DNA of 63,863 nucleotides, filler included, from Bipalium vagum (Eukaryota), in assembly GCA_037834085.1 (NCBI GenBank). It is 3 parts of 3 records of this genome, joined end to end, with 100 filler letters (N's around TTAATTAATTAA, not from the genome) between each part and the next. Parts side by side here need not be neighbours in the genome. Positions count along the whole stretch, not along the records: positions 48,315 to 63,863 come from JBBMKC010160400.1; 2 more parts are not named here. One strand, written 5' to 3'. Each line of letters begins with the position of its first letter. Positions within the stretch are counted from its first letter, which is position 1. The notes beneath the pieces are model-generated. The model did no database searches. It worked only from the letters and a program-made list of their open reading frames with translations, and was not told the DNA's origin. The translations under genes and the position numbers were made by a program. Of the stretch, positions 1 to 63,863 are shown piece after piece.

Positions 1-66
<66 letters not shown>
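1..66 (+). repeat. (TAA)n microsatellite at contig start
   Basis: About 22 perfect TAA units; the same repeat also occurs internally at several places. Confidence 0.98.
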
Positions 67-68
<2 letters not shown>

Positions 69-1479
69 TAGACAATAAAATAAAAATATCTGGCAAACTG
101 CCTTAATAAAAAATATTTTTTCCATTAAAATTAATGGTTCTCAATTTCAGTTATATTTAGAGAAAGTGAAATTTTGGTTCAATAGAACCTAAGTTTAAAT
201 GACATAAAAAGTATGATTAGAAAAATTGTGAAATAATCATTACTTAGCTTAAAAGTTCTATTTTGGTGAGGCAAGGCTACTTTTTTCCTTTTTAATGGTG
301 TGTTTCTTAAGGAATACACATCAAACGTATTTAAGTATATCCTTTATATAAGAGGCAGCAAAAGTAGGTATACAGTAATGAAAAAGAGAAAACACCATAT
401 GGACATCTATTTTTGAGACATTGTTGAAGATATGATTCAGTTCCTTTTGGAAGCTTGTCAAGAAATTGATTGTCAGTTTGAGAACCTGATGGATTAGAAC
501 GTCTTATCATATGTTCTTCATATTATAGGAGCTTCTAATCATTTGTTTAGGCGACATTAGTTTGTTTGTATAATAAATGTAATAAATATACTTATCCGTG
601 CTTTTTCTTTTTTTATCACTGTATACATACTTTTGTACCTTCATGTACATGTATATTAAAAATTTTTATATAAACCAAAAGATATTCAAGAAAAGACGTA
701 AAAAACATTATTATTCAAATGGAGGCAGCTAAAATATTATTATTTTTCGATATTAAAAATCTGCCGGAATTGGTTGAAATCATTTCTAACAAAAACTATC
801 GAATACAATGATGAAGATGCTCCCTGTCAAAAATAAGCTTATAAGTTTTCAAACAGTTTTAATTAGAGCTACTTAAATTGAAATATGTATTCATCAAAAC
901 CTTTTGAATAATATTACTGAATTTTATTCCACTTAAATCTTGGTAAATTGTTAATGAACTTCTCAAAACTTTTCTTCTATCATGCTCAATATTTCATTCA
1001 TTCTTCTATGTTTTAATAATACAAGTTTTATTTACAGAAAATGAATTGGTCGCTTGGTTATCTGAGAAAAGAAAAGTCAAATCTAAAATGTTTAAAGATA
1101 GTTTTAGGAGTTGAGACCAGGAAAGGTAAACCACAAAGATTCAGCACAATAAATAAAAAATATTTCAATATGCGTCTCACTTTCTCAATATTTCAATTAT
1201 CAAGCAGATAGTGTTTATAATGGTCTAGAAAACTTGATGGGTCCATGCCAAGACCCGGTTGTCCTCTATGAACCTTGCCTACTCTTATGTGGAACTAGCT
1301 GCCTGGCAAACAAATGGGAGTAGTTGAGTTTGACCACAGTTGTGGTTGTCTTTAACAAATGAAATACAACAAATTTAAATAATTCAATTGATTAAAATGC
1401 GCTTAATTAAAAAGAATAATTTCACTTTATACTGATATTTTCTGGAATGAATATATTTCACTTAGATAAATTATTTTCG

Positions 1480-2470
1480 GTCGATTTAAACTGATTTTAG
1501 GGGTCTTTATCTAAAATATTCAGTAAATCTACGAATCCATCGGATATAGTTCAAATATAAAAAAATAAAGAGGAAATTCCAATGTCAAAGACAGGACATC
1601 AGGATCAGATTATTTTAGGATTTCTTCAAAAGGAGCTAAGTAAACACCCCACGCAATGTGAAGCATTAATCAAGAACCGCTTTTAAAATGGTGTCCATAA
1701 TAAATATCAGTCACACAAATTATCAACGTTAATGAATGTAGATCTTATTGGAATATTAACTTATTCGTTTCTTTTAATAAAAAATATAAAGAGATTTAAT
1801 TAAAGAATTACATCGAATTCATTGAACTACAGCTTAAAGATGTTATCGTAAAAAGTTTTCCTTTCTGCATATTTTCTGTTGATTTTCAATCTTGTAAATA
1901 TTTAATAACTTTATTATATTAATAACAAGCTTCATGAGCCTAATAAAAGATTTCAATCAATTTTGTGAGTTGTAAATTTTAGGAGATTTTCAGACCTTTC
2001 GAAATAGAATGGTTCACAGAGAAGGACTAAGGCACATTGAACCTGGATTTCATTCCAAATTCTTCAGAAATTTCTCTCGAATATTCAAGTTGTTCAAAAC
2101 TGCGTCTGATACACGTACTACAAATCTATCACGAAAGTTGTCTTAAATAGATTTCTTGTGTTGTCTGGATTTTAAAGCCCTTCTTTGAAGCACTCTTCCT
2201 TTAATTCATATCTTAAAAAAATTTTAATATCTGAAACCACCAGTTCTTCTTTTGTCAATGATGAGCATAAAATTCACATCAAAAAACAAAATTAGATATT
2301 TCAATTACACCTGAAACTGTTCTAACACTTACTCTAAGATTAGTGGCAGTCTCTTGAACTGTTGAACGTGGGTTTTTTTGAACTAATTATTGTAAATATT
2401 CATTTTGATGACGCTATTTTGTCTATCACGTTCTTAATTTTTTTTAGATTTGTCTCCCTCCATGAACACA
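1480..2470 (-). mobile_element. Heavily decayed Tc1-like transposase remnant(s) inside the ENaC intron
   Basis: Minus-strand fragments resembling GR..K..ERDR, KNPRSTVQETATNLR, AWGV and DPK; many stops and frameshifts. Confidence 0.4.
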
Positions 2471-3501
2471 AGCATTATTTCAAAAAGATCATCTGATGTT
2501 TTTAGTCCCTTGTATAGTCATATGGTCAAGTTTAACTTTATACAGAAAAATAGACTTAAAAACGCAGTCACTCATCCTAATGTAAAATAATTATAAAATT
2601 ATAATATAAATATCAAAATATCTTAAAAGAAACATTACTTTTTAAACTTTTAAACAAGCTATAAAACATTCAGATTAATGACCTCTTGATGATTAAAATT
2701 AGCTTAATAAAACAAATCATTAAAACGAAAGTTCATATTGAGCAACCTAATATTTCCATCCAAAGTAAAAATGTTTTCTTCTCAAAATGTTTAATTGGTG
2801 TCCATCTTTTATTTATATATTTATTTAAGAAAAAATATATAACACATTACGTTCAACCTTTTCTTATAATATTTATATAATTAAACAGAAGTGAAATGAA
2901 ATTAATTTAAAGATTATAATCTTTTTATTAATCAATTTTAGACAGTTATCAGAAAAGTTATCAATTATTTGATATTTTTAACCATTTGTTTAACGACAAT
3001 GGAAAAATTTTTTTTTCGTGAATACAATGAATATATATTCACAATTAAATCATTCAGGAAATGGTTAGAGTCTTGACAATATTATATTATATTTCTGAAT
3101 TATCCATTATACGATAAATAAAACCTAAAGATAGACCAAACCCATTATTAAAATAGATGTAATTATAATAATGATAATAAATTTTAAATAGATGAGTACT
3201 CAAAGTGCAATTAGAAAAGTTTAGAGCTAATTTTACTTTAATTTCTTTTAAATAAAATAAAATAAAAAATTATTATATTACATAAATAATGAATAAAAAA
3301 TATAAATACTTGAATAAATAATAAAAACGTTCCAATAAAAATATAATTTATTTAATTAAAAAAATTAATTAAATAATGATAATAAATAAATAAATATAAA
3401 ACAAAAATAATTATTTATATAATATTTATAATATGGGTTGTTTTGATAAATATATTAAAGTGATTTTATAACTAGATAAATTTATATGAAAATATAATTA
3501 C

Positions 3502-4300
3502 CGGGTTGGATATTGAAGCCATCTTTGTCTATATCTGGATACGTGTCTGATTCGTGCAATACAATCTTTAAGCCTTCACCTTTTTCAAGAATATCCATTA
3601 CGAAAGCATCTTTTAGTTCTGGAATTGAATATGAAGGGATTAATGAAGCAACAACAATCATTGAGCCAATATCGTGAAATTGTCCATCCGGTGATTTTTT
3701 TGGTTCAACAGTCCAACAGTTAAAGTAATTGCGATGAGAGAACATTCTAACGTTGAGATATTCGGAGAAGTCTGCGGTACAGTTTCTTGAAACCAGCTTC
3801 ATGTGATGGACATCAACGACACAAAATTGGAAAAATTCCTGTAAATGGCTGAGACTGATTGTTTCATTTATTGTGAGAGTCGTATAATAGTTTTGGACTT
3901 CATCTCTCAACACCATTGTATCAAACATTTGAGGAGTGGTTTTGTTTAAATTAAATAAGCTTAAGTTAATCAACCTGTTAGTAAATTGAGTTGGAGTTTT
4001 TATCCTTTTCGAACTCCACAACTCTTTGGCTTTCAAAGAAAATGGATTATGAGAGCACATAGTAATGGCTGGAAAAAGACTCTCGTCCTCAAGCTTTGTA
4101 CTTGTATGCCATGCAGTGTAATAACCAAGATATTCCTTCACAAGTAATACTATTGTCACCAACAAAATCAAAGTCGTTGTAAAAACAAATCCAACCCACA
4201 GAACTTTCAAAAATTGGGTTTGAGCCTTATGAATCTTTTGCATACCACGGATTGAGGAGGTGGCACAGAAAACGGAAAAGATATCATTTGAGTTCAACAT
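3502..4300 (-). CDS. DEG/ENaC (amiloride-sensitive sodium channel family) subunit, first coding exon; gene incomplete in window
   Basis: ORF 3482..4300 has FCATSSIRG (HG-motif position), TM1 (VLWVGFVFTTTLILLVTIVLLVKEYL), post-TM1 FPAITMCSHNPF, YFNCWT and GLKIVLH..YP....GFNIQPG. A phase-1 GT donor (CCC G|gtaatt) lies at 3501-3500; the last ORF residues are intron read-through. Confidence 0.92.
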
Positions 4301-4420
4301 TTAAGATAATTCTGGGGACAGAGCTTGGTAATAATGATGTACAGTTTTAAACCCTTAAAAAGATTTCATATTAATCTAAATAATAATAACCAATGTAAAA
4401 CAATTTCAAATACCACAGAG

Positions 4421-4428
4421 TATATATA
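4421..4428 (-). promoter_or_regulatory. Possible TATA box of the DEG/ENaC gene
   Basis: TATATATA about 120 bp upstream of the ATG at 4300; weak evidence in an AT-rich genome. Confidence 0.3.
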
Positions 4429-5523
4429 CCGTATTTCAATAAAAACCGCGTTCTTTATATTCTTATTTTATCTTATGTTTTTTCATCAACTGTTCATGTA
4501 ACAAATTTCTTTTTATTAAATCAAATATTATAAAGTCAATTAGTGCAGGTTGTTTTAATATTAATATCATAGCAAAAAATTTAAATATAAATATGATTCG
4601 CTGTTTTAACGGCGAACGAATTTTCTGTGGTGAGTGGCTGCGGAGAAGTTAAACGTTTAAGATGAATTCAAGAAATCGGTCCGGAATACAGAAGAAACCA
4701 GCATGAAGGAATTTCAAGAATTTTAGATTCAGGAAGACCAAATGAACAAATGACCGATAAAAATATAAACAGAGTGAAACAAATTTATGATGAAGACTGT
4801 AATTTGTCCATTAGGGCAATCATTTATCGAACCATAACTCAAAAGCTGCTGTTAACATGTCTCCATATCCTTCGAATAACAGGATAACAATCTTCAGAGA
4901 GTAGATGCATCAAAAGAGCTTTTCCGAAATCTCTAAGATCATACTGAGGTTGTTAACGAAAAATGGGTGCATAGTGAATCCTACAATCTCAACAAAATGA
5001 TACATATTGAGAAGTACCGGATCATGAGCAGCCAACAAAGAGCACGTGAAAGAATATAAATGTCCCATAATTTCTGCTTTCATGTTTTAGAGCATAATCG
5101 GTCCATTAATGCTGGACGCTCTGTTAAATTTCTGCAGACGATTTTAGATATCGGAAAAACTATTCGTTTGTATCTAATGCATGACAATGATCGTTCTCAT
5201 ACGGCTATAATGACATAAGTATTATGTGAGTCATGTGGAAATAAATTTCTAAGGCAACCATCTTAGTCGCCAGGTATGAACTTATTTTTTCGTATTTGAC
5301 ATTAGGAAAACGTAGTTTTCCAATATTTATTGCCTTTCAGAATGTGAACAATAAAATAACAAAATTTATGCTGTCTATAGAGTTGGATCACCTGAAAAGC
5401 ATCTGCAAGACGTAATTGAGGAAAATGTGAATTATATTTAACTTTTTTTTTGAATAAATATTTTTGATTTTTTCACTTGGAAACTTAACTATAAAAAACG
5501 TGGTTTTTCTGAAACAACCTGTA
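4427..5523 (+). mobile_element. Decayed mariner element (~1.1 kb) with both TIRs
   Basis: Left end taccgtatttcaataaaaaccgcg matches the reverse complement of right end cgtggtttttctgaaacaacctgta. Internal fragments SGRPNEQMTDKNINRVKQI, NEKWVH, MHDNDRSHTA, QPS*SPGMN. Confidence 0.85.
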
Positions 5524-6357
5524 CATTGATAATTGCCATTATGTACACCAAATGTTCATAATTAATAAAAATCGTAAATAAATAAATAATATATATATTT
5601 GAGACTTAATTTATTAAATACCAATTTAATTTATGCAGAAATTTCATAAGTTGAATGAATAAAATAATTCTGTCCAGGGGAGAAAATTTACGCTTGATTT
5701 ATCAATTTGATTGAAAATTTCCAGCCTAAAAACTTGTATTTTTCATTTCAGTAATTAAACACTTTAGAAATTAAAACCGTTTCTGCTAAGGAACCCCTTT
5801 AATTTATTAAAATGCTCAAAAACAATTTATCAGTGCAATAGATTCTCAGATATCCACACTTGAAAAACGGGACAGTGTCACGAAACAAAAGCTTCTCTGG
5901 TACCTTATTAAATTGTTTGGACGATTTATTTTATTCAAAACTAAAGTAATGCTATACACAAGGGTTTGTGATCTTTGTTCATAAAAAATAATCAATGATT
6001 ATTATAAATTATTAAATAGTCTGTATTTTGATCAATATTTCACATTTGCGTTAATAATAATGATTATTTTTTATTATTCACACAATATTAAGTAATATTT
6101 TTTTCTCTAAATTTGAAAAAAATGATAATTTTGATGAGAAAATAATTAATTTTTTTAAAATTAAAATATAATATAATAATATTCAATTCAATTTAAAGAA
6201 TCGAAACATTACTCTTTTATGGAAACCAAAATGTAAAAATGATACCCAATGCAAATTAATACGAATTAAAACATTTCATTTATGTTATTTTTTTATTAAT
6301 TATAATAATAATAATATGTATGAATTAGTTTGAAAAAAATTTCGGGGCCTTGAGTAA

Positions 6358-6632
6358 TACGTAGTTCAGTCGAAAAGTTTCAGGGGTGACACACAAACAG
6401 CATATACTTATTATAATAATTAACATAATTGCTTTTCGAATTATTCACCGTCACAATCTATACATTTTTGCATTCTGTCAAGCCAGTCATTGAAACATTT
6501 ATTCCAATTCGAAGTTATTATTAGATAAAAGTAATATAGAATTATAATAACGTACTTTATGATTACATTTTTTATTTTTAAATAAAACTTTCCATATTCT
6601 CCATTCCCGAAACTTTTCGACTGCCTTAGGTA
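6358..6632 (-). mobile_element. Mariner-derived MITE / deletion derivative (275 bp)
   Basis: TIRs cagtcgaaaagtttcagg and cccgaaacttttcgactg with TA at both ends; inside, transposase C-terminus WNKCFNDWLDRMQKCIDCDGE. Confidence 0.85.
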
Positions 6633-6749
6633 TAAATAAATAATTTCTTTGCTCTTGTTGACTATAAATTCTTAATATTCAAGAAAAAATGAAGAAATAG
6701 ATTTCATTTGAAAAGATGATCAAAAACTATAATTGGTTTATTTATTTTC

Positions 6750-7050
6750 AAGAAAAATATCTTCATGTAACTGAAGTGTCTGTGACAGAACTGATTTCTA
6801 TCAAATTTATCCGTCGATCATGGAACACCATATTATGTATTTTTTGAATGATTTGTGGTCTTGTCGCATGTTTCCGGGTTCTCTGTGTGGATCATCATTA
6901 ATCATCGTATGACCACGTCAGAACTACAAAGCTCATCTGCGAACTTTTTCATCTTTTTCTACTTTGATCATCTTTTCATGGATTTCTAATGTGAATCATC
7001 CTACAAGGACAAAGAATTTTATGATCCCATGATAATCAATTTTTCCATTT
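6750..7050 (-). mobile_element. Mariner transposase N-terminal (HTH) remnant, irritans-like
   Basis: MEKIDYHGIIKFFVL...EIHEKM...NDDPH...IIQKIHNMVFHDRR, with frameshifts. Confidence 0.75.
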
Positions 7051-7439
7051 CACAATTAATGATATCAAGTCAAATAGAAATATGTAATTAAAACAAATGA
7101 CTTAACCTATTCAATTATTACACTTTTAAAATTGATTATTTAAACAAATATCATTTCTAAACCTATATAAAATTACTTTAGATATTCAGATATTTTAAAT
7201 AAATTGTGATTTTGAATTTATTACAAATAAAAAACGTTATTGGTTATTTTAATTTAGACCCTAATTAGTACAATCTGGTAATAATTAACTAAGAGAAAAC
7301 ATTTCTTGATAATCTGTCATTCATTTTTCAAATTTAGAGAGGTCAGTAGCTTAAAAAATTTAAAAAGGGAACTATTCACATCATAAAACCTTATTTGTCT
7401 TTTATACAGGTTTTTAAAATAATTATTTTCCTTTCAAAT

Positions 7440-7870
7440 ATTGCAGTAGTTTTCAACCCGGTCTTTGAAAAGCCGGTTAAATAGCTATTCCAAATCTGCT
7501 GAGATCTGGAAAGACTAAGACGATATAAAATATATAATTTTTTCATTTTTGAGGAATACATTCTATTGAAATTCTTTAAATAATCTTTAAAGTATGTTTC
7601 TTACATCAAAGATATTTGCTTTAATCTTTCTTTCAGACAAATGATCTTTTGAAAAAAGTCTAACAATGGATTTTTTTTTCTTGGGGATGATTTACAGTTT
7701 TTCTCAGATTCTACTTTCAATTTAGACTGTTCATTCTTCAAAAGTTTATAAATTATTGACGAAATTTCTTTTCTTTTCTTTCTCAGTTGCATTTACGTAA
7801 AATCCTCAATATCATAAGTATCCAAATTTCTTTTTTTCAAACTAATGGGTCAGATGTTCTGCTCATCATA
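7440..7870 (-). mobile_element. Possible hAT transposase C-terminal (dimerisation domain) remnant
   Basis: VFPDLSRFGIAI*PA resembles the hAT FPxL..LA..L.IPA motif, downstream of ORF 7601..7792. Confidence 0.35.
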
Positions 7871-9039
7871 AGAATGTCAAAAGAAATAAAATAAATTTTT
7901 TAATAAAAAATTTGAATAACTTTTTTGTGTATTATTAAAATTGTGATAAGTTTGATTTTTAGAAAATTAACTATTTAATATTTTGTTTTAATTTTAATTT
8001 AAAATTATAATTTTTATGAAAATCTCCCAGGCATTGAACGTAACAGATTATTTATATTTATTTTTAAATTTTTTCATTAAAAGAAAACATTTTATATTTT
8101 CATCAAATTATTTAAGGAAAACTTTTCTGTAAAATAAAGCTCTTGTAACGAAGATTTATGAATGCGCTTCATTTGTAAATAAAGAGACCTCGTTAGAAGC
8201 ACAATACGTTCATTCTTCATAATAATTCATACTCGAAACTTTAAAATGAGATACAAGATAAATCGTTAATGATTATGAGAAAATATGTAACGATGGAGTT
8301 TACATTAATTCGAGAAATATTAATAAATTATAGATTAATTTGAGTTCTTAACGAAGTTCGATGAAATGCAAAAACTAAAGCGCAGTGTAGATTGATATTT
8401 TGTAACATTTATTTTTCTATAACATTAAAAATATTATTATTATTATTCTCCAAGAATTTTATCATTAAAATTTATAAAATTCAACATAGGAGAACTTTAG
8501 ATTTTACATTGATACAGTTTTCTTGATCCTATTCCTAATTGATTAATACTCACCTAAATTTCTTTATTAGATATTGTGTAGATTTCTGTGTTGTAATAAT
8601 TTTGACTCAGATTATTAACCAAGCCGCTAATCTGACTTATCACTAGTCGGTTTTGTCCTTAACCAAGCTAAAATCTTCGATGATACATCTAGAACAACTT
8701 GTTAATTGCATGATTCTAGGCGCAATTCAATAGTTAATGTGTAAATAAAGTTGACTTCTTTACTAGGATCAACAAAAACCTAAATTATGTGCAGTAGGTT
8801 ACGAAAATATGGTTATGTTACGAGCATTACGTTTTAAAATGTTCATTAAAAATAACCATATTAGAACACCTAAGCAAACATCACTTGAAGACGATGTTTT
8901 AGATGATAATTCAAAAATATAAATATTTTTCTAAATAGATGGGAATCAGATGACTATATATTGCATGTGATAAGATTACAATATATGAACTGTTAATTTT
9001 TGTTTGCGCCATAGCAGGTGTATGCAAGCTAGTAATCCT

Positions 9040-9560
9040 TTGTGATTTACATTTTCAAATTCATCTTTCTGATTCAAATGCTTTGTCATCTCTGGGTTGT
9101 TGTAGTAAATCCACTTTTCGTTACATGTTACAATTCGTTTTAGGAAAAGATTATCGTGAGGATTTTTCAAAAGTTGACAGCAAATATTCAATCGTCTATT
9201 TGGTGTTCTTGTATTAATCAGTGAATTATTAACTAGTCCCGGCTGTTGCAAATGTCCTAATAATATTTCTTTAGAACCATCAATTTCTACTGATAATTTT
9301 TTATATTTGACGATGGAGTAGTTTCTAAAACGATTATCTTTGTCTCGGAATCAAGAGAACATATTCAACTTATTCAGCTTCTCCTCCAGGTCCAAATCAC
9401 CACTTAGAAATTTTAGAAGCATTTATATGTCATTCTTTTGTAAAGAGAATATTCTCCTTTGGTTTTCAAAATATTTCGAATATCCATAACATCAGTATAA
9501 TCGAATTGGAAGTCATACAAAAATAATCTTCAAGCTAGATTTTTCATGAAAAATATAATT
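9040..9560 (-). mobile_element. Mariner transposase remnant
   Basis: RRLNICCQLLKNPHDNLFLKRIVTCNEKWIYYNNP (first catalytic D region) with upstream LYDFQ and FLSGDLDLEEK. Confidence 0.88.
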
Positions 9561-11289
9561 ATCTAAAATAATATGAAAAAATATATCAATATTATAAAAA
9601 TAATGTTAGTTTACCAAATTTGAATCGTACACTGCCATTGAAGTAAAATAGGAGATTAAAACAAAAGTTTATTTAGGGTAAAACATAGTATAATAAGTAT
9701 AATTTGCAAAATTCTGGAAATTTAAGGATTCCCCTAATGTCATGAATTCACATAAATATTATAAAATGGTATTTACCATATCGTGGAATGTATTCTATAA
9801 TATTTATGATTTCTAAGAAATAACCCTTCAGAACTGAGTCCTTTACTGTGTGTAAGTGTTCCTCATGTGTAGAGCTGGGTGCATAAGCAAAGTCTTTTAA
9901 AAATTATAATGTCTAATTGATTTGGCATTTTGAAAAATGGTTGAAACTGTTCTTATAAAAATGATCAATCGCCTAATTATAAAGGTAATATCATAATTAA
10001 TGCTAAATATACACATGAATGTCGAAATAGACGGGAAGAAAACTGATACAGCCCTGTTTGTTATACCTGTTTAAAAAATAATTCCCGACAGTTTCTTACC
10101 ATAGACATACATCGGTCTATTTTTAAAATTAAAGTGAAAATTTATAAAAATGATTAAAGTTTCGTGGACCATAAGCTCCTAGTTCTCACTCAAGATAATT
10201 CTGATAAGAAATGAACTGATAGACTGTTACAGGTATTCATATTATGAAAACTAAACAGATAAGTAAGGAACAGGAAACCCTACAAGCATTATACCGAATA
10301 ACAATAATAACCTCTCAGGACCTTAATTCCATACATCATCTGGTTATATTATTTTACCACATTCAAAAAGTAATCAGTGCAATGTTGCTCATAAATTTAT
10401 AAGTTTTGTTTTTCTTACAAGAAATTGTTTTGAGCATTATTGTGACATACATACTGAAAATATTAACGAAATTTCAGATATATTTATTAATTAAGAATAG
10501 ACAATAATTGAGTGGAGACGGTAATTGGGTTGCATTAGACGTAATTTATTTTATAATTAATCAATATTGGAAGAATTATATCTTAATATCCTAATAAGTC
10601 TGAAGGATTTTCTAACGAAATGTGCAGAGCTTTTTTTTAATAAAAAGATCTTATTTTTTACCAAATAGTTATTACTTTTTTAAACCAATCTAAAATTATA
10701 TATTATGAAAATAATAATTATTAGTTTCAAACATTAATCCCTTCGAATTCAATTTGTTTTATTGTCAATAATCATGTATGGGATTATAATGAATGTGGAG
10801 AAATAAAAAAAAACTGATTCCATATCCGGAAGAAGTATATTCCTAAAAAATAATTGATTCTTTAATTATGAACAATATTATCACAAAGGTGTTGAGAGAA
10901 GTGTTTCGTGGACGCTTGGTTCAGTTTTAGGTCATTATATAAATAGAGAAGATCATATTTTTTCGAGTTTCAATAATAAAAAGTCAAAAGAAAATTATTG
11001 AATTCCAATACTGAATTCTTTAAAATCGACTTTTTTATCCCACATGTATATTCGGATCCCTGGTAAATGTTGTTGATCGAAGGTAAGCTGGTCAAGTGAT
11101 TAATGGATTTATTAGGTCTAGTGATAAATAATCTAAAGTTTTACTTTATAATATAAGTATTGCAATTGTTTTAACAAATCAGTTTAAATTTGATTTTCAG
11201 ATCAAATATTCAATTGGCAAATAGTTTCGAAAATAATAATGCAAAACCTTCAACAAGTTTCTTTCCGGAAACGTTCGATATGAGAATAG

Positions 11290-11845
11290 ATAAGATAAAC
11301 ATTAAGCATTGAATCATGTTTGAATTTCAAAAATGCAAAAATGTAACATGAGGATACGAATCAATTTGCTCAGTCCTTGACAAAGAAGTAATACGAATAA
11401 TGTGTTTTAGTTCAAACGCTTCAATAAAGGTGATTTTAATCTCATAAACAGATTACGTCCTAGTGGTTCTAGAACATGCATCAATGAAGATGCAAGTGGT
11501 GGAGCAAGTGCTGATCGATAATGCGGGCACAGGAACAGATAGGAGCTTGTAAAGAGTTTCTCAAAAACGTGTTTCAACATGAGATTGAAAGATCCAAAAA
11601 ACAGGAAAGTGGATCATACATAATCTAGCCAATCCAAGAAAAATGAACGTCTGACATTTTGTTTTTCACTTCTCAATGGACATTGTAAAAATAGTTTTTT
11701 GTGGAAAATGGTTATGGAAGTCCAAAAGGATCGCTAAGAAAATCCGAAACTCTGGAGAACCATAAAATCCATCTTAAAGTCAAATCGTTTTGGATATAAA
11801 ATAATGATCAGTATCTGGTGAGATATGGAGGGAGTGTTATATACA
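11290..11845 (+). mobile_element. Mariner remnant, Mos1/mauritiana-like
   Basis: GDFNL, KIQKTGKWIIHNL, ERLTFCFSLL, KSNRFGYKIMISIW*DMEGVL (compare Mos1 KIQKVGRWVPHEL and KPNRFGKKTMLCVWWDQSGVI). Confidence 0.85.
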
Positions 11846-13459
11846 GTGCAAATTCTGTGTCATGGTTTCTTAAATAAATTATTTATTGCCAGACCTCATG
11901 TTAATTATAAACAATATAATTGCCGAAGTTATTTTTGCACTTTAGTATTTTCGATTTTGCATAGCTTTTATTTTGGGATCAATTGGAACTAAATTTCAGA
12001 TAATCTGTGATAAATGTTATCTAGGAATGATTTCTGTTGAAATAGTGAAATTTAATTGTTAATTATAAGTTAATAATATATCAATTAAGAGGCCTAGCTG
12101 GTTCTCCTTTCATCAAACGTCGGATGTCTGACATTATAGGTTTATAGTTTTCATATAAATGTTAATTTTATAAGATGATTGTTGTTTACAGTTGTACATG
12201 TTCAATTTTATTCATGAAAATGTTAATTTGTTTTATTAATACTTATTAAATCATTTTTATGTATTTTTTAAAAAATTATTAAAGGCAGACAGACATTACA
12301 CAGAAACAGAAATCCCTCAAACCATTAGTAAACAGAATACCTATTCTTTTCCGTGGTTGAAATAAAGTAATATCTTTGTCTGTTAAAATACTAAATATTG
12401 ATTGTATTGATCTGTTCTAATTTATTTTTCATAGGTTACAAAAAAAATGTATAATAATAAAATTATTATCATTAAAAAAAATAATACTGTAATAAATTGT
12501 TTAAAACTATTTATCTTTTCTCAGATGAAAATCAACTTTGCAAGCGATATTTAAATTAGGAATAAAATAAAATGTCCACATTAAAATAATGGGCTTCCAT
12601 AATAGGCATTAATGTGAAAATATCTTTAAAAATAAAATTATGAATTAATTTATTGTGATAAATTTTTGGTTTTTTTTTTCAGAAATTTTAGCTCTGAACA
12701 TAATGGTCAATAATTTCGAACAATACTTGAAAGCCGACGAACGGAATTCTTCCTCTTGTGGTTATGCTTAAATAAATGTAAATATCCTTTGTCATATATG
12801 GAATAAATGGTTATTATCATGTTTATAGAATTAAAATATATACTTTGATTTTAAAATAAATAGAAAAATGAAATTTAAAGAAAAAAAAAATCAGGATTTC
12901 TTTCATTTATTAATTATTACAAAAATATATTGATTTTATTCACGTGGTTAAAATTTTATATTAAAAAATTTAAACAATTTTTTTCTTTAGGTTATTTTTT
13001 AGGTAAGCCGCGTAAAATATTTTAAAGTATCAAACAGTTTGGCACATCTAAAGCGATGTTCTCGATGCATATTCACGAATTCACGTGACGTTAACGACAT
13101 AGGGACAGTTCGACGTTTTCCGTTTTTAATTGCAGTCTTACTTGTCAGTACAAGTTTGAACTTTAAATTCGAAAATTATGTACAGATTTCATTTAAATAT
13201 CTTAATTTTAGAAAACGATTAGAAAACTAGGCTAAGATATCACAGTTATTATTCCGAAAGTTTATTATTTTCAACATTGTTTTGAAAGGACAATCAACCG
13301 ACCCTTAGAGTTTGTTCGTCTTTAGATGCATCTAACTGACCATCCAATGGGTGGTTGAATTCTCTTTTCGGCTTAGAGTTCAATATTTAATAATTTTTCA
13401 AAATACAAATCATGTAAAAATAACAAAGATAAAGATATTCACAGATTTCGTTTGGGTCA

Positions 13460-13930
13460 AATCGATTAGTGTTTCATTGCATTTTAGTCAGCCAAAGTAC
13501 TGTCTCAAGAATTTTACGTGACATGAATTATACCAAAAAGCGATTAGTCAGAGTTCCCGAAGAGAGAAATAATAGTAACAACATTGAGGTCAGACAGCTT
13601 CATGTGAGGGATATTGATTACATTGAAAACTGTAAGCTGGTTTACTTAGATGAAACAGGAGTCAACTTACACCAAACCAGAAGTTATAACCGTAACAGTA
13701 ATGAAACCAGAAGTTTCTGCCACCATAATGGCCTCAACTAAGCCCTATCGAAGAGTTTTTTCAGTAGCTTTAAGTCGCAAATATCATCCTTTATGAGAAC
13801 CATTATAGATCGGGACGATTTAAAAGAATTGATTTCCCAAGTACTCATGCATGATGATATCGATTTAAGTGGTTATTTTCGCAACATGAAGCGTTTTATA
13901 GAAAAAGCCTTGACAAGACAATTTATTTAG
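13460..13930 (+). mobile_element. IS630/Tc1-superfamily DD34E transposase pseudogene with internal deletion
   Basis: VSQSTVSRILRDMNYTKKRLVRVPEERN...VYLDETGVNLH joined to FLPP*WPQLSPIEEFFSSFK...YFRNMKRFIEKALTRQFI*; the middle of the catalytic domain is missing. Confidence 0.88.
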
Positions 13931-14429
13931 TGTGCATTTCCACTCGTGTATTTGTTATGAAATTTTTTTTCTATATATTTCTGCATAACCCAATAATAAA
14001 AAATTTAATTTGTGCTTATATGGATTAATTAAAATAATCAACTAATTATGAATTATTAAATTTTACAAGTTAGCAAGTAATTTTAAAAATCTATAATGCT
14101 CTAAATTGTATTATGATTTGAATGTTTTTATTCATGTGCAATTTAATTAGATGAAGCTAATTGTTAAAAAATAATTTAATTGTGTTAATTAATAATGAAA
14201 AATATTTTAATCAATAATATATATCCCCAAACTTTGATACATTATCCTTAAAACTATAATTAAAAAATAAAACGAAAATTATATGAGATCTTCTACCAGT
14301 GTAAATCGTTTAAATATACTTATTTATTAACAATTAATGTAATTTGATATAATATTTTATTAATTTAGTTATTTTAATTTATGCTATTTATCCTTTTTAT
14401 ATCAACATCTTCATTAAACCTATATTCAC

Positions 14430-14506
<77 letters not shown>
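14430..14506 (+). repeat. (ATT)n microsatellite
   Basis: About 25 perfect units. Confidence 0.98.
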
Positions 14507-14508
<2 letters not shown>

Positions 14509-15899
14509 GTGTGTTTGATTGATTCATAGACGTTTTAAATGTTATTTCCTGAGACAAAAAAAGCCCAACTCTAATTTCAATTTTTATTTAATTAGATAAT
14601 GACAAAGTAAATCTATTTATGTACAGAAAGTAATCCTTTTCTTCATGCCTTATCAACTAAGGCTCTAACAAGTTTACTGAAGTTATTACAAAGTTTGGGA
14701 ATATGGATTTTGAGATCATTTATAACCACCTGGACTTGTTCAAGTGATTTTAGGATGACCTCCGTTGCTGGTTCTACCACCAGATACATTGTCAATTGAG
14801 TCAAAATCCTTTATGGGCCATATTTGCAGAAGAACAACTGTATCCTGCATTTTGCAAAGCATATAGTCGATCTATGTTGAATAGGTGAGATGTTGAAGTT
14901 AAAAATGTTTTTGCGACATCACGGCTAGCCATGTTGTAAAAATGAATGTAGATTAAGAGACAGTGAATTTGATAATTCTATAATGTAGGCCACAGAATGA
15001 CCTTTGAAACAATATAGAACGTGTCTCATGTAACAAATTACAAAAATTTTATCTAAAAATCAATTATACATGTGTTATTATAATTACGTAATACAAAATA
15101 AGCTGAAGAAATTGAAGAACAACTCTTACTAAAGTAAAAGGAAAGGCGGATAAGTTTGAATATATTAAGAAATATATCAACAAGCGTTATCAGTTCAAAG
15201 ATAACAATGATCGAGAATTCAAAAGAAGCGAGGAGCAGTTGCGTTGTTTTTTCTTATATTGGGTGGTCATGAAATAATTAAAGAACAAAGTATATTTGTT
15301 AATATTTAATTGTATCACAATTGTTTTTGTTTTAATTATTAACTAGTATTAAAAGCAACGACTTTTTCTTTACTTTTAAGTCGAGGACGACATAATCGTA
15401 CAATAATATTCTAGTTAATTGTAAGTTGTAAATTTATGTAGAAGTTATTCAATGAATGAAAAACCCTTTTCAAACACACCTTTTAATATTGAAAACAAAA
15501 TCTGCTCAAACATTTCCTGTGAAACATTTTATTATACTTTGGTATTTAAGAATAAAAAAATTCTTGGAGGTTTTTTTTATCAATAATTATTTAATGTAAC
15601 TAATTTTGAGGTTAATGGTCTTGAACATATTATTTATCACCATATATTATTTTGTTGATTTCACTTCCCGCCCCTCTAGTAATCTATTAATACTTTAGTA
15701 ATACTTTAGTAGCCCACTAACATTCGTTAGGCATTAATCAGACTCGGAACCGTATCTCAATCTACCGAGAAATGTTCAACTTGTGATAAAAAAATAATTA
15801 TCCATTCAAAATTCTTTTACTCATCGAAGATTTTTCTAAGAAAAAAATGACAATCTTAAAAAAGAACTTATTATAACCTCTTTATTCTCCTCTTTTCAA

Positions 15900-16340
15900 C
15901 AGAAATCTCTCACTGCCGAAAAAATTGTATAATATTATTTCTGATGGTCAAACAAATCCAGTCTCACAAATCAGTAACACTAATATAGTAAAAACTATTT
16001 CATTTATCTAAACCCCTGGGAACCTTTAAAGATATTTTATTATCCATCAATTATATCCAACAATTTTTCTGTTTTAATGATTTTGTTAACATTATCAATA
16101 ATTATTTTTTATTATTGATTATTTATAGTTAAATAATTAACAATGATTTTTCATTATTCCTCTTATTTCTCCATAAACCTCTAAATCCACAAGTCTCAAA
16201 TCCTTTATTATTAATCTTGTAAATCCAGGAATAATTATCAACAGGGTTTATATTTCAATAGAAGAACCCTTTTTAATCCCCTGGTCAATAGTTAATGGAC
16301 AATCCAAACAGAGTAAAACATTATCCCGTTTCCATTTCCA
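15900..16340 (-). mobile_element. Possible non-LTR retrotransposon RT remnant
   Basis: TIDQGIKKGSS (compare GxxQG) and FPGV*INE (compare YLGVxI); very degraded. Confidence 0.3.
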
Positions 16341-16733
16341 AGTTAATATGATTTTCAAATAATTTTGATAATATTATTGTGATAATTATTTCGTAAACCA
16401 ATAAAATAAATAGAAAATTTGAGTTTTCAATCTCGTTAATGTGAGGCTTCAAGGAAAATATCTCTACAATTACGAGCGATAGGATTATATAAAAGCTACA
16501 TATTAGATCTTTATTTTAATACAATAATTGTTTTAATTAATGTTCAGATTATGATCTGGCTTCATTGGATTATTAATAAGAAAAACCTAAAATAAAACTG
16601 ACCATATTATTTGAAAATCAGAATTATATATATTTTTTATTAATATTATTGGTGATATTTTAATTGTTTTAAAAAATATCAAATTGAAAAATAAATAATT
16701 GAACTAGGCAAATGATTCTGCTTGAATCAGGTG

Positions 16734-17408
16734 TATAGGGTGGGACAACGAAGACAATCTGATTTTAAAAGGAAATAAAAATTTCTAAACTCGTTTAAAT
16801 GTTGCAATTTGTTTTGTGGATTTTAGATAAATAGCGGAAAATTTATAATGCACAATTACAAAGTGAAGCACCTGTACAGATAATTGAAGTTTTACTCTTC
16901 GGAAGAATCTGTTATTCAAACTCAACGAAAATATTGTCAACAGTTTGGTGCTAAAATTGTCCAGGTGTGTCCATGATTAGAAATTTAATTACAGGTTTTG
17001 AGGAAACAGAATCTGTGACAAATATTGACAGAGCTTGTTTACAGATGGTTGCACGCCCTCCAGAAACTGTGCAGTCTATCTGACAGTCTCAGTGATAATC
17101 GGAGTGTCTCTACTCGGAAGAGTGCACCCTAATTAAGAATTTCCATCGAACAACTGAAGGAGAACATTCGACCTGTAATTAACAATTCATATCCAGAAAC
17201 TTTACAATCAGTTTTGGAAAGTATTTTGAAAAGAGAGTAACATGTCAACAAGAATATGGAGGTCATTTGAGAGATACGATATTTCATGTATGGTGCTAAA
17301 ATTCTCCATAAATTCTATTTGTTGAAACATTTTGGATAAATCATTTTTAAAAATTTCAAGAAGTTTCTTTTAGTTTACATCAGATTGTCTTCGTTAGCCC
17401 ACCTTGTA
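16734..17408 (+). mobile_element. Internally deleted rosa/DD41D-like Tc1/mariner element (675 bp) with TIRs
   Basis: TIRs tatagggtgggacaacgaagacaatctgat and atcagattgtcttcgttagcccaccttgta. N-terminal SVIQTQRKY..F...MIRNLITGFEETESV fused to C-terminal IEQLKENIR...GGHLRDTIFH. Confidence 0.88.
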
Positions 17409-20400
17409 AGCTTTAACTAATGTACCAAAAGGAAGATGTCAATATCTTAGTTTTAGATTGATTGTGCCATAACTAATTTTTATAAAATTACAGGAACAAC
17501 AATCTTTATCATATTTAATTCGAATTTTTTCGAAATTTCCGATACGCATCCTTCAACACAACTTTTTGTACAATTATCATATTTGAACAAATTTTCAACA
17601 TTTGGAAACAAAGTTGCAGTCTGTTTGGTTAATGTTTATTGTTATCGTCCTTTACTCATCATTTCTTTACCTTCTTACATGTGTCTTGATTAAAGCTAAA
17701 AACTTGTATTGAATATGAAAATGTTTCATTTAAGTCTGAATATCATTGAAAAACGAACTCGGTTTGTTTTTTGCGATGCTCTTTGATTTACGATTTTAAA
17801 TAATTAAAACAATTAGCAACAACCAATTATGTGATATAGTAAACACAGACAATTCTATGTGATAATAGGCATGATATAAATCGCGTATGATTTTAATATA
17901 TAATAATAATAATTTTTAATAATATTATTTTTATGTACATACAGATTTTTATAATATATTAAATTTTATTTTCATAAGATTAATATCAAATTTTCACCAA
18001 TAATACTTTAGATAATTGTTGAAAATTACATTGATCTGGATAATGAGAAGCAGAAAATTCTTTTATTGAAAAACGTCTAGAAAATCTTAAAAAATGACAA
18101 TAATCAATAAAAAATTTATCTAAACTGAACATTCATGTATCATGAAAACTAAGGCAACGTAAAAGGCTTTTTTATTTTTTATTCATTTGTCTTAATTGAT
18201 AATTTAAATCATTTTTTCTAATTTTCCTATAAATTATAGTTTATTAAATTAAAAAAAATGGTACTCTACCTTATTGATTAAAGATATCATTACGATTTTT
18301 CTGTTCAGACAAATTTGTTTAATTAAACTTAGTAAAAAATTTAATCAATCTATGAAAAAAGTTAAATTTGATATTACCGTTTTTATATTTTGAAAATATT
18401 TATTTAGATAAAACTGGGTTCTCAATTTTATTATTTTTTAGTATTATAAAAATAGAAATAATCAATTAATTGTCTTTCTTATCATTATGAATTCATTCTC
18501 GATTCTGAATCTAATTAAAATTTATGACTTGACATTAATGTTAACATATTATCGAATAGAATGTTTATTTTTCAATTTTTCCATAAAAATAATAATAATA
18601 ATAATATATATTATTAAATTAACCTAAATATTACTGATTAAAACGTTTTTCTTTATTCCCATAAATCATATTTTAAATATGATAATATTATAAAAAATAA
18701 AATGTTGAAAATATTTTCATGAGCAATGAATAAACTTACATTAAATAAAAAAATATTGTTGAAGAAAACCCATGGAGTAATAATGATTTAATTTTAAAAA
18801 TATTAGCTCAAGGATAATTGGTTCAGCAAAAATAAAGGATTTTAATTGGTATACAGGCTAATTTTATTTTTAAATAATACGATTGATAAAACTGAATAAA
18901 AATTAATTAATATTATTTCAAGAATTAATTAATTAATTAAGAATTACAAATTAAATTAATTTGAAATATGTTCTAATGTTAATATTTATATAAAAATGTT
19001 GCACTTTTCATTTTAACAGAGAAATGCTAAATTGAATTGGGTTTATTTCGGTGAATGACAAATATAACGATTTATCATAAGATCCAGTCAGTCTTCATGA
19101 AGAAATTGGTACATTTTAACTGTTTCTCATATCATTACTTGTGATATTAGAAATTGTCCTCTTTCTATATGTAATTACCAATCTGTTTAATCAAAGGATA
19201 ACTGTTAACAGGTAACAATTTATTGGGATAATTAAGGATAACCTTTTCCTGCGTAAAAAAAAATTCCCAGGCTTTCCTTTTGCCATTGTCTATCATTTTT
19301 AATAAAAAGTTATATTGTTGAACTTTCATTTTAAGCTCTCATTAAAACAAAATTCAATAAGCTGATTAAAACAAGAAAATAAATGTTCCATTTTTGGTAA
19401 AAGGTTTCAGTATTATTTGTTAAAAGTTAATTTATATTCTCGTTTTCGGATTCAGAGTATTTTTTTCACATCGTCTTAGATGAAAAGAGGCAATTTGCTA
19501 ACCTCTTGGTAATCTTTTTATCAGGTTGCAACAGAGATATGTTTCATTCTGTAAAATCAATGCTCAAAGAGATAATCAGCTAGACTAAGACTTTTTGAAT
19601 GAACCACCGAAATTGGTTTTCCTTGATTCACTGTCAAAATTTCATTTTCAATAAGGAAAACTGTTAATTCTCTTTTTACAGATGTTCTCGCCTCGATCTT
19701 CTCATGTAGAAATATTAGTTTTCCGTTATTTGCTTATCTGAAGCTAAAAGATTATATTATATCAGTTATCAGAAATGTATCATGAACGTATTATGATGTT
19801 GTTTCTCTTGAGATTATCTGCTTAGGCAGATGTAATTTCTTCACAACACATCCCAGTCCCAAAGGTATTCTAATATATATTACAACTAGTGGAATTTTTA
19901 TCTTTTTAATATTTCTTTTATTAAGATATTTGATGAAATTTTTCAGATAAGTTTTCCGGGTTACTTTTCTGATAATTTTAGTTATCAAATGAAATTTAAT
20001 TTATTTTTCCAATTTTTAACCATTGTTTGTTAACGAATTTTTCTAAAATATTTTTTGTGCTTTTAAATTGAAAAAATCTATAAAAGAAATAATAAAATCT
20101 ATAATAAGTCATTTTAGAAATTGATATTTTTAGTGATTTATGAACTTTAATTCTTGGGAATTTAATATGAAAGATATACGAGAGAGCAACAAATAAAAAT
20201 TATCGAATTCTACTGGTCCAGGGTTTACAACCACAGGATTCTATTACGGATTTAGAACAACTCGGGAGATCAATTTCAGAACGTTTTCAAAAACTTTTTT
20301 ACTATATTCCAAACAGGGTCTCCATTAACGGAACGTATACGAATTGTCCATTTTGATATTTTCAGGTTGTCATTATTCTATCACTTAAAGATTTCCTGGA

Positions 20401-20803
20401 TCTTTTGCGAAAAATTATATCAAATGGATTTACAGCACTATGCAAGCTACTACTACATTGATACACATAATAAATTCTTCAATTTGATTGAACCAGATTG
20501 ATTGTTTTGCTCTTCTTTTAGATTTTGTATGTTTTCTTCACTCATTAGAGTCAGACTAACATAAGTAAAAACAACAGAGTATTCTGTCAATGGAAATCAA
20601 CCATATGTTATCAAGAACAGAGCAGTAACTCTGCCTCTCAATTAGAATTCAATTCAGTTTTATAGTCAAACTTCGAGCTGTTAGTATAAGCTGTTACTAA
20701 ATTTCACGCTAATTTTGAAAATATGATCGCATTTTTATCGTTATAGTTCTAAATGATTATCATTAAGAATATATATACATATTTGATCTAAAGTAGCAAA
20801 ACT

Positions 20804-21397
20804 ATTAGGTTGGAAACAAAGTTCTCGCACTGTTTTTATTATGAATGATTTTATTGAAAATATAACAAAAATACAATAAAACAATTCATCAAAAGTCCCA
20901 TATCAGTCAATAATGTAGTCACCGTTGTTCTCCAATACTTCCTTCCAACGACGGAGTAGATCGTGAATGTCTTTCTTGTAAAATTCCATTGGTTTGCTAG
21001 CAAAGAAATTTCCAACTGCAGTTTCCCATTCTTTTCAGTCCTACACTCTTTGTCTTTCAGGAAGTTTTGCAGCCCCCGGAATAAATGATAATCTGAGAGC
21101 ACTAGGTCGGGTGAGTAAGGTGTAAATGGTGTAAAATGGCTGTGTGACTGACGCCAAACTTCTGAGCTAGCTCTCGTGATGTCATATGTGCATCAGCTAC
21201 CACACATGAGCGCAAGAGCTTATTGTCGATAATGAGGGGTCGACCATTCCTTGCATTATCTTGGTTGTCCATATGACCACTCTTGAACTTTTTAAACCAA
21301 TTAAAGGCTGTACGACGACTAATTGTATCTTCTCCAAATGCTTCGTTGATACGACGATGCGACTGGCTTGCGTTTATACCGGATTTGAAATCATATA
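20804..21397 (-). mobile_element. Relatively young internally deleted mariner; 5' end cut by contig break
   Basis: Stop-free N-terminus YDFKSGINASQSHRRINEAFGEDTISRRTAFNWFKKFKSG...RNGRP, then PYSPDLVLSDYHLFRGLQNFL...RWKEVLENNGDYIID*; TIR-like tattaggttggaaacaaagttc at 20804. Confidence 0.93.
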
Positions 21398-21497
21398 NNN
21401 NNNNNNNNNNNNNNNNNNNNNNNNNNNNNNNNNNNNNNNNNTTAATTAATTAANNNNNNNNNNNNNNNNNNNNNNNNNNNNNNNNNNNNNNNNNNNN
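21398..21497. other. Artificial contig-joining linker (44 N + TTAATTAATTAA + 44 N)
   Basis: Exactly 100 bp; the core has stops in all six frames; identical to the linker at 48215-48314. Confidence 0.97.
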
Positions 21498-22689
21498 CCT
21501 AAAATATTTTTTCATTAAAATTATTATATTTTTATTACATAATGTAAAGTGTTTTAGTCATATTATTAAAATAAACAATCAATAAATTATTCTTTATTTA
21601 TTTTATCAATTAAGGCGCATATTTTGTATAAGGATAACCTAAGACAGAACAAAGTAATGCATTAATATTTGATAAATGATATTTTTTGTTTATATATTAA
21701 AATAGATAATAATGAAATGATACATTAGGTGGTATATTGGAAGAATTATTCATCTCTATTTTTAGTATAAAGTGAGATAAATAATTGAAAAATTTCAGTA
21801 TTCATAAATAAAGAGAATAAAAATATCATAAATTAAATGACAATTTCTGAAATATTTATATAAAAATGAAATATTACACATTTTTACTTATTTACTTTAT
21901 ATTTAACACTTGATTTAAAACTAATATTGAAATAATAATAAAAAAATTATTATTATTATTATTTCTATGTGGAAGCCAGTAGAATTAACATTTCTCTTCA
22001 TCATATTTATAAAATCTGCAGAAAAAAATATGTGGTTGCCAAATACATTAAAAAAACCTAAGATAGTTTTAGAATAATAATAATTATCCGTCTAATTTTT
22101 CCTGTCCCTCATTAATATGGTATTCATGCTTAGAAATAATAATAATAATTATTATTAAGAATTTTTCTATGAATAATGATTAAAATAGTAATTAACGTAT
22201 TGAACTAATATTATAAAATACTATGAGAATAAAAATAGTTTAAATTGAAGTCAAAATAAAAATAAAATAAATTTTTTTAATTAATTAATAAAAATTACCA
22301 TTAAGTGAACAGAAATCTTTTTATTCTCATATGAATACGGATGTTCTGAGAAAAGAATTTTAAAAAGGATGAAAATAAAGTCATTAAGATTACAAAGGAT
22401 ATATCGTCTCATTTGTATATTAATGTAAATAAATAAATATGTATGTCAACCAGCTGTGTCAAAACCGAAGAAATAAACTTGTTATCTATTGATTTTGAAT
22501 GAAAATATATTTTATTTAAGTCTATATATTTTTAGAATTGCGCAAAAGCAGGTTTAGTTTAAATGAATGTTCGGTGAGAAATATTTTAAATTTAGGTGTG
22601 AATCTTGATTTGAAGATTAACTTAATTTGATATTATTATGTCTAAAATTAGGAAAATCAAACTCTAAGTTAATAAGAAACCCATGTAAA

Positions 22690-22900
22690 TGTATTGCATT
22701 ATCCAAGATTGTGAAGAAGTTTGAGGAAACTGAAATTATTATCTGTTTATATCTCGGGTGGCGTTCTTTGGTGAGTGAACGTAAAACTGCTATTAGTTTT
22801 TAAATTGCTGATATGGATAGTAAAACAATCATTCAAAAATTATCTCGGGAACCTAATATTCCACTTTTCTCGGTTCAACGAATTTTAAAAGTATAGTTTT
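22690..22900 (+). mobile_element. Tc1/rosa-like N-terminal fragment
   Basis: SKIVKKFEETE...GWRSLVSERK resembles the KFEETGSV...GRP motif. Confidence 0.45.
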
Positions 22901-22979
22901 TATTATACAGGTTTTCGAGTACTCTTACTACAAGGGTTTTCCAAAACTGAAAAATCTTGTTGAAATGGATAACAAATAA

Positions 22980-23360
22980 CGCGGCCAACATTCATAAATA
23001 GGGAAGGCTTTGTGTTTTAATATGAAAACGCAAGACCATATGTGTCTTAATGAAGGATCTTAATTGTGAGGTTTTATTGCATCCTCTATATAGTCATGAT
23101 ATTGCACCGTAAGACTATCATTTATTTCTTTTAATGCAAAACTTTCTTGATGGTGTAAAATTGATCTCAAAGGAGGACACCGAAAACCACTTATCTCAGT
23201 TTTTCAGTGAAAAGTCAGAGAAAAATTTCAGCGAGAGAATTCTAGCTTTATCAAAGAAATGGCAGGACATTATCGATCATGGTGGTTCTAAAATTGACTT
23301 AGAATTCTTAAGGTTTTCATATTGCTAAAATCTGTGGAAATGTTTTGGACGACCCAAGGT
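22980..23360 (+). mobile_element. Mariner C-terminal remnant, mellifera-like
   Basis: ENARPY...EVLLHPLYSHDIAP*DYHLFLLMQNFLDGVKLISKEDTENHLSQFFSEK...KWQDIIDHGG. Confidence 0.88.
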
Positions 23361-23949
23361 TTTAGACAACAACCCAACCGGATTGTTTATCTTTTAATTA
23401 ATCAATTAAAAATAATCTTTATTTTATTTAATAAAATTTGTTTAAGTTCCGGATAATAAATTATTTATTTTTCTTTCTAAAACTTTCTAAATTATCGTTA
23501 CCTAAAACATAAAAATATCAACACCATTAATTTATTCTTTGAAAACTGCGGAGTTAAAATTTTTTAGGATTAATATTATTTTTCATTCAATATAATTTTA
23601 TTTATTAACATTTTTTTGTGTTAATTCAAGGTACATTTAGATTCACAAAGAGGAAGACCCAATTTCAATCTAATTAATCCCGTCAACATACGTTATCAAA
23701 AAAGAAAAAAATTATAATTTTATTTTTAAAAAAATATAATATAAATAAATTTCTTCTAATGATATTATTAAACGTATTTTTTGTCTTGCATTGCACATTT
23801 ATTGTTTATATGAGTATTTTATTTCTGTAAAGTTAACTGTTTCGCATTTCGGTTTTGCTTGGTATTAAAAATATTATTTATATTTTTCCCGTTACAAGTA
23901 AAGTTTATGGTATTTCTTATGGTATTTCTTACTATTTTCGTAAAACAAA

Positions 23950-24320
23950 TTATGTCAATTGGGAATATGGACTGACAAATTCAATGGGGAGTTCCAAATC
24001 GTTTCGCATTCGTTTATGTCATCCTTTGCATTTGAAATCCGAAGAGTCTTTTAAGAATGAAATGAATTTCTGGGCTGACTTTGTCGAAAGTGTAACCAAG
24101 CAGGGATGCCTTGTTAATTTCCTGGAGTAATACTCAAAACAGTCCAAAATCCGGGCTTTTTTTCAATTAAAAGCGTACTTAATTAGTAAAATACTTGATG
24201 GAGCAACTATTCCAATATCCATAGATTAAGGTCTGTCAGCTTCGGGTATAATATTCGTAGGCTTACGTACTGCAGCCAACAAAAAAATTGTTCGGGGTTA
24301 TAGGATGCTCCAGGTCTTAA
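23950..24320 (-). mobile_element. Possible pogo/Tigger DDE remnant
   Basis: MDIGIVA (compare QPMDxGII) and FDKVSPEI..KRLFG (compare AWDxVSPExI). Confidence 0.35.
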
Positions 24321-25468
24321 CCTATGAGAGAGAAAGGTGACAGTTGAAGTGATTTATTAAAATTCCCAGATCGTAACGCCAAAATAGGAATAGTGAAATG
24401 AAATTTAAATTTATTAAAATGAAAAATGCGATCAAATAATTGATCCTAGTACAAAAATTGCTTGAGGGAAATTAAATCTATTTTCCTTTGTTATTACTTT
24501 AAAATTGACCAATTTTCATTGAGAGAGACAATTCTTCTCAGTCCCCTGACGATTTGCCTTCATCTTTAATTAAAACGCAGAAATCATCATATTCTGCAAT
24601 TTCTCCCGAATTCGCTGAGAGAACGTATTCAGAAAATGTCGGTTGATTTAGCTATATTTTTAATATTAATAAATATTTTAATTTTAAAGGGAGGCAGAAC
24701 AATTTCACGGAACAATTCTTCATAGGCATTTCTTCATTAAAATCATAGTCCAATTGAGATATTAATTATATATTATCAAACCTGGAATATTTTTAATGTA
24801 TAATTAACCTCTTTCGAGTAAACAATTATATTTATTTTTAATTTTAAAAAATATTTATAATTAAATATTATTTTATTTTAACAATCTGAGACGTTATTGG
24901 TACTGTAAATTTCTAAATTAACGCTGAGAAGAAAAAATGGTAATTAAAACAAAAGTAATCAAGATAAAATTAATTTTGATAATTAATTATTGCTTTATGT
25001 GAGAACGAGAATCCATTATTGTTATTATTAGTATTACTTTGATAGCATAAAGATTAGATGGCGCTTATATTTCTCTGAGAACAATGGACTGGTTCAAAGG
25101 TCCACCTATTTATGAGGCTGAATGTATAAGTACTTAAATGGGTCGATTGGTTTCAAAAAATAAAGTTTTTTCTTTTCAGAGGCAATTACATTGTATAAAT
25201 TAATCTTCAGAAAATAATATAAAATTTGAGCTTACCTTTAAAACGAAATAACCCTTAGGCCTCGCCAATAATTGACCCGGCAATCAATGTGTTCAGTTCA
25301 AAGCTATTTTTGTACAGATCTCATGTTGAATTAATACAAATAGTTTTTGTTTAGATATTTGCCGATCTAGTTATATTTTACGTATTTTAATTTAAGTTTT
25401 AATTTTAATCTAATTTAGTTTATTTTTTCATTATTTATAATATAAGTACTTATTAGACAAGGGGTATC

Positions 25469-26041
25469 TATTAGGTTTATGAATTGAAAGTGAGCCATTT
25501 TTTACAATATTGTTTCTTTATTTAATAACTAATATAAATATTAAGTAGACATACAATGAAAAAGAAAATTTATTCAAAATATTTTTCATCGTTAATAAAT
25601 TTCTCCATTTTTCTGGAAGCTGATGAATTCCTCAATAAAAGAATCGGTATTTTTGCTGGCTGTCCATTCAGTGATTCTTTTTTCAGCTTCCTCGAAGGAT
25701 TGGAAGCGCTTCTCGGAAAGTGAGTTGACCAAAACAGATAGTAGTCAGAAGAGTCGCAGTCTGGTTAATAAGCTACATTAGGGCCACACTTCCCATCGAA
25801 GCAACTCTAATGTTTCCTCGATTCATTTGTTGACATCTGGCCGGGCGCTATCATGCAGCAAAATTATTTTATGCTGCCTTTTCTCATATTCTGTTCTTTT
25901 TCGCTCAATGCCTAGTTCGGACGTATTAATAGTTCTCTGTAGAACCCCCATGTACCATTTCACCTTGCTTAAACAAATGAATAAAATTTTTTTATTACAG
26001 GTATTTTAAAAAGGGTCTACTTTCAATGCATATACTTAATA
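25469..26041 (-). mobile_element. Mos1/mauritiana-like mariner deletion derivative (573 bp) with TIRs
   Basis: TIRs tattaggtttatgaattgaaagtgagcc and gggtctactttcaatgcatatacttaata. Inside, KRQHKIILLHDSARP...EETLELLRWEV and SLSEKRFQSFEE. Confidence 0.88.
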
Positions 26042-26479
26042 GTATTACACAAGAGAAATTAGACTCGGATTAAATAAGAGATTTTTTAGTTTTAGAAGTT
26101 TAGGTAAGTTTATTAGTGAAACAAATTATCGTTAGAGAGGAGGTATGATGTAGATACCTTTAAAGACAGTATCTACATGAAAAGAATGATGACGGTAGGA
26201 AAATCTATATAAGCCTTAAATCAATAAACCAAGAATGGAAAATAATTAATCCCAGAAGTTTTCATGTAGAGAACATAACATAATTTTGTATTTTATTCAC
26301 TAATAAAAAACTCTATTAATTATAAAATAAAAACGAAGTTTACAAAATGAATTTTTAAAAGTCAGCACTTAATCTTTAAATAGTAATGAATTTTTAATTA
26401 TTAATTAATATTATGGTCGTTTTTTAAAAGAAAATGTTAACCAAACAACAAATGCGAACTGTTTACTTTTAACAATTAT

Positions 26480-26720
26480 ATCTAACAAATAATGCAGTGG
26501 AAGCAACTTGAAATGTAAATAGAGCTTTCTATAACGACAGAGTCAACAGTGTGTTGGTGGTTCGCAAGATTTCATCAAGGTAATTGTGATGTTAATGTCA
26601 AGAATGGTAATGAACTCAACACTGCAGTGGATCATAATGAATTGAAGGCTTTGATTGAGAAAATCCATGGATTATAGTACAAATTTTCAAAACTTAATAT
26701 TTCCAATTCACGAATTTCTA
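26480..26720 (+). mobile_element. Mariner N-terminal fragment
   Basis: TTESTVCWWFARFHQGNCDVN...AVDHNELKALIE. Confidence 0.72.
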
Positions 26721-27699
26721 ATGTCTACTTTGGATTAGAAAGGGAAAACAAATAAAAACATCTTTTATTAAGGCATTTTCAAAGCTAGTACATAATGATA
26801 TGGTTCCCGAAGAAATTCAAAATACTAAAAATTATTTATTTTCGTACCAAGTAAGTGAATAAGATTTCTTTCATAAGCGTTCCTTTATTCAGAAATTACA
26901 AATATTATAAAACATTTTTGTTACACAAATAAATTATCGCCAAATCAATCCAGATATTAAATAATCGATTTGAGATTAATATTTATTTGAATAAAATTTG
27001 CATTTGAATTTGGTAGTTGACAGCAATGCAAAACGTATTCCACAATCGAATACTTTTAATGAATGGCGCTTAATTTGGTTATTTCATTTTTATTTTCGTT
27101 CGTAAAGGCACTTATTAGCTTCAAAACAACTTAATATCTTGAGTTAAAAAGATTTATCTAAATTTTTATTATTTTTACAAATAATAAAAGTAAAATATAT
27201 CAGAAAATATTTTAGTTATTTCTTATTATTAAGTATCTCATGGTTCCGAATCACTGATTATATATCTTTTTGAGTATTTCTAACTTTCTTTTCAAGAAAT
27301 GAGAATCAATTTGAAATTAATAAAAATTAAATTTCCCATTTCGTCAAACGTATTTAAACATTTTCCAATTAATGAATTATAAATTCCAACAGTCTACCTA
27401 TTCTCCTCAAACAATTGGATGGTAATTCAATGAAAGAGATACAACAAATTATTGAGTATTTATACTGTAAAGCGTCCAATTAAAATTCAACAGATTATTG
27501 GATCATTAATTAAAACAATTTTTGATTAATATATCTGATTATGAAAAATATATAGTCTTATTATATTTGTAAAATTTTTAGACTTACTGTTCAAGGATCA
27601 ATTGAGCTGATATTCTGGTATTGGTTTTTATGGCCTAAAATATTGTTAAAAATAATTTTATACTTCATTTCCCTTTTTAAATATTTATATCATGGTAAA

Positions 27700-28512
27700 T
27701 CATAAGTGAAGGTCACACTAATCTGTGGAATGATCCACGCCCCGGTTGACCTAGAACCGTATAATCCAAGACTGTACTCTAAGCAGTTGACAATGATCCA
27801 TCAACCAACAGTCGTATTTTGTCACATGAGTTAAGTATTCCTCGAAAAAATCATAGTCCGTCACCTATATTAACTTTGGAAAGTTAGCCGAAGCTGTCGA
27901 GAAGTCCCTCATATGAATCAATCAGAACATCATATATGAGAAACTAATTGAAAATCCATGGGACGAAAGTTTCTTTCGTAGAATGAAAATTGTATTTATT
28001 TCCACAATGCTGACAATAGAAACGAAGGTTATTCCCAGTTCGAATTTGTTCAAAACAAAGAGGTCATAAATGCGGATTTATACTGTGGTCAGCGTGAACA
28101 AATGTATCCGTTTTTTATAAAAATTATCCTTCAATTATATCCAAAACAATTCAAAACCACGTGCGGTCAGAGAGATGATGGTACAAATATGAAAACTGAA
28201 TGGAATCGACCACATCTAGCTTACAGCCCAGATCTTGTGCCATCTGACTATAACCTTTTGCTGTCAATGGTACATTTTCTGCAAGGACATACCTTAAATA
28301 ATCTAGACAATGTCAAAAATGGATGCTAGAGGTTTTTCAATTTCAAAATCAACGCTTGGTACAGACATAGAATAGAACAACTTGCTAATAGATGGTTTCA
28401 GACAATTGAATGAAACGAAATTTATTTTGAAACTTGATTTTCATTTTGTTTTCCTTAAATATGTCTCAGTTTTTGCTATAAAAACTCACAAAGTTTTTGT
28501 TTACCCAAATAT
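27700..28512 (+). mobile_element. Decayed mariner (CREVPH-type linker)
   Basis: GHTNLWNDPR, DNDPSTNSRILSHEL, SRSCREVPH, HLAYSPDLVPSDYNLLLSMVHFLQG...EQLANRWFQTIE. Confidence 0.87.
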
Positions 28513-29899
28513 TTACAAATTGTTAAATGGGAATCAATTATTTTATCAGTTAACGTATTTTTGAAGAATGGAACTCATTGGTTGATTAAAAATAATAATT
28601 GTAGTGTATTTTAGTAAAAACTAGCGAAGAATTGTTTTGTTGTAAAAATTGTTTTGTTTTAATTAATTAATTATTAGGTCATTTTCAATCTAGATATGAA
28701 TAAAATATAATAAAAATTATCTGAGTAGCTATTGGAGATTAGAAAAGAGATTTACTTTAGAAAAGTCTTCGGAACAATATTTAGGAAAATTTAGGCCTTA
28801 AAAGATGTTTTACATAATTAAAGAATTTAATACAATGTGTCTGTCCAACTTTACTAATTGTCCAGTTCAGAATTTTTTTAAACCATTGAAACAAAATAAT
28901 CTGTCTATAATGCGTAGCCATTTTTCCGAGAAAACAATTATCCAATGAATTTTAATCTAAAATTATCTTTTGATCTGATTTCTAAAATGGTAAAAAGAAC
29001 CTTTAGAAACGTGAGCAGTGAGATTAATAATTCTTTTTCATTTTTTTTTGTAAATTAAATCTATATTTCAAGAAATAAATTCTGAACTCGAAATATCGAG
29101 TTGATATACGATTCTTAGAATCTGTGAATTCTAAGAGGCTCTGCAATTTTCTCTGCAACCTCACTGCCTTTTCTTCTTAGGAATGAGAGATATCAGATTT
29201 TGACAATGTTAAATGATACTTAAAGCCTCGCATCAGTCAATTGTATAGGAATGAAATGACAGATTTGAGAATTCTGTCTGCAACATGATTTAGGAATGAA
29301 ATTTCGGATAATTATGCCTCGAAATTAAATTTTATTCAAGTATTACTAATAAGATAAACAAAATAATGAAAGATAAATAAATAAAACAGAAATAAATATC
29401 GCTCATAAATTCAAATTCGATGAAGAAGGAATCAGAAACGCTTGTAGAAGTTATTAATTTTACGACTTTGTTTTTATTATTAAGCAGTTTTGATAATAAT
29501 AATTAAAGGCAAAGAGGTCAAAGACAAACGATATATCCCCCACCTCCTTCAAATGAACAAGAGAAACGGATATCATTATGATTTATAGAAATTCAGGAAC
29601 GATTATTCATTGGAGAATATTCTATATCTATATAATATTTGATTATTAAAATAATAATATTACGTTAGTCAAATTACGTTTTAATTAAATAAATAAATAA
29701 AAATAAAATAATTAACTTAAAGTAAAACAATTAAAGAAAAATTTAAAATGATTTTCAAAATCCACTGGTTGAGTAAAACAATTATTTGTTGGACATTAAC
29801 TTACTGAGATTTAATTCTCTACAAAAATCATTGAATGTTTCTTAAAGATCATTTAAATTCACCAATTTTTGTTTTTTCATAATCTGATTAATTTTCACT

Positions 29900-30310
29900 G
29901 TCCCCGTTAAATGATTGTAAATCTGGACTAAAATGTATTTCTGGACGATCAGCTATATCTGGTAAATCTTATTTAGGAATTTGACAGCTTCCACAGTCAA
30001 AGTAGTTGGCTTTATGTTTGAAAGAGGGTTTCTGAATGGCACAGATATAACATGTTCCATATTGGTGACTTGAGCTGGTAGTCCAAATTGCAAGAAAACG
30101 AAATGGAAACGTCTTTGTACTATCTTTCTTATAGCGATATAGATTCCTATGACATAACTGCGTAAAGAAATAATGGCATGAATTCCTTGTCGACATCATA
30201 ACAACTCATCTTGAAATAAGTCCAATAGATTTCTCGAAATACCTTACTGAATTTTTGCCTCGACCCATAAATAAATTTCTCACATATAAATCTGTGTGGG
30301 TGAATTTCAC
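29900..30310 (-). mobile_element. Chapaev-like (CMC superfamily) transposase N-terminal remnant
   Basis: HPHRFICEKF...YWTYF...DVDKEFMP...CHRNL, PFRFLAIW...H...CYIC, DLPDIADRP..H; resembles the Chapaev Cys/His-rich N-terminus. Confidence 0.5.
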
Positions 30311-31529
30311 TCCACCTCTGTCAATTATCAAAAAAAAATTTAAATTACGCTTGTTTTTAATTGAAATAAGTCGATAAAAAAATGGATTTGTGTAATCTTA
30401 TTTAAAAATTTAATTTTACTTCAAATATCAATAACTTTACAACTGCGCGACAGAATTCAAAAAAAGTTTGGATCTGTAAATAACTTAACATAATTGATTA
30501 AATACTGTTAAAATTTTACTTGTGTAAATTTCTTGTCATACCAGTGTCATTAATTAAGTTACACAAATTTATTATCAATTAAATTATTGGAAATAAAAGT
30601 TTAGGTTATAATATAAATAATGTGAATATAAAAATGAATATAATTTTCTTGTATCATAGATATTCCAACCTCTTAAATTTTATTGATTTTATAACAATTA
30701 GAACATCATTATTTTCTTTCTTAAACATGCTTGTATAAAAATTTCTGTGATTTCCTGAATAAAATATAATTTTGCAAAATTACATAATCGATTATTCTTT
30801 ATATATACTTCATTTAAATCTCTGTAATAAATTCTATTGTTTTCGTCTTAAGTCACAGTTACCGTTGAAACAAATAAATTAGTTGAGGAAATAAGAATAT
30901 AATTTTTATATATTTAAACAAACGTATTATATTATTATATATAACAGCATTAAAAATTTTCTCCAATCCGATATTTATTCTCCACCATTAGCGTAAATTA
31001 ATAATTTACTAATTATATTATTTTATTTTATTAAACATTATTTTATAAATATTAATGGAGTTTATAATTTATATTTATAAAAAAAAATTCCCTAAGGGGA
31101 AAATGGATATCCTATAAAGGTTTTAGGAAGAACATATACTGAAGCTTAAAAAATTATATATCCGTAATTTATTTTATAATAAATAATAATTAGTTAATAT
31201 TTTATTTAAGAATACATTAAAGGATCTGAGTGTCTGATATAAGTAAGAGTCCACCGTACGATCGTGATAAAACTCAAAAGTCTGATGGATGTAAGTGAAC
31301 TAGTAAAATGAATTTTGAAAAGTTTTTTAAAGTTATAAGTTAAGCATGTCTATATTATTTATACCGAGATCTGTCGTTAATATTTTATATTAGCCACAAG
31401 AAGCTTTAGACATTCAGACTAAGGTTTTCATATTTTGCGTTTCTCTAATAATAATAATATATCTCAATTTTTTTTTAATAATGATACAACTTTATAAATC
31501 ATTTAACGTCTATTGCATATTTTCCATCT

Positions 31530-31652
31530 AGCAGATCTGTCCGTTAAAGTGAAACATTTTTAATTTGCTAGAAAATCGATCGGATCTGTTTTGTCCGTTA
31601 TTGAGAGTGTGTCCGCTTAGTTGAGTGACTCTTAAACGAGTTCTGATTGTAT
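31530..31652. mobile_element. Tigger/pogo-type MITE end
   Basis: Repeated gtccgtt/gtccgctt subterminal motifs ending in aaacgagttctgattgta. Confidence 0.4.
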
Positions 31653-32999
31653 ATTGTAATTTTTCTTATATGTTACTGTCTGGAATTTGAACAAATAATA
31701 AATTGGATATCCAAATAATATTTATTTTATGTTTTAAATATTTCAAAAGATCGTCATTGTTTTATGATCAGTGATAAAATTAAATTTGAGACGTCAATAT
31801 CCTTAAGAAATAAAAGGGTAGTAATACGGAACTCTTTCAATATTTACATTTTTACATTAATTTACAATATTACATCCAATCAAAAGTCTATTCTCAGTTA
31901 ATATTATAACAAAACTGTTTTTTTTCAAACAAAAACTTTAATTATAGTAAACATTTTTTAAACAAATAGAAAATAGTTTTACCTTTCAAATATTGATATA
32001 ATTTTAGATTAATAAAACAATTTTAGTCTGATTTTTGTTTTAATCTAAACGAAAGAAAAAATTGTTTTAAAATAAAAAAATTATAATCTCACAAATTATT
32101 TCTGAAAATTTTTTAATAAAATTATCTGAAAAACTAAGTGATACATGTTAAAAAGAGGAAGTTGAATTATTATCATCACGACAAATATGGGAAGTTATTA
32201 AATTCTGTCGACTTCTTCTCAAGGTTTCAATTTATACGTAAGCTTTGCACACGATTATTTATAATTTATAATGAAGGAGCTACAGGACTCCGTGTTCTGT
32301 TGACAAAGTCAATTATAGTCTCTTTGGATCATATATCAACGTTTATCAAATGCTATTATTTTAAAATATTTATTTAAACATAAAAAATGAAAAATAAATA
32401 AAATATTATCAATCACAATACTTTTTGATTGAGATAACTTTATAGAGATTTTTTTTCTTTTTAATTATATATTTAAACAAAATATTTTTATAATTTATTT
32501 ATATCATTTTTTAAATATGAAACATGAATTTTAAATAAATGTAATCGATAAAAATGTGAAATATTTTATTTATTGAGTAATTAATCTTAAATAATCCTTA
32601 ATCAAAAGATTTTAATTAATCAATAAAATTATTTGTAATTCGACTGTTATGGAAAGGATGAAAGTTGTTTACCTATAAAATTAGTAATGGTTCCTTGGGA
32701 TTTATTTATATATTTTGTCCTTTACTAAATTTTTTAATATTAAATACGGATTAATAATAATAATTATTATTATATACATTTATAATTTTAACAAAAATAA
32801 ACTCTTCAAAAAACTACTCAAGCGAGATAATAGTTTATTAGAATATCAGGAAGGGTTCCTAACGACTAAATTATCATTTTTATAAGCACCAAGATAATAA
32901 AGAAATAGGTGTCTACCTATTATCTAATTATTTATTTTACTTCCTGAATTAATTCTAAAATTTAATGGTACTAAGTGAAATATTTTCGTTTATTTATAA

Positions 33000-33990
33000 T
33001 ATATTTAAATCAATAAAAATGTTTTGAAAATTCATTATCGGACTGGACAACTTGTGTCTATATCTTGGATATTGCTTCAATGCTTTTGCGATAAAATTGA
33101 GGTTTCTTCTAGTTGAAAGAAGAGAAAATGGATTCTTTAATGTTTATTTTCATTTTGAAACTCCTGTATCTTTAAATAATTTTAACAAGTTCGAAAATAG
33201 TGATAATCCGGTGGAGCGATTTCAGCAAGATATAATGGGTTTGCTAAGACCTTCCATCCGAGTGTGTGTATCTTTTCCTTATTCAATTGACTAGCATGTC
33301 GTTTTACATTGTAGTAATAAAACCTTTTCTGTTTCTTAAAACAGACCTGATATTTTGACTGAGTCTCTCTAATTGTTGAGAATCGGGTCCAAGACTTATA
33401 GATTGTTATTTTCCGACGGTTCCCAATACACAATGTCATGTATATTGCACTAAACAGTCATAAAACACCTTTTAAGATTCTATACCTGATTTTGCAGTGA
33501 AAAGCTGTTCTTGGTTGGGATTGAACGATTGTTTGTATTTTTTGTTGTTGACGTAGAGAGTCAATGTCTCATCTCCCGTTAACAATCGATGATGAAATGA
33601 ATCAATTTGTAATCTTTATTGAATCTTGTTTGTCAATGTGTACAGGATCCAAAAACCCAGTTTACTGATCTTACCAATTCTTTCTAAATGAATGCAAATA
33701 ATTTTTGATATCAACAATATGTTTGGCAAAATTATATATGGTTTGATGGGGATTTAATTCGATGCCTGATGGCAACATTTCATCATCCACTTCAGTTGGG
33801 TCCAAATGTTCTCCAAATCAAAATTACGTTCTCTGAATTTTTAAATAAATTCTGGCATTGTAGATCAATATTTGCATCTGGCTTAATTGCGAAAATTTTT
33901 TAGTAGCAGCTGTTTCGTTGAAACTACTCTAACGCTGTAAGAACATACAATGTCGAATATATACACATTTGTCCAATTCACAATTCTAGA
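33000..33990 (-). mobile_element. Near full-length decayed mariner
   Basis: YIRHCM, RNFDLE, TEVDDE, and NVKRHASQLNKEKIHTLGWKVLANPLYLAEIAPPDYHYFR. Confidence 0.87.
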
Positions 33991-36900
33991 CAAGAAGTTT
34001 AAATAAGTTAAAATAAATTTACAGACTTTTATAAATTCAGAAACAAATTCAAATAATTGAAGATTATTAGTGTATTAATTAATCAAATTTACAAATATGA
34101 TACTAAAATACACAATTAGGTATTTCTTAACCTGATAAAATTTTGAAACATTTCTCAAAACGAGGACACTCAATAACAACTCGATAGTCTATTTCATCCA
34201 CTATGGATTCTCAAAATTAGCGCTAGATAAATAATTGATCAATCAAAACAAATAATATATTATATTTACTTACATAGTGTTAGATATTAAAATAAAAAAT
34301 AACAAAAAGTAACTTTCTGATTTCAATATTTTACTTAAACTATCTATTGGGTGTATCAGGTATTGTTGATACATTAAAACAATAATTCCACAAAAATAAA
34401 GTTTTATAGGGGAAAACATATTTTAAAATTACATTAATAATCAATTTATTATTTACTTGCTATTTCCATTTAGTTCTATATATTAAATTTTAAATGTAAG
34501 AAGTACGTGTAAAGAAAAAGAATCGAATTCTTGTTTTCCATGATTATTATTTATTTTAACTTTAATAATATTATTATTCATAAATTCAGTAATATAAAAA
34601 TAAATTTATTTTTGTTTTCTATTATTTATTACTTTTAATTTTATTATTTACCCATCGGCTTATTTCTCGATGTGAATACAAAAGGAAAAATATCTAAGTA
34701 AATTTACAGAATTATGGAAAACAGATTAATCATTAAATTAATTAATATTAGATTTTATTTAAATTATTGGGAAAAATAAATATTACCATGTTTGATTTAA
34801 TTATATTGAATAAACTCTAAACAGCTTTCTAAAACAAATGATATTTATTATTATATTAAATTAAGTAAAAAACATAAATAAATATGCTCCAACGAACATC
34901 ATAAAAATAAAATATTCATGAAAAATAAAAATATTAAATTATTATTTAATATGTAATTTTATGATGAATAAAAATATAAATTTCTATAAAATTCTAAATA
35001 AAAAAATTTCAATTTGTTGTCAATCTCAATGAAATAAAATAAAATTTAAATAAAATTAAAAATCATTTATTAATGAAATTAATTTTTTAAAATAATAACA
35101 ATAATGAAAAAACAAGAAAAATTATTTTCAAATTATATTTACAGTTTTGTTTTATTCTTTTCAAAATCGAAAATAATCAGTGAGGAAAATAATGAAAAAT
35201 TATTTTTTTTATATTGTTTCATTCAACTATAAATAATGGGTCGTCAATGATAAGAAAAAGGCAAAAAATAATATATATGAATATTACGACGGACCAGCTG
35301 AGAAATCATATGGAAAAAAAGTAATTGTTGGGAATTTCTTTGAAATTCAATGGATAAATGTTATCATAGGCTTACATTTACTGGCTTATGATGACGAAGA
35401 GAGGCTGAGGTCGAGCAGCTGACCAAGTCAGTGGTGGATAAAAAATTTCCTTGATTATCTGCATCCGATGGATATTGATGTATCATATTGGACTGTATGA
35501 CCGATCGGGGCATTGTCTAAAAATTTATTGATTATTTTTCTCACGGAAAGAGTAAACAAAAAAATTGAAGACATCCACCGTTTGAGTATCATAAATTTCC
35601 ATACTTTCAACTCAATTTATCGTAAAATCAAATTTATAGGGACAAGTCTCAATTCCATCCTTCATTCAGCCACTTTTACGAATTGGTTAAATTAAAATTA
35701 ATATTGACATTTTTAGTAAGTCAGGGAATTATTTGGCCACCCCCTCTCCGATCCGAAAAGTTCTGTCAGATTCATTTCTCAGAGAGAGAGAGAACAGAAA
35801 TTATTTTATGACTAAAACCATTTCTCATCAAAGAATATTTGGATAAGAAAATGATTAGCAGAATTAGTTAATAAAATTTTCTTTTGCAGACATTTCTGAA
35901 CTCTTAATAAATCTATTTTTAAATTTGTTTTAATCAGCGAACATTATACACAGATTTTATTTTTATTTCTCATTTTCCTGAAGACTGTACAAAATTAAAA
36001 CAAGATAAAAATCTTTAAAACAGTTTACACTGACAAAAGAATTCTGAACTCCAATTATCATCAAAATACAACAATGGTTTATTCTTATTGATAATAATCT
36101 TCTCCATTAAAACAAAAGCATTTGATTAATTACTATTAAAATAATTATTATATATTTTGTATTTATTGGGTAAAGATTCATTTATCAAAAGAAAATTTGA
36201 AATATTGACATCATGGAAAAAATAGTTTAGCTAATTAATTAATTAATATAAACTATTTTATTATTTTATTATATAAAAAATAATTAAATAATATTAATTA
36301 ATTAATAATAATTTATATTGAAATGTTTAAAAATGGGATACTCAAAAACCAAATAAAAACTGTTGTCAGAGGCTTATAAAATAATAAATATAATACATAA
36401 TAAATAATAAATAAATAATATTAATAATAAATAATATAATAAATAAAATAATATTATAAAATAAATAACATTATAAGAAGGTTAATCAGACCATGGGTAT
36501 TTTATTTAAAAATCCTATTTCTATTTATAATGTATTGGTTTGTTAATATTAGAATAAAAAAATATCAAAATTTAATTAAAAGTACATTTTTTTACAAATA
36601 TTATTAATTATTATATATATTAAGTATTAAAGATTATGTATAATAGTGTACTTATTATTAAATATTAAATATTTTATTTTTTAATTTTGATTTTTTTGTT
36701 TTATTGTATTATTAAATTTAATATTTTTGGGAATTTAATAAAATAATAATGGTAAAATTTAAGAGTATTAATAACATATTAAATTCTCATGGTTTGGTAA
36801 AATTTTTTGAAAATTAAAATTAATTACTTAATTAATTAAAATTATTGGTATCACTTAATGAATTACTATATAAAATATGACATTTTTAATGTAAGCATTA

Positions 36901-37576
36901 TATAACAAAATTTTATAAAAAACATAAATAAATCATCTTCATTTCGATAATATCTTTAGTTTTAATTTTGTAACATTGCTCAAAGTGTTAATGAAAAAAA
37001 ATAATAATCATTTTTCCTGATAAATAAGAAACAATAAACTTCATAAATAAACCTAAATTAAATTAAATTAAAATGTGAGATTAAACGATAAAGAAATTAT
37101 AGTTTTGTTTTAATAATACTCTTATGATCTCTTTTAATATATTGAACTATATTTTCTATTTGAGAATGATTTGAAGGAATAAATATAGATCATATCAAAT
37201 ATCCCCAGAGTGGTCAGGTAACTTTATATTGGCAACACCTGCTTGACTCTATTCTCATTTCTCTCTCAATCAAGGCAAATATAAATTCTAATTAAATATT
37301 ACTTTTCATAAATTAATAATAATAATCAGAGCTGATAAAGATAATAAAAAATTAATAATAAAAATTGATTATTCACAACAAAAGATTACCTATATTAACT
37401 GGTAAAGGAGCTTAGAGTTGTTAAATAATTCTAAATGGCACTGATATTTTAAAGAAATATTTTAATTAAGTAATACTTGCTCATTTTTTGGAATTGACTT
37501 CAGTAATTAATTAATTTTACATCATAAAACATGTAGTCTGAATGAAAAAGATTTCTTTCAACAATAAATCATTATA

Positions 37577-38540
37577 ATGGGGCATCGGTAAAAAAAACAG
37601 TCAGTTGATATTAGAAAAGCAATTATTAAAATAAGAAATGATGGAATTAATTTTGATCAAATCTCTACAACGTTGCATATCCAAAGTCAACTGTTCAATT
37701 CATCGTGAATAAATATTTCCGTGAAGGGACCATTTTATCTCTATCTCGGCGTAGTCGGTGAAGAAGAACAATTGTCATGGAAATTCGGATCAGCGTACTT
37801 TGACGGATGTACTCTCTATACAATTAAATATGGCAAATAATATAAATGTTTCGTCATCAACTATCAGAAACCGACTGAGAGAGATAGGCTTACACTGTCG
37901 AAGGGCCAAAATAAGTTTTCATTTCTTAGAAAAATATCAAAGAAAGGGTTAAGTGGGTCAAAAAACTTTTAAATGATCAATTGGATTGGAACACAGTTCT
38001 ATGATTTTAATGTATTTGGGATAGATGGAAAAGTTAATGAGTGGAGAACTATGAAAGAAGAAATGGTATCGTGCCTTCAACCGACATTTAAGCATGATGG
38101 TGGATCAGTCATGGTATGGGGATATTTTTCGAGTGCTGGGGCTGGGATATTACATTTAATAGATGGTATAATGAAAAAAGAAAATCTTAACATTTTGAAA
38201 GAGAAATTGATGCAAGCCGCAACTTGCTAGGGTAAATAATTTCAAGTTTCTGCATGATAGGGATCCGAAACATATGGCAAAGAATGTGACAATGTGACTC
38301 GAAGATATCGGTATTGAGGTCATGAAATAGGTTAGTCAATCACTGGACATCAATCCTATTGAGAATTTATGGGTCTAGTTGAAAAAAAACTCCGACAGAT
38401 AACCGGAAAAGAAATGTTATAACATGAGTCATAGAAGAATGGCAGAAAATTCATTTTAATTTTTGCAAAAAACATGCTCAATCAATGCATAATAGATCTC
38501 AAATAGTGCTTAATAGGAAAGGAAGATCAATTAAATATTA
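37577..38540 (+). mobile_element. Tc1 (DD34E) transposase pseudogene
   Basis: SSSTIRNRLREIGLHCRRA, PTFKHDGGSVMVWGYFSSAGAG, HDRDPKHMAK, SQSLDINPIENLW; multiple stops and frameshifts. Confidence 0.93.
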
Positions 38541-40083
38541 CATTTGCCAGATACATTTAATACTTTTTTGCTTATATGTCATAAATATAATCGTACGAAT
38601 AATTCTTGTGGTCTTAATTTCCTGAGTTGTCCAAAAATAAGTTCATAGATTTTTGAAAATATTTTTCTTATCTTTATGCTATTTGATACTTATAGGTTAA
38701 TATGCTGTAGATTTGATTATTATTAATTTAAAGAGTAAGTGTAAAGTACCTCTTTATAAATCGAAATATTTTATAATTAAATTGATCAAACGGATACTTC
38801 TTGCAGATAGGGTATATACATATTGAGATTTTTTAAATAATTAATAATTTATTACCTTTTATATATTTTATATATTTAATACAAAATTTGATTTACAATT
38901 TTTTGGAACATGTATTTACACAGATTACAAAATAAATCATTTTTCTTTGCTTAAGATGTGAAAGTATCCAAAGAAAGAAGTATTTCAAGGTCAACATACT
39001 TGGGTGGTGGAAACAATAGACGATTAGGCAAATAACAAGCCTCAATACAATTCTCTATGATCATAAAATATAGAATAACAATTGATAAAATAATAAAAAG
39101 AAAATATTAAAGAATATATTAAAGGTGATAAAAAGTAAAAGGTTGGCGAGGTTCCAGCTGTAGAGAAGACAGTAAAAACTGATATTTATATTGTGTATCG
39201 TTATTTTGAATCGATTGTTTCTGATTTCACTTTGCAAGAAACAGGTTCATTTGACAATTCTTAATGGTCCATGGATTGTTGCTTAAGTCAATATCTGAAA
39301 CATGAACATTCCTAGAGCGGTCTTCGTCCCTCATGCTTCCGGGATTGATATTAAACTGATATTATTTCGGTTTTCAGAACCTTTTCAATAGAAATTTCTT
39401 TTCTGTATGTTACAAGAATTATGTATATTTAATTATTTAATAAATTATTTTCCTTTACATTGCTTTATTACTTAGGTAAAATGAAAAAAAGTGAATAATG
39501 AATAATAATTATAATTAATCAGAAACTCTGTGAATCGGGTAATTATATTTATACATGACATAATTATAATTATATCTAAGAACAATATTAAATAAATCGA
39601 TGAGGTTTATTTAATAGGATGAATTATTATCAATTTTCCTTAAAAATATAAAGAAAAAACTTGTTAAAATTGACATTAAAAAAAATATATGGACATGACT
39701 TGTATGATTAGGCGATGCAGAACCACTTTTTCGAATGGTTCAAACCATAATGATTTTGTTAATACGGACCAGTTGCATTATACGCTCCACCTATTTTGGT
39801 TTGCTTAAAACAATTTGTTAAACCAACATTCAATCTAAAATTATATAATAACTATTTTTAGAATTTAGTTTCTTTTCTGTAGCATTATTATATTCATTAA
39901 ATATTGTAATAGTTTAAATAGTTCGCGAGATTAAGCATAAATAAAATTTTTATAATTAAGGTATCATATTCATCGTTAAACTACATTATTAATATTAATC
40001 AATTTCAAATATCAAATCAATTAGTAAAAAGTATTTGTTTTTCTACATCAATTTAAATTAATTAGTTCTGAATATTTTAGAAA

Positions 40084-40450
40084 ATGGACAACTTTAAAAT
40101 CCAAGCAGTGATCAAATATTTGGTAAAACATTAAACTACCCAAATCCTTCAAAATATGATAGAAATATTGAACAATGATAACCAACCGTTTACGATGGTC
40201 CATAAATGGGCTGAAAAGTTTTCTTGATGAAAAGCACTTTTCATTAACAGAGGGGACTCATGAACCGATAAATCATTATTTTGAAAGCCTTGACTAAAAC
40301 TACTTTCGAGAAGGCATAATAGCCTTAGAACATCATTGGCAGCAGTGCATTAATCTTATGGGAGATTATGTTGAAAAATAATGTGATTGTTGTTATAATA
40401 GAATTTGTATTTCTGTTTCTTTTTCGCGAATTTTTCAAACCACTCTCGTA
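40084..40450 (+). mobile_element. Internally deleted irritans-like mariner
   Basis: MDNFKIQAVIKYL...VHKWAEKF joined to YFESLD*NYFREGIIALEHHWQQCINLMGDYVEK*; TIR-like end aatttttcaaaccactctcgta. Confidence 0.82.
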
Positions 40451-41649
40451 TATTAAATTATTTAAAAACCAGTTTGTGGCATTTTTATTATAATTTTCAT
40501 TTAAACAACAATAACTTTGAATTATTTAAACAATGAGGTGATACGCATAATGAACTGATCCCTTCATATATATTGAGTTAATAAAAATGTGTTATTAAAA
40601 TTTTTAATTTCAAAACTTTTCATTTATCGCTTAAGAACATTTTAAGGATTTATGTTCCATTTATTATTTTAGAAAATTCATTTGGAAATAAGAGCTCTAA
40701 ATTTGGTTGACAAAATTTGATTTTAATTACCGTTTTAATTAGAATTTTTATAACTTGAAAACGAAATAGATTTCATATGAATCAATAATTATTGTTCAAT
40801 AAAAGAGGAAAAAACATAATAGCATGGAGAAAATTAAAATAAAATTTAATTTAAAAAATTTGAGATAAAATTCACTGAAAAATGTTCGCTAATAAATTTT
40901 GAATAAATTCGCTTTTTTCAATTTAATTATTTTATAAATAATAAATTAAATAAGTCCTGGTTTGTTTTAATCAGAGCATTATATTTTTTCCATTTCTGAA
41001 AATAATATTTCAAATAATATCAATAGATTAATTATATGATTTATTCATTGATGTGGCCTATCTAGCCCGATCTACCCCACTATCTGGAGAATTATAATAT
41101 ATTTCTCTCTTCATTGACTTGATAAATTAGGTGCAGCTTTCCCGAGCTTACATCGGCTCATCGTTTCTGTAATATGAATTGGGGAAATTTTAATTAAGGA
41201 ATGATTTATAAATCTTCTAAGTAATTTTTGATAACAATATGTGGAGTTTTTCTAATTTTTGTGGGGAATATTTATTACAATAAAAGATAATTAAACTGTT
41301 GTGATCAAATATATTTTTAATCATTTCATTCAGAGAGATTTTCTTAAATTTTCGTTGAGGACTACATGCATCAGATACCCCTAAAATTTATGTTTAATTC
41401 AGGAGTTGTTGTTGTATGCTGACGAAGGAGAAAAGGATGGTTTTCTCAATTTTCTGAGAACAATTTCGCCTTCTCAGTGAATATCAGAAGAAGACACGAG
41501 TCTGATAGAAAAATTGCTACAGGAAAATTTCAATCAAAAACTCGCGAAATGATTATTGAGAAGAGCGTTGACAAAAGCCGCAATCATCATGCATCTGTAT
41601 AAAATCACGATACTTTAAAAATTAGGCGCTTCCATCTCTGAAGTTTGCC

Positions 41650-41865
41650 AATAACATAAGAAATGCTAGAACGTTGTCATCAACACTTCCTTGGTTTCAA
41701 GCCATTTCCATCCACCACGACGGGATCAGACCTTTCATACATCGTCGCCAATTTTTCGGAATACATTACCACCGAAAAATAGTTAATGTTGGACATCTAA
41801 CTCAGTCGATATAAACGTCAGACCTAGCCCAAACCAATTGTCATTTCATCTGATTTATGTAATAT
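41650..41865 (+). mobile_element. Mariner catalytic-domain fragment
   Basis: HHDGIRP and SDLAQTNCHFI*FM (compare HHDNARP and SPDLAPSDYHLF). Confidence 0.5.
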
Positions 41866-42391
41866 ATATTTTAATATTATATTATGGTTTATTATTATTT
41901 ATTGGTTTAATAATATTATTATCAATAATATTATTTATTATTATTATCGACAAAACATTTTAATAAAAAAATATAACTGTCATTTAAAGAAATAAAATGT
42001 TAAATTATATGAATGACGAAGAACGGAAAAGAAAGTTTAAAAAATGTTTCATAATAATATTTTTTTAACCAATTTTGTTTTAAATTGTTGAAAAGCGTTT
42101 ATTTGATTTTGTTCACATTGCAATATAATAATAATATTTTCATCAAAACCGGTAAATCCATTTAAAGACAGAATCGAAAAATTGAAGATTGAGAAGAAAT
42201 TTTAAACGATGGAGAACTGTATATAATATATTGATGTTTTTTGTTTCAGTAAATAAACAGATTGTGTTTAAATATATAGAGAGTTACTCATAGGTCGAGC
42301 TGAAAATAAAGTTGAGTATTACTTTTTATACCTGAAAATGAATAGATTTAATTTCATAACGATAAACTAAATATATTCTGGTTTTATTTAG

Positions 42392-42393
<2 letters not shown>

Positions 42394-42451
<58 letters not shown>
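42394..42451 (+). repeat. (TAA)n microsatellite
   Basis: About 19 units. Confidence 0.97.
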
Positions 42452-44149
42452 TAGTAATTATTTAGTGATAATAAAATAATAATTCGTTAAAATACATGAT
42501 ATAATATATAATTATTATAGAACAAATAGTATATTTTTATTTTAAATAATTAATAAAAATAAAATTATAAAATTCTTCAAATATTATTTAATTTCAATTA
42601 TAATTTTAGAAATATAATAAAGAATTTATAAATAGATTTTCATTGTAAATATTAAATTAATAATAATTTAATTAATTTATTCACATATCACCGTAAACAG
42701 TAAAAATAGAAAGGAAATCCTTTTCATTTCGACAATAAATTTTAATATTCTTATGTATAAGATATATCGAAATAAGAAATGTGAAAATTCATTATTTACA
42801 TAGTTCTACAGAAAAAGAAATAAAATCTTTAATCAATTTTATGCCTGATTGCTGAATTTGTGAATCAATTGGCATATTCTATTCTCTTGAAATAATTTTT
42901 ATAAGATTTTGAATTTAGGATAAAATAAAAATTTTTCTATTTATATTTCTAACATTGCGGAAAATTTAAAGAAACCTAATAAAAATATAATTATTTCGTA
43001 ATTGGAATTATATCTTGGTTAGACATTTTTTAAATAAATAATTTTACAAAAATGTTAATTTATATCCAAATATTTTAACTTTATTAAATAAAATTGTAAC
43101 TATTAAAACATTTTTCAAATCCTAATTTTAATTAAAAATTTTAAAAATTAAATCTTAAAAATAAAATGGAATTAGGATTAAATTTTAATAATATAATAAT
43201 AATATTAAATTATAAATTTAAAAATTCTAATTTGACGCTATTTTAGAAATTAATTTCTTCAAAAAATTATTTACAATTTTATCAAAATGTTTCAAAATCA
43301 ATTTTTTAATGAAGAAGTAAATAATAATAATTAATTTTCTTAATTAACAAAAGAGCATGACATTTTGTTTTGTTGTATTTAAAAATCAATATTATTTTGG
43401 GCGCAATAATAATTTTATCCAAATAACTTATTAGTTGTCTTGATAATATTACATTATCATATGAAGAAGATGCATGCAGAAATTTAGATTTTCCATTAAT
43501 ATAAACTTAATAATATAATTTCAAAATTTATTTCGTTTAATTTTTTTTGTTAATTAATTTTATTATCAATTATTATTAACTGACTTTTAAAAATGAAATT
43601 GAAAAAAACATTTTATTTGACATTTAAAAATGTTCAAATAATATAAAAAATATAAATAAGTGATTTCTTTTTTTTACTTTCATTTTATTAAAATAAATAA
43701 AATTTATTTATTCAATAAAGATAAAAAATTCTTTAAAATTGGCATTTCTTAGTTTTAATTTTTATTATTTACATAAAAATTGAAGTTTAATTTATGACTG
43801 AAATTAAATAATTACAATTTTACATGAGTAGAATATTTTAAATTGTCTAGATTCCAGTTTTAAGACAAAGAATTTTGCAATTTCTGTTTAAGGTAAGTCC
43901 CTTTTATATTCAGTGGCTTAAATTGGAATAATAATAAATATTATTACTATAATAAAATAATAAAAATATTTTTTTTTAAAAAGCAACGAATTTAATTAAT
44001 TAATAATCCAATAATTATTACTTTTATAATTTAAAATAGTCTTGTTTTATTCAAAAATTTCTCTTTGGAAAAATAAAATAAAAATATTTTCCTTTAATAT
44101 TGTTTCAAAAAAATCATAATAAAAACCAGGTTGATGGAAAAGATCGTAC

Positions 44150-45100
44150 TCAAAATAATATTTTATTTATTTAAAACAATAAGACTACTCTTCAAAGAAA
44201 ATACCAACAGCTTAAATGATTTTTCGCCACCACTCTGCCAGCATACTTATCTGACGAAAGTACCAATTCCTTTGTTTGGTTCTAAAAAGTAAAGAAAGCC
44301 ACCATTATTTCATCTTCAGATTCAAATCGGTGCTCACTGAAGAACTGTTGCGTGAATTGAAACAATTCATACTCAGATGATGCAGTTTTAGGACAGTATG
44401 CAGGATGAGGCAAGATTTCAACTCCTTCCAGATTTTTAAAAAATTTCTCTGACTAAGGAAGGCAGGATACTTCAGCTTAAGTGCTTCATAAACATGACCA
44501 AGCTGGCGGCAATAAAGCTCTGCAAATTTGATTTAACCATTAGAGAACAGTTCATAATGAAGAATTCCTTCATAATTCCACAGACACCTAGCAAGAATTT
44601 CCTGTCAAACTTGGATTGACATGCAAATAAATTTTTCATCTGATGTCACAATACACCTCTAAAAGCGGTCATCTAGCGGGCTTTCAAGCAGCTTTTTGCA
44701 TATATCAACTCTGTTCCTCGCTTGCTCTTCACTTAGGTATTGTGGATCTTGTCTTAGATTTTTAATAAAATAGAGTTGATGTAAATATCTCAGGACAGTT
44801 GTTTGATGTAAACCAATATTTGCAGTTTAATCGCGTGAACTTGAAACATAATTGTCTTTCAATGCTGTAATCAATTCATCATCCATTAACAGCGAAGGTC
44901 TGACATAAACGTGGCTTTTCTTCAACGTTCAAATCTCCATTGTTGAAGTGCTTGAAGCACTTAGCAGCAGTCCTCTGAGCAACGACTCCTTCAGCTTCAA
45001 ATTCGCATATCTCCTTGTAAGCATCTCTAGTGATCAGCCTCTTTACAATAATGGCGTTACAACACTCTTATATACATTTTGTAGAAGTCATCTTAATCAC
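44150..45100 (-). mobile_element. Near full-length decayed mariner
   Basis: DAYKEICEFEAEGVVAQRTAAKCFKHFNNGDLNVEEKPR, RQDPQYLSEEQARNRVDICKKLLESPLDDRF*RCIVTSDEK, EILPHPAYCPKTASSEYELF. Confidence 0.9.
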
Positions 45101-46539
45101 AAGATTTGAAAAAATAATTTGTTGAAATTCAAAATCGTACAGTCAATATTTCATTATTTAAACAAATGATAAATCGATACTGAAATAAAATTATACATTT
45201 TAAACATAAATTGCAGCTGTTTCATTTTGAAAATAACAGTAAGACCTCATTTGGAATGTAAAATTGCTCCATAAACATGTAATAAGGGCTCTAATTTCAT
45301 AATACGATTTCTTCCATTAATTATACTTTTGAATAGAAAAGCAATCAGAAAATTCATCCTTGATTATATTTTGCACAGATATCAAAATATTTAATTTTAA
45401 TTATATTCAGAGAGGGTTGAAGAGAAAAGATATCTTTGAAACTAAGGTTCTCAAGTACAGACCAATCAATGTGCAGATCCCAGTTGGGAATATTTATCCA
45501 TTTCTTTACAGTTCTTTTTAAATTATTGATTTCCTGATGAGATAAAACATAATCGATGAGAATGTTTTATGATGTTATCAATCAAATTTCTGAGTTCAAA
45601 TTTGGTAAAATTTAAATGATTAATAAAAATTATATTTATGACAATTTTATTCAGGGACACAATTTATTATTATTTATTATGGCTACAGTGAGAGGCTCAT
45701 AACGAGATGATCACCAGACTCTATAATTTAATTCGTTGGAAAGATCTAAGTTTGATGAAAGAAAAAGAAAAAATAAACAATGACAATATCAAATCCAAAA
45801 GTTTGCCGAATGAGCTTATCTTAAATGAGCTATCTTGTAACCTGAACAAAAGATCCAAATATTAACATTTTAAAACCTTTTTCTGATCTTTATACAATAG
45901 TGTGAAAAGTGATTACCTCTAAACCTTGAAAACATTCCCAAAAAATGAAGCTCTTTTCAATAGGAAGTAAAAATCTTGTTATATTTATGCAAAATAAAAT
46001 AGAAAGAAAGAAAAAAGGACTAGGCTTTGATAAAACAAAATTATTCTTGGTGCAATCTGCTTTTTATAACATCATTTGTTTCATTTTCAAATTTGTGGCT
46101 TGTTGGAAACGATAATGTCATCGATAATGTGCTCTTCCAAGCCTATTTCAATTTCTTCACTAATGAATACGGTGTACTAAGGCTATCAGAATGTCCAGCT
46201 TGAAATAGCAGTTTGTAAAATGTAACTTAATCAAAAAGACTTGTGAAACACATTTTTTTCATCAAAATATGTTCCAATTTTCTCAACACACTTCTACCCT
46301 AGAGACAATAAGTCACAAATTCCCTATTCATAGAAATCAGAATTCCTTGTCTCAGAAAAGTGATGAATCACATTTTGAAAGTCAGATTCGTTGCGAAACT
46401 TTGGAATGAACGTATTGATCAAATATTTATCCATATATTAGAATATGTGATGACGAGTGGTCTTGAACATAAGCTGATAAAAAATCTTTAAATCATATAA
46501 CTCTTGTGTTGTTAAACTCGAAAATGAATTAGTCAATCA

Positions 46540-46980
46540 TTGTCCTGAAACAATGTAGATCTCTTACTATTTTTAAAGCAACTTTTCATGCACTACTTTA
46601 ATTTTATTGAATTATGACTGAGCAGTGCTAGTGGATTCAGCAGATTTTAAAAATTAGTGAATTATCATTTAATTGGTATGGTATCCATTTATCGAGCTAC
46701 TTTAATTTATAACCTCTTGAATATAGTGGTAAATGGTTGGTAATAATTATTTCTGTAATTCATTTTCTCGTATTGCTTTCAACGACTGGTTTCACAAAAT
46801 TTTCATTAAGTACGACAGCAGGCGGTCTTTTACAGTCATCATTTTCAAAGCTAGTTACTACTTAAACTTCGGAAAATATATTTGTATTGATCTATCGCTT
46901 AAAAGCCATCACCCGATGAGAAATTAATATTTCTAACGGCTTCTGCGCATTATGATGAAGCCTGAATTCATAATTAATGC
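46540..46980 (-). mobile_element. Mariner N-terminal remnant
   Basis: FENDDCKRP, VVESNTRK, LDKWIPYQLND. Confidence 0.6.
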
Positions 46981-48214
46981 AAATTCAAATATGTTCAACA
47001 ATTTCCTAGAAAATTCTAGAGATAACGTGTAATTCTAAATTAAAACGCTTACTTTTACAGTAATATGAAAAACCAAAACTAGCGCTTCACCTTGGTAAAC
47101 TAACATAAATACTATCATATCTATTGATTGATTGACAAATCTTTGAAATAATAAAACCAAAACTCATTATCTCAAGTGAGATAACCTGATACTTTATACT
47201 TCACGTGACCTATCAGGATCAATATGGGAAATTCAAAACTTCCTGTCTTGTATAGGTCGGATCAATTCAAAAATGGAACCTCATGATTATCACCAAAATT
47301 ATCATGATTATAACCAAATCCATTTGAAATCCAGCCTTCACATAACATCTTAAAATAGTTACTACTGTCAGCTCTATTAAATCATCAATCAACCAAAGAA
47401 AAATAAAAAAACTGGTTTTTGTCAAATGCATTCTGAAATTGCCTAATCTGATATAGTATCCCGTGCAACAAACGTTTATGATATTTTTTCACAATTTTGA
47501 TGCCTTCTTGATCTACCAGTTGCAATTTGTAATTTTTAAATTGAGAGAATAATTTTATTATTAAATATACCATAAGCTTGGTGATTAGGCATCAAACGAC
47601 GAAGTCATTAAAGTCGTGAAATAATTTAAGTGTTGAAAAAAGCCGACCATCCGGATACCATTTACAATGCCAGATAAAATTTAAACTTTACTGACAGTTT
47701 TTTATTCGGAATACTGAGTGACCAGTTTGTGAAGGACCACTGCCGATGGAAATATGGATTTTTATTCTCAGACCAGTATAAACTGTCTGGAAAAGATAAG
47801 TGTCCACAAGCAGACGTTAGACTGTGCTCATAATAATATTGGTTTAATTTTATAATTTCGCTTTAATCTCAGACAACTGCTAAAACCATGAAGAAACGAT
47901 AATCAATAAAGAAAAAATATTTCTAATCAATTATTAATAGAATTTAACATTAAATAATATTTTATTTCACTTCCGAAATCTTTATTAAAATGCAATAGAG
48001 AGAAAAACTATTCAATAATTTCTAGGCTCAAGTCAGAAAATGAATATTTTTATTGATTATTGTTTATATTTTTTTGTCAAACTGAAATATAAAAAGAACA
48101 TTTTACTTATTTTATTATTTTGGTGCACTTCAATTTTATTTATATAAAGAACAAAATCAATAATTCAATAAGAAATCTGTACTATTGCCATTGGACTTAA
48201 ACATAAAAAACTAT

Positions 48215-48314
48215 NNNNNNNNNNNNNNNNNNNNNNNNNNNNNNNNNNNNNNNNNNNNTTAATTAATTAANNNNNNNNNNNNNNNNNNNNNNNNNNNNNN
48301 NNNNNNNNNNNNNN
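48215..48314. other. Artificial contig-joining linker (44 N + TTAATTAATTAA + 44 N)
   Basis: Identical 100-bp structure to 21398-21497. Confidence 0.97.
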
Positions 48315-48339
48315 AATAATTAATTGATAATTATCAATT

Positions 48340-48600
48340 TAAACCCTATTGTGGTTTCTACCATATACTTTACAAGGGTTGTCAAGGATGTCCTTGGCTA
48401 ACCCAACACTTATATTCATTTGTTTTTGACTTGACGATTTTTAGCGAGTTGATCTTTGATAATCAGATATTGGAATGATTTTGATATGATATTCAGACAT
48501 TTGAACGATTTTCGTTTTGATCGGATTCTGCATTTGTGACGAGTGCATGAGTTTTTGTTGAAAGATTAAATAGTTTTATTGTTTTTGTTTTTTATTCAAT
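48340..48600 (+). mobile_element. LINE reverse-transcriptase remnant
   Basis: KGCQGCPWLTQHLYSFVFD (compare GVRQGCPLSPxLF) and a downstream DSAFV. Confidence 0.45.
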
Positions 48601-48880
48601 TTAGCTTACATTTGTGTAACTGTAAAAGTGCAACGAACGCATTAGAAAATTAGATGTAGGAATTTGAAAGAAATCAGATAGCGACTATACCGAAAAGAAG
48701 TATCGAAAATAGTAAAAATAGTATTGTTATTACATTTTTTAATAGATTTGATTGCAAATCTTTAATTAACAGTTATTATTAAATATTAATAATAAATATT
48801 TTTAAAAATGTAATTTTAAAATTTTGATTCACGACTGCATACAAGTGATCTGATTTTGTATAACCAATTAATAATAATTT

Positions 48881-48973
48881 CTAACTGTAATTCAATCACA
48901 AATTAGTGTTAATAAATTAAATAAATACTAATAGTCGGTGAACGTATCGCAGACATTAGAGTTAAATGATTCC
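48881..48973 (+). repeat. Dispersed repeat copy A (~95 bp)
   Basis: ctaactgtaattcaatcac...gttaataaattaa...tactaata...gtgaacgta...ttaga.ttaaat.attcc recurs at 51296-51390. Confidence 0.85.
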
Positions 48974-49926
48974 ATTATTCTTTTATTTTTTAGTATTTTT
49001 TGTTCTTCAAGTCAAGTAGGGCGAACAACTGAATTTTTACCTGAGGGCCCTTCAGAGTAGTTACCAAATGGTTATCTATCTTAACATTATCTTCTTCTCT
49101 GGTTCTATCTTAACCTCAACCTGTTAAGAAACATTAACATCAGTCAAATTTATTTAAAAATATATTTTATAAAATTCAATTGCTATCTTAGTTAATAATT
49201 CGATTTATTTTGTTATATTATTCGATTCAGTATTGGAAAAAAGATTTGTCAATTAAATTTGTCACTCTTAAAAATTTTAACTATTCCATATAATACGCGC
49301 AAATAAATCCTTCTGAAACAGATTAATTGTTAAGGTATCCAAACTCATCTGATATCTTCACACATTATTAACCCAACTTTGAGCAAGCTTAACGCATAAA
49401 CATAAGTTTAGAGTTTTATTTAAAAAATGACAATGTTTTGACTAATAAGATAACTTAAAAGCAACACCTAAAATTCATTTATACATGTTGGCACTAATCT
49501 TTCCAACCTATATTTCGAATAACTGAATACTTCAATCAACCTATTGTTCTTCGATTTTAAACCAGTGATTACTGAAATATAATGGAATGAAAATAAAACT
49601 TTGGATTCAAACCAATTTGATGCAAATGGTTGAGATTAGTAATATATTGAAAACGCAATGACTAGCAACCATAAGATAATTTTTCTCCCCAGATCTTTTG
49701 AATTAGATCAACATTTCACTATTACACATTAAATTTCTCAAAAATCAAACAAATTCAGTAATAAAATGATTTTTTTATAATAATTTATCAATAATAAATT
49801 TCAATTACTGTTAAAAAATTGATTCTTCTTCAAAATAAAGACAAAAATCAATTTATCAACCGAGTGACTTTAAAGTCAAAATTAACCAAAATAATCAGTT
49901 TCCTTTATAGAACAAAATAGAATAAT

Positions 49927-50135
49927 TGTGCAAGAACTCTCAAAAATTAACTTTTTAAAAAATCCTCAAAATTAATCTATTTTATTTAGTAGCTTTTAAG
50001 TCTGACAGCTCTGAGAGCTTCTTATATAGGATATCACAGAGCTTCTCCATTTGCTAGTTTCGACAGGCGACTAATTTTCTAAGGAGAAAAGTATATTACG
50101 GAATTTCTAAGAAAATCCAAAATTCGGGCGTTACA
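49927..50135 (-). mobile_element. Possible solo LTR (~209 bp) in an intron of the TPI-like gene
   Basis: The minus strand starts TGTAACGCCC, ends ...GCACA, and contains TATATAA followed by AATAAA; no TSD visible. Confidence 0.4.
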
Positions 50136-50230
50136 TGAAAGCTTACGTGTACCTGAGAAATCTCGTAAAAATATTAATTTTGTTAATTTAAATTTCATAA
50201 CATAATTCCATTTTTAAATTAACAATTTAC

Positions 50231-50439
50231 CGAAAATAGTTTTAAGATATTCAGCATACCCATCTGCTGGATTTTCGGCATTGAAACATTTTGGTATATA
50301 TTGAATGCATATAATTACTTCAAGACCTTTTTTTAATGAATAAATTATCTTTTCTGATAGCATTTCCGGTGAATCATGGGAAGCATCTTGTATTGAATTT
50401 ATTATGATCCAGTCACAATCACAGACCAGCGTATCAATG
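50231..50439 (-). CDS. Internal exon of a divergent triosephosphate-isomerase (TIM-barrel) homolog lacking the catalytic His motif
   Basis: (S)IDTLVCDCDWIIINSIQDASHDSPEMLSEKIIYSLKKGLEVIICIQYIPKCFNAENPADGYAEYLKTIF aligns by eye to TPI [73 protein letters not shown]. Acceptor ttag|C (phase 2) and donor G|gtaaat (phase 1) fall at intron positions known from human TPI1. Confidence 0.78.
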
Positions 50440-51295
50440 CTAATCAATTGAAAATCTCAATAATGATAAGCAATTTTTCAATATTTTTATTTAGTTCTTT
50501 ATTATAAATAATTTTATCAAACACCCTTCAAGCTTACTTATCCAAATCTAGTTTTCTGGATTCGAAAAATTGACAGAAAGAATTTTTGATAGTTCTGTGT
50601 TCATTGAAGATCTTATCTTTGATGAGTAGAATAAAATATCGAAAAAAATGATATTCGTTTGGCGATATTTTAATATTTTAAAATAGTTCAAAATTCAAAA
50701 ATAGCAGTTCAAAATAGTTTTAATCAGCCTATAATATTAAAATAATTTACTAAATGTTACCTTTTGAAATGAGTAGCTAGCATAGATTTTTTTGAAAAAT
50801 AATCATTACATAAGATTGGATAAAAATATATAATTAAATTTAAAGAATACGCATATTTTTAAAACAAATAATGGTAAGAAAAATGCACTCAAATTGCTCT
50901 CTAAAAAAATGACCCAATTAGGCTACCTCCCAGAAAGAATGTTTATAATGCAAATCTTTCACTTATTCATCAGCTAAAAACAGGCGTTCTATATCTTCTA
51001 TTTTTGGTTATTTTTCTTAACATCCAAAAATTTATGGTCACCTTTTAAAAATAAAATCAATACCTATCACTTTTATTAAAAATTAATTGTTGCAGTTTAA
51101 TTTCATGAATTTAACAATAAATATTAATATATTCCTGTTAAAAAAAAAATTCATATTTGGTTATTGGTTCCTTAGTAGAACAACCGAGTCACAGGTAAAT
51201 TTATGTCTAATTTTTTTCTATCTGAGTAAAAAATTAAAAACATTTTCATTTCGTTTTCTATTATTGAAGATAATATAAGTTCAGAAGTGCATTCT

Positions 51296-51390
51296 CTAAC
51301 TGTAATTCAATCACGAACTATAAATTGTTAATAAATTAAAAGTACTAATACTCAGTGAACGTAAAACAGATATTAGAATTAAATAATTCC
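51296..51390 (+). repeat. Dispersed repeat copy B
   Basis: Direct-orientation diverged copy of 48881-48973. Confidence 0.85.
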
Positions 51391-51649
51391 CCTGTTTTCT
51401 TAAGTTTCTCAGTATCTTTTTTTGTTAATGTATATTCAAGTTCAGAACTTTGGTTATTCTGGATAACAATTTTAATGTTTTTAAAAATATTTATTTAAAC
51501 TATAATATGGCAACTATGTCGGCAACTATTGATCTTTGTCGACTCAGAAAATGGGTGGGGACGTAAATTAGTAAGAATTTTTCATTTTTAATTTCTTTGA
51601 ATAGATTCATTATTGTTTAATTACTGGTCATTTCTCTGTATTATTATTT

Positions 51650-52545
51650 TTATCAATTCAGAAGTAGTTAACGTGGGAGAGTACTGACAGGAGCTTAGTG
51701 ACATACTTCAGGAAAGTTAAATGTGCTGAGATTCTACAGGTCTTAACAAACAAAATTATGAAAGATCATTGGCGTGCGACACATTTTCTAAATTTGTCTT
51801 CAAAAGGCAGATTTTAACGAGAAATAACTTTAAATAACGATTCTGTCTAAACCTTTATCATTACATGTAAAGAAGCATGGATATTGTTGTCATCCTCAAC
51901 TTTGGATAGTCAATAAAATTGCATTTCAAAAATTTAGTTATCATTTATTGAAATCTGTGCAGAATTATCTCAACTGGTAAAGATCGGCTTTATAGAGAAA
52001 TATGAAGAATATTTTTATACAAGTTTTCATCAAAAATTCTCCAAACTTTTCAATGATGACACTTAAAGATGAAAAAAGGTTATCGATGTAAAAGGTACGT
52101 CGATGTGATTTGAATACATATTTTTCTTCTAGGTTTTCTTTTTAATTTCAATGTTGTTCTAAAATACGACAAAACTTCCTTCTCCATCCAATAAATATAA
52201 AATTGTGACAATTAATGAAATATGTTCACCTATTTTCATCTTCACTTCTCGTTGAATAATTACTACAGCCAGACGCTGAAATTTTAATTTTTCTCGGCAA
52301 TTTTTGTCGGAAATGAGGAACGAAGTATTTTGAAGGATCAATAACTACGTCTGCACAATAATTGTCACTTGGTTAAATTAAAAAAATATATATATAGAAA
52401 ACCTGTATGCACATAATCGAGAGGACCTGTGTTGAGAAGATTCAGAAATTTTGTGATATCACTAGGAGAAGATGACTGTGGAAAACGACCAGCAACAAGA
52501 AACTTCGTGTTTTCCACCATTGTGCGCGATATCGTGTTATAATTA
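51650..52545 (-). mobile_element. BEL/Pao LTR-retrotransposon pol remnant in an intron of the TPI-like gene
   Basis: In the expected order: NGGKHEVSCCW (compare GRYEVxLPW), VVF, TFYIDN (compare FYVDD/N), APVSTLPR (compare APxxxTIPRLEL). Confidence 0.45.
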
Positions 52546-53211
52546 ACTGTTAATAATAAGAAAAATACTTCAAATAAACAACGTTTTTAAAAAATTATCA
52601 TCATTAATAACTTGATGAAAATTTAGAAATGATTGAAATTACTATAATACTTAATGTAACGATATTAGTTATTATTATAATTATTTTACAACATTATTTT
52701 ACAAATTACTGTGAATTTGATTTTGATAAACAATATTGACTACTGTTATTAAATAGAGAATAAATTAACACTAAATTCTTTGTAAAAATATTAATAATAA
52801 CAAGATAAATACTGTCGAAGCAAATACCAAAGAAAAACTTAATTAATTTTCTTTACAATTCTAATTTGATTTTGATAGCTTGGATTCTTTAATTTTTAGT
52901 AACTTGAAATCAATGTAATCACAATTCTTTGATTAAATTAATTAATTAATTATTAATTAAAAATTAAGATTTATTATTTAATACATTAATCATTATTATT
53001 TTTTGCTTATAATTTAGTTATTTATAATTAATTTAGTTTTAATAAAATTATTTTTATCTTCTTTTAGTTTGAATTCGGAAAAATTATTCAATAATTAATA
53101 TTTTTATTTAATAACTTTATGCGATGCTTTTTGAATTACTGAATCAATCCAAACACTTCACTGTCTTAATATGTAGGTTAATCTGCTTACCTTTTCTAAT
53201 TTAAATTTCAC

Positions 53212-53396
53212 CAAATGCCTTTTGTTTTTCTAAACTGGATTTTTTGCTTAAATTGGTCATCGGCAGGACGAAATATTTCATAATTCTTCAAATTCCTAGC
53301 CTTGTAGAAACAAATATCACAGGGACTAATTAAAATTTTATTTCGTTCATTAAAATCAGTCAGTTTTAAATATTCATCAAATTCGACAGGTTTCAC
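53212..53396 (-). CDS. Probable upstream exon of the TPI-like gene (5' boundary unresolved)
   Basis: FDEYLKLTDFNERNKILISPCDICFYKARNL resembles TPI [32 protein letters not shown]. A phase-2 donor (ATT TG|gtgaaa) joins in frame to the exon at 50439. Confidence 0.5.
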
Positions 53397-54418
53397 TTTT
53401 CACAGCAATAATTTTTCAAATGCACTAATGATATAAGCGAATAATTAATTTAAACGTATTTATATTGTTGTTAATCATTAATATTATTATTAAACACGAA
53501 TCAGTCCTAATTTATTTTTCCCTTAAATAAAATTATTATTAAATTACCATTGTTAATTGAAAGTATTTTTTGTCCAAAATTAATAAATGAAAAATCTCGG
53601 AAACATCTGACGAAAAAACTATTTAAACACAATTTACATGATTTTATTTAATTTACATTTACTTTCATTAATTTTTCCCACAAGATAAATCTTTCTAGAA
53701 AACGTTAGATTTTCTATTTTAAAAAAATTAATAAATAAATAAAATTCGTGTGATATACATATATATAATTTATTATTGGAGAAAAATGTGACCTGACTCG
53801 AATAATAAAACAATAATCTCCAAGTAGGATCCAGCAAAGATTGTAAACTCTGTCAGTAATAAAATTCCTTTTATCCCCATTTAGTTTGAATTACACATTG
53901 TTAGGAAGATAAATTGAAATGAATTTTAACTTAATTACTTAAATGCATCCCCCATTAGGATGAAGTGTAAATTTGATTTAAATTTAATTTTAAATTTGTT
54001 GAAATCGACCTCATTTAATTTTTCAATTTGCAATCTTTCCCCAACCCAAACATCAGAGTGGGGACTGTTGTCACTAGCTCGTTTTTATCAAGTTGTACGA
54101 GCTTGGTGAGCTTGTGAAGAGGAAATAGGAAGACCAATTATTGCGAATGAATGAATCCATAATTTGCGCTTCATCCCTTAACTAATATTAAAATTCCTAA
54201 CACTCTAATTAAAGTGTTTAATCGATAGCTCGTTCCTAATTGTATAATTGATCTTTGTAAAATTAATTGTTGCTATTTATTATAATGACTTCAATTTTAT
54301 TAATTGAATAATTTACTTTTGTTGTTTTCGTTGCTGTTGTTGTTGATGTTGATGTTGTTGATGATGATGTTGAATGTTTTCAATCATAATTGTCTTTCTA
54401 AGCCTCCGTGATTTATTT

Positions 54419-54435
54419 GAGAGAGAGAGAGAGAG
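54419..54435 (+). repeat. (GA)n tract
   Basis: About 8 GA units in a TE-free island; a similar tract lies at 35781-35793. Confidence 0.9.
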
Positions 54436-55776
54436 TTATCAATTTCTGGTCTTTCATTAGTCCTTAATTGAGGCTTTTTCTGTTTGAAAATTTACTGTTC
54501 CAATTTCGGTTCTTTTCTACTGGAAAAGATTTTTTGAAGGAAATTAATGAATTTAACTTATCTGCTTATTTTGATGGGTTTCGAAGAATTCTATGAAAAT
54601 GTCTTAAGTTTATTTCTCTTTTTAAGACCGTCTTTTGAGATCAAAGTAAGCTTTATTGACAAAGTACATTGAGATATGACAGATTCGGGTACTCCTGTAA
54701 AGTATGAAACTCCTGATTAATCTTTTTTGTGAACAACATAAAATTATGATGTGCCTCTCTGAAACCATTCTCTAATAATTTGTCTCTTATAAAATTAAAT
54801 GGAAAATATCATTCCGATGATACCAACTAAAATAACTCTGCAAATATTCTATAAGATAATAATTCTTTCTAAGTGTAACTAAGTACAGTTCTCTAAAACC
54901 ATCAAATAACTAGAACACATTTTTACTTTAAGAGATAATATATATTTAATTAATTAATAATAATAATTTAATAAAAAACTATAAATCTCCAAGCATTAAG
55001 ACTTAAATAAGTTCGAGTATTTCTATTTCTTTAAAAGGAGGTTAAAAATTCTCCAAACCATGAAATTATTGAAATTCCAAGAAAAGGTTAGAAAATCTCA
55101 TCCAAAGAGTATTACAGGTTTAGGATCTCAAATATACATAAATGTAGAAACATTACATCTTTATATATACAAGTATGCATGATTCATCAATATTGAAAAT
55201 GATTTCAAAAGTTCTGCAGTGTCAAAATTTCTCTATATTTAATATTTCTCAGAAATGGGAACATTTTTAAAACCTTTATTTGAAAAGGAAATCATACATG
55301 AGATATCCCACTAAAATATACAATCAAAAAGGATGAAACAACTCAACAGGTAGAAGATATTTGAATTGAATCAAATTGAAGATTTGAAGAAATCCTTTTA
55401 CGATCTTGAATAATTTGTTATATTAAATAAATCTTTATAAATTAAATTTGGTAAAAAACTGTTTTAAAAGTGCTGAAAAATCAGAAACAATTAAGAAGAA
55501 AACTAAAATGCAAACTTTTTATAAATATATTACATTGATTAGTGTACTTGGAATTTGTGTGACAAAGTGAAAATCGATCAAAGGGATTTGAAAACAAGGT
55601 GATCCATAATCATAATAATAATATTATTATTAATGAATATAAAATTCCAAACATTTTGTTTCATATAGGAAACCGAGACTATATTCGTTTGCACATTTGG
55701 ATTTTGAGTGCATTAAAACAAATTAAAACAAATAAATAATATCTTTAATCTCTGACAGTCATTAATAATAAAATTA

Positions 55777-55777
<1 letters not shown>

Positions 55778-55810
<33 letters not shown>

Positions 55811-55862
55811 TAATAATAATAATTAAAATAAAAATATTAATAATAGTTGTTATTCTTTATGA

Positions 55863-55918
<56 letters not shown>
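55778..55918. repeat. Inverted microsatellite pair (TAA)~15 / spacer / (TTA)~18
   Basis: Arms 55778-55823 and 55864-55918 are mutual reverse complements, about 60 nt 3' of the Nkx stop codon. Confidence 0.95.
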
Positions 55919-55920
<2 letters not shown>

Positions 55921-55978
55921 TCTTATCAGTTAACAAAAAAAAATATATTTTATAATTAAATACAAGAGTTCCATCAAT

Positions 55979-57028
55979 CTAATTGTTATAGGACGATGTT
56001 AAAATGTTTGATATCAACCCCTTGAGGTTATTCGTAGAGGGAAATGAAGAAATGGCTTCATTGGAACTGGAGGCAGAATCCCGGAACATCGGATTAACCC
56101 GAGATAGAAATCTTGTAAAATAATGCTCATTTGCCATTATGGAATTCGCTGCTTTTCTTGGTGTTTCCTTTTGATTATTGATAAAATTATTATTGTTATT
56201 ATTGTTATTGATATTATTATTGTTATTATTAATACTATTAGTTGTGATGGCACTATTACTAATACTATTATTGCTGTTGTTGAATTCTCTTAGACCTGCT
56301 TGATTAGTAACATTAGGGCTAACTATGCTATCGCTATGAATAACATCACTGTTCGATTCTCCGAACCGAAAGGAGTGATATCTAGCTCGCTTGATTTTAT
56401 ATCTATGATTCTGAAACCAGATTTTAACTTGAGTCGGTGTCAGTCCCAAACAAGACGCTAAAATTTCTCGCTCTGGTGCCGACAGATATCTCTGTTGTCG
56501 GAATTTTTGTTCTAATTGAAAAGTCTGACTTTTTGAAAATAAAATTCTTCTTCGTCTTCTGGAATGCGAAAAGTGGTATTTATTTATACTGCTATCATCA
56601 TCATTTATTTCTTCTTCCATTGATGAGCACATTTGTGAGTATATTGGCCTATATAAATTATCTAGGGGATAATTGGTCCCACTGATACCGTTTACGTTTT
56701 CTAGTAGTCTTTTATTAGCACTCTCAATTTTTATGTGATTTCGTAAAACCATTTCATCAATGGATTTTCTTTTAATAAAATCATTTTTGATATCCGATAA
56801 AGATCTCAATCTTTCGTGGATCATGTGAAGCCAATTGACATGAAATTGATTGTTGAAATTTTGATTATCATTGGATTCAACTAAATGAAAATTTAAATGG
56901 ACCTTAAATAATGCATTAAACATACATTTTCCAAATGATTTATCAACGTCTTCTGCACTCAATAGCGGCTGGGAATCAGTACTTAGAATGGTATTTATGG
57001 AAAAATCATTTTTCTTCGTCATTTTCAT
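55979..57028 (-). CDS. nkx2.2: NK2-class homeobox transcription factor, Nkx2.2/vnd type (exons 57028-56926 and 56880-55979; 334 aa if spliced)
   Basis: N-terminal TN/eh1 motif DFSINTILS; homeodomain 56560-56381 [60 protein letters not shown] (Tyr54, [17 protein letters not shown] typical of Nkx2.2); degenerate NK2-[12 protein letters not shown]. Confidence 0.93.
56881..56925 (-). other. 45-nt phase-1 GT-AG intron, in frame and stop-free
   Basis: T|gtatgtttaatgcattatttaaggtccatttaaattttcatttag|TT; consensus-like donor and acceptor, upstream of the homeobox as is usual in NK2 genes. Confidence 0.8.
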
Positions 57029-57065
57029 TTTTCAAAACGACTAATTTAATATCTAATAATATTAA

Positions 57066-57158
57066 TTTTATACTTTAATACAAACCATTCTTCCATTCTC
57101 ATTGGCTGCGCTAGAAAGGAAAGCAGAAGATTGCCTGAGCTCGAATTTCAATTGGCTG
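57066..57158 (-). promoter_or_regulatory. Nkx2.2 core promoter: TATAAAA plus two CAGCCAAT boxes
   Basis: Minus-strand TATAAAA at 57072-57066; identical CAGCCAAT at 57108-57101 and 57158-57151. Confidence 0.65.
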
Positions 57159-58001
57159 GTTATAATCTTTGCAACGATCATTGTTTCTTTATAAATTATT
57201 TTTTTTATTTTAATAACATTATTTTTTTGAAATGAAATAAAATTTTTAATTATTTTCAATGATTTTACATATCAATATTATGTGCGACATTTTATAAAAT
57301 ATTTGAAATATTGTTTTTATTGAATTAATAAATTCATTCACTTTTCAATATATCTTAGAGTTGAACTATTAATATTTACTATTTTTATACAAAAATGTTT
57401 TTATTCACTGAGAAGATGTTGAACAAATTTCAAAGGTTTCTTTAGTTTAAAACATTTACAAATCTTATTGTAAAATGACAAAGATAAAAATGGTAAGACT
57501 GATAATAAATATTATATATATAATATAATACTGATGAATAATTTTGATAATAACGATGAACGGACGATATGTGAATCGTTATAAATAAAAGAGCGGCAAC
57601 CGGAGATAAATATTCAAACTGGAGAAAGTAAAAACTAATGGATAGTCAATGTTTTCTCTGATTAAGTAATTTTTTTAAAAAAATTTTAAATAATAATTTC
57701 TACCATTCAGAATTTTACATATTTAATTTTAAAAATTAGTCCGTCGTTTAGGTAATTAAGGTGTGTTGTTTTAAATATGAATGACTGATGGTGAACTGAT
57801 AATAGTTCGAAGCATGTTTAATAATATTAAATGTTTGGAAAAAATTTGTTCAAAATTATTGAAATGCGTCTATTTAAAAAATAATATAATATATTTAATT
57901 TTTATTACATATTGAATAATTTTTAATCTTCAAGCTGTCATAATCAAAATATTGGCTTTGTTTATATGAACTGCAAAAAATATTGCAATTTTATATATAT
58001 T

Positions 58002-58497
58002 CAGTACATGCTTGATAAATGAAACATTTCCTGAATCAAATTCGTTGCATTTATAACATTGTGTTACATTTATCGAGATAACTAAATTTTTATACAAATT
58101 GTACTTATATACAAAAATTTATTTATAAAATGAGACAAATATACAAAAACCATATTTTATTAATACATATTAAAACGAGTCTTGTAGGGCTCTTTCAGTT
58201 TCGGAAAATGTATTTATGGGTTTCATTTTTCTTAATGGAATATAAGGATACCTCCAAAAATCTTCTATTTTTTCTTCTTTTGGTTAATTCTTGTAATTGC
58301 AATCTGTTAATAATGTAATCTCTGGTCAATGTAGGCATTTGACCCCCTTTTTCAATTTTTGCTATGAATTGAAGTTTCTCTTCCATACTAAGAGGTTTTT
58401 TAAATAGTACCAATTAATATTAACTTTAATTAAATAAAAATTGCATTTAACGAGTAGTCTGAATTCAAAAAATGTTGCATTTATCAAGCATTTACGG
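58002..58497 (-). mobile_element. Non-autonomous pogo/Tigger element (~500 bp) with TIRs
   Basis: TIRs cagtacatgcttgataaatgaaacattt and aaatgttgcatttatcaagcatttacgg; internal KKPLSMEEKLQFIAKIEKG (CENP-B-type HTH start); repeated ttgcattta. Confidence 0.82.
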
Positions 58498-58559
58498 TAT
58501 ATATATTTATTAATAACAATTTCTCTCTCTATCACATATAAAATGTGTCGAAAATCACG

Positions 58560-59172
58560 AGACACTAAATGGTTACGAGTTACAAAAATACAATAACATA
58601 ATTTTGGTAATCACCATTCAGTATCTCTTTAGATGGATTCCTCGTGATTTTAATGATCGTAGGACCGCTTAAATCTTTTTCCGTTATACACAAACATGAA
58701 CCAGTTCTTGATCGTCTGATAACTGGTGATGAGAATAGAATTATGAACAATAATTTGATAGGTAAATGAATCAATTAAAAAATAATGAGAAAGTCCAGAT
58801 CATTAGAAGTGGCCTAATAAATGTGAAATCAATGATAGAAAACAAGAAAGTTGCTATTTACAAACACATTCTCTGATCGAAGAAATTTTTTGGTGAAGTT
58901 TAGCCATATTGCTCAAATATTTATTCATAAGATTTTTACCTTTTCCGGTCGCTGCAACATTATTTAAATGAAAAATCATTTTAGATGGAATAAGATGCCA
59001 AAATTGCATCACAAAAATTTTTCGGTTTAAAAAGTGATCAGTTTAATTCAAGGAGATTATTGATTAATTGAAGATTGGTCAATGGTCATGGAGAAAATGA
59101 TAACTGTTATAATAAAAAGATTTTCTGAAAAAAGTTTCCAGTTGTAATACAACATTATTTTTAAACCAATAC
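58560..59172 (+). mobile_element. Decayed mariner
   Basis: RWIPRDFND, EPVLDRLITGDENRIMNNN, FRSLQHYLNEK. Confidence 0.8.
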
Positions 59173-59799
59173 TAGAAATATGGGGCGTAAAAATGTTAAT
59201 ATAAAATAAAAATTGAACATTGGACTTCGATATTGTTTTATTTTTCTCTTTGAAAATTACGAATTTCAGAGAATTTTTACACTCCGGTTTTTTGACAGTT
59301 CAATCCAAATTGAGAAATTTAAAAACCTTTTTTCAGAAGAAACAAATGAACCAAAGTAGATTCGACATGATTCTTGTGTCTGGAATATGAGAAGGAGCGT
59401 GATCTTGCTAACCATCGAATTTTCTAGTGTCAATTGGTTTCATTTGAATGAATAGCATTCATGTCTTTTTAAAACTTTCATCTACCATATTAAAACTACA
59501 CGGATTTTCGTTTTTGAAAAATTTTTTCTAGATTTTCTTTAAATTTTGTTTAAAAAATGTAAATGGTAAAAAATTCCGATTGAAACCAAAGTAATTCATA
59601 TTTTTAAGAAAATTTCTTTCAAGGCCTAAGAGAAAAAAGTTTTTTTGTTTTTTCTTTTAACATTATTGATTCAAACTATGGCAGAAAGAAGAAATGTGGT
59701 ACTTAATCCTTTTTTATAATTTACTTTTTTTGATTCATCTATACTTATGGGAAGCACATAAGGACAATTGCGAAATGTTTTCATATATATCATCTATGT

Positions 59800-60700
59800 T
59801 CCCCTGTCTGAAAGTATTGAAACCAAAGTCTTAACAGCAATTTCTCCAACTTCAATAAAACTACAGAGCGAAGAATTGTCATGTTCAAACTAAAACGTTT
59901 ACAATTTCAGTCATGGCCAAGGACTTAATATATTAGTTGCAATATATAACCCAACCTGAAACAAATTGGTAAAAGTAGTCCGTATTTAATATAGAAAACC
60001 TACGTAGTATACAATCACGTTAATATATTAAAACAGCCGAAGAATATCCTGTTGAAAATGAAATAACCCTTGTGTATCTGAATAATTTCTGCCTGTTACA
60101 ATTTTTACAAAAAATGACAACCTGGTTTGACATTTCTTTCAGCTTTCGAGTAATTATTTTCTGTGCATCAATATACGCAGCTCTACCTGTTGTACTTAGA
60201 CCCTTCAAATAATGCCAGTTGGACTGAGACATTCCTTACAAAGCTCAACATTATCAGTCAATGACTGATCCATCTGTGAATGATATTTTTGATAGCAGTT
60301 TGTTCACATCATTAATGATTGTTTCATATAAAGAAATAAATGTTGTCATCGTCTGTGATAAGTTCTGATGTTTGTTCAAGTTCTTCTTCAGATACTTTAC
60401 TACTCTTGCATAACAGACTTTTGTGTACCTAAGTCTCCTGTTTTTGACGAATTAGTTTAAGACTGTTAATTGTTCTGAATTTAAATGTGATTTCGTAATT
60501 TGTTGAATAGTAACAGTCTCGAGTCATATAATAAAATCAAACTTGTTCTTCATGCTTAACCGATCACTGCTTGACAAATGATGAATGACCCAAGATAATC
60601 GCCAAATGTCTAATGTGATTTCAAAGTGAACTACAAAGTATCTGTGTTCCTTCTCGGATCACCAATGCTTCAGAAAACCAATGATCACTGATAAATATTC
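59800..60700 (-). mobile_element. Possible gypsy-like RNaseH/integrase remnant
   Basis: HRYFVVHFEITLD, a CKEC zinc-finger end, GLSTTGRAAYI and SFSTGYS occur in the expected order; very degraded. Confidence 0.35.
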
Positions 60701-60826
60701 TAAAATATATCTTTTTAATGTGTAGTTTAATATTGTCTAAAACAAAATATTTTTTCATTAATATAAGGTAGCTTCTAATACACATCTCTCGCATCATACA
60801 GTAAAGTTGTCTTTGTTACCTTATAG

Positions 60827-61119
60827 CAGTGGTTCTCAATCCATTGCTTGTCAAGCATTTTTAAAGGGATTACGAAATTACGGTAGGTGTGCAAATCATT
60901 ACATGTGAAAAATCGTGTTTTATGATGCTGATTAAACCACTTCTGTTCACAATTACCTTTACTACTACAGTTAAGTATTTTATAGATAATGTTATTATCT
61001 GGTATTCTTATTATTATAGGTTGGGTTTATTTTTTTTATTCAGTATGGTGAGTTATGACTTCAATTCTTAGTAATATTGATTTTCTTTGGGGTCGCCATA
61101 GAAAAAAGGTTGAGAACCA
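60827..61119 (+). mobile_element. hAT (Charlie/Buster-type) MITE with 8-bp TSD
   Basis: Left TIR cagtggttctcaatcc; right ggggtcgcc...aaaaggttgagaacca; TSD ccttatag at 60819-60826 and 61120-61127. Confidence 0.87.
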
Positions 61120-63244
61120 CCTTATAGTAAAGTATATTGTGATTTTATTAAAGGTAATATCGCAGGCACATCTCAGTCTTTGCATATGATAGTAAATAAG
61201 ACTTTGTAACAGATCATTGTATATCTCCAAAGAATTAGTTCAGATATTACTTGAATAATTAATTAATATATCAAAAATTAATTATATTTTTAATTAATTA
61301 ATTAATAATTTAATCTCGAACAAAAACGCTTAACTTTTCCAAGGTATTTTTTCAATGATTTAAATTACTTTATTAACCGTTTTATTTGCGTATAATCACA
61401 ATAATTAATAATATTTAGATTATTTTTTATTAAAATTAATTAATTAATTAAAATTAATAAAATCTTTTCAAACAAACTCAAATGTGAGGACAGCAATTTT
61501 TATTTTACAGGTTTGAAGTTTATTCGAAACATGAAAACCTTAATGAAATTAGAAATGTTAATCAAATGAAAAAAGTTATAATAAACATTTTTAATTAATT
61601 AATTAATGCCTTCAGTTGGGTGAAAGAGATAAAGTTGAAATGAAAATTATCTTGTATACAATTTGGAGCTATCCAGTCCATTAAAGAATGTTCGTTTCCT
61701 TTAGCGATGTAATGTTTGGAAATTTGATTTTTATGAAAAAAAAGAGTATTTTGTTTTATGACGGAAAAGTTTGATAGTCATCCTAAGTAAGTAATTGAAG
61801 CGATTATTAAAGCTTTTAGTACACCATAATAAAGAATAATTAACGCTACAATTGACCGTGGTGTGGATTAATTCATTTGTTCCGAACATTCTTCTTGCGG
61901 CAGAGATGCCCCTGAAGAAAAAAAACAATTAGAAACTGAATGAAAATTGATTACCAACGGAAATGTGTTAAATCACTAAGACCTGGTTTACACATAGAAG
62001 TTCTCTTTTGACATTTCCTCTGTTCTCCTACTAATTCAGTCTGTCTTGTTCTTAAATTGCCTTATTTTTCGCAGACTTTTTTCAGAAAACCTCATCCCTT
62101 TAAAGCCACAATCAACAACAATTAATCAATTACAATTAAAATCGCTTTGCTTGTGTGAGACTATTTGTTGATTTCACAAAACAAATGCTGATGAAATTAA
62201 GCTTCATGAAATCTGCCCGGTTATCGCCATCAAGGATATCACGAAGACCCTTATCAAAAGTATACTTCATATTATGCCATTATCACATATTTTTATTTTA
62301 TTTATTTTTATTTCAGTACTGTTATCTGCCTCACCTAACGTATGGAAAATGAGTCTGAGCACTTGTGTATTGATAAAAAAAATTACTACCTACTAGTAAT
62401 GTTAGTTTTTGAGTACTTAATTAATTGACGATTAAATAAGACTCCATTTAATAAGGAAACGGACGATTCCAGTCATTTGCAACATTGAGATTTATTTGTT
62501 TAAACCATTTCCTTTTACGAGTTAATTTGAACATTAAAGAGAGATATTTTAATACCCATCATAAATTTTGTTTAAGGAAAGTTAACCCAGTATCCGATTG
62601 CCACTCAAAACGGTGAGTCTGGCAGCCAATTTGGTATAATGGATGCATTTAGTTATCCTCGACACCCAGAGTAGATTGGTTTCTTGTTGTTAATTGTCGA
62701 TTTATTATGATCAGAATTGGTCATTTTAATAAATTTTTCTTTAATTTTGGATCTTCCTAATGTTATTGATTATTGCCAAGCTTTCTCACCAGAAAATTTG
62801 ATGTTCATTTTCAATGAATGGAAACTTTAAGAGATAACAGAAACAGAATTTGTTTTAATGAGACCAATGGATTTTATAGATTTTCTTGATAAAAATAGGG
62901 TTTTGTCAATAGTCAGACAATTAAACCTGTGGGGGGTGGTGGCATGAAGAACTTTTTTATTGATTTGTATTTTTACTGTTAAGTGTTTTTTTTATGTTGA
63001 TTCTGGAAAATTAAAATTTGTTTTTCCAGAAAAGATACATTTTTATTATATATGTAATTTTGTAAACATTCTTTTTTGTTTTAATTTTTATACAAAGCAT
63101 CAAATTTTCAACATAATTTTTCAGTGATTTTCTTAATTATATAAAATATATGTTAAAATTATTAAATTATTTGTCTGACACAATCTTCATAATACAAAAA
63201 AAACATGAATAAAATTTATAATAACCGTCGTTTTGACAGTAAGA

Positions 63245-63718
63245 CCTCTGTCATTTTGACGGTTAAAAGATTGTTCAATTGTAAAAATTTCTTTTGGTCA
63301 GTGAACAAAACTTTGTAAAGCCCATGACCTTCAAGCTGCCGTATCATCGATCGACTTCTGTCAAGTCGTTTTTACCTCTAGGTATTCGTATAAGAATGTA
63401 CTTTTCTATCGTTTAAAGAAGCCAGTCCCAAGATTCTTTTAACCACACGACGAACAGATTCGCTCGAAATTCGAGACTAGCCAGACATTTTTTTCATTGA
63501 CCTTCAAGAATGTCTGGCAATTCTTGATTAAATCTTTTTCTCGACTTTTGGTGCCAAATTAGCTTGCCATTATTTAGTCTTCCAGTCTCATTGCAACGCT
63601 GGAGAATACGATAAACAAAATTGCGTCTCGACTTTTTAATTTTGAGTACCTTCAAAATATCGAATGCAGACTTTCCTAATCGGTAAAGCATAACTACAGT
63701 ACATCTTTGACTTTCCAT
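63245..63718 (-). mobile_element. maT/DD37D-like transposase, N-terminal half, 3'-truncated
   Basis: MESQRCTVVMLYRLGKSAFDILKVLKIKKSRRNFVYRILQRCNETG, KRLDRSR, VLFTD, IFTIEQSFNRQNDR. Confidence 0.85.
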
Positions 63719-63787
63719 GGTTGGAAAATTATTAAGTGGTGTTGGGTTTAACAAAGGCGCAAAATCAGATTTTGGCAATAGTAAGGA

Positions 63788-63799
63788 TTATTATTATTA

Positions 63800-63863
<64 letters not shown>
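63788..63863 (+). repeat. (TTA)n microsatellite at contig end
   Basis: More than 20 units with one interruption. Confidence 0.97.

Follow-up and report, generated by a model that had tools for sequence, protein, structure and literature searches.

The locus considered here lies on the minus strand of a 63,863-nt stretch of Bipalium vagum DNA (the window, with a GC content of ~0.25), and it raises the question of whether a copy of triosephosphate isomerase (TPI), which is among the most conserved enzymes, may have lost its catalysis and still have been kept by selection. The first-pass annotation had read positions 53396 to 50231 as a candidate catalytically dead TPI paralog, or pseudo-TIM. 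The catalytic loss in this reading stands and is extended, since Asn11 and Lys13 are gone besides His95 and a relative (P0006) likewise has no His95, while the 5' end of the proposed gene model is wrong.

The reading was built on a 209-nt stop-free exon (exon 3 below), which is indeed present at 50439-50231, with an AG acceptor in phase 2 and a GT donor in phase 1. The introns that flank it were said to coincide with TPI intron sites, and they do so, at column 79 (phase 2) and column 152 (phase 1); the altered His95 motif and the altered Cys126-Gly128 motif are also there. In contrast, the gap-free TPI alignment reported for the last 32 residues could not be reproduced: the scored match to canonical TPIs goes no further than about Cys126-Ile127, and over the ~22 residues that remain, colinearity with canonical TPIs is one of length only, with no confident alignment.

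When exon 3 was searched against the PDB at E ≤ 10, all 60 listed of the 63 matches were TPIs, the best (E 0.0017, by a small margin over the next) being 6ooi, the Schistosoma mansoni TPI. The sole NCBIfam match was TIGR00419 tim (E 0.076), whose 12.8 bits are far under the curated cut-off of 130.6 bits, the queries being individual exons and not the joined protein. No match to exon 3 was found in Pfam, and all the matches in the Atlas search were below 0.9 and were chiefly glycoside hydrolase barrels. An AlphaFold2 model made from exon 3 and P0006 only predicts a strand-helix-strand-helix arrangement (pLDDT 65, pTM 0.48). TPIs head the Foldseek list for this model, from E 0.55 upward, with nothing at E ≤ 0.001.

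The first-pass annotation had joined exon 3 directly to an upstream frame by a junction 53212>50439. This junction has to be given up, because two better exons, 52520-52403 and 52350-52230, lie between its ends. The corrected structure is as follows.

Exon 1, 52403-52520, minus strand: 118 nt, with the ATG at 52520 and a phase-1 GT donor; strand 1 and helix 1.
Intron 1, 52351-52402, minus strand: 52 nt, GT-AG, GC 0.21.
Exon 2, 52230-52350, minus strand: 121 nt, phase 1 to phase 2; strands 2 and 3 and a rewritten loop 3.
Intron 2, 50440-52229, minus strand: 1790 nt, GT-AG.
Exon 3, 50231-50439, minus strand: 209 nt, phase 2 to phase 1; strand 4, helix 4, strand 5 and helix 5.

Two TPI profiles were used. 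The animal-type profile was made from 37 distinct full-length TPIs obtained from 120 metagenome loci, with partial or intron-split loci left out, and the bacterial profile from 72 TPIs (71 from 122 fetched loci, and that of E. coli). Residue numbers are profile columns, which match human numbering for Asn11, Lys13, His95, and Glu97. Each of the three exons is the top ungapped TPI-profile match within the window; exon 1 scores 16.8 bits against 4.7 for the next best of 8,404 positions, and exon 2 scores 22.4 bits against 8.4 for the next best of 12,689. The single PDB match of exon 2 is also a TPI (E 1.3). Joined, the exons form a 149-codon open frame (448 nt) that aligns end to end with columns 3-127 of the animal-type profile at 50.1 bits, where the best of 2000 shuffles reaches 5.7. 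With the bacterial profile the score is 13.3 bits (best shuffle 3.2). Therefore, the parent was an animal-type TPI. Homology to TPI thus measured covers the N-terminal 60% (columns 3-127) only. An unguided spliced alignment finds the same three exons at 54.4 bits, versus 20.8 or less in 13 other tiles; the bacterial profile is too weak to join exons 1 and 2 in the spliced search.

The introns sit at canonical, ancestral TPI positions, namely column 38 (phase 1), column 79 (phase 2), and approximately column 152 (phase 1), which are occupied 21, 1, and 1 times, respectively, among the 24 intron-bearing canonical animal-type loci of the 120; the later introns are undersampled in these loci because the loci are short. 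With introns present at ancestral positions, the locus is not a processed (retro) pseudogene. No stop, frameshift, or broken splice site is seen in exons 1 to 3, and all five splice sites are intact. The first 149 codons, in short, are of TPI ancestry and have the exon-intron structure given above.

The frame to which exon 3 had been joined is the following.

Uncertain upstream open frame, 53212-53399, minus strand: 62 codons, GC 0.30; its GT donor, in phase 2, would fit exon 3.

Its portion 53399-53214 is marginally TPI-like against its own shuffles, ranking 18 of 1001 by itself and 12 of 1001 after being joined to exon 3. No match to the frame was found in Pfam or NCBIfam, nor any usable one in the Atlas. 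As the main model, the junction 53212>50439 yields 23.3 bits, in-phase join included, against 50.1 for exons 1 to 3. The frame is probably not part of the coding gene; candidate readings are an exon of the UTR, a faint alternative 5' exon, and the remnant of a second copy.

The neighbourhood of the gene is mixed. On the same strand, 3.5 kb upstream, lies an apparently intronless 350-codon open frame (57031-55982) with a homeodomain (Pfam E 5e-19), presumably of the NK2 class. The minus strand at 4300-3485 has an exon of 272 codons from a channel of the ENaC/degenerin family (Pfam ASC, E 4e-24), and broken copies of mariner/Tc1 transposases (HTH_48 matches) are found at 45067-44215 and 21449-20854 on the minus strand, among other places. 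Two very high-copy repeats may be recognized by their summed depth in a DNA run, X1: 23,000-31,000 at 57364-58000 and 6,700 at 48320-48642, compared with ~24 for single-copy contigs. Neither a tRNA nor a canonical TPI was found within the window.

The residues on which catalysis depends are replaced. The catalytic triad of TPI consists of Lys13, His95, and Glu165, and Lys13 is essential even in comparison with arginine, Lys13Arg leaving ~0.2% of the activity (PMC3971408, available text). Two of these three residues are absent from the intact first three exons. The changes are Asn11 to Arg, Lys13 to Pro, and His95 to Ser, in columns that are invariant in 37 of 37 canonical TPIs. Exon 1 has in addition Met14 to Gln, and exon 3 has Gly94 to Asn, a two-residue deletion, and Gly128 to Gln; owing to the deletion the state of Glu97 is ambiguous (a gap or Gln here, Glu in P0006). 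Strand 4 ends without a histidine both in the exon 3 product and in P0006. Overall identity to the 37 animal-type TPIs is 14-27%, and 10 of 41 near-invariant TPI columns are kept.

The dimer interface and the barrel core show opposite patterns. The interface of TPI is described as loop 3 with Met14, Thr75, Gly76, Met82, and Glu104 in the available part of PMC4816394, from which seven interface columns (14, 65, 75, 76, 82, 98, and 104) were taken. None of the seven is kept; in loop 3, encoded by exon 2, Thr75 has become Asp, Gly76 Glu, and Asn65 Gly. In contrast, five of seven barrel-core columns, taken from the available text of PMC6180082, hold a residue that is among the two commonest in TPI, the other two columns being Phe to Leu and an Asp. 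The catalytic loss being in part common to a distant relative, the protein is likely non-enzymatic, and these column counts suggest a barrel without catalysis for which pairing with TPI is improbable.

That relative came from a search of 1.84 billion protein representatives with exon 3, which returned three proteins at E ≤ 0.001. Two of them, P0005 and P0007, were set aside as repeat artefacts: each is a long protein in which the match is scattered over short stretches, 11 in P0005 and 6 in P0007. The third, P0006, is the 78-residue product of a single 645-bp ENA contig and covers exon 3 only. It is identical to exon 3 at 41% of positions across all 69 residues, gap-free, and itself matches TPIs when used as the query. 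Its similarity starts and stops at the exon 3 boundaries, as judged from the protein, and it has in common with exon 3 the changes at Gly94 (Asn), His95 (Ser), and Gly128 (Gln) and the two-residue deletion. Since identity between exon 3 and canonical TPIs is only 17-30%, exon 3 and P0006 belong together as a derived group, in which P0006 may be not a strict ortholog but a sister paralog. No second relative was found among the 1.84 billion representatives or in word-indexed searches. A full-length ortholog was found neither among sets of 16 and 259 candidates, which is weak evidence, nor among 447 pattern matches in JGI metagenomes.

The divergence between exon 3 and P0006 was compared with a neutral simulation of AT-biased substitution, without indels, down to 41% identity. 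Only 542 of 20,000 runs left exon 3 free of stops, and thus selection kept the dead form; mismatches as conservative as those observed occurred in 27 of 3,000 runs. The long-term selection that had been proposed for the fold is in this way borne out for exon 3 against P0006. By simulation rather than by dN/dS, the comparison of the two sequences demonstrates purifying selection on exon 3 between B. vagum and one relative, over the time that separates the two and not as selection today. The combination of lost catalytic residues with purifying selection on exon 3 is that of a pseudoenzyme, as seen with one relative and by simulation.

The remaining third of the protein (columns 153-248) is where the locus is less clear, because no stretch of the window stands out for these columns, in profile and spliced searches, as exons 1 to 3 do for theirs. 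Two features bear on it.

Gap, read as a scaffold gap, 48215-48314: N's in two runs of 44 each, lying 1.9 kb downstream of exon 3.
Uncertain strand-6-like stretch, 50026-50078, minus strand: an acceptor at 50078, rich in pyrimidines and correctly phased, followed by an in-frame TAG.

The 3' exons may be absent from the assembly at the gap, which is preceded on the exon 3 side by multi-copy sequence; no informative repeat was found between exon 3 and the gap. The other gap of the window (21398-21497) has the identical format of 44 N, 12 bases, and 44 N. Beyond 48215-48314, a 3' exon picked by eye at 47879-47585 was rejected, as it has no PDB or TPI-family match, scores at background level, and, once spliced, reaches a stop three codons in. 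A 66-codon open frame at 47862-47665 (minus strand, GC ~0.34), without a family or PDB match, may belong to another gene. An exon-like stretch of 80 nt at 49120-49041 was discarded for its two in-frame stops in a multi-copy region, and a circular permutation, with the 3' half upstream, found no match on either strand.

The strand-6-like stretch lies 170 nt after exon 3. Its part 50061-50026 ranks 1 of 50,314 positions for columns 153-164, a range picked after the match had been seen, and 31 of 43,266 for columns 157-170. The model from acceptor 50078, with the first stop read as X, ranks 14 of 2,475 acceptors, three of those above it falling in the gene's own exons. The TAG is the third codon, a second stop follows 23 codons later, nine codons after Tyr164, and the position of Glu165 is occupied by Ile. 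Just inside intron 3, at 50135-49986 on the minus strand, TGTAAC (50135), TATA (50028), and AATAAA (49986) follow in an order that we take to be LTR-like; no end or target-site duplication was found for this stretch. The strand-6-like stretch may be a chance match inside such sequence. X1 agrees with 49159-54318 at 0 differences, so that the TAG is not a simple assembly typo, although this run may come from the source sample itself. No long piece among the X1 contigs covers 47046-48210, which proves nothing. In a second run, X2, no ortholog exons were found in the small share covered; a 213-nt contig of this run, which is filed under another organism, equals 50014-50226 with 0 differences at depth 5, as either contamination or a shared repeat. 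The 3' half thus lies beyond the assembled sequence, or it is truncated or broken, and it may be decayed and frameshifted.

With the gap 1.9 kb downstream and the stop in frame, both truncation and recent death of the gene in this species are possible. It is unlikely that a pseudo-TIM functional in the lineage has died recently here, by nonsense in exon 4 with exons 1 to 3 not yet decayed. The strand-6-like stretch is in phase with a strong acceptor behind a TAG also present in X1, as this explanation needs, but it carries two stops in ~85 nt, overlaps the LTR-like motifs, and ranks only 14th, while the 448 nt of exons 1 to 3 and the five splice sites are intact. That the protein is a C-terminally truncated partial barrel of ~154-173 residues is quite unlikely. 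Read-through into intron 3 would give 154 residues, and a short terminal exon from an in-phase acceptor at 50152, 78 nt from the donor, would give 173, with an AATAAA ~95 nt past the stop; P0006 too ends two residues past the same glycine. However, exon 3 and P0006 both end at the ancestral phase-1 intron site, the exon from 50152 adds no TPI score (49.6 versus 50.1 bits, rank 1818 of 2,475), and a barrel of five or six strands is unlikely to be stable alone.

The remaining alternatives concern what the barrel does. It is rather improbable that the barrel, with polar residues newly placed at the mouth of its pocket, has turned into another enzyme or into a sensor of a specific ligand. Exon 3 and P0006 do agree in Asn94, Ser95, and Gln128, where strands 4 and 5 end, and column 42 is now Asp; but with identity at 41%, three residues held in common next to conserved strands count for little as evidence, the phosphate-binding loops 6-8 are outside the recovered sequence, and Pro at 13 abolishes the cationic group. 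A regulatory subunit forming a heterodimer with canonical TPI, like a prozyme, is highly improbable. Dead paralogs do act in this manner in other enzyme families (PMC6221367), and in flies, phenotypes of TPI deficiency can be complemented by an inactive TPI (PMC9890696), in the available text of each; here, however, all seven interface columns are altered, and changes of the Thr75Arg and Gly76Glu type, with which Thr75 to Asp and Gly76 to Glu may be compared, are among the dimer-interface mutants described in the accessible part of PMC4816394, where a fly Gly74Glu TPI still heterodimerised in co-immunoprecipitation. That the locus is the sole, active TPI of the organism has a negligible chance, with Lys13, His95, and Asn11 all replaced and Lys13Arg by itself already leaving so little activity (PMC3971408).

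The explanation preferred here, to which we assign a probability of roughly 0.55, is that an intron-retaining copy of an animal TPI encodes a likely full-length, non-enzymatic barrel with a binding or scaffold role and not a partner subunit. TPI would have been duplicated at the DNA level beside a working TPI; the copy would then have lost catalysis (Asn11, Lys13, His95) and the loop-3 dimer interface, with most of the barrel core retained as a putative binding or scaffold module. Its 3' exons would be lost in or beyond the gap at 48215-48314. Expression today is presumed, and the product would be a candidate monomeric or newly interfaced barrel. A cytosolic location is suggested by an N-terminus without an obvious hydrophobic leader by eye, and the barrel may there take over one of the proposed non-catalytic protein-binding jobs of TPI, for which cytoskeletal or cofilin contacts have been put forward (PMC9890696, available text). 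For the further view that this is an old, dedicated non-catalytic TPI paralog of a flatworm-like lineage, in which catalysis and interface are gone and the barrel is redeployed for binding, the odds are about even.

Compared with known systems, the gene resembles animal cytosolic TPI (EC 5.3.1.1) in its colinearity over columns 3-127, its introns at 38, 79, and 152, and its core residues, and differs from it in the loss of Asn11, Lys13, His95, the dimer interface, and most near-invariant columns. Six canonical loci have an intron at column 107, which is absent here. In having a TPI fold without predicted isomerase activity, it is like the engineered Lys13Met 'delta-cat' TPI, which has been used to argue for a non-catalytic role (PMC4816394, PMC9890696, as far as their available text goes); unlike that point mutant with an unchanged interface, it is a natural, deeply diverged paralog with a rewritten one. 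Trichomonas vaginalis also has duplicate TPI genes, with a proposed moonlighting role, but both of its copies are fully functional enzymes (PMC9890696, same text). The trypanosome prozyme, a dead AdoMetDC paralog, is likewise a dead metabolic-enzyme paralog kept by selection, but it is an activating heterodimer partner (PMC6221367, available portion), whereas the TPI interface is gone here. Ilborin is another invertebrate protein described with a TIM barrel; its barrel, however, is of the aldolase type with an EF-hand, is not of the TPI family, and is reported absent from planarians (PMC8864356, available portion). No natural catalytically dead TPI paralog was found in full-text searches of openly accessible papers, although such a gene could stand without comment in a transcriptome table.

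Judged from its sequence, the locus is a real, conserved pseudo-TPI, whose full length and expression in this species are putative. Pseudoenzymes are well known as a class, and the novelty lies in the family and not in the principle; if the reading is true, the textbook 'perfect enzyme' would here have its first natural pseudoenzyme. A role of TPI beyond that of an isomerase is debated, because inactive point mutants can stabilise active partners (PMC9890696, available text). A natural paralog without catalysis or dimer interface, yet selected, would separate these two roles and would, if true, provide a clean genetic handle on the debated non-catalytic function of TPI. If an ortholog exists in a laboratory planarian, RNAi could be used to knock it down while leaving glycolysis untouched.
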